This document shows, piece after piece, positions 1 through 64,000 of a stretch of 64,000 nt of DNA (position 1 is its first letter; each line of letters begins with the position of its first letter). The stretch spans positions 10,354,001 to 10,418,000 of the forward strand of contig NC_086097.1 in the NCBI RefSeq assembly GCF_963921235.1. The letters run 5' to 3'. This DNA is from Mobula hypostoma. Lineage: Eukaryota. Under the pieces are notes generated by a model that saw nothing but the letters and a program-made list of their open reading frames with translations, had not been told where the DNA came from and made no database searches. The translations under genes and the position numbers were made by a program.

Positions 1-236
1 TCAGGGGTAAGTTTTTTACGCAGAGAGTGGTGAGTGCGTGGAATGGGCTGCCGGCAACGGTGGTAGAGGCGGATACGATAGGGTCTTTTTAAGAGACTCC
101 TGGACAGGTATATGGAGCTCAGAAAAATAGAGGGCTATAGGCAACCCTAGGTAATTTCTCAGGTAAGGACATGTTCAGCACAGCTTTGTGGGCTGAAGGG
201 CCTGTATTGCGCTGTAGGTTTTCGATGTTTCTATGT
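1..236 (+). mobile_element. CR1 LINE 3' end (runs off window start)
   Basis: Encodes FFTQRVVSAWNGLP-type CR1 ORF2 C-terminus; ends in (tttctatg)-like tail. Confidence 0.85.
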
Positions 237-279
237 AGCTGTTCTATAAAATCGATTCAGCAAAACATTGTGGGCTGAA

Positions 280-835
280 AGGAAACTTTTGGCACATTGG
301 CCTTCATAAATTAAAGTAATGAATATACTGTAGGAGTTGGGATGTTATGCTGAAGTTGTATAAGACATTAGTGAGGCTTAAATTGGAGTATTGTGTGTGT
401 TGCTAAGACTTGAGGACCTTAGTTGTAGGGAAAGGTGTTATTGCAGAGAAAGAAGAAGGAGGGGAGATTTGATTAAGGAATAGAAACAATGACGGGTATA
501 GATAGGGGAAATGCCTACAGGCTTTTGCCACTGAAGTTGGGTGAAGCAAGAACTTGGTTTCATGGGTTAAGGCTGAAAGGTGAAATGTTAAGTGGGAACA
601 TGAAGGAGTCTTCATTTCGATAGTGGTGGGAGTGTAGAAGGAGATGCCAATGGAAAGGATGAATGCACATTCAATTTCATGATTTAAGAGCAATTTGGAT
701 GGGTACATGGATGGGAGGGGATGGGAGGGGTATGGAGGGCCATGGTCTGGGTGCAGGTCGATGGCAGTAGGCAGGTTAATAGTTCAGCATAGACTAGATT
801 GGCTGAAGGGCCGGTTTTTATGCTGTAGTGTTTTT
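280..835 (+). mobile_element. Degraded CR1 LINE 3' fragment
   Basis: LYKTLVRLKLEYCV motif at about 355-398 and CR1-type 3' UTR; many stops and indels. Confidence 0.75.
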
Positions 836-939
836 CAATGATTCAAAGTACATTTATCATCATTTAAAATAGCATTTGAGTGTGTATAAGTATATAAAGT
901 GATTTTTTGGAACAGCTGTTTGGTAAAAGAGCATAATCT

Positions 940-1480
940 GAATAAGAATCAGAATCAGGTTTAATTTCACCGACATACAGTATGTTGTGAAATTTGTTGT
1001 TTTGCGGCAGCAGTACAGTGCAATACTGAATAATAATAAAACTGTGAATTACAGTAAGAAATATATATGATGGTAGAAGGGAAGAAGCTGTTCCTGAATC
1101 ATTTTGTGCTATTTTGATTGGGGTGGATTAGCAGTGTGGTGCTGGATTGAACTGTACTGATCTCAACTGAATATTCCTGGCACTGTTTTGAAGACCTGTT
1201 ATTTCATGTTTCATATTCTGTGTTTCTCACTCATTTTTTGTGCCATTTGCATGATTTTTTCTTTGCGCATTGGAAGTTTTATGGAGTTTTTCTTGGCTCG
1301 TTGCTGTCTGTGGTAAGATGTATCTCGGGGGGGTGGTTGTATACTACATACACATTTTGATGATAAATGTACTTTGAATCATTGAATCTTTGAGTATGTG
1401 CATTCAGGCTCCAGTACCTCCTCCTTGATGGAAGCAATGAGAAGAGACATATCCTGGGTGATTGGTGATGGGATATTAAT
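940..1480. mobile_element. Nested Rex/Babar-type LINE 3' tails (minus-strand tail interrupted by plus-strand 3' UTR at about 1105-1390)
   Basis: 'gaatcagaatcaggtttaat' is the reverse complement of a LINE tail also seen at 8346; 'gataaatgtactttgaa' tail on +. Confidence 0.6.
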
Positions 1481-1761
1481 GGCTCTCTTATACCCATTAT
1501 AAAGATACAAAGAAAACATTTGCTTTGGAGGACACTGCCATTTTCCAATTTTTGCCTCTTCTGCATTTCGTTCTCTTTACATAGCTTTGATCTATTATCG
1601 TTGGCCATGGCATCTGCTCTCAAGACCCAATGTAATGGAAATAACAAGAATATGCAATTTGGAATTCAAGAAGCAAGAAGTGTACACAATACTTTTAATA
1701 CATTAAATAGGTAAGACTAGTCACAAGCACATAACATAGTTGGTTACACATCTTCCCGAGA

Positions 1762-2418
1762 AGGAAAGATGGCGGCGCGACGCAGCTCGCAGCGGCCACT
1801 CTGGTGGTGATGTCTGTTATTTGTCAAGTAGGGTGCTGTGCACAATCCTGATTTGATGGAAACGGACGTGAGAGCACGGAGGAACATCTGGTGAAACCTG
1901 AAATGTCTGCTTCACTGCTGCTGCTACTGTGTGGGCCAGAATCTCTGGAGGAGAAGGCCCCAAGTCCTCGGCTTTGCTTGTTGCTCGGCGGTCGGGACAG
2001 GGTTGAAGTGCTCGGTAAAGGATGGTGCTCGGAGAGGTTGTGTCGGAGGGGCTGGTCGGAGGCTCGAAGTTTTCGGACGGACTCAGAGTCCGCTGCGGTC
2101 GGGTGCTTCCAGTAGTGCTGCATCGGCGAGTTGGCAACACTTGGAGGTTCATGGTGGGGAGAGTTCCTCCCTTCTGCCACCTGCGCGGGACTTTGAGACT
2201 TTTTTTACTGTGCCCATGGTCTGTTCTTTATGAAATTATGGTATTGCTTTACAATCTTGTAACTATATGTTATAATTATGTGGTTTTGTCAGTTTTAGTC
2301 TTGGTTTGTCCTGTGTTTTCTTGTGATATCATTCTGGAGGAATGTTGTATCATTTTTTTTTAATGCATGCATTTCTAAATGACAATAAACGAGGACTGAG
2401 TGTCCTCATAATCTAAAT
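1762..2418 (+). mobile_element. Non-autonomous retroposon beginning AAGATGGCGG with Rex/L2-like 3' tail
   Basis: Closely related copy at 20084-20690; ends 'gacaataaacgaggactgagtgtcctcataatcta'; no credible ORF. Confidence 0.8.
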
Positions 2419-2505
2419 GCTGGAAGAACTCAGCAGGTCAGGCAGCATCTATGGAAATGAATAAGCAGTCAACGTTTTGGACTGAGACCCTTCATCAGGA
2501 CTGAA
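2415..2505 (-). mobile_element. Penelope-like element tail fragment with decayed hammerhead core
   Basis: Reverse complement resembles the PLE tail at 24115-24210. Confidence 0.8.
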
Positions 2506-2659
2506 AAATTTATTAGAAAATTGCAGAATTCATAAAATTGTTACCATGCTGTATTAATAAATAAATAAATGCATCATTGAGTTCTACTCTGCAATTTTAC
2601 AGCCAGTCCGAGTTAACAAGTAAAGAAGTACATAATCCACAAATTCCAAAAAAACTTTA

Positions 2660-3085
2660 TTGAAAAGCTTGTCATATGAGGTGCATTTGATGGCTCTGGG
2701 CTTCTACTCACTGGAATTCAGAAGAATGAGGGGTTCCTTCATCTGAATCCTATCCAATGTTGAAAGGCCTCGATACAGTGGATGTGTGTGGAGAGAATGT
2801 TTCCTATGTTGGCAGAGTCTAAGTTCAGAGGATGCAGCCTCAGAATAGAGGGACGTCCCTTTTAGAATGGAGATGAGAAGTTCTTTAGCCAGACAATGCT
2901 GAATCTGTGGAATTCATGCCAGTTTTGGAGGTCAGCTCATTGGGTTGATAGATTCCTGATTAATCAGGCATAAAGGGATATGGGGAGAAGGAAGGAGATT
3001 TGGACTGAGAGGGAATAGTGATGAAATAGTGAAACAAGACTCAATGGGCTAAATGGTCTAATTCTGCTCCTATAACAATGGTCTA
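2660..3085 (+). mobile_element. CR1 LINE 3' fragment
   Basis: YEVHLMALGFYSLEFRRMRG motif; CR1 3' UTR. Confidence 0.8.
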
Positions 3086-3770
3086 AATAAATAAATAAAT
3101 AAATCATATAGCTCTGCTCTGGAATTTCACAGCCAGTCCCAGTTAGCAAGAAGTACATGATTCACAAATTTAATAACATCAGAGCAAGGTGCTTTATTTC
3201 CAATATAATCTGTCTATTATATAGAAATGTAAGTTTGCATGAATTATAAGCAGTCAACTAACAATTATGCAGAGAAATGTATAATGTACAAAGTTTAGTG
3301 CAAAACCAAAACGGAAATAAAAAGAAGCATATTTTCATATTCTGGAAAGCTGGTATACACAGGAAAGAAAATCCAGTACTTTGTTCACTTCTGATAAAAT
3401 TTACGAGTAGATTATTCTCTTGGCATGTGGCAAAAGCATTCGGTTGTCAGCATATCCTTACTCCCATGGTATCCCTATGGTTTGTTCAACAATGAAATTA
3501 TAAGCACTGAAATGAAGCCCCTGCTACATTTTATGTTGAAGAGTTCAAGCTCCTTATCCTCATGACTATATAAAGCCCATCATGAAACCTCACTGTTCAC
3601 ATTTATTGGGTAAATTTATGACTCGGCAGTGCCAGTACTAATCTCACCAGGTAGAAACAGCACAAACCAGCAATTCAGGTTTCTAATTTCCTACATGAAA
3701 TATTTGGATGTAAGAGTCTCACAGCAACTTAACACATGAAATGACCCACACACAACGTTCGTAATTCTTA

Positions 3771-4342
3771 TACGCACAATGGCCAATTTATTAGGTACCT
3801 CCTGTATCTAATAAAGTGGCCACTGAGTGTATGTTTGTGGTCTTCTTATGCTGTGGCCCATCCACTTCAAGGTTTGACATGATGTGTATTCAGAGGTACT
3901 CATCTGCACATCACTCTTGTAACACGTGATTATTTGAGTTACCATCGCCTTCCTGTCAGCTTGAACCAGTCTGGCCATTTTCCTCTAACCTCTCTCATTA
4001 ACAAGGCAATTTTGCCCCCTGAACTGCCCCTCACTAATTTTTTTTTTTTGTTTTTTGCAGCATTTTCTGTTAACCTGGAAACTATTGTGCAAGAAAATCC
4101 CAGAAGGTCAGAGTTTCTGAGATACTCAAGCCTCCCTGTCTGGCACCAGCAGTCATTCCACAGTCAGTCACTGAGATCACATTTCTTCCCCTTTCTGATC
4201 TTTGGTCTGAACAACCACTGAACCCCCTGACCATGTCTGCATGCTTTTGAGTATTGAATTGTTGCCATTTGATTGGATAATTTGATATTTGCATTACTGA
4301 GTTGGTGTGAAGGTATACCTAATAAAGTGGCTACTGGGTGTA
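3771..4342. mobile_element. Non-autonomous Tc1/mariner-derived element with terminal inverted repeats
   Basis: Left 'tacgcacaatggccaatttattaggtac' is inverted to right 'cctaataaagtggctactgggtgta'; TA ends; an extra inverted TIR copy at about 3805-3831. Confidence 0.75.
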
Positions 4343-5289
4343 TTTCTCACCCTGCTAATATTAACACAACTCAGTGTTCTGACTTGGAAATTCAGTACCT
4401 GCACAAACAAAGACTATTTTCAGAGCTCCATTTGGACAGAAGTCACCAAGCCACACCATCAGGTTAGCAATATAAGCACAAATAATATTGAACTGGCTGA
4501 CCCACAGCATCTTTAGTTTTCAAACATGAATCACGAGCCAGGGCAGGTCACGGACTCTGGAAACATGAGAATACAGAAGGGCAGAACCAGGTCAATCAAC
4601 TCATCATGTCTGCCAGCTCACTGTCACAACAATCCAAAACAAAACCCATTGCCCTTTCAATAGCCTTGTCTCAAAATTTTTCCTAATATTTATCTAATTT
4701 TCTCCAACTTAATTCTTAATTTCCCGGTAATTTGCACTCTTAATTTCCCATCGTCAAGTATATGAAATAACCTTTGGAAACAAACACATCTCTGAATTTT
4801 AAACCTTCCTCTCAGTGAAGATTTTCAGCTAGGCATGAAATAGCCTTCCCTTATTTACTCTTTCAAAGCCTTTCATAACTTAAACAAGTAGGTTAATTTC
4901 CCCTTGGCCTTCTGTAATGTTGTAAAAATGCTCCCAGTGGTTCAAATCACTCCCTATAATTTATTGGGCCAGGTGTTCACCCAGAAATTGTATGCTCTCA
5001 AAAGCTTTAATATACTTTTTTGATAGAGCATGCAAGATTCTCTACGGGTAAGGTGGCTCCATGAAATGGTGACGTTTTGCATACAGCTCAGATGGGAGTC
5101 ATCAAATGATCCCGTTTAGGACTGCTACAGCTGAGATCCAGTCACAGCCATAGGTACTTTAGGAAATATTAGTCTGAAGATGTTTTAAAAAATCTATCAA
5201 TACTCAAAATCAATGAACCTTGGAGGGTGGACTCGGTTCACGAGAGCAGTTCCTCGATCAGAAAATAGAAGTGAGGACTCCACACCAGT

Positions 5290-7055
5290 CTATTGATGCA
5301 GAGGATTTAGTCTTTCACTCCTGACTATCTTGTTTATGAACATAGTCTCTGGAAAGTAAAATTGAAGACCTCAGAGCAGGATTGCTGTACCAGAGGGACA
5401 TCCGAGACTGCTGGGTACTACACACAAAATGCTGGAGGAACTCAGCAGGCCAGGCAGCAACTATCTTTTCCATAGATGCTGCCTGACCTGCTGAATTCCT
5501 CCAGCACTTTGTGAGTATCTGCAGATTTTGTCTTGCTTGTAATTCGAATGCTAGCTGCTCTGCTTTATGGAAACATGGCTTACACCAACAATTTCGGAAG
5601 CAGTGCTGCAGCCTGATGGTGTCATCATTCTCCACAAAGATAGGACAGCTCAGTCTTTTAAAGGCAATGGAGGTGGAGTATACTTTATGATTAACTCAGC
5701 GTGGTGCACAAATGTAGTGGTCCTGCTCATCTAACCTGGAACATCTAGTGGTCAAATGTCATCCATTTCATCTGCCAAGAGAGTTTTCCACCATCATCCT
5801 GGTAGCAATGTACATTCTGCCTCTGCCCAACATCAGGTAGGTACTGGAGGAGCGGGGCAATATAATCAACAGGCACAAACTGCGCACCTTGATGCGTTCT
5901 CTATCATTATGGGAAATTTCGACCAGGCTTGCTTGAAGAAGTCTCTGAACAACTACCATCAACATTTCACCTGTGGAACCTGTGAGGCCAACATACTTGA
6001 TCATTGTTATAGCACCATCAAGAACGTTTTCTGTGCCACCCCATACCCACACTTTGGAAAGTCCGAACACCTGGCTGTACTTCTACTCCTGGCATACAGT
6101 CAGAGATTAAAAACCGCAGTGCCAATAGTGAAGACCAAGAAGAAAGCGGTGGAACACTTACAGGATACCTTTGAAACATCGGACTGGACAATATTTAGGG
6201 ATTCACCTTCGAGTCTGAATGAATACACCTCAGTTGTCACTGGCTTCAAGGTCTGAGTGGGTGAATGTGTACCTTCGAGAACATATTGGACAAACCCAAA
6301 TCTAAAGCCATGGAAGAACAAGGAGATCTGAAGTCTGCTGAGAGCTACAGTGTAGATCTGTGGCATTAAAGACTAGCATTCTAGAAGCATACAAGAAGTC
6401 CAGGTACAACATACGGAAATATATTTTAAGGGAGAAGCACAATTTTCTGATTGAGGTTAGAGATGGAGTCAATTGCACTTCAGCTCTGGCAGGATTTGCA
6501 AACTATTAATTCCTACAAAGTGAAACCTAATATCAAGAATGGCTCTGATGCTTCACTCCCAGAAAAGCTCACTTTCTATGCATGGTTTGAAAGGGTGAAC
6601 GAAACTACACCTATGCAGATCTTTGCAGCATCAGGTGACCCTGTGATTTCTGTCTCGGAAGGAGATGTCAGAACATCTTTCAAGAGGGTGGACCCTCACA
6701 AGGTATCAAGCCATGCTGGTGTACCTGGGAGGGCTCTGAAAGCCTGGGCAAGCCAACTGGCAGGAGTGTTCAAGGACATCTTCAATCTCACTGATGTGGT
6801 CACAGGTTCCCACCTGGTATGAAAGGGCAACAATCATACCTGTGCCCAGAAAGAGCAGGGTGAGCTGCTTCAATGACTCTCACCCAGTGGCATTCACATT
6901 TACTGTGAATACGTGCATTCAGAAGTTGTTCGTGGCTAGAATCAACTCCTCCCTCAGAAAGAACTGCTGCAATTATCTATCACAATAGTCTACAGAAAGT
7001 ACAATGTCACTGGCTTTCCACTTGGCCTTGGATCACCAGGACAACAGTCATACCT
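5290..7055 (+). mobile_element. Degraded Rex/Babar LINE (APE endonuclease and RT N-terminus)
   Basis: ETWL, IMGNFDQ, LDHCYS and GKSEH endonuclease motifs; PVAFT RT-proximal motif; frameshifted; interrupted at about 5420-5555. Confidence 0.8.
5420..5516. repeat. Fold-back inverted repeat made of two Penelope-tail arms
   Basis: 45-nt arms 5420-5464 and 5472-5516, 5 mismatches by eye, 7-nt loop. Confidence 0.9.
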
Positions 7056-7059
7056 CTGT

Positions 7060-7440
7060 CAGCTGGTGTGGCACAGTAATCCAATGGCAGAAAACCACTG
7101 TGCTGCGTCAATGGGTTCTTGAACCACTTGGTGAAGGAGGCCATTGAAATAAAACTAGGGAAAAAGAATTTTAACAAAGATGTAGGTCTCGCTCTCGGTA
7201 AGAACTGGAATTCAATTGTAAACAAGGTGGGACATCGGAAACCTGATTGGATGATGACTAGCCATTCAGGAGGTACAGATGACAGGGGCATAAACACCAC
7301 TGGACTAGAAATACCAAGACATCAGTCATGACGAAGATGGCAGAGTTCAACATTGAAACGTCAATTATAATTGATACTTGTACCTGCCTGGAAGCCCAAG
7401 AATTGTTTATCCATCATGTAAGTCAGGCAAGTACTAGGTT
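7060..7440 (+). mobile_element. Penelope-like element (second family) 3' end: GIY-YIG C-terminus and tail
   Basis: ORF 7119-7331 HLVKEAIEIKLGKKNFNKDVGLALGKNW resembles the PLE endonuclease C-terminus; tail homologous to 12800-12910. Confidence 0.75.
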
Positions 7441-7740
7441 CTTTTTCAACTCCAATAATATTTCACTCCCTCCATACTATACTGGATCATTAGCTGAAAA
7501 GTTTAAAGCTTAAATCTCTTGAGTGAGACTTCAAATTGTAATTCATAATTAGTAATTCTCACTTTCAAGTCCATGTTTAATTATCATTCAACCATACACA
7601 AGTGTACAGCTAAATGAAACAGTGCTCCTCCAGGGCCAAGTTACAAAAAGCCATACATACAGACACATACACAGGACTTGGCTTATGTATTTATGACAAA
7701 GTTTGAGACACACATTTCAAGTATTTCCTCGAACAGGACC

Positions 7741-8065
7741 ACAACCATGTCGTGGTTTGGAGGCTCGTGTGTCTCAATGACCTGGAGATCTATGTTGCCT
7801 GGAGTCAGGTCTTTATGTTTTAACTCTTGGTAAGGTCACCCATACCAAACAGGTCAAAGAGTAGTGACAAGACTAAGAGTGGTCCGCCAGTCCTCGAGGT
7901 TCAGGAGTTCAGCTCAGGGTTAACAACCCAGACTGGCCAAACAAAACTGTTACAGAAACACCAATGAAGAATCCTTCTACATCTGATTGGCAAGGACAGA
8001 CAGATGGAGGGCTTTCATTACTGCCCGAAACACCAACAGGCGTAACAGGCAATAAGTAAGTGAGT
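7741..8065 (+). mobile_element. RTE-derived bipartite non-autonomous element
   Basis: RTE/BovB-like 5' UTR ('accatgtcgtggtttggaggc...cacccataccaaacaggtc') fused to RTE 3' end with (taag)n tail; copies at 34186 and 45815. Confidence 0.65.
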
Positions 8066-8720
8066 TTTTTGGACCTGGAGAAGCCACCGTGATCAAGTGC
8101 ACCACCATCTTATTGGAAATGCCAGATGGAGGAATGGAGAAGAGAAAATGATGAACAACATATTGGGAAATGCGGAATGCTCCACAGTAAAAATGTTGAT
8201 CAGTTTGGATGAAGAAAAAGATCCAGGATATCAATATTCCATGCCTTATTAAGCAGACAAAAATAATAGCATTTGGGATGGTATATGTGGGACTATAAAC
8301 TACAGATGTACATACAAAACATTTACTTGGTTACAATCTGTCTTCAGAATCAGAATCATGTTTAATACCACTAGAATATTTGTTGTAAAATTGTTGTTTT
8401 ATGGCTGCAGTACATTGCAACACATGAGTAACAATACATTCAGTCATTCAGACATGTTACCTTGGTCTTTTTTCAATATACATTTCCATATACGTATACA
8501 AAATAAATTATATAAGCAGTGCAAAAAGAGACGAAATAATACTGTTTATTGTCCATTCATAAATCTGAGGGGGAAGAAGCGGTTCCTGAAACATTGAGTG
8601 TGTGTCTTCAGCTCCTGTACCTCCTTTTTGATGGTAGCAATGAGAAGAAGGTATGTCCAGTGTGTTGGGGGCCCTCAATGATGGATGCCACCTTTTTCAG
8701 GCATCACCTTTGGAAGATGT

Positions 8721-10062
8721 GGCACCCCAGCGGCCTCAGTGATTACAGACTGGTGGTATTGACCTCCCACATCATGAAGACCCTGGAGAGACTTGTTCTG
8801 GAGCTGCTCCGGCTTATGGTCAGGATACACTTAGATCCCGTCCAGTTCGTCTACCAGCCCCGACTAGGAGTTGAGGATGCCATCTTCTACTGCTGAACCA
8901 TGTCTACGCCCACCTGGACAAGCCAGCGAGCACTGTGAGGGTCATGTTTTTTGACTTCTCCAGTGCGTTCAACACCATCCGCCCTGCTCTGCTGGGGGAG
9001 AAGCTGATAGCGATGCAGGTGGATGCTTTCCTGGTGTCATGGATTCTTGATTACCTGACTGGCAGACCACAGTACGTGTGCTTGCAACACTGTGTGTCGG
9101 ACAGAGTGATCAGCAGCACTGGGGCTCCACAGGGGACTGTCTTGTCTCCCTTTCTCTTCACCATTTACACCTCGGACTTCAATTACTGCACAGAGTCTTG
9201 TCATCTTCAGAAGTTTTCTGATGACTCTGCCATATTTGGATGCATCAGCAAGGGGGATGAGGCTGAGTACAGGGCTACGGTAGGAAACTTTGTCACATGG
9301 TGTGAGCAGAATTATCTGCAGCTTAATGTGAAAAAGACTAAGGAGCTGGTGGTAGACCTGAGGAGAGCTAAGGTACCGGTGACCCCTGTTTCCATCCAGG
9401 GGGTCAGGGTGGACATGGTGGAGGATTACAATTACCTGGGGATACGAATTGACAATAAACTGGACTGGTCAAAGAACACTGAGGCTGTCTACAAGAAGGG
9501 TCAGAGCCGTCTCTATTTCCTGAGGAGACTGAGGTCCTTTAACATCTGCCGGACGATGCTGAGGATGTTCTACGAGTCTGTGGTGGCCAGTGCTATCATG
9601 TTTGCTGTTGTGTGCTGGGGCAGCAGGCTGAGGGTAGCAGACACCAACAGAATCAACAAACTCATTCGTAAGGCCAGTGATGTAGTGGGGATCAAACTGG
9701 ACTCTCTGACGGTGGTGTCTGAAAAGAGGATGCTGTCCAAGCTGCATGCCATCTTGGACAATGTCTCCCATCCACAACATAATGTACTGGTTGGGCACAG
9801 GAGTACATTCAGCCAGAGACTCATTCCACCGAGATGCAACACAGAACGTCATAGGAAGTCATTCCTGCCTGTGGCCATCAAACTTTACAACTCCTCCCTT
9901 GGAGGGTCAGACACCCTGAGCCAATAGGCTGGTCCTGGACTTACTTCCCGGCATAATTTACATATTACTATTTAACTATTTATGGTTTTATTACTATTTA
10001 ATTATTTATGATGCAACTGTAACAAAAAACAATTTCCCCTGGGATCAATAAAATATGACTAT
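8721..10062 (+). mobile_element. Young 5'-truncated Rex/Babar LINE; RT ORF 8935-9927
   Basis: FFDFSSAFNTI, GAPQGTVLSPFLF and KFSDD motifs in a 330-aa open frame; imperfect TSD gaagatgt (8713-8720) / gaaggtgt (10063-10070). Confidence 0.92.
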
Positions 10063-10575
10063 GAAGGTGTCCTCAATGCTGGAGATGGAGCTGGCTGAGT
10101 TTGCAACTTTCTGCAGCATTTTTCGATCCTGTGCAATGTTGCCTCCATTCCAAAAGCTAATGCAACCAGTTAGAATGCTCTTCATGGTACATTTGTAGAA
10201 ACTCATGAGTGTCTTTGGTGATAGAACAATTCTTCTCAAACTCCTAATGAAATATAAATACCGTCTTGCCTTCTTTGCAATTGCATAACTATGTTGGACC
10301 TCAGAGATGTTGACACCCAGTAACGTAAAATTGCTCACCCTTTCCACTTCTGATCCCTCTATGAGGACCATTATGTGTTCTCTCGACTTCCCCTTCCTGA
10401 CATTTACATTTAATTGTGTGGGCTTACCGACATTAAGTAAAAGGTTATTACTGTGACACCACATATCCAACTGATCTATCTTGCACATGTATGCTTTCTC
10501 ATCATCATCTGAAATTTTACCAACAATAGCTGTGTCATCGGCAGATTTATAGATGATATTTGAGCTGTGCCTAGT

Positions 10576-12604
10576 TAATCGGCCTCCAGGCTGCAGGACT
10601 GCTTCGATGACGTCGACTGGAATGTCTTCCACGATGAGGATGTCTCCAAGTTCATTGATGGAGTCACGTGCTTAATCCAGAAGTGCACCAACAATGTTGT
10701 CCCCCAGAAGTCAGTCACGGTCTTCCCAAACCAGAAACCCTGGGTTAATTGTTCCGTGTGAGCAGCACTTACAGCGCGACATAGAGCTTACATCGCTGGT
10801 GATCAGCTGGAGCTCAAGAAAAGCAGCTATGGTCTACGCAAAGCTATCAAGGCTGCGAAACAACAATATAGGGAGAAGATTGAGTCAAGATTCACAACGA
10901 ATGCCATATTGTGGTGAGGGCTGCATAACATTGCAGACTTCAAAGCCAAACGTTGTGGTCTCTCTCCCAGATGAGCTCAATCGCTTTTACGTTCGGTTCA
11001 ATGTCACTGTTCCTGAGCCTCCGAGGAAAGCCACCACTACAACCTGCAACCTGGTCATCTCTGAGGCTGAGGTTCGCAGGTGTTTCCAATGAGTGGACAG
11101 TCTCAAGGCTGCGAGACCAGACAGCATCCCAGGGCGAGTACTCAGGATGTGCACAGCACAACTGGTAGGTGTGTTTACTGACATTTTTAATCCATCTCTC
11201 TCCCAGTGTAGAGTTCCCTCCTTCTTCAAATTATCCACCATTGTCCCTGTACCAAAAAAGTCCGAGGTAACATGTCTGAATGACTGGTGTCCTGTTGCAC
11301 TCACCTCAATTATAAACAAATGCTTTGAGAGACTGTTCAAGGATTACATCTGCAGCTTGTTACCACTCAAACTGGACCCCCTAAAATTCGCCTACCGACA
11401 TAACCGATCGACAGATGATGCAATAGCCACAGCCCTACATACCGTCCTTACACATCTGGAGAAGAAGCTTGTTTATGTGAGAATGCTGTTCCTGGACTAC
11501 AGCTCAGCATTCAACACCATAGTTCCATCCAGGCTCAGCAAAAAGCTCAGAGACCTCGGCCTTGACCTTGCCTTGTGCAGCTGGGTCCAGGACTTCCCGT
11601 CAGATCGCCAGCAGGTTGTAAGAGTGGGCTCCCCCACCTCCAACCCTTTGACTCTCAATACAGGAGCCCCTCAGGGCTGCGTACTGAGTCCCCTCCTTTA
11701 CTCCCTCTATAACCATGACTGTATCGCCACCCGCAGCTCTAATCTGCTAATTAAATTTGCGGATGACACTACATTGATTGGCCTTATCTCAAACAATAAT
11801 GAGGTGGCCTATAGGGAAGAAGTCATCTCTCTGACACAGTGGTGTCAAGGAAACAACCTCTCCCTCAATATCACGAAAACAAAGGAGCTGGTTGTGGATT
11901 ACAGGAGGAATGGAGACGAGCTAACCCCTATTGACATCAATAGATCTGGAGTTGAGAGGGTAAACAGCCTTAAGTTCCTTGGCATCCACATCACCGAGGA
12001 CCTCACATGGTCTGTATGCACCAACTGTGTGGTGAAAAGGCACAACAGCACCTCTTTCTCCTCAGACAGTTGAGGAAGTTTGGTATGGGCCCCCAAAACC
12101 TAAGAACTTTCGACAGGGGCACAGTTGAGAGCATCTTGACTGGCTGCATCACTGCCTGGTATGGGAACCGTACCTCCTTTAATCACAGGACTCTGCAGAG
12201 AGTGGTGCAGACAGCCCAGCACATCTGCAGTTGTGAACTTCCCGTGATTCAGGACATTTACAAGGACAGGGGTGTTAAAAGGGCCCATAGGATCACTGGG
12301 GACACAAGCCATCCCAGCCACAATCTATTCCAGCAGATACCATTCAGGAAACGGTACCACAGCATAAAAGCCAGCACCAACAGGATCCGGGACAGCTTCT
12401 TCCACCAGGCCATCAGACTAATTCACTCATGCTGATTTGAGTGAACTCTATATTACATTCACTCTTCTAATTATTATAAATTATTATAAATTACTATGAT
12501 TGCACATGGCACATTTAGATGGAGGCATAACATGAAGATGTTAACTCCTCGTGTATGAAGGATGTAGGAAATAAAGTCAGTTCAGTTCAATTCAATTCAA
12601 TTCA
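10576..12604 (+). mobile_element. 5'-truncated Rex/Babar LINE; RT ORF 11093-12073, frameshifted C-terminus to 12435
   Basis: FLDYSSAFNTI, GAPQGCVLSPLLY and KFADD motifs; (ttcaa)n tail at about 12575-12604. Confidence 0.92.
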
Positions 12605-12799
12605 GACAGTCATGCCTGTAGAGAGACTGGAGCAGTGGGTTAAGCACGGATCCTTGAGATGTGCCAGTGTTGATCGTCAGTGAGGGGGATGTGTTATTTC
12701 TGATCGACAGTCTGTTCGGATCGGAAGTTAGGATCTATTTGCAGAGGTAGGCACAGAGACAGAGCTTGCTGATTAGAACTGAGGGTATGATTATGTCGA

Positions 12800-12910
12800 A
12801 CTAGACATCCCTAGGCATCATCCCTGAAGAAGATGCCAGATCTTGTCATCGAAATATCAGCTAAAGTCAATACCTGTACCTGGCTGGAAGCCCAAGAAGA
12901 GTTTCTTTAT
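12800..12910 (+). mobile_element. Penelope-like tail fragment (second family) with hammerhead-like core
   Basis: Aligns by eye to 7303-7410. Confidence 0.7.
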
Positions 12911-12959
12911 TATTGGAGTTGCTCTTAGGTGGTGAAAAAAAAATCTTTTGAAGGAGAAT

Positions 12960-13800
12960 CCTCCAACAATCTCTTTGGCCCTCCATCATCAGGCAGGAGG
13001 AAGTGTAGCATCAGGACAAGGAACGTTAGAATGGGAAACAGCTTCTTACCTCAGGCTGTGAGACCACTGAACTCCCAGTCACCACCCAGATCTCACCACA
13101 TATGAAGAGCCAGTAGCATTATAATGTTTATGTTTTAACTTGTGTCATAAATGCACCTCATTACTTATTTCATTTGTGTTTATGTTGTTGAAGCCTACGT
13201 CATCAAGAAGCAACTAAGATGGAGCGGTCATGTTGTTCAGATGAAAGACGAACGAACGTCTGCCAAAACAGATCCTCTACTCCCAACTTAAAGAAGGCAA
13301 ACGTAAAAGAGGTGGACAACAGAAGAGATTCAAAGACGTCTTAAAAGCCAACATGAAGAAATGTAACATTGACATCAACAATTGAGAAACCAATACCAAG
13401 GACAGGAAACTCTGGCAAGCCATCATCTGAGAAGGAACAGCAACTTTCGAAGCCAACAGATGTGCAGAATTAGAAGAAAAGAGAAGAAAATGGAAAGAGA
13501 GGCAGCAACAACCAAAGCCCGATCTGCCATCTGGAACTACCTGTCCTGAATGCAGAAGAACTTTCAAAGCCAAGATTGGACTCATAAGCCATTTGAGAGC
13601 CCATAAGTAGATCAACAGAACGAAGACCATCATCCTCGACCTCGAGGGATAGCCATGACGATGACGAATGTTATTTTAAGTGTTGTGTGTGTGTGAGTGG
13701 TATGTACTGTGTTCTGTAACTTGGTCCGGAGGAATGTTAATTCATTTGGTGGGCTACAGATATTCAATTAAATGACAATAACTGAACTTCACATGGAACT
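12960..13800 (+). mobile_element. Rex/Babar LINE 3' end, interrupted by an RTE insertion
   Basis: 'ccatcaggcaggagg...aacagcttcttacctcaggctgtgaga' terminal motif; 3' UTR resumes after 13668. Confidence 0.6.
13190..13667 (+). mobile_element. RTE (BovB-like) LINE 3' end
   Basis: LRWSGHVVQM, GKRKRGGQQKRFKD and C-terminal CPECRRTFKAKIGLISHLRAHK C2H2 finger; (gatgac)n tail. Confidence 0.85.
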
Positions 13801-14069
13801 TGATGCCCCCAGATATTTTGTGGAAAATACTATTTTCAAATCATGACCATATTGATGCTAGTGGAAGCTTTCCATGTGCATTTCTTAATTCCAAAATAAT
13901 TTATTAATTATTAAATACTTTAGGAAAACCTCAATGTGGTGCATAAGTGTAGACTTTTTTTAAAAGTAGTATTATTCTTGCATTTAAATAAGATAAATGC
14001 CATGCTTCACACCAATTTTATAGTTAAAAATAGTGCCATGCTTCACACTCATTTTATAGTTAAAAATAG

Positions 14070-15459
14070 ATCAGGCGACAGGGAGGAATTGAAACATGTG
14101 TAGAGGGAGCTAAGGGAGAAGATCAAGATGTCTAAAGAGGAATACAGGAAAGAGCTATGTGACTGTGTGAAGAACATCATGTGCGGTCCCAGTACACCAG
14201 AAGGGCGAACTGAATGTCTTGAATGACTTCTGTCCAGTGGCCCTGACCTCACGCATCATGAAGACCCTAAAGAGGCTGGTCTTGGCCCACCTCCAACCAT
14301 TGGTCAGATCAGCCTTCGATCCCCCACAGTTTGCCTTCCAGGAGCACATTGGAGTTGACAGTGCTATCATCTACCTGCTGAACAGAGCCTACTCCCATTT
14401 GGATAAGCAGGGCAGCCCTGTGAGGATCATGTTTTTTTGATTTCTCAGGTGCCTTCAATACCACCATTGCTGCGGGGAGAAGCTCCATTCTGGACAATAG
14501 ACTTGACTGACCGAACACAGTTTGTGCAGCTTCATAGCTGTGTGTCAGACATGGCTATAAACAGATTGGGGCCCCACAGAGGACTTTATTGGCACCCTTC
14601 CTGTTTACCCTGTATACCTTGAACTTCAGATACAACACTTTGGAGTTATGTCATCTGCAGAAATTCTCTGATGAGTCAGCAATAGTTGGGTGTATAAAGA
14701 GAGGACGGGAGGATGAATACAGGACCCTGGTGGAGGACTTTGTTAAATGGTGCAAGCTGAATCATCTGCAGCTCAACATCAGTAAGACAAAAGAAATGGT
14801 GATGGACCTTAGGAAGACTAAGCCTACTCTGCTTTCTGTTACTATTGTTGGTGAGGACATGGAAGTACCTTGGGGTGCACCTGGAATGACAGACTTGAGT
14901 GGAGCACCAACAAGAAAGGCTAGAGTCGCCTCTACTTCCTGAAGAGGCTGAGGTCCTTTGGAATATGCAGGCCTCTCCTTCACATGTTGTCACCAGTTCA
15001 GCCTTCTATACGGTGGTGTGCTGGTAAAAGAGCATCAACACAGGGGATACCAACAGGCTCAATAAGCTGATTAGAAAGGCCAGCTATGTTATAAAAGTCA
15101 AACTGGACACACTGGAGGCTGTGGTAGAACAAAGGACCCTATGGAAAATCCTGGCAATTCTGGACAATATTTCTCACCCTCTGCATGCCACCTTAGCTAA
15201 ACAGAGAACTTTTAGTAACAAACTAAGACAACAGCACTGCTCCAAAGAGCACTATATGATAACATTCTTACCTTTGGCCATTAGGCTCTATGATGAGTCA
15301 ACCTATAGCCAGGGAAGTGATGGCCCTCCTCCTGTTAGACCGTTTATGGTAACTTATTTATTTTTTCTATTTCCCTTGTAATATTTATATCTGTGCACTT
15401 GTAATGTAACTGTAATACTATAGTTTCCTTTATCAATAAAGTATCTATCTATCTATCTC
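14070..15459 (+). mobile_element. Degraded Rex/Babar LINE
   Basis: PVALTSRIMKTL and LQKFSDES motifs; (tatc)n tail; possible TSD taaaaata. Confidence 0.85.
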
Positions 15460-15534
15460 TAAAAATAATACAGAGTAAATCAAATTCTACCACAATCCAC
15501 ATGTTATGAAGACTATATGATAATGATAATAATG

Positions 15535-15790
15535 GGGAGGTATGGTATCATAGCAGTTAGCGTAACATTATTACAGCACCATTCTACTGGGTTCAATTTC
15601 CACCGCTGTTTGTAAAGAATTTGTACATTCTCCCTGTTACCCACATGGGTTTCCTTGGGGTGCTCTGGTGTCCTTTCACATTCCAAAGACGTACCAGTTA
15701 GTAGATTAATTGGTCGCATCGGTGTAATTAGCATTGTGGGCTCATTGGGTCAGAAGGACCTGTTACTGTGCTGTTTCTCTAAATAAAAAT
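15535..15790 (+). mobile_element. tRNA-derived SINE
   Basis: B-box-like 'gggttcaatttcc' head, LINE-like tail, A-rich end; related copies at about 25110, 36108 and 57255 (+) and about 41965, 57530 and 57895 (-). Confidence 0.75.
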
Positions 15791-15869
15791 AAGTAAATAA
15801 TTATTTCCGGTCCTACGCATGAGTACCTTAATACTCTTAAGCATGTTTCTTTTCAACAAATAGTGAAAC

Positions 15870-16737
15870 TTCTATAGATATGTGCTGGAGAATATATTCA
15901 CTGGCTGCATCACAGCCTGGTATGGAAACACCAATGCCTTTGAATGGAAAATCCCCCAAAAAAGTAGTACATCATGGATAAAGCCCTCCCAAGCACTGAG
16001 CGCATCTGCATGAAACACAGTCATAGGAAAGCAGCATCCATCATCAGGAATCCCCAACACCCAGGTCATGCTCTTTTCTCATTACTGCCATCAGGTAGTA
16101 GGTATAAGAGCCTTAGGACTCATAACTACCAGGTTCAAGAACAGTTTTTTTTGTGTGCCATACTCTGCCAGAGCCTCGGCGACCACTTTTTCAAGTGGTT
16201 GTCTTGGAGGAAAGATTCTGTGAGTGGTCCCCCACGTCTTTCTCAAAAGTGCAGTTTTTTTTTACGAGGCTGAGTTGCAAACTCGACTCTCAACCCGGCA
16301 CGGATGGAAAGCATGCCCAGGAATGGCCTGACTGGGTTCGAACTCGGGAACCTTCATTCCGGAGTCCGGCGCTGATGTCTCTGCGTCACCAGCTGGCCTA
16401 TCAAGAACAGTTAGCGGTTAGATGACCCTCATTCATCAGGGTCTTGAACAAAAGGTGACAGCTACACTCAACTTCACTTGGCCGATCACTGAAATGTTTC
16501 AAGGACTCTTTATCTCATTATCTTATGTTCTCATTATTTATTGCTATTTACTTATAATTGAATTTGCACAGTTTGTTGTCTTCTACACTCTGGTTGTTCT
16601 TTCATGTTGCTGTTATAGTTACTATTCTATAAACTTGCTGAGTATGCCCACAAGAAAATGAATCACAGGGTTGTATATGATGACATACATATATATACAC
16701 TTTGATAATAAAATTTACTTCAAACTTTGAACTTTGA
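15870..16737 (+). mobile_element. Rex/Babar LINE 3' end interrupted by a SINE
   Basis: AASIIRNPQHPGHALFSLLPSG motif; (actttga)n tail. Confidence 0.8.
16147..16400 (-). mobile_element. tRNA-derived SINE (second family) with 12-bp TSD
   Basis: Minus-strand head ggccagctggtgacgcag...gagttcgaaccc (A/B boxes); poly-A tail; TSD tcaagaacagtt at 16135-16146 and 16401-16412. Confidence 0.85.
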
Positions 16738-17964
16738 AATGGCTTTAATGGTTCCATATTATCTTTGTTTGACCATAGAGGAATACTTTCTGATGAGTAT
16801 GTTTAAAGCTGCCCATCTCAAAATGTTAGTGTGCTTTCCTGTTAGCTTCTCGAAATATGGATCAATCAATGAGCCTTAATTGTAAAATGTATTACAGGCC
16901 CATCACTAAGGGATAGGGCAATTTGTAAAAGATTTAAGGCCCTGTGATTCAGTAATGTTGAGCTCTTATTTCTTAATGTTAATCCACCTTGACTCGAGTG
17001 TGGTCATCACTTTCTATACAGCCATGCTGATTATTCACAGTTGATGTTCTGTGCCAGCCTTCCAAGCCTGTAAATTCTATAAAGTGGTAAGTAATATGAA
17101 ATGCACGATCTCCCTAGCAAAGATGAAAATGTGATGGAAAATAAACTGACTTGCTGTATGAACTTGCCAAGAACTGCAAAAATGTTCTTTCTCCTTCTTT
17201 ATATGCGTAGATTGAGATTCGAATGCCACAGAGGCTCTGCACGTGCGGAGAGTGTTTGTAATCTGTCTTCAAATCCCAGGAGTGAACAGTTAAATCCAAA
17301 ATATCTTTAATGCGACGATGCAAAGATTAAAATTCACCCGAATGTTTCAGTGCAATACAAGATGTGTGCATCATTGAAGTAAACTATGATTTCAAACCTT
17401 TGACATCCGTGCATGATTTCAAGGCAAAATAATGTAAAATTACTTTTAAATCTTAAGTGCTGCTGCATGGAATTGAAAGATATAATTATCACTTCCAATT
17501 CCATACAGTGGCTGAAGCCCAAATTGTCAGTCTTTTTACTAAGTCATGTATCTCAATTCTACAACTCATTCTTCAATTACGTTCTATTTGACCTTTTGAA
17601 TTGCATGAATTATTAATAACGTTGGGAACTTGCCCATATTTAAGTAGTCCGAGATGTCCGATCTCACTTGGGACAATAAAAATGCTATGGCTACAGTTGC
17701 TTGCAAAGGCCTTGTAGAAACATTAATTCATCAAATTAAAAAAAAATGGAATGGTATATTCATAATGTTGCACCGCTCAAATGCCACCATGTGGCCTTCC
17801 GGATTTGGTGCTCGAAACCATGAAGAAGTCAACTTCTGTAATACGCTGCTTGAATGGCTGGTGAACTGGGTACTCTCACATTTAACAAGCCTCCACACTT
17901 GAACTGCCAAAGTATAGAATGCTGTGGACCAAGTTCCAGTGACTGGGAATGAGAGTCATGTTCC

Positions 17965-18980
17965 ATAGCACTGAAAGAAGCTGTTCCTGAATTGTTGAGT
18001 GTGTGCCTCAAGGCTTCTGTACCTCTATCCTGTTGAGGCTTTCTAAAGCACTGGTGAGGCCTCACTTGGAGTGTTGTGAGCAGTTTTGTACTCCTTATCT
18101 TAGAAAGGATGTGCTGAAACAGGAGAGGGTTCAAAGGAGGTTCACAAAAGTGATTCCAGGATAGAATGTTTTGTCATATGAAGAGCATTTGACGGCTCTG
18201 GACCTGATTTCACTAGAATCCAGAAGGAAGAGGGGTGACCTCATTGAAACTTATTGAATGTTGAAAGGCCTCGATAGATTGGATGTGGAAAGAATGAGTC
18301 CTATTGTGGGGGGAGTCTAAGACCAGAGGTCACAGCCTCAGAATGCAGGAGCGCCCTTTTCGCACGGAGATGAAGAGGAATTTCTTTAGCTGGAGAATGG
18401 TGGATCTGAGGAACTCGTTGTCACAGGCGGCTGATTATGTATATGGACGAGAATGGTAGATTTATCTTTCATCAGGGCATGAAGGGATAATAAGGAGAAG
18501 GCAGGAAATTGGAGCTGAGAGGGAAAAGGGATCAGCCAGGTTGAAATGGCAGAGAATACTTGATGCTCCTATACCTAATGGTCTTACATTCTGCCTGATT
18601 GTAGAGGATCAAAGAGATTAGATATATGGAAGAGATATGTTAGACATATGGAAGAGATCATTGATAATGCTAATGGCCCTGATAAATATAAGGAAGAGAG
18701 AGCCCGATGATTATCTTAGCGGGCCTTATAATCCTTTGCAGGGACTTGTAGTCAATGCCTTGCAATTCCCATACCAGAATGTTGACTTAGCCGATGAGGA
18801 CACTGTCTATAGTGCTCCTGTAAAAATTGGTTAGAATGGGGTAGGGATGGGGGGAGCTTCAGTCACTTCAATCTCCTCAGGAAGTAGAGACACTGCTGTG
18901 TTTTCTTCACTAAAGAGATTTGGTTGAGTGACCAGGTGAGATCGTCCATTATGTGCTCTCCAGGAAACTTGGTGCTTCTA
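17965..18980. mobile_element. Minus-strand Rex/Babar fragment interrupted by plus-strand CR1 3' fragment (about 18030-18587)
   Basis: CR1 KALVRPHLECC motif and 3' UTR; flanks match the Rex 3' region on minus. Confidence 0.7.
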
Positions 18981-19539
18981 AGTTAATATTTATATTTTTT
19001 TCTCAAATTTTACTTGAATTTCTATTTGCAGAAGCAAATATCTCAACCTGGAGGAGAGATTGAAGTTTAATTTCAAGAAACAGTGAGTACCACCATTTCA
19101 CAGACAGTTGTCAACTTTCAATGCTGGAAATGCATCAACTGTACTGTGACAAATCAGATTTGCTTTAGGTAGAAGCATCTCAATACCCCTTCACTAGAGA
19201 ATAAAACTTAAATCTTGAACATTGGTCTTTCCCTAAGGCTATCATCTGTTTGCTCCTCTCTCTGATACAACTGAAGGAATATTTAAGTGTATTTGCAGCT
19301 TAAATTACTTCAGCCTTAGTGTATTGATGCATTCTCAATGTAATTACTTGTTATCTCATAGAGCAGGCTTATTACAGAGGTCTGTTCCCCATTGTCAGAT
19401 TTTGTTGGGTAGTAGCTGGCTTTGAAGCTGGTTGCTTTTGCTCATTTTCCACTTGAGTAAGTGCATGAGCCTTTTAGTCTGTTTAAGACAAATACATTTT
19501 CAACTGATTCTCTTCTGTCGTCCTCCAAGCAGACAGCAC

Positions 19540-21260
19540 TTCCTCATGTTTCACCTAGAAAACGACACCAGCATGTTGTTTATCGACTTCAGCTCGGCAT
19601 TTAACATGATTCTATTTCAGAGGTTGGTGGGTAAACTGTCCTCGTTGGGACTCACCACCCCTCTCCGTGACTGGAAGTACCCCACTCAGTCCCTGTTGGC
19701 TGCAACATCTCAAGCTCCATCATGCGGAGCTCTTCTGTCCCCCAGGGCTGTGTGCTCAGTCTGCTGCTGACTGATGACTGCATGACCATATCCAGCTCAA
19801 ATTGTATCATCAAGTTCACTGATGATACCACAGTAGTTGGGCTCATCACCAAAAATGATGGATCGGCATTTGGAGAAGAGGTAGAGGGGCTTGTCATATG
19901 TCAAAGTGATTCTCATTGTGGACAAGATAAAAGAGATAATTGTGGACTTCACGAAGGAATGCAAGTTGATCACTCTCCATTGCACGTCAGTGCTTCTGCT
20001 GTGGAGAGTGAAGAGCATCAAGTTCTTTGGTGCACACATAGCAGACAATCTAACATGGAACCACAACATTTCAGTACTCAAGAAGCAACACAGCTTGCAG
20101 CAGCCACTCTGGTGAATCATATCTGTTATTTGTCAAGTAGGGTGCCGTGCACAATCCTGATTTGATAGAGACAGACGTGAGAGCACGGAGGAACATCTGG
20201 TGAAACTTCTGAAATGCCTGTTTCACTGCCGCTGCTATTGTGTGATCCAGAATCTCCGGAGGGGAAGGCCCCGAGTCCTCGGCTTTGCTTGTTGCTCGGC
20301 TGCCGCTGCCGGGGTCGAAGCGCTCGGCAGAGATGATGCTCGGTGTCGAAGGGTGGTCGGAGGCTCGAAGTTTTCAGATGGACTCAGAGTCGGCTACGGT
20401 CGGGTGGGCAGGGAGAGTTTCTCCCTTCTACTGTCTGCATGAGATGATGGGGCTATCGGGACTTGAGACTTTTTTTTACCGTGCCCATGGTCTGTTCTTT
20501 ATCAAATTACGGTTATGCTTTGCACTGTTGTAACTATATGTTATAATTATGTGGTTTTGTCAGTTTCAGTCTTGGTTTGTCCTGTGTTTCTGTGATCTCT
20601 CTCTGGAGGAACATTGTATCATTTTTTAATGCATGCATTTCTAAATGACAATAAACGAGGACTGAGTGTCCTTATAATCTAATCTAATCTACACTTTCTG
20701 AGAAGATTAAAGCGTGCATGCAAGACTCTGCCCCCATTCTGACAACTTTCTACTGGAGCACCAGTGAGAGTGTCCTGTCTGGCTGGGTAAATGTGCGGTA
20801 CCGAAGATGCAAGGCATCAGACCGCTAAACCTTACAGAGGACAGTAAAAACTGAAGAGAGGATCATTGGTGTCTCCCCTCTCCCTATTTCTGACATTTAC
20901 TGGGAATGTTGCATATGAAGGGCCCAAAGCATCACTGAGGATCCTTACTCACCCATCCCACAATCTCTTCGACACATCAGCAGCGGGAAGGACGTACAGG
21001 AGCTTCAGGACTAGGACTGCCAGACTGGGTAATGGCTTCTTCCCTCAGTGTCTGAGATTAATGAATACCCTGCCACCACCAAGGTCTCATCACTAGGATT
21101 GCAATCTGTTTACTGCTTACCTGTGCTGCTCATTACTAGATGCGTTTTGAATTATACTTTTCTATCTTATTTATAGTATAATATTTTGGTTTATGTGCTA
21201 TTTTTGATGTATGTTGTGTGACTGCACCATGGCCCAGAGGAAAGTTGTTTTGTTTGGTTG
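19540..21260 (+). mobile_element. Degraded Rex/Babar LINE interrupted at 20084-20690
   Basis: MLFIDFSSAFN, VPQGCVLS and KFTDDTTVVG motifs. Confidence 0.8.
20084..20690 (+). mobile_element. Non-autonomous retroposon, same family as 1762-2418
   Basis: Direct similarity over most of its length; (aatct)n tail. Confidence 0.85.
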
Positions 21261-22407
21261 TATGTGCATACAGACTATAACACCATAAGATATTGGAACA
21301 GAATTAGGCCATTTGGCCCATTGAGTCTGCTCTGCCATTTTGCCCTCAGCCCCAATCTCCTGTGTTCCACCAATAAAAAAGGTCTAAAGGTTCATTTTAT
21401 TGTCAAAGTATGCATGTATAATACAACTCTGATATTTGTCTGCTCCAGATAGCCATCATGGGTGTTATTGAAAGAAAAGACAACAACTCCCCCCCAACTG
21501 GTATGGAAAGGAAAGAAACAAAACTCGCAGATCCCAAAATTCACAAGCCCCCCTCACCGCCAGCATAAAACAACCACAGTAACAATCGACGTCCCTCTAC
21601 ACATAACAATCCCCAATTCCTTCATCTGCAGAAAAGAACAGTGACAGTAATAGCAAACTCCCAACACCCTCTGTCACACAGAAAAAAACTAACAGGTCAC
21701 CCATCCACCAGTCGAACACAAGAAAACACCAAAAAACTGAAGGAAGCCAATATAAAGTACAGTCCAATAATCACATAAATCTCAGAATATGGGAAACGTC
21801 TTTCCACTGCATATGTAGAGAAGAGCTGCAAGAACTCAGTCCTTCTGTAAAGAGTGATCGCCAACCCAGGTCGAATGCGCTGATCAGGGGTCGAACGCCA
21901 CCGATCTGATGGTACTTGTGCAAGAAACTTCAAGGTCATCTGTTCATCTGCAACTTCAAGGTCATCTGTTGATCTGCACCTGTGAGTGCTTTATCAGTGC
22001 GATCACTACTGGGAAATATAGAGTGAGAGTCAATGGTTATTCCCTTGAGTGATGACTCCTAATCTGATCTTGCAGAGATTTTGAAAAGCATTATGAGTCT
22101 CATTGGCTTACTGTGATGCAGCTAAGCTTAATAAAAATATGCCTTTGAATCATTAACGGCATTAACTGATCTGAGGTGTGCTATATTCTGGTGCTCAGGA
22201 ATTTGCTTTATGCACAATAATGCCATCTATTAATGAAGCCATTCAAAGGGTATATTCATCTTGTATAAACAGTCACCTAAATGCTTTCAGTTTTTGAGAA
22301 GAGAACATTGAAACTAGAGAATCGATGAACATTCTCATATTTTTTTACATTAAAGAGCAAGTGAAGCAAAATCCTATTTTAAGTCAAGATTTTGAGTATT
22401 TTGAGTA

Positions 22408-24211
22408 CGCTCTTAAACTTTTCTATGATTTTAAGTTCCCAGGCCCACACCGCTTTATTTTCACCATGGATGTCCAGTCCCTATATACTTCCATCCCCCA
22501 TCAGTAAGGTCTCAAAGCTCTACACTTCTTTTTGGATTCCAGACCTAATCAGTTCCCCTCTACCACCACTCTGCTCCGTCTAGCGGAATTAGTCCTTACT
22601 CTTAATAATTTCTCCTTTGGCTCCTCCCACTTCCTCCAAACTAAAGGTGTAGCTATAGGCACCCGTATGGGTCCTAGCTATGCCTACTTTTTTGTTGGCT
22701 TTGTGAAACAATCTATGTTCCGTGCCTATTCTGGTATCTGTCTCCCACTTTTCCTTCGCTACATCGACGACTGCATTGGCGCTGCTTCCTGCACGCATGC
22801 AGAGCTCGTTGACTTTATTAACTTTGCCTCCAACTTTCACCCTGCCCTCAAGTTTACCTGGTCCATTTCCGACACCTCCCTCCCCTTTCTAGATCTTTCT
22901 GTCTCTGTCTCGGGAGACAGCTTATCTACTGATGTCTACTATAAGCCTACTGACTCTCACAGCTATCTGGACTATTCCTCTTCTCACCCTGTCTCTTGCA
23001 AAAACGCCATCCCCTTCTCGCAATTCCTCCATCTCCGCCGCATCTGCTTTCAGGATGAGGCTTTTCATTCCAGGACGAGGGAGATGTCTTCCTTTTTTAA
23101 AGAAAGGGGCTTCCCTTCCTCCACTATCAACTCTGCTCTTAAACACATCTCTCCCATTTCACGTACATCTGCTCTCACTCCATCCTCCCACCACCCCGCT
23201 AGGAATAGGGTTCCCCTGGTCCTCACCTACCACCCCACCGGCCTCCGGGTCCAACATATTATTCTCCGTAACTTCCGCCACCTCCAACGGGATCCCACCA
23301 CTAAGCACATCTTTCCCTCCCCCCCCCTCTGCATTCCGCAGGGATCGCTCCCTACGCAACTCCCTTGTCCATTCGTCCCCCCCATCCCTCCCCACTGATC
23401 TCCCTGCTGGCACTTATCCGTGTAAGCGGAACAAGTGCTACACATGCCCTTACACTTCCTCCCTTACCACCATTCAGGGCCCCAAACAGTCCTTCCAGGT
23501 GAGGCAAAACTTCACCTGTGAGTCGGCTGGGGTGATATACTGCGTCCGGTGCTCCCGATGTGGCCTTTTATATATTGGCGAGACCCGACGCAGACTGGGA
23601 GACCGCTTTGCTGAACACCTACGCTCTGTCTGCTAGAGAAAGCAGGATCTCCCAGTGGCCATACATTTTAATTCCACATCCCATTCCCATTCTGACATGT
23701 CTATCCACGGCCTTCTCTACTGTAAAGATGAAGCCACACTCAGGTTGGAGGAACAACACCTTATATTCCGTCTGGGTAGCCTCCAACCTGATGGCATGAA
23801 CATCGACTTCTCTAACTTCCGCTAATGCCTCACCTCCCCCTCATACCCCATTAGTTATTTATTTTTATACACACATTCTTTCTCTCACTCTCCTTTTTCT
23901 CCCTCTGTCCCTCTGACTATACCCCTTGCCTATCCTCTGGGCCCCCCCACCCCTTGTCTTTCTTCCCAGACCTCCTGTCCTATGATCCTCTCTTATCCCT
24001 TTTGCCTATCACCTGTCCAGCTCTTGGCTCCATCCCTCCCCCTCCTGTCTTCTCCTATCATTTTGGATCTCCCCCTCCCCCTCCAACTTTCAAATCCCTT
24101 ACTCACTCTTCCTTCAGTTAGTCCTGACGAAGGGTCTCTGCCTGAAACGTCGACTGTACCTCTTCCTAGAGATGCTGCCTGGCCTGCTGCATTCACCAGC
24201 AACTTTTATGT
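22408..24211 (+). mobile_element. 5'-truncated Penelope-like element (Neptune-type): RT, Cys linker, GIY-YIG endonuclease and tail
   Basis: QTKGVAIGTRMGP and FLRYIDDC RT motifs; CKRNKCYTC linker; GVIYCVRCSRCGLLYIGET; frameshift at poly-C about 23320; flanking 12-bp direct repeat gtattttgagta (22396-22407, 24212-24223). Confidence 0.93.
24120..24155 (+). ncRNA. Minimal type-I hammerhead ribozyme motif in Penelope tail
   Basis: agtc-CTGACGA-agggtctctgcct-GAAA-cg-TC-gact: stem I agtc/gact, core boxes intact, GUC cleavage triplet. Confidence 0.8.
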
Positions 24212-25357
24212 GTATTTTGAGTATGTGCTTTGTTACAAGGATTTACTCCTTAATAACAAGGATCAGAGAGGTATAGGGAGAATCTGTGTTTACTGACAAC
24301 TAACTTTATTGCCTGAACTGAAGAGTATGTGAATCTACACAACCCAATACCTGTGTGCACATCTGCTACTTTTTCCTTACCTTCCATGAACAAAGAATAG
24401 ACAAGGTAATAGCCAAGAGAAGAGTCTACGCTGGCCAGATGTCCGCTGTGGTACTGATCTAATCTCCACCTGTCCCCACCCGAGATCGTTGGTCTCTGGA
24501 GGGTTGGTGCTGCTTTATCTTTTTATCTGCTGTCATCTTCTTTCCTTACCAGTTCAAATGCTGCATTTCAGTGTCATTGGCTATGGTCATCTGACTGACC
24601 TATAACACCTTCTCCTTGGATATACTTCAAGGGTGACACAACTTCATGCCTGAGGTGACTTCTTTTGTTCTCTTTGACTGGTCCAAACCAGTCAAACCGC
24701 ATCACTCAGAGACTGGGCCAAAATAACAAGATTACTTCTGAAAACCTGCCATTCTACAAAATACACAGCTTCTCTGAGAATGATCTCAGGCTTAGCAGGT
24801 CGATAACAGAAACTTCTTGTGTTCAGATTCAATTGTTCTGATTAGATTATCCCGGAGCAAGAATCAGATCTCAATCATTTCACAAAATGGAGGTTACAGA
24901 GCAGCTTCACAAAATGGCGACCTCCGTTCCTTCAAGCACATTGCAAGATAAAAGGCAATTGGTTTGCTTACTTCCACTGAACTTGATTCATTCAAATTCA
25001 CTGTTTTGTGGACTGTAATTCTTTCTCCCAACAGTCTAAAGGCTCAAATTTACTCAAGCTATTTTCAAATCAAAATTGAATAACAAGTAATTATAGATTA
25101 TAGATAATAATAGGGTGACACTATTACAGCTCAGAGCAATGGAGTTCAGAATTTGTACATTCTTCCTATGACCACAGATTCCTCCAGATACTGTGATTTC
25201 CTCCCACAGACCAAAGACGTACTGGTTAGTAGGTTAATTAGTCATTGTAAACTGCCCTGTGATTTGATTTGGCTTGGATTAAATAGGTGGGTTTCTGGAT
25301 GATGCAACACAATGGGCCGGAAGGACCTGTTCCACGCTGTATCTCTAAATCAACAAG

Positions 25358-25500
25358 GGGTGTGTGTGTGAGAGTGTGTGTCTGTGAGTGTGTGTGTTGT
25401 GTGTGCGTGTGTGAGAGTGTGTGTCTGTGAGTGTGTGTATTGTGTGTGTGTGTGTGCGTGAGTCAGTGAGTGAGGGAGAAGGAAGGAGAGAGAGAGAGTC
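25358..25500. repeat. Imperfect (TG)n/(GA)n microsatellite
   Basis: Visible dinucleotide runs. Confidence 0.95.
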
Positions 25501-25976
25501 TGCCACTTGAGGAACTCGACAAAACTACCACATAATGTGGAGAAATTGAAACTAATGTGCAGCTTATTGCCAGGGAGGGACAATTTCAAAGAATCGTCTA
25601 TTAGATTTTTGATGGGATTCACAAAGGAATTTAATGAACATGACATTGCATCAAGACATATCAAAGAAAATGGTTCAAACAGCTATTGAAGATGAGTGAG
25701 AATTAATTGAGCATTTAATCAAAGGAGGTGTGCAAAAAGACAAAACCAGAAAAGTAATGGGTTTGATTCTGCTGAGTTTTACCTGTGTATTCCAAATGGA
25801 CTGCCAATGTTCAACATTTTGAAACAGCCAGGATTTCTGTGCTTGTGCTGTGAAGCTTTGGGGATGTAATGATAGATTCTATAGGCCAGGTTCATCAGTT
25901 GAGAAGACTATCTGGGTTCCCTGTTTAACTGGAGGTTGAAATGGTGAATATGTTATTCAGAAACTTCAATTAACAT

Positions 25977-26510
25977 GAGGTATTGATTATAACATTGGCT
26001 CCTCCAAACCGTCTGTATAGAGGGATTGATTATAACAATGGTTACCTCAAACCATCTCTACAGAGGGATTGATTATAACAATGGTTACCTCAAACCGTCT
26101 CTATAGAGGGATTGATTATAACAATGGTTACCTCAAACCGTCTCTATAGAGGGATTGATTATAACAATGGTTACCTCAAACTGTCTCTATAGAGGGATTG
26201 ATTATAACAATGGTTACCTCAAACTGTCTCTATAGAGGGATTGATTATAACAATGGTTACCTCAAACTGTCTCTATAGAGGGATTGATTATAACATTGGC
26301 TCCTCCAAACTGTCTCTATAGAGGGATCGATTATAACAATGGATACCTCAACCCCTCTCTATAGAGGGATTGATTATAACAATGGTTACCTCAAACCATC
26401 TCTATAGAGGGATTGATTATAACAATACTTCCCTCAAACCATCTCTAGTATGGGAATTATTATAACTTTAGTTCACCCAAATCATCTCTAGTGAGGGACT
26501 GATTATCAAA
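25977..26510. repeat. 43-bp minisatellite, about 12.4 units (continues at 33419-33484)
   Basis: Consensus gagggattgattataacaatggttacctcaaaccgtctctata; unit starts at 25977, 26020, 26063 and so on to 26493. Confidence 0.97.
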
Positions 26511-26888
26511 TTTCAACTAATTATCAGAGTAAATACATGTCACCACATACAACCCTGAGATCCTTTTTCTGTGGGCATACTTAGCAAATCTATAAAACAG
26601 TAACTGTAAACAGAATCAATTGACAATAAACTGTGCAAATGCAAATATGTTGATTGGCCTAATCTCAAATAATAACGATACAGCCTACAGAGAAGAAGTC
26701 ATCTCTCTGACACAGTGGTGTCAAGAAAACAACCCCTCCCTTGATGTCGCAAAAACAAAGGAGCTGGTTGTGGACTACAGGAGGAACAGGGACAGTCTCA
26801 CTCCTATTGACATCAATGGAACTGGAGTTGACAGGGTAAGCAGCTTTAAGTTGCTCGTCACTGAGGATCTCACGTGGTCTGTACATAC

Positions 26889-29800
26889 ATGACATTGTGT
26901 ACATACGGTGACATTGTGGCCATCTCTGAAACTTGGCTGCTAGCTCTGAAGGATGGCTGCTATTGGGAGGTGAACGTCCAAGGATATACGTTGAATCGGA
27001 AAGATAGGTTAGTTGGCAGAGGGGGTGGTGTGGCCCTGTGTGTAAGAAATAATATTAAATCACTGGAAAGAGATGACATAGGATGAGAAGTTCTAGAGTG
27101 TCTATGGGTTGAGTTAAAAAATGGCAAGGGTAAAAGGACCCTAGTGGCAGTTGTACACAGGCCTCCAAACAGCAGCCGGGATGTGGATTACAGATTATAG
27201 CAGGAGATAGAAAAGGCATATCAGAAAAGCAATGTCATGATAATCATTGGAGATTTTAACATGAAAGTGGATTGGGAAAACCAGGCCAGTACTGGATCTC
27301 AAGAGAGAGAATTTGCAGAATGTCTAAGGGATGGCTTTTTAGAACAGCTTGTTGTTGAGCCTATGAGGGGATCAGCTGTGCTGAATTGGGTGCTGTGCAA
27401 TGATCCGGAGGTGATAAGAGAGCTTAAGGTTAAGGAACCCTTAGGGAACAGTGATCACAATATGATTGAGTTCACTTTGAAATTAGAGAAGGAAAAAATA
27501 AAATCTAATGTGTCAGTATTTCAGTGGAATAAAGGAAATTACAATGGCATGAGGGAAACTGACCAAAGTCGACTGGAACGGGATATTTGCAGGAAGGACA
27601 GCAGAGCAGCAATGGCTGAAGTTTCTGTGAAAAATGACAGAAGGGCAAGACAGATATATTCCAAATAAGAAGAAATTTTCAAAGGGAAGACACTACCGTG
27701 TCTGACAAGTGAAGACAGAGCCAAAGTAAAAGCAAAGAGAGGGCATACAAGGAAGCCAGAACTAGTGGGAAGATAGAGGACTGGGGAGCTTTTAAAAACT
27801 TGCAGAAGGAAACTAAGAGGGTCATTCAGAAGGTAAAGATGAATTATGAGAGGAAACTGGCGACTAACATCAAAGAAGATACTAAAAGCTTTTTTAAGTA
27901 TATAAAGGGTAAAAGAGAGTCGAGGGTAGATATAAGACCAATACAAAATGACGCTGGAGATATTGTAATGAGAGATGCAGAGATGGCAGAGGAACCAAAA
28001 GCGTATTTTTCATCAGTCTTCACGGTGGAAGATGTCTGCAGTATAGAAACATAGAAACATAGAAAATAGGTGCAGGAGTAGGCTATTCGGCCCTTCGAGC
28101 CTGCACCACCATTTATTATGATCATGGCTGATCATCCAACTCAGAACCCCGCCCCAGCCTTCCCTCCATACCCCCTGACCCCCATAGCCACAAGGGCCAT
28201 ATCTAACTCCCTCTTAAACATAGCCAATGAACTGGCCTCAACAGTTTCCTGTGGCAGAGAATTCCAAAGATTCACCACTCTCTGTGTGAAGAAGTTTTTC
28301 CTAATCTCGGTCCTAAAAGGCTTCCCCTCTATCCTCAAACTGTGAGCCCTCGTTCTGGACTTCCCCAACATCGGGAACAATCTTCCTGCATCTAGCCTGT
28401 CCAATCCCTTTAGGATCTAATACGTTTCAATCAGATCCCCCCTCAATCTTCTAAATTCCAACGAGTACAAGCCCAGTTCATCCAGTCTTTCTTCATATGA
28501 AAGTCCTGCCATCCCAGGAATCAATCTGGTGAACCTTCTTTGTACTCCCTCTATGGCAAAGATGTCTTTCCTCAGATTAGGGGACCAAAACTGCACACAA
28601 TACTCCAGGTGTGGTCTCACCAAGGCCTTGTACAACTGCAGTAGTACCTCCCTGCTCCTGTACTCGAATCCTCTCGCTATAAATGCCAGCATACCATTCG
28701 CCTTTTTCACCGCCTGCTGTACCTGCATGCCCACTTTCAATGACTGGTGTATAATGACACCCAGGTCTCGTTGCACCTCCCCTTTTCCTAATTGGCCACC
28801 ATTCAGATAATAATCTGTTTTCCTATTTTTGCCACCAAAGTGGATAACTTCACATTTATCCACATTAAATTGCATCTGCCATGAGTTTGCCCACTCACCC
28901 AACCTATCCAAGTCACCCTGCATCCTCTTAGCATCCTCCTCACTGCTAACACTGCCACCCAGCTTCGTGTCATCCGCAAACTTGGAGATGCTGCATTTAA
29001 TTCCCTCATCCAAGTCATTAATATATATTGTAAACAACTGGGGTCCCAGCACTGAGCCTTGCGGTACCCCACTACTCACCGCCTGCCATTCTGAAAAGGT
29101 CCCGTTTATTCCCACTCTTTGCTTCCTGTCTGCTAACCAATTCTCCACCCACACCAATACCTTACCCCCAATACCGTGTGCTTTAAGTTTCCACACTAAT
29201 CTCCTGTGTGGGACCTTGTCAAAAGCCTTTTGAAAATCCAAATATACTACATCCACTGGTTCTCCCCTATCCACTCTACTAGTTACATCCTCAAAAAATT
29301 CTATGAGATTCGTCAGACATGATTTTCCTTTCACAAATCCATGCTGACTTTGTCCGATCATTTCACTGCTTTCCAAATGTGCTGTTATCACATCCTTGAT
29401 AACTGACTCCAGCAGTTTCTCCACCACCGACGTTAGGCTAACCGGTCTATAATACCCCGGTTTCTCTCTCCCTCCTTTTTTAAAAAGTGGGGTTACATTA
29501 GCCACCCTCCAATCCTGATATACTGGACATTCAAGAGTGTCAGGGAAGTGAGGTTTGTGCAGTGAAAATTACAATTGAGAAGGTGCTCAGGAAGCTTAAT
29601 GATATGCGGGTGGATAAATCTCCTGGACCTGATGGAATGCACCCTTGGGTTCTAAAGGACGTAGCTGCAGAGATTGCGGAGGTGTTAACGATGATCTTTC
29701 AAGAATTGATAGATTCTGGCATTGTACCGGATGACTGGAAAATTGCAAATGTTACTCCACTATTTAAGAAGGGTGGGAGGCAGCAGAAAGGAAACTATAG

Positions 29801-31176
29801 ACCCGTTACCCTGACATCAGTGGTTGGGAAGTTGTTGGAATCGATTTTTAGGGATGAGATTACAGCATACCTGGAGGCAGATGACAAGATAGGCCAAAGC
29901 CAGCATGGTTTCCTGAAAGGAAAATCCTGCCTGATTAACCTACTGCAATTCTTTGAGAAAATTACAAATAGGGTAGACAAAGGAGATGCAGTAGACATAG
30001 TGTACTTGGATTTTCAGCGGATCTTTGACAATGTGCTGCACCTGAGGCTGCTTTGCAAGATAAGAGCCCATGGAAATACTGGGAAGTTACTAGCATGGGT
30101 GGAGCATTGGCTAGTCGGCAGAAAACAGAGAGTGTGTATAAAGGGATCCTATTCTGGCTGGCTGCCGGTTACCAGTGGAGTTCCTCAGAGGTTGGTGTTG
30201 GGACCATTACTTTTTACGATGTATGTCAATGACTTGGACTACAGTATTAAGGGATTTGTGGCTAAATTTACCGATGATACAAAGATAGGTGGAGGAGCGG
30301 GTAATGTTGAGGAAACAAAGAGCCTGCAGAGAGACTTAGATAGTTTAGGGGAATGGGCAAAAAAGTGGCAAATGAAATACAATGTTGGAAAGTGTCTGGT
30401 CATGCACTTTGGTGGAAGAAATAAATGGGCAGACTATTATTTAGATGGGGAGGGAATTCAAAATACAGAGATGCAAAAGGACTTGGAAGTCATTGTGCAA
30501 GATACCCTAAAGGTTAACCTGCAGGTTGAGTCGGTTGTGAATGCTGGCATTCATTTGTAGAGGTATAGAATATAAGAACCAGGATATGATGTTGAGGTTC
30601 TATAAGGCACTCGTGAGACCACGCTTGGAGTATTGTGTGCAGTTTTGGGCTCCTTATTTTAGAAAAGATATACTGACATTGGAGAGGGTTCAGAGAATGA
30701 TTCCAGGAATGAGAGGGTTACTGTATGAGGAACGTCTGGCAGCTCTTGGACTGTATTCCCTGGAGTTCAGGAGAATAAGGGGGAATCTCATAGAAACATT
30801 CCAAATGTTAAAAGGCCTGAACAGATTAGATATGCAAAGTTATTTCCCATGGTAGGGGATTTTAGAACAAGAGGGCACAACTTCAGGATTGAAGGACGTC
30901 CTTTTAGAACTGAGATGCGGAGAAATTACTTTAGTCAGAAGGTGGTAAATCTGTGGAATTTCTTGCCACAAGCGGCTGTGGAGGCCAAGTCATTGGGTGT
31001 ATTTAAGGCAGAGATGGATAGGTTCTTGATTAGCCAGGGCATGAAAGTGTATGGGGTGAAAGCAGGGGAGTGGGGATGACTGGATGAAGTGGATCAGCCC
31101 ATGATTGAATGGCGGAGCAGGCTCGATGGGCCGAATTGCCTACTTCTGCCCGTAAATATTATGGTCTTATGGTCTT
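26889..31176 (+). mobile_element. CR1 LINE C, near full ORF2 (26889-28045 and 29519-31176), degraded
   Basis: ISETWL, GDFN and SDHN endonuclease motifs; RT ORF 29562-30560 (LDFQ, KFTDD); (ttatggtc)n tail. Confidence 0.92.
28046..29518 (-). mobile_element. Young 5'-truncated CR1 LINE D; RT ORF 28417-29505
   Basis: [22 protein letters not shown] and KFADD in a 362-aa open frame; (tttctatg)n tail; junction duplication tata. Confidence 0.95.
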
Positions 31177-33418
31177 ATACCAGTTGTGTGGTGAAAAAAG
31201 CATAACGGTGCCTCTTTCACCTCAGATGGTTGAAGAAGTTTGGTATGGGTCCCCAAATCCGAAGGACTTTCTACAGGGGCACAATTGGAAGCATCCTGAC
31301 TGGCTGCATCACTGCCTGGTATGGGAACTGTACTTCCCTCAATCACAGGACTCTGCAGGGAGTGGTGTGGATGGCTCAGCGCATCTGTAGATGTGAAGTT
31401 CCCACTATTCAGGATATTTACAAAGATAGGTCTGTAAAAAGGGCCTGAAGGATCACTGGGGACCCGAGTCACCCCAACGACAAACTGTTCCAGCTGCTAC
31501 CATCCAGGAAACGGTACCACAGCATAAAAGCCAGGACCAACAGGCTCCGGGACAGCTTCTTCCATCAGGGCATCGGACTGGTTAATTCACACTAATAAAA
31601 TTATATTTCTATGTTATATTGACTGTCCTGTTGTATATACTATTTATTACAAATTACTATAAGTTTCACATTGCACATTTAGACAGAGACATAACATAAA
31701 GATTTTTACTCTTCATGTATGTGAAGGATGTAAGAAATAAAGGCAATTCCATAAATAAGTAGCAATAAATAATGGGCATGAAATAACAAAATAAAGAGCT
31801 CTTAAAGTGAGACCATTGGCTGTGGGAACACTGGTAGAAAGAGTGTTCAACAGCCTGATGGTTCAGGGTTAGTTACTGTTCATGAACTTGGTAATGTGAG
31901 TCCTGAGTCACTTGTACCTTCTACCTGATGATAACAGCGAGAAAAGATCATGGCCTGGGTGGAGAGGACCTTTGATGATGGATGCTGCTTTCCTATGATA
32001 GCGTTTCATGTAGATGTGGTCTATGGTTGGGAGGGTATTACCCATCATGTACAGGGCCAAATCCACTACCTTTTGTAGTATTTTCTGCTTAAAGGCATTG
32101 GTGTGATGCAGCTGGTCAGCACACTTGCCACCACAGATCTAGAGATGTTTGTCAAGTTATTTGATGTCACACCTTATCTCTGCAGACTCCTGAGGAAGTA
32201 GAGGCGCTGTTGTGCTTTCTTTGCAGTTATGTTTAGACAATGGGTCTGGGACAGGTCCTCTGAGATAGCAACACCCAGGAATTTAAAGTTACTCATCCGC
32301 TCCACCTCTGATCCTCTGGCTCTTGGACCTCTGGCTTCCCTCTTCTGAGGCCTGCAATCATCTCCTTGGCCTTATTGACACAGAGTGCGAGGCTGTTGTT
32401 ATTACACCTCTCAGGTGAATTTTCAATCTCCCTCCTGCATGCTGATTCATCATGACTTTTGATGCAGCCCCCAACAATGGTGTGATCAGCCAACTTGGAT
32501 ATGGTGTTGAAGATGTACTTTCCACACAGTCATAGGTGTAAAGTGAGCACAGCAGGAAGCTAAGCACACATCCGCGGGTGCTCCTGTGCTGATTGCTGAT
32601 GGAGATTGTGGAGGGGATGTTATTGACAATCCTAACTGACTGGGGTCTACAAGTAAGGAAATCCAGAATCCAATTGCATAAAGGGAGTATTGAGTCCCAG
32701 GTTTTGGAGTTTATTGATTAGTTTTGAGGGAATGATGGTATTAAATGCTGAACTATAATCGATAAAAGAGCATCCTGATGTATGCACCTTTGCTGTCCAG
32801 ATGTTCCAGAGTTGTGTAAAGAGCCAATAACATGGTATCTGTTGTGGACCTATTGACTCAATAAGCAAATTGGAGCGGATCCAAGTCGCCACTCAGACCA
32901 GAGCTAATATGCTTCAATACCAGCCTCACAAAACACTTTGTCATTGTGGATGTTAAGTGCCACAGGATGATAGTCATTGAGACAGGAAGCAATGCTCTTC
33001 TTGAGCACCGATATGATTGAAGCCTGCTTGAAGCAGCTGGGTACCAGAACGAGAGGTTAAAGATATCTGTGAATACACCACCAGCTGGTTGGCACAGGTC
33101 TTCAGTCCTTGCCCTGGTCCTTTGTCCGGACTGGATGCTTTCCTTGGTTTCACTCTCTTGAAGGAAGTCCACATGTCATCTTCAGATACTGATACCAAAC
33201 GATTATTGGGAGACATGGGGGTACACGATAGTTCCTTTCTGTTCTGGTGGTCAATGTGAGCCTTGAAGGCATTGAGCTTACCTGGAAGCAAAGCTCTGCT
33301 GTCCTCTATGTCACAAGATTTAACTTTGTAGGAGGTTATGCTATTTAAAGCCTGCCACAACTATCGAGCGACTCTAATTGATTCCGGTCTAGCCTGGAAT
33401 CTTCACTTCATCCTAGAG

Positions 33419-33484
33419 ATGGCTTCCCAAACTATCTTTAGTGAGGGATTGATTATAACAATGGCATCTCCAAACCAGCTCTAG
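33419..33484. repeat. Distal 1.5 units of the 43-bp minisatellite
   Basis: atggcttcccaaactatctttagt followed by gagggattgattataacaatggcatctccaaaccagctctag. Confidence 0.9.
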
Positions 33485-34185
33485 AAGCTTCCATACACAA
33501 TGTTGGAACCCAGAGTGCTGTGCTAAATGGGGCAGCAGCCTTTAAACAGCAATTATCCTTTTATAGCCAAAAGTATATATACTACAGCTGGATTCCCTGT
33601 GTCCAGCGACAGAGCCATTTAGATTCTGCGGCACATCTGACCCATTGATTCTGTTGAGAATTTCAGGGTAATATTCATTTAGGAAACAGAGAGAAGCCAA
33701 CTTACTTTATAAAATTATTTTGCTTTAATTTATTGTTCTGATTACTGATACAGTATGCTCATATGTTAAAATTAAACATTTTGTTTTTAAAAATCTTAAT
33801 ATTTTCTAATATTTTACATTTGCTTATTTCAATTTGATTAGTTTTTAAATGACTAAATGATTCTGAAGGTTTCTAAATGACTTTTAGTGACTGGGATGTT
33901 TAAAAATTATTAAAATGATTCACAGCTTTTACAGCTGGCAGATCTCAGCTTTCAGCTGATTCCGGGAATGATCTCCAGGCATAGCCCATTCACAGTGCAG
34001 TTTTCAGTTTAGGCAAGATGGGCATTGTGCATACTGTTGGGCTGAGTGCACTGTATATGCAGGCAAACTGCAGACAATAATCATGTTGGCTGAAGCCACT
34101 TAGCACTGTTTGTTCAATAAGGACAGGATTTTTTTTTAACCTTCCAACAAGCAATGGACCTCCAGGTGGACTACAAGATTGTCAC

Positions 34186-36040
34186 AAGGTTTGGAGGCAT
34201 GTGTTCCTCAGTAACCCAGACAGCCATGTTGGCTGGAGTCAGGGCTTTGTGCTTTGGCTCTTGGTGGGGTCATCCTGGCCAAACAGGTCAAATGTTAGAG
34301 GCCAGGCCAAGGGTGGTTCACCGTTCCTCTAGGTTCAGAGGTTCTGCTCATGGCTAACATAGAAACATAGAAACATAGAAAATAGGTGCAGGAGTAGGCC
34401 ATTCGGCCCTTCGAGCCTGCACCGCCATTTATTATGATCATGGCTGATCATCCAACTCAGAACCCCACCCCAGCCTTCCCTCCATACCCCCTGACCCCTG
34501 TAGCCACAAGGGCCATATCTAACTCCCTCTTAAACATAGCCAATGAACTGGCCTCAACAGTTTCCTGTGGCAGAGAATTCCACAGATTCACCACTCTCTG
34601 TGTGAAGAAGTTCTTCCTAATCTCGGTCCTAAAAGGCTTCCCCTCTATCCTCAAACTGTGAACTCCCGTTCTGGACCTCCCCAACATCAGGAACAATCTT
34701 CCTGCATCTAGCCTGTCCAATCCCTTTAGGATCTTATACGTTTCAATCAGATCCCCCCTCAATCTTCTAAATTCCAATGAGTACAAGCTCAGTTCATCCA
34801 GTCTTTCTTCATATGAAAGACCTGCCATCCCAGGAATCAATCTGGTGAACCTTCTTTGTACTCCCTCTATGGCAAAGATGTCTTTCCTCAGATTAGGGGA
34901 CCAAAACTGCACACAATACTCCAGGTGTGGTCTCACCAAGGCCTTGTACAACTGCAGTAGTACCTCCCTGCTCCTGTACTCGAATCCTCTCGCTATAAAT
35001 GCCAGCATACCATTCGCCTTTTTCACCGCCTGCTGTACCTGCATGCCCACTTTCAATGACTGGTGTATAATGACACCCAGGTCTCGTTGCACCTCCCCGT
35101 TTCCTAATCAGCCACCATTCAGATAATAATCTGTTTTCCTATTTTTGCCACCAAAGTGGATAACTTCACATTTATCCACATTAAATTGCATCTGCCATGA
35201 GTTTGCTCACTCACCCAACCTATCCAAGTCACCCTGCATCCTCTTAGCATCCTCCTCACTGCTAACACTGCCACCCAGCTTCGTGTCATCCGCAAACTTG
35301 GAGATGCTGCATTTAATTCCCTCATCCAAGTCAGTAATATATATTGTAAACAACTGGGGTCCCAGCACTGAGCCTTGCGGTACCCCACTAGTTACCGCCT
35401 GCCATTCTGAAAAGGTCCCGTTTATTCCCACTCTTTGCTTCCTGTCTGCTAACCAATTCTCCACCCACGCCAATACCTTACCCCCAATACCGTGTGCTTT
35501 AAGTTTCCACACTAATCTCCTGTGTGGGACCTTGTCAAAAGCCTTTTGAAAATCCAAATATACTACATCCACTGGTTCTCCCCTATCCACTCTACTAGTT
35601 ACATCCTCAAAAAATTCTATGAGATTCGTCAGACATGATTTTCCTTTCACAAATCCATGCTGACTTTGTCCGATCATTTCACCGCTTTCCAAATGTGCTG
35701 TTATCACATCCTTGATAACTGACTCCAGCAGTTTCCCCACCACCGACGTTAGGCTAACCGGCCTATAATTCCCCGGTTTCTCTCTCCCTCCTTTTTTAAA
35801 AAGTGGGGTTACATTAGCCACCCTCCAATCCTCAGGAACTAGTCCAGAATCTAACGAGTTTTGAAAAATTATCACTAATGCATCCACTATTTCTTGGGCT
35901 ACTTCCTTAAGCACTCTTGGATACAGACCTGACTGGTCAAAGAAAAGGTTATGGAAACAGTAATGAAGATTACCTCTATATGGACAGACAGAGATGGAGG
36001 ACCTTCATTGCTGCCCTAAATGCCAGTGGCATAAAAGGCA
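34186..36040 (+). mobile_element. RTE-derived bipartite element split by CR1 (34186-34355 and 35925-36040)
   Basis: Halves join as 'ggctaac|agacctgactggt', matching 7915-7940 and 45995-46015. Confidence 0.7.
34356..35924 (-). mobile_element. Young 5'-truncated CR1 LINE, near-identical to 28046-29518
   Basis: ORFs 35207-35914 and 34457-35092 are in one frame, broken by premature stops. Confidence 0.95.
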
Positions 36041-36399
36041 TTTTAAAAAATAAGCGATGACTCAGTAGTATTTAAAGTTCGAAGTTCAAAAATTACTTAC
36101 AACAAGCAATGGCACAGTACTGTAGCATTTAGTGTTACAAGTACCAGGGACTCGGGTTCAATTCTTCCACTCTCTATAAGGAGCTTGGACTTTCCCCCTG
36201 TGACTGCAGAGGTTTCCTCTAGGTGCTCCGGTTTCTTCCCACATTGCAAAGACATAGAGGTTAGTAGGTTGATTGGTCACATGTATGTAATTGGCTGGCC
36301 TGGGTTCGTTGAGCCACAAGGGCCTGTTCGTTATCGTGCTGTATCTCTAAATCTAAATATGTGACCAATGATTGAGAATCAATCCAATAGGGCAGTGCC

Positions 36400-37230
36400 T
36401 TCAGTAACGAGGACTGCTGTTAAATAAATTGAGCTGGCGTTACTGAATCGGACACATAGCTCCTGGTGGAAATGGGAAAATGCCAAGCTATAATGATAAA
36501 TAGGCGCAGAAAGTTTTAACACAATTTGCAATTAAGCCGCTAAATTAAGACAGCGACACGTGCATTTTTTTGTGATTTATTAAATTGGCAAAGGCTCGTA
36601 CAGCTGCCGCAACAGCTGCAGATGAAGCATTTTCACTGTCTCTGCCTTCTCCGAGAGGCTAGTGGGATTCCACTCTGACAGAGGCAGGCACATCTGGTGT
36701 AGAAGCGAAAACTGACCATGCATAGCTTGTTGGCATCTGGTGTGTGCTACACAGGTGATAGTTCAATCATTTATTTAAGGAAATGATGCAGGCGGCCAAG
36801 TCTGCTCATTGATATTAAAATTCATCTGAAATTAAGACTCAATCCTGTAGGAGGTTTGGATGCAAAATGAGCTAATTGCGTTTGACCCTGGTTGGCAGAT
36901 ACTTGAGTGATTATATTTTGCATAACACACATTCTGAATATTTATAGCTGTGGTCTTTGTGATTCATGCATTATGCTCATCTACATGGATAGAGAAAAAT
37001 CTACTTAGAACAAGTCATCCTCCCATAGATTTCCAAATTTTGTATATATATATATTCCTTCTTTAAAATTTTCCTCTGTAATTTCGGTTGGCTTCATTTA
37101 ATCAGAATCAGGTCTGCCTCTGTGGCGATTTTAAACGCTGCTCTGCCCATTGCACACTAATCACCGTAGATCTGCTTAATTCACTGGAGAAAACACTGCA
37201 AGAATTGTGTTACAATGTATACCCAGCTGA
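36400..37230. promoter_or_regulatory. Candidate enhancer / conserved non-coding element
   Basis: No recognisable TE; clustered E-boxes and homeodomain motifs. Motif-based inference only. Confidence 0.35.
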
Positions 37231-37744
37231 AATGAAGTTGTAGCCAGTGGCTCTAAAGGAACTTGTTCATTCGTTATGTGTGTTGACGAGGGCGATCATA
37301 GTCATAATTCTATGCTGTACTTTTCTGTGACTCTATAGGGAGCAGGCCATTTAAATAGCTTAGTACAGACTAGATGGGCTCATTGGCCTATTTCTGTGTT
37401 GTACTTTTCATTGACTCTATGATCACTCTTGGCAATTTTTTCTACAGAACTGGTTTGCCATTGCTTTCTTCTGAGCAGTGCCTTTACCAGACAGATGACC
37501 CCAGCCATTATCAATTTTCTTCAGAGATTGTCTGCCTGACAACAGTTGTCGCATAACCAGGACTTGTGACGTGCACCAGCTGCTCATGCAACCATCCACC
37601 ACCCGCTCCCTGATTTGGGGGGTAGTGGGTTTCTAGCAGAGGGAAGGAGCGCTTTACACCTCACCCCTCCACCCTACTAAAGGGAACTACTATATCCCAT
37701 ATCTTCTAAAATGGTTCGAATATGTCCTATGAACGCTGGAATTA

Positions 37745-38195
37745 GACTGCAAGACCATAAGACATAGCACCAACTCACCTCCCCCCCACAACCCTCATTC
37801 TTCTAAATTCCATTGAGTGCAGGCCGAAGCCATTGAATGCTCCTCATGTGTTAAGCCTTTCATTCCTGGAATCATTCTCGCAAACTTCCTCTGGACCTTC
37901 TCCAATGCTATCATCTCTTCTGCCTCCCTCCCTTCTGAAAGAGTGGAATGACATTTGCAATTTTCAAGTCCTCCAGAACCTAGTGAATCTTGAAAGGTCA
38001 TTACTAATGCCTCCACAATCTCTTTAGCTACCTGCTTCAGAACCCTGGGGTGTACCCCATGTGGTCCAGATGACCTAGGTAATTTCAGTTCTTTCAGCTT
38101 CCGTAGCACGTTCTCTTTAGTAATAGCAATAACACTGACTTTCGTCCACTCACACTCTTGGATTTCTGGCACACTGCTAACGTCTTCCACAGTGA
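37745..38195 (-). mobile_element. Internally deleted CR1 fragment
   Basis: GPHGVHPRVLKQVA joined to RKFARMIPGMKGL. Confidence 0.8.
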
Positions 38196-38555
38196 ACTTC
38201 TCATATATCTGCTTTCAATCCATTGGCTGAAAAGAGCCTGCCAGCTGTGTAAGCTCTGAATAATTTTAATGATTTTAGCATCCCAGTCACTGAGGGTCAT
38301 GAAGAATAGTCACAGTCTTCTCCAGATATGCAGTGGAGAGCATCCTAACATGCTGTATCACTGTGTGGTACAGAAACTGCACTGCAGTTAACAGAAGGTC
38401 TCTCAAACCAGTAGTTAAAACAGCCCAAAGTATCTTCAGTACCAGCTATCAAGGAAAAATAAACAGAAATGTGCCAGAAAATATTCAAGTTCAAGTTTAA
38501 TTGCCCTTAATCATATGTGAATACCCATGAATACTGCCAAACCAAATGATGTTAC

Positions 38556-39666
38556 TGTCATGGTCCGATCCGTGGGGTCCATGTTCCGGTTCACGGTCCG
38601 GTCTGTGGTTCCTTGTTCCAGGGTTTTTGGTTTTCCCCAGTTTCTGTTGTAGGCACATGATTCTCGTTTTGGGGCTGACACATAAATACCTCTGCAAAGC
38701 AGGGATTCCCTGCTGGACTGTTCTGTTCCCTTCCCTGTCTTTTACCCCTCGCCTGACTCTCTGCCTGGATACCTCATTTGTATACCCTGCCTGTATCGCT
38801 GAAGTTTTACTGCTGGAGCAAGACCAGAGCCTTGTTAGGTCAAGATAAGGAACTGTCTTTCGTTGTGTGGAATTGTCTCTCTGTGTCCATGCCTTCGCTA
38901 GGTAGGTCTGGCCGTTTACCGCTACCTAGTGTTGGGAACTGTCTCTGCGTCCTTGCCTTCGCTAGGTGGGTCCGGTTGTTTGCTGCCACCTTGTGTTGGG
39001 ATCTGTCTCTTTATGTTCAGCATTCTGTGTATGAGTCCCGGCCCCACGTCCTGTTCCCAAGGAGGGGTCCCGGCTCTGTGTTCTGTGTTCCCATCTCTTC
39101 TAGTCCAAGGCTCCGTGCTCCTGAAGGCCCTTGTCCAGTCCGTGCCTAGCCCAGTCCTATCTGAGTCCTGTCCATGTGCCTTTACCTGTCCTTGCGTCTC
39201 GCCCTACCCAGGAGTTCCTCACCCAAGCCATGTCCAGTCCTGCAGCCTCGTCTTGTGTCCTCGCCTAGTTCTGGAGTCCAAGCCCGAGTCAAGTCCCAGG
39301 CTCGGGGTCTTGCCCAGACTCTGGCTTGGAGTCCATACCCAAGCCTCAAAGTACCCTAGACCCCAAGCCTATCCTCAAGCCTCAAGACCTAAAGCCTGTC
39401 TCCAAGCCTCAAGCCTCTAGACCCCAGCCTCCAGTCCTGCAGTCATGTCATATCCTTTCTTGGTTCTGGGGCCTGAGCCCAAGACAAGACCCAGGTTCTG
39501 GGTCCTTGTCCAGTCTCTGGCTCGGGGTCCAAGCCCAAGTCTGCGTTCTTGTCCCTGCTCCTTGTCTGTATCCTGTCACGTCCCTACTCCGGTCAAGTCC
39601 TGTTCCTAGTACTTCAGTGTCTGTGTCTTGCATTTGTGTCCAACTACCAGAGCCCCCTTTGTGACA
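38556..39666 (+). mobile_element. Solo LTR (1111 bp; Gypsy/BEL-like)
   Basis: TGTCA...TGACA termini; perfect 5-bp TSD gttac (38551-38555, 39667-39671). Strand is tentative. Confidence 0.85.
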
Positions 39667-39984
39667 GTTACTCTGGGACCAAGGTGCAAAACAAGTACCA
39701 ACAGTCACACACAACACAATGTACATATAAAATACAGTTAAACAAAAAAAAACCAAGCCACTGAGCATATGAATGTTTGCAGTAAAACACAATACAGCTT
39801 GTCTTCTGCTGAATGAAGACTGGGGACAGCACTGACTCCAGCTTGGACATCGCCCCACGCTGGCTCGAGTGGAGCACACCGACTCAGACACCTGTGGGCT
39901 GCTGTAAATAGGCAAACAGGCAACTTGAGGCCTGGTCCTCACTCATACTAAGGTACACAGCTCCCTCACCTTTCACCAACTGCA

Positions 39985-41180
39985 ATTGTGAAGAAAGCAC
40001 AGCAGCACCACGTCTTCCTTGGGAGCCTGCAAAGGTTCAGCATGACATCAAAAACTTCGACAATCTCCTACAGAGGTGTAGTGGAGAGTGTCTTGACCGC
40101 TACTGGACGATGCTGAGGATGTTCTACGACTCTGTGGTGGCCAGTGCTATCATGTTTGCTGTTGTGTACTAGGGCAGCAGGCTGAGGGTAGCAGACACCA
40201 ACAGAATCAACTAACTCATTCGTAAGGCCAGTGATGTTGTGGGGATGGAACTGGACTCTCTGACGCTGGTGTCTGAAAAGAGGATGCTGTCCAAGTTGCA
40301 TGCCATCTTGGACAATGTCTCCCATCCACTACATAATGTACTGGGTGGGCACAGGAGTACATTCAGCCAGAGACTCATTCCACTGAGATGCAACACAGAG
40401 CGTCATAGGAAGTCATTCCTGCCTGTGGCCATCAAACTTTACAACTCCTCCTTGGAGGGTCAGACACCCTGAGCCGATAGGCTGGTCCTGGACTTAGTTC
40501 ATAATTTACTGGCATAATTTACATATTACTATTTATGGTTCTATGACTATTTATTATTTATGGTGCAAAACTAATTTCCCCCTGGGATCAATAAAGTATG
40601 ACTATGACTATGACTAGATCACGGCATGGTATGGAATCACCAATACCTTTGAATGGAAAATCCTACAAAGTGTAGTGGATTCAGCCCAGTACATCACAAA
40701 TAAAACCCTCCCAAACATTGTGCACCTCTACATGAAACACTGTCATAAGAAACCAGCATCCATCATCAGAGATCCTCACCAGCCAGGCCATGCTGTTTTC
40801 TCACTGCTGCCATCAGGTAGAAGGTACAAGAACATCAGGACTCACACCACCAGGTTCAAGAACAGTTATTACTCCTCAACCATCAGGCTCTTGAACAAAA
40901 GGGGATAACTACACTCACTTGCCTATTCATTGAGATGTTCCCACAACCAAATATTTCATTTTAAGGACACTTTATGGTGCTATTTCATGTTCTTATTACT
41001 TATTGCTACTTGTATTTGCTTTTGCAAAGTTTGTTGTCTTCTGCACTCCGATTGATCTTTCACTGAATCTCATTATAGTCACTATCCTATTGATTTGTTG
41101 AGTATGCCCGCAGGAAAAAGAATTTCAAGGTTGTATGTGGTATTAAAATTTACTTTGAACCTTGTACTTTTGAACTTTGA
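39985..41180 (+). mobile_element. Rex/Babar 3' fragment interrupted by a 3' piece (about 40100-40616) of the 8721-10062 family
   Basis: 40104-40616 is nearly identical to 9550-10062; (gactat)n tail. Confidence 0.85.
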
Positions 41181-42172
41181 ATAAATCAGTGAATTGGACT
41201 AACAGCATTCCATATTAATAATGTTCAACGTGGTATTGCATTCACAAGAAAGGTGATGAACACAATCAGACGCTATTACACCTCACGCTGGCTTCGCGCC
41301 CTGACTCTTCCAATGCCTCTCGGATTCAGGCAGTCCACTCCTTCAGCTCAACTGAGTGATGGGGCAGACCTGCAGTACTTCAAGTTCTTGATGTCCAGCA
41401 GGGTCTTGCAATCATAAAAAAATGTTTATATATAAAGACAATAACGTCTTTTGTTGACCTTATAGAAGCGCTGGAAAATGTTCCAGGAAAAAGCCAATAA
41501 TACCATGAAGGATCCCACCCACCATTCTCATGGACTGTTCGTCCCACTCCCATCAGGGAAGAGGCCTCATAATATCCTCACCAGGACCACACACTCAAAA
41601 ACAGTTACTTCACCCAAGGTGTCAGACTGATCAACAACTTCAGAGTTAACCCACCACACCACATCCCCCCAGCACTACCTCATCATTGCCTGTCAGAGTC
41701 ACTGTATATACAGATACTCCTGTACCTACAATCTCTTTATGTACAGTATACAGTACTTTATGTTTAATGTGTTTTTTTCATTTTTCTTCAAATCCAGAAT
41801 AATAATCATTTAGTTCTCCTTTACACCTGTGTACTGAAGACTAACAGTAAGCCATCTTGAATCGTGAATCTTGGAAGTCCTTCAAGGTGAGTTGATTTCA
41901 CTCTCATTCTTCAGCTTCTGAGCTGACTGATGAGGCTCTGTTCTGAGATTCAGGGATACAGGACAGCACCAGGCCCTTCCGGCCTAACGAGCCCATGTTG
42001 CCCGATTACAGAAATAATCAATTAACCTACTAACCTGCGCATCTTGGGAATGTGGGAGGACACAGAAGCACCCAGAGGAAACCCATACAGTCATGTGGAG
42101 AACATGCAAACCCCTTACAAATGGTACTGGAATTTAACCCATGTTGTTGATGTTGTAACAGTATTATGCTAA

Positions 42173-42530
42173 CCATAAGACCATTAGATATAGGAACAAA
42201 ATAAGGTCTTTGGCCCATCAAGTCTACTCCACTATTTCATCACATCCGATCTATTTTCTCTCAGCTCCAATCTTCTGACTTCTCCCTGTATCTCTTCATG
42301 TCCTGATTCATTAACAACCTAGCAATCTCTGCCATAAATATACCCAATGACTTGGCTTCCACAGCCACATGTGGCAATAAATTCCACAGGTTAACCACTC
42401 TGTGGCTAAAGTAGCCACTGCTTATCTCCGTTCTAAAAAGACACCCCTCTATTCTGAGGCTGTGTCCTTTGATCTTAGATCCCCCACTGGAGGAAACATC
42501 CTCTCCACATCCACTCTGCAAGCCTCTATG
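42173..42530 (-). mobile_element. CR1 3' fragment
   Basis: GHSLRIEG and RVVNLWNLLP motifs. Confidence 0.8.
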
Positions 42531-43703
42531 CCACCGAATTGTAGGAGGTCTTAATGCTCCTGTGTACTCCCAGTGACACAAAAGTAAAGAGCGCTGTTCT
42601 GTGTCTCCAAATGAAAAACAGGAAACATGATGGGGAAGGACTAGGCATTTGCCCAAATCGGTTATGAAGTGTTCTCCTTGAAGCCAACATATTCTTTCCT
42701 GAATGAAGAATCCATTTGCTGTTGCATTCACCGAGACAGAGTCAGTGGTCTGAAACTTATTTAGAAATTGTTCTAATGTGAAAGAAGTGGACTGCTTGCC
42801 CACATAGACCTTGAAATTATATTGCGAAAAGATAGCTTCGCCATGCTCATATACTTCAAAATTCCATTCACCAAGCATGTGAGGAATTTTAAAAATATAA
42901 TAATTGCATTACTATGCTATTGTTCCACATCATAATTTGAAGTCTGCAATAGTTTTAAGAGTTTAAATTTTAATACATAGCCATTGTCCTTGTTGCCCAG
43001 CACAAATTCCATTCCCTTGCAACAGATTCAATTATCCTCACAGATTGCTGATTCATACCGAAATGAACAGATATTTAACCTTGAGTTAAGCCTCTGGCAC
43101 CATAACTCTCAGTCTCAATGAATGCTAACTTTCTCTTCTTTCTCTCTATCCAAAATCCCCATCCATCTTTTCAATTAACTCTGGCTTTGATGATTCAAAT
43201 TCTCTCCTGTCCAGTTTTCCATCTTCTCACCTCGGTGAGCTTTCCCAAAACTCCACTCTCCATATCACTCATTTGCCAGTCAATGGCTACTCCTCACACT
43301 TCACTTGCTGAACTATCTACTGTAGATGCATTATTGTTAGAGCATTCAAACTTGCATTCTGCAGGCTTGCCTCTTCTGTGAAGAATTACACTCTTCAAAC
43401 TCTAAACTCAGATGCATTCCTAATTTCAATCCATTTCCCATTTCACATCTGCAAACCTTCTGCCTTTCGATCCCCTCTTCCTTGTCGATCCTTCAAGACA
43501 AACATTATGTAAATGAAGTTGGGAAGCCCTGATTCTAGGGATTGTAGCACTGATGAAACCATAGCAGACTCTCTGAAATGGATTGAGTGTTATCAAAACA
43601 CATGCCAGTCCCTGGATGAGCTGTCAGGTAAGTACTTTAGCGCCTGAGCATGGTCACTTTGACATCTCCCACCTGCTCCCACCAGCTACTGGGCACGCTG
43701 GTA

Positions 43704-44433
43704 TTTCAAAGGTTTCAAAGGTACATTTAATGTCAGAGAAGTGTATACAATATACATCCTGAAATGCTTTTTCTTCACAAGCATCCATGAAAATAGAGAC
43801 GTGCTCCCAAAGAGTGAATGACAGTTAAATGTTAGAACCCCAAAGTCCCCCTAGCTCCCCCCCCCATGTGTAAGCGGCAGCAAGCAACAGCAAAGACACA
43901 GACTTGCAGTACCCCAAAGACTACTCATTCACCCGGTATTTGACATACCACAGACTCTCTTTCTCTCCCCCTAATAAAGGAGAAAGAGGTATCTCCGTTT
44001 CACAGTGAGAGGGGAGACAGAACAATCAACTCAATAATTTATGTTGTTATAAGTCCGTTGTGTTGCTTTTTCCGAGCTCTGTGCCCAAAGATTTCGGGTC
44101 TCTGCGTACACAGCCAGAGATCTTCTGACTCCCATGACACACCGATTTCCTGCCAGGACACCGACCTTTGATCCACCTGTCACCAGAGTCATGAGATCCT
44201 GGGCCTCCAAAGGCGAGCTAAGCTCCTAGGCCGCATCCTTGGCATACCGAATAATGGCCAGTAGTGGAACCCCGAGAGCGGGTTCCATCCCCACAAAGAA
44301 CCAAAGTCAGCGTGTAACTCCAAGTCAGGGTCTTCAAAAGAACCCTGAATGGGAAAAATAGAGATATTGAAGATGGAAATAGAGCTGTTTCCGAAGGTGC
44401 AAGCAAAGGAGTCCCCATTTAGTGCCATCATGA
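43704..44433 (-). mobile_element. Non-autonomous retroposon with Rex/L2-like tail
   Basis: Minus-strand start atgatggcactaaat; tail taaatgtacctttgaaacctttgaaa. Confidence 0.6.
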
Positions 44434-45644
44434 CTAAGATTCCATTCCAGAATTACCATTCCAGGACATTAACTTTGTTGTTTTTAAGCTATTCATGTTT
44501 AGCTTTGGCTTTATACTTGGGGTTGTTGTCTTGCTGGAAAACAAATCTCCCAAGTACCAGTTTTCTTGCCGATTGCATCGCATTTTCCTCCAGGATTTCC
44601 CTGTATTTTGCTTCATTCATTTTACCCTCTACTTTCACAAACCTTCCAGGGCCTGCTGCAGTGAAGCATCCCCACAGCATGATGCAGCCAGTGCCATGCT
44701 TCACGATAGGGACACTGTGTTTTTGATGATGTGCGGTGTTTGGCCTACATCAAACATAGCATTTAGTCCGATGGCAAATAATTTCAATTTTGCTTTCATC
44801 AGACCATAGGACCTTCTGGCTGACTTCAGAATCTCCAACATGCCTTTTGGCAAACTCTAGCCAAGATTTCATGTGAGTTATTTTCAACAGTGGCTTTCTC
44901 TTTACCAGTTTCCCATGAAGATATAACTGGTGAAGCACCCAGACAACAGTTGTTGTAGGTGCACTCTCTCCCATCTCAGCCACAGAAGCTCGTAGCCTCT
45001 CCAGTGTTGTCATAGGTCTCTTAGTGGTCTTCCTCATTAATCCCCATCTTGCACTGTCACTCAGTTTTTGAGGATAGCCTGTTCTAGGCAGATTTACAGC
45101 TGTGCTATGTTGTTTCCATTTTTTGATGATTCACTTAGCTGTACTCCAAGGGATAATTAGTGACTTGGAAATTTTCTTGTATCCATCTCCTGATTTGTGC
45201 TTTTCAATAACCTTTTCACAGAGTTGTTTGGAGTGTCCTTTTGTCTTCATGGTGTAGTTTTTGCCAGCATACTGACCCACCAACAGTTGGACCTTCCTGA
45301 TACAGGGGTATTTTTACTACAATCAGTAGAAACACCTTGACTGCACACAGGTCTCCAAAAACAGATCTCAATTTAACTAATTATGTAACTTCTAAAACCA
45401 ATTAACTGCACCAGTGATGATTTAGTCTGAAAGGGGTGAATACTTACACAATCAATTATTTTGTGTTTTATATTTGTAATTAATTTAAATAATTTTGTAG
45501 AGATTTGTTTTCACTTTGACACAAAAAGTCTTTATCCGTTGATCAGTGGCAAAAAGGCCAAATTAAATAGATTGTGATTCAATGTTGTAAAACAATAAAA
45601 CATGAAAACTTCCAGGGAGGGGTGAATACTTTTTATAGGCACTA
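44434..45644 (-). mobile_element. Tc1-family DNA transposon, 3'-truncated, with decayed DDE transposase
   Basis: VLWSDESKI, KHGTGCIMLWGCF and FQQDNNPK motifs; terminal repeat ggggtgaatactttttataggcacta followed by TA; inner direct repeat at about 45433. Confidence 0.9.
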
Positions 45645-45814
45645 TACATTAAAGAGCTGTATGCCACTCTGAGATACTAGGACCATGATCCTTGTGTAGT
45701 TCATATGTCTATGATCCTGATGCAGGTCAATGGAGGTAGGCAATTTAAATGGTTTCAGCACGGAATAGATGGATCAAAGGGCCTGTTTTGGTGCTGTACT
45801 TCTCTAAGAGGATC

Positions 45815-46188
45815 TCAACCTTGTCATTGGGTTTGAAAGCTTGCGTGCCTCCATGAGACTGAAGAGCTATGTTGGCTGCAATCAGGGTCTTGTGTGTTGG
45901 CTCTTGGTAGGATCACCTATACCAAATAGGTCAAAGAGTAGAGGCCAGACTAAGAGTGGTCTAACCATCCTCCAGGTTCTGCAATCCAGCTCAGAGTTAA
46001 CAATCCTAACTGGTCAAAGGAAAGTTGTTACTGAAACATCAGTGAAGAATCCTTCTCTATCTGTGTGACTGAGGAACCTGAACCACACCTGGAGCACAAT
46101 AGAGAAGATGGCCAAGGACACACAGGGATAGAGGAACTTCACTGCTGCCCTAATAGCTAGTGATATAATGGGCAGTAAGTAAGTAAGT
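45815..46188 (+). mobile_element. RTE-derived bipartite element
   Basis: RTE-like 5' UTR, then LNHTWSTIEKMAKD...RNFTAAL coding remnant, then (gtaa)n tail. Confidence 0.7.
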
Positions 46189-47084
46189 TCCTTATCAATG
46201 AACCTTTTCAAACCGCATCTCTTAGACAAATCTATCATCTATGTTTCCTAACTGTTCATTCTTTGCCTTAGTTTCTTTTCTTTTGTCTTCAAGGTCTCAG
46301 TAAATTTTTCTGATTGGAAGTTGCAATGTAAATGCAACACATTGAGCTGGTGACTTTAAGTTACCTGTAAGGTATTGTTAAAGTGTTCAAACAACCCTTC
46401 CCACTGCATTTGGCCAAGGATATGGGATTGGTTTTATTCCTGTCAAACTCGGACTTTTTTCCTTGCAGAGATAAGTGCTATTTTGAGTATTGTGAGCCTG
46501 CAGATACTTGTCCCACCTAGTTTTGTCCAAAATAACCCCTATTTCTTAAATTTAAAACATTACTTTCAAGCCTACTGCATTTCTCCTCCTCAGTGGTGGG
46601 GAGGGTTGATCAAAGTAAATGTTATTATCAAAATACATATATGTCAGCATATGCAACCCTGTCCGTGATGGAGCTGCATGAGTCTACAACCTCTGTAGCC
46701 TCTTGTGATCCTTTAAACTGAAGCTCCATGCCAGGCTTTGGATGCAACCAGCCAGAAAGTTCTCTGTTAGACACCCATGGAAATTTTCTAGACTTTTTGG
46801 TGACATATTGAATCTCTTCAAACTCCTAATGAAGTAAAATCACTGATACGTTGGGCCCAAGATGTTCCAAATCATCTCAGTTCCAAACTACTAGATCTGG
46901 GACATGAGTCCCAAAATTTCACTGATTTTGTTTCTGAGCAAGGTAAACTGCTCTCTCTTCATCAAGAAAAAAAAATAGAAACACTGAGATATATGAGTGG
47001 ACTGGGTTTGGTTAAAGAATGGTTTAAGATAATATTATTAGACCTGTCAATAGATCCTCAGTCACTTGAAGTTCTCTAAGTTGT

Positions 47085-47460
47085 TGGTTGAGGCCTAATT
47101 TGGAGTATTGTGCACAATTTTGGTCACTTACCTACAGGAAAGATGTAAATAAGCTTGAAAAAGTACAGACTACAACCAGAGGTCATGGATTAAGTGTGAA
47201 ACGTGAAAAGTTTAAGGGAACATGAGGGGAAGCCTCTTCATTCAGAGGATCATTACAGTGTGGAATGAGCTGCCAGCATAAGTGGTCCATGCAAGCTGGA
47301 TTTCATCACCTAACAGAAGTTTGGGTAGATATATGAATGGTAAGGCTTTGGAGGGCTATATGCTCGGTGCAGGTCAATGGAAGTAGGCAGTTTACATGGT
47401 TTTAGCATGGACTCAATGAGCCTAAATGCCTGCTTCTGTGCAATACTTTTCTATGAATTC
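47085..47460 (+). mobile_element. Degraded CR1 3' fragment
   Basis: RPNLEYCAQFWS motif and 3' UTR. Confidence 0.75.
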
Positions 47461-47799
47461 ATTGAAAACTGGAGTTGAATAATTTTGAAAGGAAACTCAT
47501 TAATTTACACAACCTCTTGCTGATGCAACTAATCTAATACACATAGCTCTAAAAATAATCAAAATCTGTTTGATTCCTATGCAGTGTTGTCTTCGAATTT
47601 AAAAAAAAAATCTATTGCTTTAGCAGAAGAGGGTGGAAGTACATGTCAGAGCCAGCATAATCAAATACCTCACCCACAGGACATTCTCTCTTCACTCCCT
47701 TCTCATCAGGCAGAAGATACAAAACTCTGAAAGCATGTACCATCAGAGTCAAGGACAGCTTCTATTTTGCTGGTAAAAACCTGTCAATCTACCTCATTA

Positions 47800-48570
47800 T
47801 TTCTTGAGTAATGTGGGCCTGTTCACCTGCACAGTATATGTTAATTATTGTCTTATTAAATCATTAAACACTTGCCCTTTCTGTTTAATCCTGTTAAGTT
47901 TATTTTGACTGATACGGGTTTTCCGCACTTTGTGTTTATTTAATGTGGACTCCTTATTAGTGTTTTTGCCAGTCCTTGTGTTTTGAGAATGATTCACCTC
48001 ACCTCAGTGTCGCTCAGTTAAGCCACTGATGTTCTGTTGGAATTCCAATGAATAAAAAAAATACTAGAAATACTGAAGATGCTGGTAATCCAAAGCAACA
48101 CACACAAAATGCTGGAGGACCTCAGCAGTTAGAAGTGTATAGGGACAGGAGATCTGTAGTGAAAATGAAACAACCGGGGCCAGGGAACTTGAAGTCATTG
48201 AAAAGGTCGAGAGCGTGTGAACTTCCACAGATGTAGGTAGGAAGGGACTGTACTGGCGGTATAAAATAGAGTCAAGGTATGCAAACACAAGTTCTGTGGG
48301 ACAGGAGCAAGCAGAAATAATGAATCTACCTGGACAGTCAGTTTTGTGGGAACTGAGAGATGTGGGGTAAGGGAACTATGAGGTTGGTGACAGTGGATAG
48401 GAGATACCCGGAGTCGATGAGGTCGGTGATGGTGTGGGAGAGAACAGAAGCTGAGTTCCTCCAGATTTTTGAGCGTGTGTCTATGAATAAACTCTTATTT
48501 GTGACTCTACACAGGAACCTGTCATTCCTTCACACCGGGGTTCAGTCGTCTGTCAGCGCTTGCCATGACA
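47800..48570 (+). mobile_element. Solo LTR (interrupted at 48057-48482) inside a Rex/Babar 3' UTR
   Basis: TSD catta (47795-47799, 48571-48575); ends ...catgaca; homologous to 49045-49422. Confidence 0.7.
48057..48482 (-). mobile_element. Penelope-like fragment with inverted tail ends
   Basis: Middle is the reverse complement of PLE RT (compare 63210-63390); flanking duplication atgaataaa. Confidence 0.75.
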
Positions 48571-49044
48571 CATTATGACTTTGCACCTTATTGTCTGCCT
48601 GCACTTCCACTTCCTCTGCAACTGTTGCACTTCATTCTGCAATCTGTTATTGTCTTAACTTGTACTACCTCAGTGCACTGTGTAATGAATTGATCTGTAT
48701 GCAAGTCAAGATTTTCACTGTACATGTGACAACAATAAACCAACTTGTATAGATAACTGATTCAGCAGTCAAGCACTTGCCTTTTAAGTGACATGTGCTT
48801 CCACTCTCTAATGCTCAAGCATAGTTTCTTTCTAATTCTGAGAGCTATGCTGCATAGGAAACTGAGATTTCCATTATTTTTAGAGCTATATATGTATTAG
48901 ATCAATTGCATCTGAGAAAAGTTTTGCAATATAATTAGGTTTCATTCAAAATTATTCAATTCCACTTTTCATTCGAGTGATTGTGGACTTAGTCTGATAG
49001 CAGCTCAATCATTCTACAAGACACAGTCCCCGTCACTCCAATAC

Positions 49045-49422
49045 TGTAATGAGTTCTTTGGACCTGTGGGGGGCGCCAGAGAGCACTGGGCCTCGAGGTT
49101 TTTAGACCACCTGAATTGGTTAATTGGTTGTTCAATGAGAGTCGTTAATCGTTTAGAGTTCCTTGAGTTTGGTGCTTGTTCTTTAAGATTGTTAAATTTT
49201 GTCTGATCCGATCTTGCATTCCGTGTTTCTTGTATTATTTCAGCTGCTTAGCTCTGATCACGGGGTCCTAGATTTGAGAATGTTACTTCTCTCAGTGTTG
49301 CTCAGTCGAGCCATCAATACCCTTTTAGAATTATTATGAATAAATTATCATCGCCATCTTTACATTGGAGTCTGTCTTTCCTCCATTTTTGGGTTCCGAT
49401 ATTGTCAGCGCAGATCATGACA
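49045..49422 (+). mobile_element. Solo LTR (378 bp)
   Basis: TGTAAT...ATGACA termini; AATAAA at about 49339; flanks aatac/tatat match only partly. Confidence 0.6.
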
Positions 49423-49699
49423 TATATAACTTAGTAGGCCAGTGTTTCCTAATAACTGAAGAGCACATGACATTGTGAGGCTATGAAATCATCGTGATTT
49501 TGTGATTTAACTCTAAAATGTGGGAAATGGCCGTAACATGGAGTGAAAGTTAACAGAAAAATATTTTAATGTAAAGAAACAAAGTTCAAAGTAAATGTTA
49601 TTATCAAAGTAGTTATATGTCACTATATACAAACCTGAGATTTATTTTCTTGTGGGCATACTCAATAAATCCATAGAGCAATAACCATAACAGAATGGT

Positions 49700-50860
49700 T
49701 GGGAATGGAGGAGTGTGGTAGAACAAAGGGATCTGGGAATACAGGTCCACAATTCATTGAAAGTGGTGTCACAAGTGAATAGGCCCATAAAGAATCCTTT
49801 TGGCATATTGACCTTCATAAGTCACAGTATGGAGTACAGGAAATGGGATCTTATGTTGAAGTCGCATAAGATGTTACTAAGATAATTTAAGATAAGACAA
49901 AACTTTATTTATCCCGAAATAAATTATTGTTGCAAGGTTGCTCAGTCAGAAATATATACTTAAAAATACAAAATGTAAACATTGAGGTACGAAGAAATAA
50001 AAAATGTGCCTTTGAAAAGTAATAGTGCAAGATACAGATGAGCAATGAAACCATATACTTATATATTTGAGGAGGAGGAGTTGTAGAGTTTTATAGCCAT
50101 CAGGAGAGGGGATCTCCTGTGGCATTCAGTGGTGCACCTCGGTCGAGTCAGTCTGTTACTGAAGATGCCCCTCTGTTTGTCCAGTATGTGATGGAGGGGG
50201 TGGAAGAGTTTGTCCATCCTGTTCCATAGCTTCTTCTGCACCCTCCTCTCAGATACAACCACCAGGGAATCCAGTTCTGCCTCCAGAACAGAACCGGCCC
50301 TCTGGATAAGCTTACCAATCTTCTTGCTCTCAGCCTGCTACCCCAGCAGACTACAGCGTAGAATACAACGCTGGACACCACTGAGTGTAGAATATCTGCA
50401 GCATTGCACTGCAGATGTTGAATGACCACAGCCTCCTTGGGAAGTACAGTCAGCTCTGTTTCTTCTTGTACAGAGACCCTGGGTTTTAATCCAGTCCAGT
50501 TTATTGTCCAGGTGTGTTCCCAGGTATTTGTAGTCCCAGATGACTTCCACATCTGTTCCCTTGATAAAGATAGGAAGGCAGGGTGTTTCTACTTTCTTGA
50601 ATTTGGAACATTGTGTGCAGCTTGGGTCACCTACCTACAGGAAATACGTAAATAAGGTTGAGAGAGCACAGAGAAAACTTACAAGGATGTTGCCTGGTCT
50701 GGAGCACCTGAGTTATAAGGGAAGATAGAATAAGTTATGAGGAATTTATTCCTTGGAACATAAAAGATTGAATAGAAATTTCATAGTGGTATACAAAATT
50801 ATGTGGGTATAGACAGGGTAAATGCAAGCAGGCTTTTTCCACTGAGGTTGGTTGGGACTA
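49700..50860. mobile_element. CR1 (+) split by a minus-strand Rex/Babar 3' fragment (about 49890-50570)
   Basis: EQRDLGIQVH and LEHCVQLGSP CR1 motifs on either side; YKYLGTHLDNKLDW on minus. Confidence 0.75.
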
Positions 50861-50985
50861 CGAGTGTTGCTCCTCCACCCTGAGGAAACCCCATCATGGC
50901 ACAAGAGGATATTAGAGACTGACATGTCAGAAGGGGGAATGGGAATGGGAAGTTAAAAATTTAGCCACCGGGAAGTTCTGCATTT
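50860..50985 (-). mobile_element. Penelope GIY-YIG C-terminal fragment
   Basis: Reverse complement resembles 23640-23760. Confidence 0.6.
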
Positions 50986-51149
50986 TTTACCTGAAGGAAG
51001 TACGTGAAGTGAAGTGAAAATCTGGTGATGCAAGGCTGAGATCTACTCAGGCTGGAGATAGTGGAAGTGGATGGACCTTTGTGAACAACTCTCTGATGAC
51101 ACCTCAGTGATGTCAGAACAGCAATCGCTAAAGAGTAACTGTGACGATG

Positions 51150-51540
51150 AGGGGTGGCAGTGATGGTGGTGGTGGTGGTGGGCTGGCGCAGTGGTGGGGA
51201 CGGTGATGGTGGGGTGGTGTATGGTAGTGATGGTGGGGTGGGGGTTGGGGCTTATGGTAGAATGGGGGTGACAGTGCTGGTGGGGTGGGGAGGTAACAGT
51301 GGAGGTGGGGTGGGGTTGGGGAGGTGGCGGTGATGGAGATGGTGGGACAGATGTGACAGTGGTGCTGGGGACAAAGGTGGTGGGGTGGGAGATGACAGTG
51401 GTGGTGGGGTGGGGAGGTGGCTGTAATGGTGGTGGTGGACTAGGGGTATGGCGGTGGTGGTGGGGTGAGGTGGCGGTGGAGGTGATGACAGTGACAGTAA
51501 AGGTGGTGGGTGTTTGGTGGGCTGGTGATGGTGATGTGAA
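51150..51540. repeat. Degenerate (GGT)n G-rich low-complexity tract
   Basis: Repeated ggtggt and ggggt runs. Confidence 0.9.
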
Positions 51541-51634
51541 GGATTTGGAAGAAGTACTTCAGGCAAGGTAAATCTTCAATGTTATGAAATGGGAACAGGC
51601 AGGAATTTAATGAGACATTGCTGCTCACTTACAT

Positions 51635-52755
51635 AAAACATAGAATAGTACAACACATTACAGGCCCTTCGGCCCACAATGTTGTGCTGACCCTCAAACC
51701 CTGCCTCCCATATAACCCCCACCTTAAATTCCTCCATATACCTGTCTAGTAGTCTCTTAAACTTCACTACTGTATCTGCCTCTACCACTGACTCAGACAG
51801 TGCAGTCCATGCACCAACCACTCTCTGAGTAAAAAACCTTCCTCTAATATCCCCCTTGAACTCCCCACCCTTTATCTTAAAGCCATGTCCTCTTGTAGTG
51901 GTGCCCTGGGGAAGAGGTGCTGGCTATCCACTCTGTCTATTCCTCTTAATATCTTGTACACCTCTATCATGTCTCCTCTCATCCTCCTTCTCTCCAAAGA
52001 GTAAAGCCCTAGCTCCCTTAATCTCTGATTGTAATCCATACTCTCCAAACCAGGCAGCATCCTGGTAAATCTCTTCTATACCCTTTCCAACGCTTCCACA
52101 TCCTTCCTATAGTGAGGTGACCAGAACTGGACACAGTACTCCAAGTGTGGCCTAACCAAAGTTTTATAGAGCTGCATCATTACATCGTGACTCTTAAACT
52201 CTATCCCTCGTCTTATGAAAGCTAACACCCCATAAGCTTTCTTAACTACACTATCCACCTGTGAGGCAACTTTCAGGGATCTGTGGACATGTACCCCCAG
52301 ATCCCTCTGCCTCTCCACACTACCAGGTATCCTGCCATTTACTTTGTACTCTGCCTTGGAGTTTGTCCTTCAAAGTGTACCACCTCACTCTTCTCTGGGT
52401 TGAAATCCATCTGCCACTTCTCAGCCCACTTCTGAATCCTATCAATGTCTCTCTGCAATCTTCGACAATCCTCTACACTATCTACAACACCACCAACCTT
52501 TGTGTCATCTGCAAACTTGCCAACCCACCCTTCTACCCCCACATACAGGTCGTTAATAAAAATCACGAAAAGTAGAGGTCCCAGAACAGATTCTCGTGGG
52601 ACACCACTAGTTACAACCCTCCAATCTGAATGTACTCCCTCCACCACCACCCTCTGCCTTCTGCAGGCAAGCCAATTCTGAATCCACCTAGCCAAACTTC
52701 CCTGGATCCCATGCCTTCTGACTTTCTGAATAACCCTGCCATGTGGAACCTTGTG
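51635..52755 (-). mobile_element. 5'-truncated CR1 LINE
   Basis: KFADDTKVGG and LYKTLVRPHLEYCVQFWSP motifs; closely related to 53632-54561. Confidence 0.92.
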
Positions 52756-53257
52756 GATTGTCAAATGCCTTGTCAAATTACTGGTGGATAGAGCCTGAAC
52801 ACCTATGAAATTGGAGGAAGGTAACCAAGAAAATCCCCAAAGTAAATAAACTTGGAAACATCTGGGAATGATGATTATATTTTTTTAATTTTTAAACTTT
52901 AGAGCAGGAGTTTCCAACTGCCATGGACCACTAGGATTCACCAAGGGCTCCACAGACCCAGTCTTGGAATGCCTGATTTAAAAATACTGCATAATAACAG
53001 GCCCTTTTGACCCAAAAAAAACCCATACCCCCAATTATTCCCATGTGACCAATTAACCTACTGAAAGATAACTTAATACTGACCAAGTGCCAAAATGCAC
53101 ATCTTCTGTGCAAATGATGATATATGCTCAAGGAAATCCTATAATTCATCCTCAAAAAAATAAGAAAACACTGTTTTATTTCACGGTGAAGCTCATCAAG
53201 CCTACTGCTAATCTGTATTATCTGGGTTGCTGCAGAACACTGCAGAATTTGCTCTAG

Positions 53258-56200
53258 CCTATAAGACATTGGAGTAGAATTTGGCCATTCAGTCCATTGA
53301 GTCTGCTCTGCTATTCCACCATGGATGATACTAGATCCCACTCAACCCCATACATCTGCCTTCTCGTCATATCCTTTTTGCCCTGACCAATCAGGAAACT
53401 ATTAACCTGCCTTTAACATACTCACGAACCTGGCCTCCATTGCAGTCTGTGGCAGAGCATTCCACAGATTCACTACTTTCTGACTAAAAAAATTCCTCCT
53501 TATCTCTGTTCTAAAAGGTCGCCTTGCAATTTTGAGTCTGTGCTCTTTAGTTCTGGATACCCCTACCAGAGAAAACATCCCCTCCACATCCCCTTTCAAA
53601 TCCTTTCAACATTTGGAAGGTTTCAATGAGGACATAGAACATAGAACATAGAATAGTACAGCACAGTACAGGCCCTTCGGCTCACAATGTTGTGCCGACC
53701 CTCAAACCCTGCCTTCCATATAAGCCCCCACCTTAGATTCCTCCATATACCTGTCTAGTAATCTCTTAAACTTCACTAGTGTATCTGCCTCTACCACTGA
53801 CTCAGGCAGTGCATTCCATGCACCAACCGCTCTCTGAGTAAAAAACCTTCCTCTAATATCCCCCTTGAATTTCCTACCCCTTACCTTAAACCCATGTCCT
53901 CTTGTATTGAGCAGTGGTGCCCTGGGGAAGAGGCGCTGGCTATCCACTCTATCTATTCCTCTTATTATCTTGTATACCTCTATCATGTCTCCTCTCATCC
54001 TCCTTCTCTCCAAAGAGTAAAGCCCTAGCTCCCTTAATCTCTGATCATAATGCATACTTTCTAAACCAGGCAGCATCCTGGTAAATCTCCTCTGTACCCT
54101 TTCCAATGCTTCCACATCCTTCCTATAGTGAGGTGACCGGAATTGGACACAGTACTCCGTGTGGCCTAACCGGAGTTTTATAGAGCTGCATCATTACATC
54201 GTGACTCTTAAACTCTGTCCCTCGACTTATGAAAGCTAACACCCCATAAGCTTTCTTAACTACCCTATCCACCTGTGAGGCAACTTTCAGGGATCTGTGG
54301 ACATGTACCCCCAGATCCCTCTGCTCCTCCACACTACCAAGTATCCTGCCATTTACTTTGTACTCTGCCTCGGAGTTCGTCCTTCCAATGTGTACCACCT
54401 CACACTTCTCTGGGTTGAACTCCATCTGCCACTTCTCAGCCCACTCCTGCATCCTATCAATGTTTCTCTGCAATCTTTGACAATCCTCTACACTATCTAC
54501 AACACCACCAACCTTTGTGTCATCTGCAAGCTTGCCAACCCACCCTTCTACCTCCGCATCCAGATCCCCCGCATTCTTCTAAATTCCAGTGAGAACAGGA
54601 CCAAAGCTTCCAAACACTCCTCATATGTTAACCCCTTTATTCGCAGAATCATCCTGGTGAACCATCTCTGTACTTTCTCCAATGACATCACATCCTGTCA
54701 GAGAAATAGGGCCAAAACTTTTAACAGTACTCCAAGTGCAGCCTGACTAATGTCTTATAAAGCCTCAGCATTATCTTCTTGCTTTTAGATTCTATTCCTC
54801 TTGAAATAAACGCCAACATTTCATTTGCCCTCTTTACCACAAACTCAGCCTGTAAATTTACCTTCTGGGAGTCTTGCACGAGGACTCCTTAAGTCCCTCG
54901 GCACCGCTGATGTGTGAAACTTTGCCCTATTTAGGTAATAGCCCACACTATTGTTCCTTTTACTAAAATGCATTATCACACATTTCCCAACACTGTATTC
55001 CATCTGCAATATTTTGACCCACTCTTCTAATTTGTCTGATTCCTGCTGCAATCACAATGTTTTCTCAGCACTACCTACATCTCCACCTAGCTTTGTCTCA
55101 TCTGCAAACTTTGCCACAAAGTCCCACCAAATCATTGAGAAACAATTTGAAAAGTAGTGGTCCCAATACTGACCCCTGAGGATCACCACTAGTCACTGGC
55201 AGCCAACCAGAAAAGGCCCCCTTTATTCCCACTCACTGCCTCCTGCCTGTCAGCCATTCCTTTATCCATGCCAGTATCATTTCTGTAACACCAAAGGATT
55301 TTATTTTGTTAAGCAGCCTCATATGTGGCACCTTGTCAAATGCCTTCTGAAATCCAAGCAAATGACATCCACTGCCTCTCCTTTGTCCACCTTGCTGGTT
55401 GCTTCCTCATAGAACTCTAACAGATTAGTTAGGCAAGATTTCCCTTTACAGAAACCATGCTGAATTTGACTTATCATTAGTCTCAAAGTTCTCTGAAACC
55501 TCATCCTTAATAATAGATTCCAACACTTTCCCAACCACTGAGGTTAGGCTAACTGTCCTCTAATTTCCTTCCTTTTGTCTGCCTCCTTTCTTAAAGAGTG
55601 GACTGATATTTGCCACCTTCCAGTCTTCCTGGACCATGCCAGAACTAAGTGATTCTTGACAGATCTTGACCAATGCATCCATTTTCTCTTTAGCAAACCC
55701 TGTCAGGACTCTGAGATATATTCCATCTGAGCCAGGTGACTTATCCACTTAAGACCTTTCAGTTTGCCTAGCACATTTTCTTTTGCAATATCAATGGCAT
55801 TCACCCCTGCTCCCTGACACTCATGGACCTCTGGCACACTGCTAGTGTCTTCCACAGTGAAGACTGATGCAAAGTACCCATTGAGTTTATCTGCCATTTC
55901 TTTGTCTCCCATTACTATCTCACCAGCATCATTTTCAAGTGGTCCAATATCAACTCCTACCTCCTTTTTGGTTTTTATATCACTGAAAAACCTAGTATCC
56001 TGCTTTATATTATTGGCTAGTCTGCTATCATATTTCATCTTTTCCCTTCTGATGGCTTTCTTTAGCTGTCTTTCGTTGGATTTTAAAAGCTTCCCAATCA
56101 TCCAAGTTCCCACTCACTTTTGCTCCCTTATATTACCGTATATGTCGTTTCCTTGGCTTTTTTGCAATCCTTAACTTTGCTTGTCAGCAACAGTTGCCTA

Positions 56201-56350
56201 CCCTTGCTACTTGAAAACCTCTTCCTCTGTAGGACATATCTATCCCGTGCCTTGTGAACTATTCTCAGATACTTCAATCATCTCTGCTCTGTCATCATCC
56301 CCAACAGTATCCCTCTCCAATCCGCCTGAGCAAGCTCCTCTCTCATGCAT
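53258..56350 (-). mobile_element. Older CR1 LINE (53258-53630 and 54562-56350) split by a younger CR1
   Basis: Halves join as tttcaatgag|atcccccgc; [17 protein letters not shown] and other RT motifs. Confidence 0.85.
53632..54561 (-). mobile_element. Younger 5'-truncated CR1 LINE
   Basis: ORFs 53702-54115 and 54123-54473; (ttctatg)n tail. Confidence 0.92.
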
Positions 56351-56694
56351 TGATGCACTGATGCTTTGAAAGTTTAACCTTCAATACGGAAGAAATATCA
56401 GCTCAGCTGAAATATACTTTTGGATTTGTTTTTGAGGCTATGGTTCGGTGGAAATGGAAATTGCAACCTTGGCATGATAATGGTCCCTCTGCTATTTATT
56501 GGTTCTTTCATGTCAGTCGTCTTGATAATGATGCCAGCAATTGACCTGTAACAGAGGGAATTGAGTGAAAGTGTCACAGTGTTTGCTACAAAAAGTAGAC
56601 TGAGCTGTAAAGGAACTGCAGACTCTGTCAGGGTGAGCACTGACTCAGCCCAGGTGCGGAGGAACATCAGGCTCCCCATGAAGAGACGGAAAGA

Positions 56695-56845
56695 AGAGTA
56701 AACAACAGGAATTCTGCAGATGCTGGAAATTCAAGCAACATACATCAAAGTTGCTGGTGAACGCAGCAGGCCAAGCAGCATCTATAGGAAGAGGCGCAGT
56801 CAACGTTTCAGGCCGAGACCCTTCGTCAGGACTAACTGAAAGAAG
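56695..56845 (-). mobile_element. Penelope tail fragment, same family as 22408-24211
   Basis: Reverse complement nearly identical to 24110-24212. Confidence 0.88.
56798..56833 (-). ncRNA. Minimal type-I hammerhead ribozyme motif
   Basis: Minus strand reads agtc-CTGACGA-agggtctcggcct-GAAA-cg-TT-gact; GUU triplet. Confidence 0.75.
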
Positions 56846-58619
56846 AGGTTAGGTAACGAAGCTTCAGAGACATTAACAAGCGACTCTATGAGACAAATCA
56901 TTCTCCCCAAACACACAAGGACTCTGCTCCAGTGCTAAACAAGTGTCCCCTTCAAAATGGAGAGCAGGACAAAGAGGATGAATAATGCAGTCTCATGTAA
57001 TGTCAGCTGGTGCTGAAACCACAAATCCCTCCTGTTTGATCTCCTCCAAATCACAGGCCTTCCAGCACCAGTGGTTATCCAAGGCATGGAATGTTTGCAG
57101 GAGTTCCCATGCAGCACAAGATGTGTTTTCCACAGTCCGGCCTGTCAGGCCATGCCTCTATTAATTGGATTAGATCACAATGCAGAAATATCAGAGCAAC
57201 ATTGAAATGCCAAATCACCAAAATGTTCAAATTACTTCAGGCCAATGGATGATATGGTGGCTTAGCACTTAGCACATAGTTTTACAAAACTAGCTTTCAC
57301 CATTCGGGGTTCAATTCCCACCGGCATTAAGTAGAAGTTTGTACATTCTCCACCAGACAGCATGGGATTCATTCAAATGCCCCGGATCCTCACACATTCC
57401 AAAAATGTATGAGATAGTGTTAGTGAGTTGTGGGCATGCTATGTTGGCACTGGAAACACAATGGCACCTGGGGGTTGCCCCCCACAATCCTCACTGATTT
57501 GATTTGATGCAAATTATTCATTTTATTTTTATTTAGAAATATTGCATGGACAAATCATTCCGGTTTACCAAACCTTTCACCTACCCACCGATTTAACCCT
57601 AGCCTAAGCACAGGATACCTTACAATGACCGATTAACCTACTAATTGTGGGAGGAAACTGGAGCACCCAGAGGAAACACAGACCCGCAGGAAAGAACATA
57701 CAAACTTGTTTTTAGAGGGTGCTGGAATCAAACTCCAATGCCCCAAGCTGTAATAGAGTCACAATAACCTCTCTGCCACCCTGGCACCTGTGAAATGTAC
57801 CTGTGACAAATAAATGAAGCCTTCTGTACTCACTCCCGCTAGAATTCCAAAAAGATGTGCCGGACTCCATCGAACAGAATATTTTATTAATTTTTATTAT
57901 TTATTTAAAAACTGTGTGAAACAGGCCCTTCCAGCCCTTCGAGCTGCACCCAGCAATCCCCCAGTCCAATCCTAGCCTAATCATGGGACAATTTATAATG
58001 ACCAATGAACCCTACCAACCAGTACATCTTTGGATTGTGGAGGAATACAGAACACCCAGAAGAAACCCACACAATGACAGGAGAATGTACAAATTCCTTT
58101 CAGGCAGCAATGGGAACTGACCTGGGTTTCTGGTACTGTAAAGCATTGTGCTAATCACTACACTACTGTGATGCCCTAATTAATTCTTTTGAGTAAAATT
58201 TAGAAAAATTTAATCTGTGATGTTTTGAGTAATCTTGCCTGATGCTAGGATGAGCGGATAATTCCTTAAAGCAGATTACAATTTTAGCATTCTGTCCAAG
58301 AATCTGACAATCTGGCCTTGGGTTGGATTGTGAAGAAAATTCTGTGGTTTTTGATTGGCTGGATCTTGCTATTCAATCAATTAAAATAAATTTAGTTTCA
58401 GAAAGCATACTATTCTCCACCGTAGAAAATTTCATCTGTATGAATATTAAGATCCTCAAAACATTGGGACCCAAAGGCAATTTTACTTCCTAACAGGAGC
58501 AAAGGCATTGACACAGCAAGCAGAAATTCCAAAGTATGTTGTGCTGAAAGCAGATTATTGGTAGGTGTTTTGTAATGGAGATAGTAAGGTGCTCGAGATT
58601 ATTCTAAGAACCTGATCTT

Positions 58620-59130
58620 GACATACACAAGAAGGGAATATAGATCAAAGCAGCCAGCTAAGACAAGAACATAACTGCCTCACCAATGATTCCTCCAGCA
58701 GTGTTTTATTTTCTTCTTGCTCATTGAGGAGACAGATTTTTCTGCTTTTAGAAGTATAAAAGTCATCCAGGGGTATTTGATTATTATTCTCTCCAAATTC
58801 CATTGTGTCCTGAGCACACTGAAACCTTGCTTGTCTGACAAACAACCTGACATCATTGTTTTGTGCATTCGCTTTCTTAGCCAGTCTCGTATCCATGCCA
58901 ACAGTGTCCCTTCTGTCCCTCAGGCTTCAATTTTGCTAACAGGTCTATTATGTGATACTTCATCAAAAGCCTTTTGAATACCCACAACACCGACCACACG
59001 ATTCACGTCAACCCTTTGCTGCTTTTCAAAATCTCAATCATGTTTGACAAACACAAATTGACTTCAACAAATCCCAACTGGCAGTTGCTCATTGACCCAT
59101 ACTTTTCAGAGCGCCAGCTAGTTTTATCTC
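58620..59130 (-). mobile_element. Ancient degraded CR1-like RT fragment
   Basis: KAFDEVSHNRPVSKIE and LAWIRDWL on minus. Confidence 0.65.
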
Positions 59131-59789
59131 ATATTTTGCTTACTTAGAGATAGAGCGCAGATCAAGTCCTTCTGACCCAATGAGATACGCCACTTTGCAA
59201 CCCACTGATTTAACCCCAACCTAACACCAGGACAATTTACAATGACCAATCAACCTACTGGCCATAGAATCCAGGACATCTCCAAGGAGCAATACCTTAA
59301 AAAGGCAGTGTCCATCATTAAGAAACCCCGTAACCCTCTTCCCATTAGTACCATCAGGAAGGAGGTACAGAAGTCTGAAAGCACACACTCAGCTTCTTCC
59401 CCTCTGCCATCAGATTTCTGGACGGATATAAAACCCATGAACACTACTTCAGTATTTTTTTATTTCTGTTTTTGCACTACTTATTTCATTTAACTATTTT
59501 ATATATATATACACACACACATATACACACCACACGGTGTAATTCACAGGTTTTTTTCTATTATTATGTATTACAATGTACTGCTGCCACAAGGACAAAA
59601 AATTTCACGAGATATCCCGACATTAAACCTGATTCTGATTCTAACCAGTACACCTTTGGACTGAGGGAGGAAACTGGAGCACCTGGAGGAAACCTACCTC
59701 CTCCAGCACCCAGAGGAGTTTGCATGTTCTCTTTGAGTTCACCAATATGGCTTACTTCTGATTCTTGTTTAAATGGATTTGAGTTAGCA

Positions 59790-60115
59790 GATTGATGTTT
59801 TTCTTTTATGCAAGCTTGTATGGCGTATAGCTCCGGGGTTGTGCTCCCAATGGTTTTTTTTTTCGTTTTTTTTGTTAGCAGGGGTTTTTCTTTGTTTTAA
59901 TTAGTAGGGGTTCTTTTTTTTCTTCTTTCCTTTTTCCAAAAAAATATTCTTAACACTTTATTTTTTCTTATTATTGATATATTGTTTAGCTTTGTTAATC
60001 AGTTATTTGGTAATTTAATTCCTCATTGTACATATTGACATGTTGACTTGATTAATATATTTATTTTGTTGATCTTCAATAATATTTAATAAAAAAGATT
60101 TTAAAATAAAAATGA
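59790..60115 (+). mobile_element. Possible L1/Tx1-like T-rich 3' UTR nested in a SINE
   Basis: T/G-rich tract ending in aataaa and an A-rich tail; SINE sequence on both sides. Confidence 0.4.
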
Positions 60116-60271
60116 GTTTGCAGGTTCTGAAGGGGAAAACATAGAAACTCCTTACAGATGGTGCTGGAATTGAACTCTGAACTCTGATGCCCCGAGGCTG
60201 TAATAGCATCACGATAACCACTATGCCCTTGTCTTTAAAAAAAATATTTGTCTGGTTCAAAAATGGCCTGT

Positions 60272-61076
60272 CATTCAAATATTCAAAGCACATTTATTTA
60301 AAAAAGATGTATAAATTATACATCATGAAATTTCTCTGCTGACAGACAGCCATAAAGCAAGAAAGCCAAATAACTTTATGAAAAAAAGACCAAAAATCAT
60401 TGCGCAGAGAAAGAGAGGGAAAAAAGCACACATCTTGCAAACAATAGAAGCAAGCCAACAGCATCCTGAACCAGATGGAGTCCCATATCCGCTCCTGGAG
60501 CCGCCAGAGTAGGCCCAAGCCAAGACTTAGTCCTCAGTATGTCACAGCAGCAGGGCAGAAATGCACACCGGCCAGATTAGTTCACAGCTTCGGTGCTGTG
60601 GAGAAAGGAATAAACATTCACTCGACCCTCACACCCAACCCTTGGGTTTCCAGTCTATCTGGGCTGATGTTTAAATTGTCCAAGCACCAGATAGTGCCAT
60701 GCTCCAGGACCCGAATCCAGGCGCCTCAGCCCGAAACCATTCTCGATCTCGCCAAATTGGCTTGGCATTTGAAGCAATCCAACCTCGCACCTGGGTTAGG
60801 TCGACTGGCATTGAAACTGTTCTGCATCGACGCCTCTCCACATCGCTCACTCCATCTCCAGCAGTGATATGAACTCCGTCTCCATCTAAAGCTCGACGAC
60901 GTTGAGCCTCGCACGGCTCATCCCCCAAACCAGCCTCTCCTCACTGTCTGCAGCGATTATTCACCACCATTTGTGTCAGAAAATATGTTATAAGTAACGT
61001 TTTTAATCAAATCTTTTGCCTTATGATTTACCAGTAAGCTTCCGCACATCTTCAGTCGCACCATCTTAAACCAGAA
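60272..61076 (-). mobile_element. Non-autonomous retroposon beginning AAGATGGTGCG with Rex/L2-like tail
   Basis: Minus-strand start ttctggtttaagatggtgcg; tail taaatgtgctttgaatatttgaa. Confidence 0.6.
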
Positions 61077-61847
61077 ACCAATAGGTATTTAGGGGTTTTA
61101 ATCAATTTCCTTGAAACATGGATGTAACATTGGAATCCCAGTCCTCTAAAATTTATTCTGAGATCAGTGGAGAGGGTTGGAGGAAGCCAGAAGCTTTGAA
61201 CTTTCCAATCAATCTAAGACATGCACCATCTGCAATGTCTTCCTTCTCTGAGCACTGCTAATTTATTAAACACTTTATTTTTATTCTATCCCTTTCCTGT
61301 ACCAGCTCCTAGTTTTACAGTGACAATAATCTCATTATTTTCTTTTTGGTGACTACAAAAGCTAAACCTCTACAAGCCAATATCCTTTTTATCTTTTTGA
61401 AAACTCAATCAGTTATTGCATTCTCTATTATGTGATTTAATATTCTATTCCCATATCGTCTCAGTGGCCCTCACATCCTTTGCCAGTTCTTACAGTCAAA
61501 AACAATAGAGAATTGCGAACTGTGATCCAAAAACTGTCATTATCTCTTTTTCGGTTTCATTTTAAGTTCGACTTCTAAAAAGCTCATATCTGAACCCGCT
61601 ATACAGTAACAACACTGAGTCCTCCACTTCAATATTCATTCTAAATGGAAATGAACTTCAGAAGCAGAGTATAATGCACAGCTATTGAGACTTCGTGTGA
61701 CAACTCTAGATCTATTTCCATGCAGATGCCTTTAGTTACCTAGGGATCTTTATATACTGGTATGACAATTTGTACAAAGTTTAGCTACAACATCTTGGAA
61801 AGGCATTTCAGTGCTGTGCTCTCTGTCAAACTGAACCAGAACCTTTT

Positions 61848-62705
61848 ATCATAGAAACCATATAAACCATAGAAAAACTACAGCACAGAAACAGGCCTTT
61901 TGGCCCTTCTTGGCTGTGCCAAACCATTTTCTGCCTAGTCCCACTGACCTGCACACGGACCATATCCCTCCATACACCTCCCATCCATGTATCTGTCCAA
62001 TTTATTCTTAAATGTTAAAAAAGAACCCACATTTACCACCTCGTCTGGCAGCTCATTCCACACTCCCACCACTCTCTGTGTGAAGAAGCCCCCCCCAATG
62101 TTCCCTTTAAACTTTTCCCCCCTCACCCTAAACCCATGTCCTCTGGTTTTTTTCTCCCCTTGCCTCAGGGGAAAAAGCCTGCTTGCATTCACTCTATCTA
62201 TACTCATCATAATTTTATATACCTCTATCAAATCTCCCCTCATTCTTCCACGCTCGGAATAAAGTCCTAACCTATTCAACCTTTCTCTGTAACTGAGTTT
62301 TTCAAGTCCTGGCAACATCCTTGTAAACCTTCTCTGCACTTTTTCAACCTTATTAATATCCTTCCTGTAATTTGGTGACCAAAACTGAACACAATACTCC
62401 AGATGTGGCCTCACCAATGCCTTATACAACCTCATCATTACATTCCAGCTTTTATACTCAATACTTTAATTAATAAATGCCAATGTACAAAGAGCTCTCT
62501 TTACGACTCTATCTACCTGTGACACCACTTTTAGGGAATTTTGTATCTGTATTCCCAGATCCCGCTGTTCTACTGCGCTCCTCAGTGCCTTACCATTTAC
62601 CCTGTATGTTTGTATGTTACCTTGGTTTGTCCTTCCAAAGTGCAATACCTCACACTTATCTGTATTAAACTCCATCTGCCATTCCTCAACCCATTTTCAA
62701 GCTGG
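61848..62705 (-). mobile_element. 5'-truncated CR1 LINE
   Basis: ORF 61935-62438 with LYKALVRPHLEYCVQFWSP and FFTQRVVGVWNELP. Confidence 0.92.
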
Positions 62706-62894
62706 TCATTCAAAACTACTTTGTCATTTTTTTCATAAATACCTTAAACCTAATAATAACAACAATAATGATAATAATAGTTTTGTAGCCTGGGGAAAAG
62801 TACACACTCAGGACAACAAATACTTTTTCGGGTTTTAATTCCTTTATCTGTTTTAGACATTTAAGTGCCAGAAGAGGGTCGCAAAAGAAAACAA

Positions 62895-64000
62895 CAACGT
62901 TCCAACCTTACTCCTTCCGAACGCTCTGCTCTCCACTCCCTCTGCACTAATCCTAACCTTACTATTAAACCCGCCGATAAGGGGGGTGCTATTGTAGTCT
63001 GGCTTACTGACCTCTACCTTGCCGAGGCACAGCGACAACTCGCGGATACCTCCTCTTATTTACTGCTCGGTCGTGATCCCACGAAGGAGCACCAGGCCAT
63101 TGTCTCCCACACCATCAGCAACTTTATCCGCTCAGGGGATCTCCCATCCACTGCTACCAACCTTATAGTTCCCACACCCCGCACTTCCCGTTTCTACCTC
63201 CTACCCAAGATCCACAAACCTGCCTGTCCTGGCCGACCTATTGTCTCAGCTTGCTCCTGCCCCACCAAACTCGTTTCTGCATACCTCGACACGGTTTTAT
63301 CCCCCCTTGTTCAATCCCTTCCTACCTATGTTCGTGACACTTCTCACGCTCTTAAGCTTTTCGATAATTTTAAGTTCCCTGGCCCCCACTGCTTTATTTT
63401 CACCATGGATGTCCAGTCCCTATATACTTGATCCCCCATCAGGAAGGTCTCAAAGCTCTCCGTTTCTTTTTGGATTCCAGACCTAATGAGTTCCCCTCTA
63501 TCACCACTCTGCTCTGTCTCGCGGAATTAGTCCTTACTCTTAATAATTTCTCCTTTGGCTCCTCCCACTTCCTCCAAACTAAAGGTGTAGCTATGGGCAC
63601 CCGTATGGGTCCTAGCTATGCCTGCCTTTTTGTTGGGTTTGTGGAACAATCTGTGTTCCAAACTTATTCTGATATCCATCCCCCACTTTTCCTTCGCTAC
63701 ATCGACGACTGCATTGGCGCTGCTTCCTGCACGCGTGCTGAGCTCGTTGACTTTATTAACTTTGCCTCCAACTTTCACCCTGCCCACAAGTTTACCTGGT
63801 CCATTTCCAACACCTCCCTCCCCTTTCTAGATCTTTCTGTCTCTATCTCGGGAGACAGCTTATCCACTGATGTCTACTATAAGCCTACGGACTCTCACAG
63901 CTATCTGGACTATTCCTGTTCTCACCCTGTCTCTTGCAAAAATGCCAAACCCTTCTCGCAATTCCTCTGTCTCTGCCGCATCTGCTCTCAGGATGAGGCT
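62895..64000 (+). mobile_element. Penelope-like element (Neptune-type) RT region, runs off window end
   Basis: KPADKGG, LPKIHK, GRPIVS and MDVQSLYT motifs; 63345-64000 is highly similar to 22408-23060; disrupted near 63430. Confidence 0.93.

Follow-up and report, generated by a model that had tools for sequence, protein, structure and literature searches.

Introduction

Minimal hammerhead ribozymes (min-HHRs) are found in the pseudo-LTRs (pLTRs) of metazoan Penelope-like elements (PLEs). The published min-HHR monomers do not cut, and the dimers cut weakly (PMC4209133). Dimer cleavage by PLE-associated hammerheads is also described in PMC5785218, as summarised in PMC6765202. In the anole, cutting by the PLE hammerhead requires the protein of the element; the hammerhead is dispensable for insertion in vitro, and RNA-seq revealed no ends at its site (PMC11167929). 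The in vivo role of PLE hammerheads is presented as an open question in the texts of PMC4209133, PMC8557442, and PMC11167929, and the locus analyzed here does not settle it.

We analyzed a hammerhead motif at position 24120 of a 64,000-nucleotide stretch of Mobula hypostoma contig NC_086097.1 (the window). At a probability of about 0.75, we read it as a genuine minimal type-I hammerhead of a PLE pLTR that is dimer- or protein-gated and would matter, if at all, in tandem source transcripts.

Base-by-base reading of the hammerhead

On the plus strand, 24119–24156 was read base by base as a minimal type-I hammerhead, with the 36-base motif at 24120–24155. The 5' strand of stem I (U-AGUC, 24119–24123) pairs with the 3' strand (GACU-G, 24152–24156). 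Helix I thus has 5 bp, four Watson–Crick pairs and one U·G extension (24119/24156). The core C3-U4-G5-A6-C7-G8-A9 (CTGACGA, 24124–24130) is followed by an extra A between A9 and 10.1 (24131), which is typical of PLE min-HHRs (PMC4209133). Sequence and folding gave a stem II of 4 bp (GGGU/GCCU, 24132–24143) with a CUCU loop and the closing pair G10.1·U11.1 (24132/24143). The second core segment, G12-A13-A14-A15.1 (GAAA, 24144–24147), is followed by CG and UC. The palindrome ACGU (24147–24150) stands in place of helix III and would serve as the dimer interface. By hammerhead numbering, cleavage is predicted after C17 (GUC/G, 24151/24152).

The positions that a preliminary description had assigned to stem I, CTGACGA, stem II, GAAA, ACGT, and GUC each agreed with the sequence. 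The same description called the ribozyme intact, which holds for the catalytic core; stem II, however, is closed by G·U, and compared with the commonest form its loop has G>T at 24139. The dimer-type architecture that it proposed, with a palindrome for stem III, was supported.

The core CUGANGA...GAAA...UH, the type-I topology, a helix I of 4–5 bp, and helix II are all present in the 24120 copy, as are the palindromic 15.2–16.2 without helix III and the extra nucleotide 9/10.1. The G10.1-C11.1 pair is absent from this copy and its subfamily, which have G·U, and present in an older form of the same element. We take the pair as a usual rather than a defining feature, and would place the element family with the metazoan PLE min-HHRs and the 24120 copy there as a wobble variant.

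The element carrying the motif

The motif lies in a 5'-truncated EN+ PLE at 22407–24216 of the plus strand, which contains RT, Zn-linker, and GIY-YIG coding regions, a 3' UTR, the hammerhead, and a tail hairpin. Its closest copies are 93–97% identical. The ORF (22409–23825, plus strand) is broken by a stop at ~22505, a frameshift in a C-run near 23320, and a stop at 23634. It encodes YIDD (RT), a CKRNKCYTC linker, and the endonuclease motif YIGETRR..FAEH. Pfam returned GIY-YIG (PF01541) with E = 6e-4 and 20.5 bits, below the 22.6 cut-off, and no match for the RT part. In the ESM Atlas, the ORF matched PF26215 (0.97)/RVT_1 clusters. A 12-bp target-site-like duplication, GTATTTTGAGTA, flanks the element on the plus strand. 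Its left copy is at 22396–22407 and its right copy at 24212–24223, where the element ends at the first (+62) 3' end.

The hammerhead is located ~300 nt downstream of the ORF stop, in the 3' pLTR. The family shows the features of EN+ PLEs: RT together with a GIY-YIG endonuclease at the C terminus in a single ORF, pLTRs in partial tandem, inverted 5' copies, and an optional tail of 30–40 nt. The linker CKRNKCYTC (CX4CxxC) agrees with the CX2-5CxxC linker between RT and EN by which Neptune and Nematis are defined in PMC8557442. On this motif, rather than on an RT tree, the element would be Neptune-type. Non-LTR retrozymes are recognized as ORF-less tandem arrays with one hammerhead per unit; here, a single motif was found in an ORF-bearing element. 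Sequence, descriptor matches, and element context together supported the proposed identity as the minimal hammerhead of a PLE pLTR. The CpG decay and the LINE content of the sequence would fit a non-mammalian vertebrate.

An upstream walk through the copies gave a near-full-length set of 19 non-self plus-strand matches among the 40 listed. In 10 of the 19 loci, the 3' end of one unit (EN end, UTR, hammerhead, and tail) ran seamlessly into the 5' end of the next unit. In these 10 loci, a motif of the same sense thus precedes the ORF, whose likely ATG follows the cleavage site by 139 nt. The other nine started downstream of the site or were inverted, and none of the 19 began at the site. The motif thus occurs both after the ORF and before the likely start codon in tandem copies, indicating that the source transcript carries two same-sense motifs flanking the ORF.

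Cleavage by the flanking hammerheads and ligation could yield a circular RNA that serves as an obligatory template and explains the variable partial tandems, as in the model of PMC4209133. The upstream pLTR portions do vary in length among the near-full-length loci and are seamless through the site in the 10 tandem loci, and RT starts internally with no need for a free 3' end (PMC11167929). However, the genomic pattern would look no different with uncut multimeric transcripts, insertion in vitro persists in hammerhead mutants of the anole element (PMC11167929), and the most amplified subfamily of the present family has a weakened stem II (-1.8 vs -3.7 kcal/mol). We consider an obligatory circle possible but rather unlikely.

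Insertion ends and junctions

The 3' ends of 95 motif copies were mapped. Forty-six ended 62–74 nt past the site and 33 ended 99–112 nt past it; nine read through, and seven ended elsewhere. This set required a matching 45-nt downstream stretch and a 150-nt flank, and it is blind to ends at the site. In an unbiased set selected by the endonuclease region, 27 of 28 copies reached the tail end and none stopped at the site. The two clusters match the two RT start sites and the 'tail' described for the anole PLE, where internal initiation by RT accounts for them (PMC11167929).

At the 5' junctions with foreign upstream bases, 321 copies began at the site, whereas the control offsets +2, -4, and -1 had 136, 123, and 49. 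The first 20 site junctions on contig C1 were inspected. Seventeen joined inverted or rearranged element sequence (five via stem I and five via stem II), three were small changes in continuous copies, and none joined unique DNA. A comparable 4-nt class at offset -4 was as frequent (~60–80 vs ~80), and nine of the ten checked were such junctions. The excess is explained by microhomology, and a contribution from cleavage is not needed. The copy ends have no cleavage footprint.

In loci L098–L131 (contigs C1, C2, and C5), fold-back inversion junctions recurred on the self-complementary stretches of the hammerhead, namely stem I, stem II, and the core with the palindrome. From these sequences, the hammerhead hairpin looks like a template-switch hot spot.

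Sequence retention among copies

The motif was compared with two older copies. Its identity was 0.78 in one, where the UTR scored 0.46 and 0.61, and 0.81 in the other, where the UTR scored 0.56 and 0.66. Eight of nine divergent copies retained 10–11 of the 11 core bases, and across subfamilies every core position was preserved, together with the palindrome and the additional A. One old copy (L045) aligned poorly (0.73) and kept 7 of 11 core bases. Across the three oldest copies, the tail hairpin (24170–24205) matched the hammerhead in conservation (0.75–0.83), indicating that conservation does not single out catalysis.

Contigs of other subfamilies were compared with the locus in four of the 22 listed runs. 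They diverged just before 24120 in all four runs (56, 53, 9, and 37 contigs); in two of these runs, divergence also set in directly past 24157. No covariation was seen in stems I and III, which barely vary.

Decay after insertion was analyzed with single CpG changes on the same background, which affected 4.5–7.4% of copies per site: 2,950 for C7T, 1,795 for G8A, 2,202 for C15.2T, 2,479 for G16.2A, and 1,870 for C17T. The lethal G8A and the tolerated control C17T share the same trinucleotide context and did not differ (p = 0.22). The palindrome decayed nearly symmetrically (C15.2T vs G16.2A). Selection on the palindrome among inserted copies, a candidate raised by a small sample (8 vs 2), was ruled out by these genome-wide counts. 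The CpG change rate depends on context, ACG versus TCG. The excess of C7T over G8A probably comes from this difference; the C17T control fits this explanation but does not prove it. Inserted copies decay neutrally, the catalytic G8 included, and after insertion neither loss nor retention of the motif shows a trace of selection.

Abundance of the wobble variant

Whole-genome exact counts on both strands gave 72,368 motifs of this design with intact core, palindrome, and stems, or one per 48 kb of the 3.48-Gb genome, whose assembly comprises 200 contigs. The reversed-pattern controls were all 0. The very large genomic load of ribozyme motifs that had been predicted from the window was therefore borne out. 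Only 15 of 32 endonuclease-selected copies kept the core, palindrome, and stem I (copies with fewer than 100 of 121 ungapped matches were left out), indicating that relics are more numerous than the intact motifs.

As exact copies, the G·U form (39,897) outnumbered the G-C form (6,207). Position 11.1 was U in all 32 endonuclease-selected copies. In-place CpG decay of the G-C form was rejected as the origin of U11.1, as it predicts ~280–460 G·U copies, far too few for the number counted. The wobble was thus inherited from source elements. The G-C form looked older: 9 of 23 were exact vs 59 of 77 for the G·U form (by-eye tally over the first 100 places listed, p = 0.002), and the G-C loci were 80–94% identical to the 24120 copy vs 93–97% for its closest copies. 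In the contigs of runs X1, X2, X9, and X17, both U11.1 and C11.1 forms occurred at 24143 in all four coded organisms. The C11.1 share of the summed depth, which is no measure of copy number, ranged from ~20% to 70% across these runs.

The change from G-C to G·U raised the computed stem II energy from -3.7 to about -1.8 to -2 kcal/mol. G10.1-C11.1 is described as the most conserved pair outside the core, and a natural U-U variant is known whose mispair supports some cleavage (PMC3088659). In the active-site framework of PMC6961537, a wobble at 10.1/11.1 is allowed if G10.1 stays. By comparison with these systems, the G·U ribozyme is likely weakened, not dead.

The motif could instead be catalytically vestigial here and persist because it serves the pLTR in protein binding or as a promoter/5' UTR element. 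The equal conservation of the neighboring tail hairpin, the amplification that was not hindered by the loss of G10.1-C11.1, and the lack of a cleavage footprint fit this proposal, as does the success of PLE clades without canonical hammerheads (PMC8557442). On the other side are the retention of core, extra A, and palindrome across subfamilies described above, the preserved G10.1 with its permitted wobble (PMC6961537), and the partly active U-U mismatch (PMC3088659). We regard a vestigial role as unlikely. Both this proposal and the circular template concern the role of the motif in source elements, and they overlap partly with our preferred reading of a dimer- or protein-gated hammerhead.

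A more speculative idea is that the G·U subfamily swept the genome because a damped, protein-gated ribozyme spares its template. Once expressed, the protein of the element could then activate cutting at thousands among the 72,000 core-intact motifs, those in host transcripts included. We hold this to be very unlikely.

Prospects for cleavage of host transcripts

The best fold of the monomer was a rod in which G5-A6-C7-G8 paired with C15.2-G16.2-U16.1-C17 (-10.8 vs -6.8 kcal/mol for the hammerhead-like fold). The fold z-scores were not significant (-1.18 to 0.18). A double hammerhead is beyond what ViennaRNA can model; for two strands, it returned an extended duplex as the optimum. A lone monomer would thus be expected from the modeled fold to adopt an inactive rod.

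Pairs of motifs were counted for contig C1, using its first 100 core-intact motifs and a distance limit of 5 kb. Same-sense pairs numbered 4 vs 6.4 at random, whereas diverging inverted pairs numbered 12 vs 3.2, which exceeds the 99th percentile. Were an inverted pair transcribed by read-through, the motif would end up hidden inside a long duplex.

The preliminary description had inferred that host pre-mRNA could be cut when two same-sense copies, dispersed in host transcription units, pair with each other, imposing a genome-wide ribozyme load. The number of core-intact motifs favors this, and about 8 in 100 motifs have a same-sense neighbor within 5 kb, which would amount to thousands of loci when extrapolated from four pairs. 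Xenopus tandem retrozymes were also reported to be depleted from introns (bioRxiv 10.64898/2026.07.22.740005). However, same-sense pairs were not above random and inverted pairs dominated, the lethal G8A was neither enriched nor depleted, and the activity described in print is either low or dependent on protein. For the 24120 copy, the closest core of the same sense that was found is ~41 kb away, 1,076 nt past the window end. A scan of 35 of the 55 long ORFs in the window, a test that introns fall outside, gave only LINE and transposase matches and one sub-threshold match, and no host exon. The claim was not upheld, and we judge such cutting highly improbable.

Remaining cores and chance expectation

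Five cores of two designs had been reported for the window. Descriptor, similarity, and tail-anchored scans found two intact cores and one dead core, all of one design; a second design outside the descriptors used is beyond the reach of these scans. The three cores are at 24124 (plus strand), 56829 (minus strand, GUU site), and 2498 (minus strand, G12>A, dead). The second intact copy (56797–56833, minus strand) has a G·U stem II and lies in a tail-only insertion of about 106 nt. The dead copy (2466–2502, minus strand) belongs to an older subfamily and has C11.1. No second plus-strand core was found inside the window. Another copy of the same PLE is present at 62900–64000 of the plus strand, and its hammerhead lies beyond the window end. 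A 99-nt inverted pair (fold-back) of element tails without a hammerhead core is present at 5419–5517.

The window also contains other repeats. Older Penelope-like fragments, 72–76% identical to the young family, are at 48132–48444 and 50921–50984 (both minus strand). A tandem repeat of ~86-bp period occupies 25977–26512 (~6 copies, 80–88% alike). Two LINE RT copies at 28043–29516 and 34359–35832 (minus strand) are 98% identical, and an older plus-strand relative is at 29502–31180. Long LINE RT frames matching RVT_1 are at 8875–9927 and 11093–12073 (plus strand), the first also matching ALKBH8_N. A Tc1/mariner-type transposase fragment is at 44750–45130 (minus strand; PF01498, E = 4.8e-12).

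The strict full descriptor gave two matches in the window and none in all 40 first-order shuffles. The 31-mer with up to 3 mismatches also gave two matches vs 0.00 expected. The bare CTGANGA..GAAA core gave 11 matches vs 7.15 expected in the window, which was not significant, and the remaining nine failed the stem descriptors. In Rfam, nothing in the window reached the gathering threshold, and a search of 23900–24400 at E ≤ 10 gave no hammerhead family; such silence would be expected for motifs without helix III. A minus-strand Rfam match to PrrB_RsmZ was treated as chance (19 bits vs 44). Chance resemblance to a hammerhead is hardly credible: the bare core pattern is common and Rfam has no hammerhead match, but the full descriptor was absent from the 40 shuffles, and a PLE pLTR is just where the literature places such motifs.

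Discussion

A genuine, dimer- or protein-gated hammerhead of a PLE pLTR remains our preferred reading. In this model, the motif would have been copied passively into tens of thousands of dead PLE insertions. Activity would depend on pairing of the ACGU palindrome with another copy, on the RT-EN protein of the element being bound, or on both, and any cutting would thus be confined to source-element RNPs and be weak or late. Once translation is over, such cutting may serve to trim, circularise, or silence the transcript; insertion ends would not be defined by it. The 24120 copy itself is most likely an inert passenger of a broken element.

The motif itself will be no surprise to a specialist. 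Its class is already published, to which the copy number and the wobble sweep add modestly. Our literature search found no report of this PLE family or of the G·U subfamily, although Lunse 2017 or the supplement of PMC4209133 may show such variants. The family offers a clean natural variant pair, an older G-C form and a younger G·U form ~6 times more numerous as exact copies, and its tens of thousands of copies suit a sense/antisense intron comparison.

Among the described systems, the present motif resembles the metazoan PLE min-HHRs of PMC4209133 in its type-I core, helix I of 4–5 bp, extra base 9/10.1, palindromic 15.2–16.2, and pLTR position. Solitary copies from truncated elements also predominate in both, and opposite-strand pairs 100–700 bp apart occur in both. 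A difference is that helix II has 4 bp here and 7–8 bp there, and that the dominant subfamily has G10.1·U11.1 in place of the 'highly conserved' G-C. The copy number is ~8 times that of the largest genome described there (about 9,000 in Xenopus, the other large figure being ~4,000), in a comparison between differing descriptors. Compared by description only, the short palindromic stem III is like that of the dimer-cleaving PLE hammerheads (Lunse, Weinberg and Breaker 2017, PMC5785218, via PMC6765202).

Animal non-LTR retrozymes (bioRxiv 10.64898/2026.07.22.740005) likewise have type-I hammerheads derived from PLE pLTRs. They are ORF-less head-to-tail tandem arrays, whereas here a truncated PLE with an ORF carries just one motif, in its tail.

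Similar to the anole Poseidon PAc (Frangieh et al. 2024, PMC11167929), the family is a vertebrate EN+ PLE with partial tandems, no ends at the cleavage site, and two RT start sites giving an optional tail of 30–40 nt. Unlike in PAc, the likely start codon is not overlapped by the motif but follows 139 nt downstream of it, and the linker is Neptune-like rather than Poseidon-like. Protein-assisted cutting was shown for PAc (PMC11167929) and is a possibility for the family described here.
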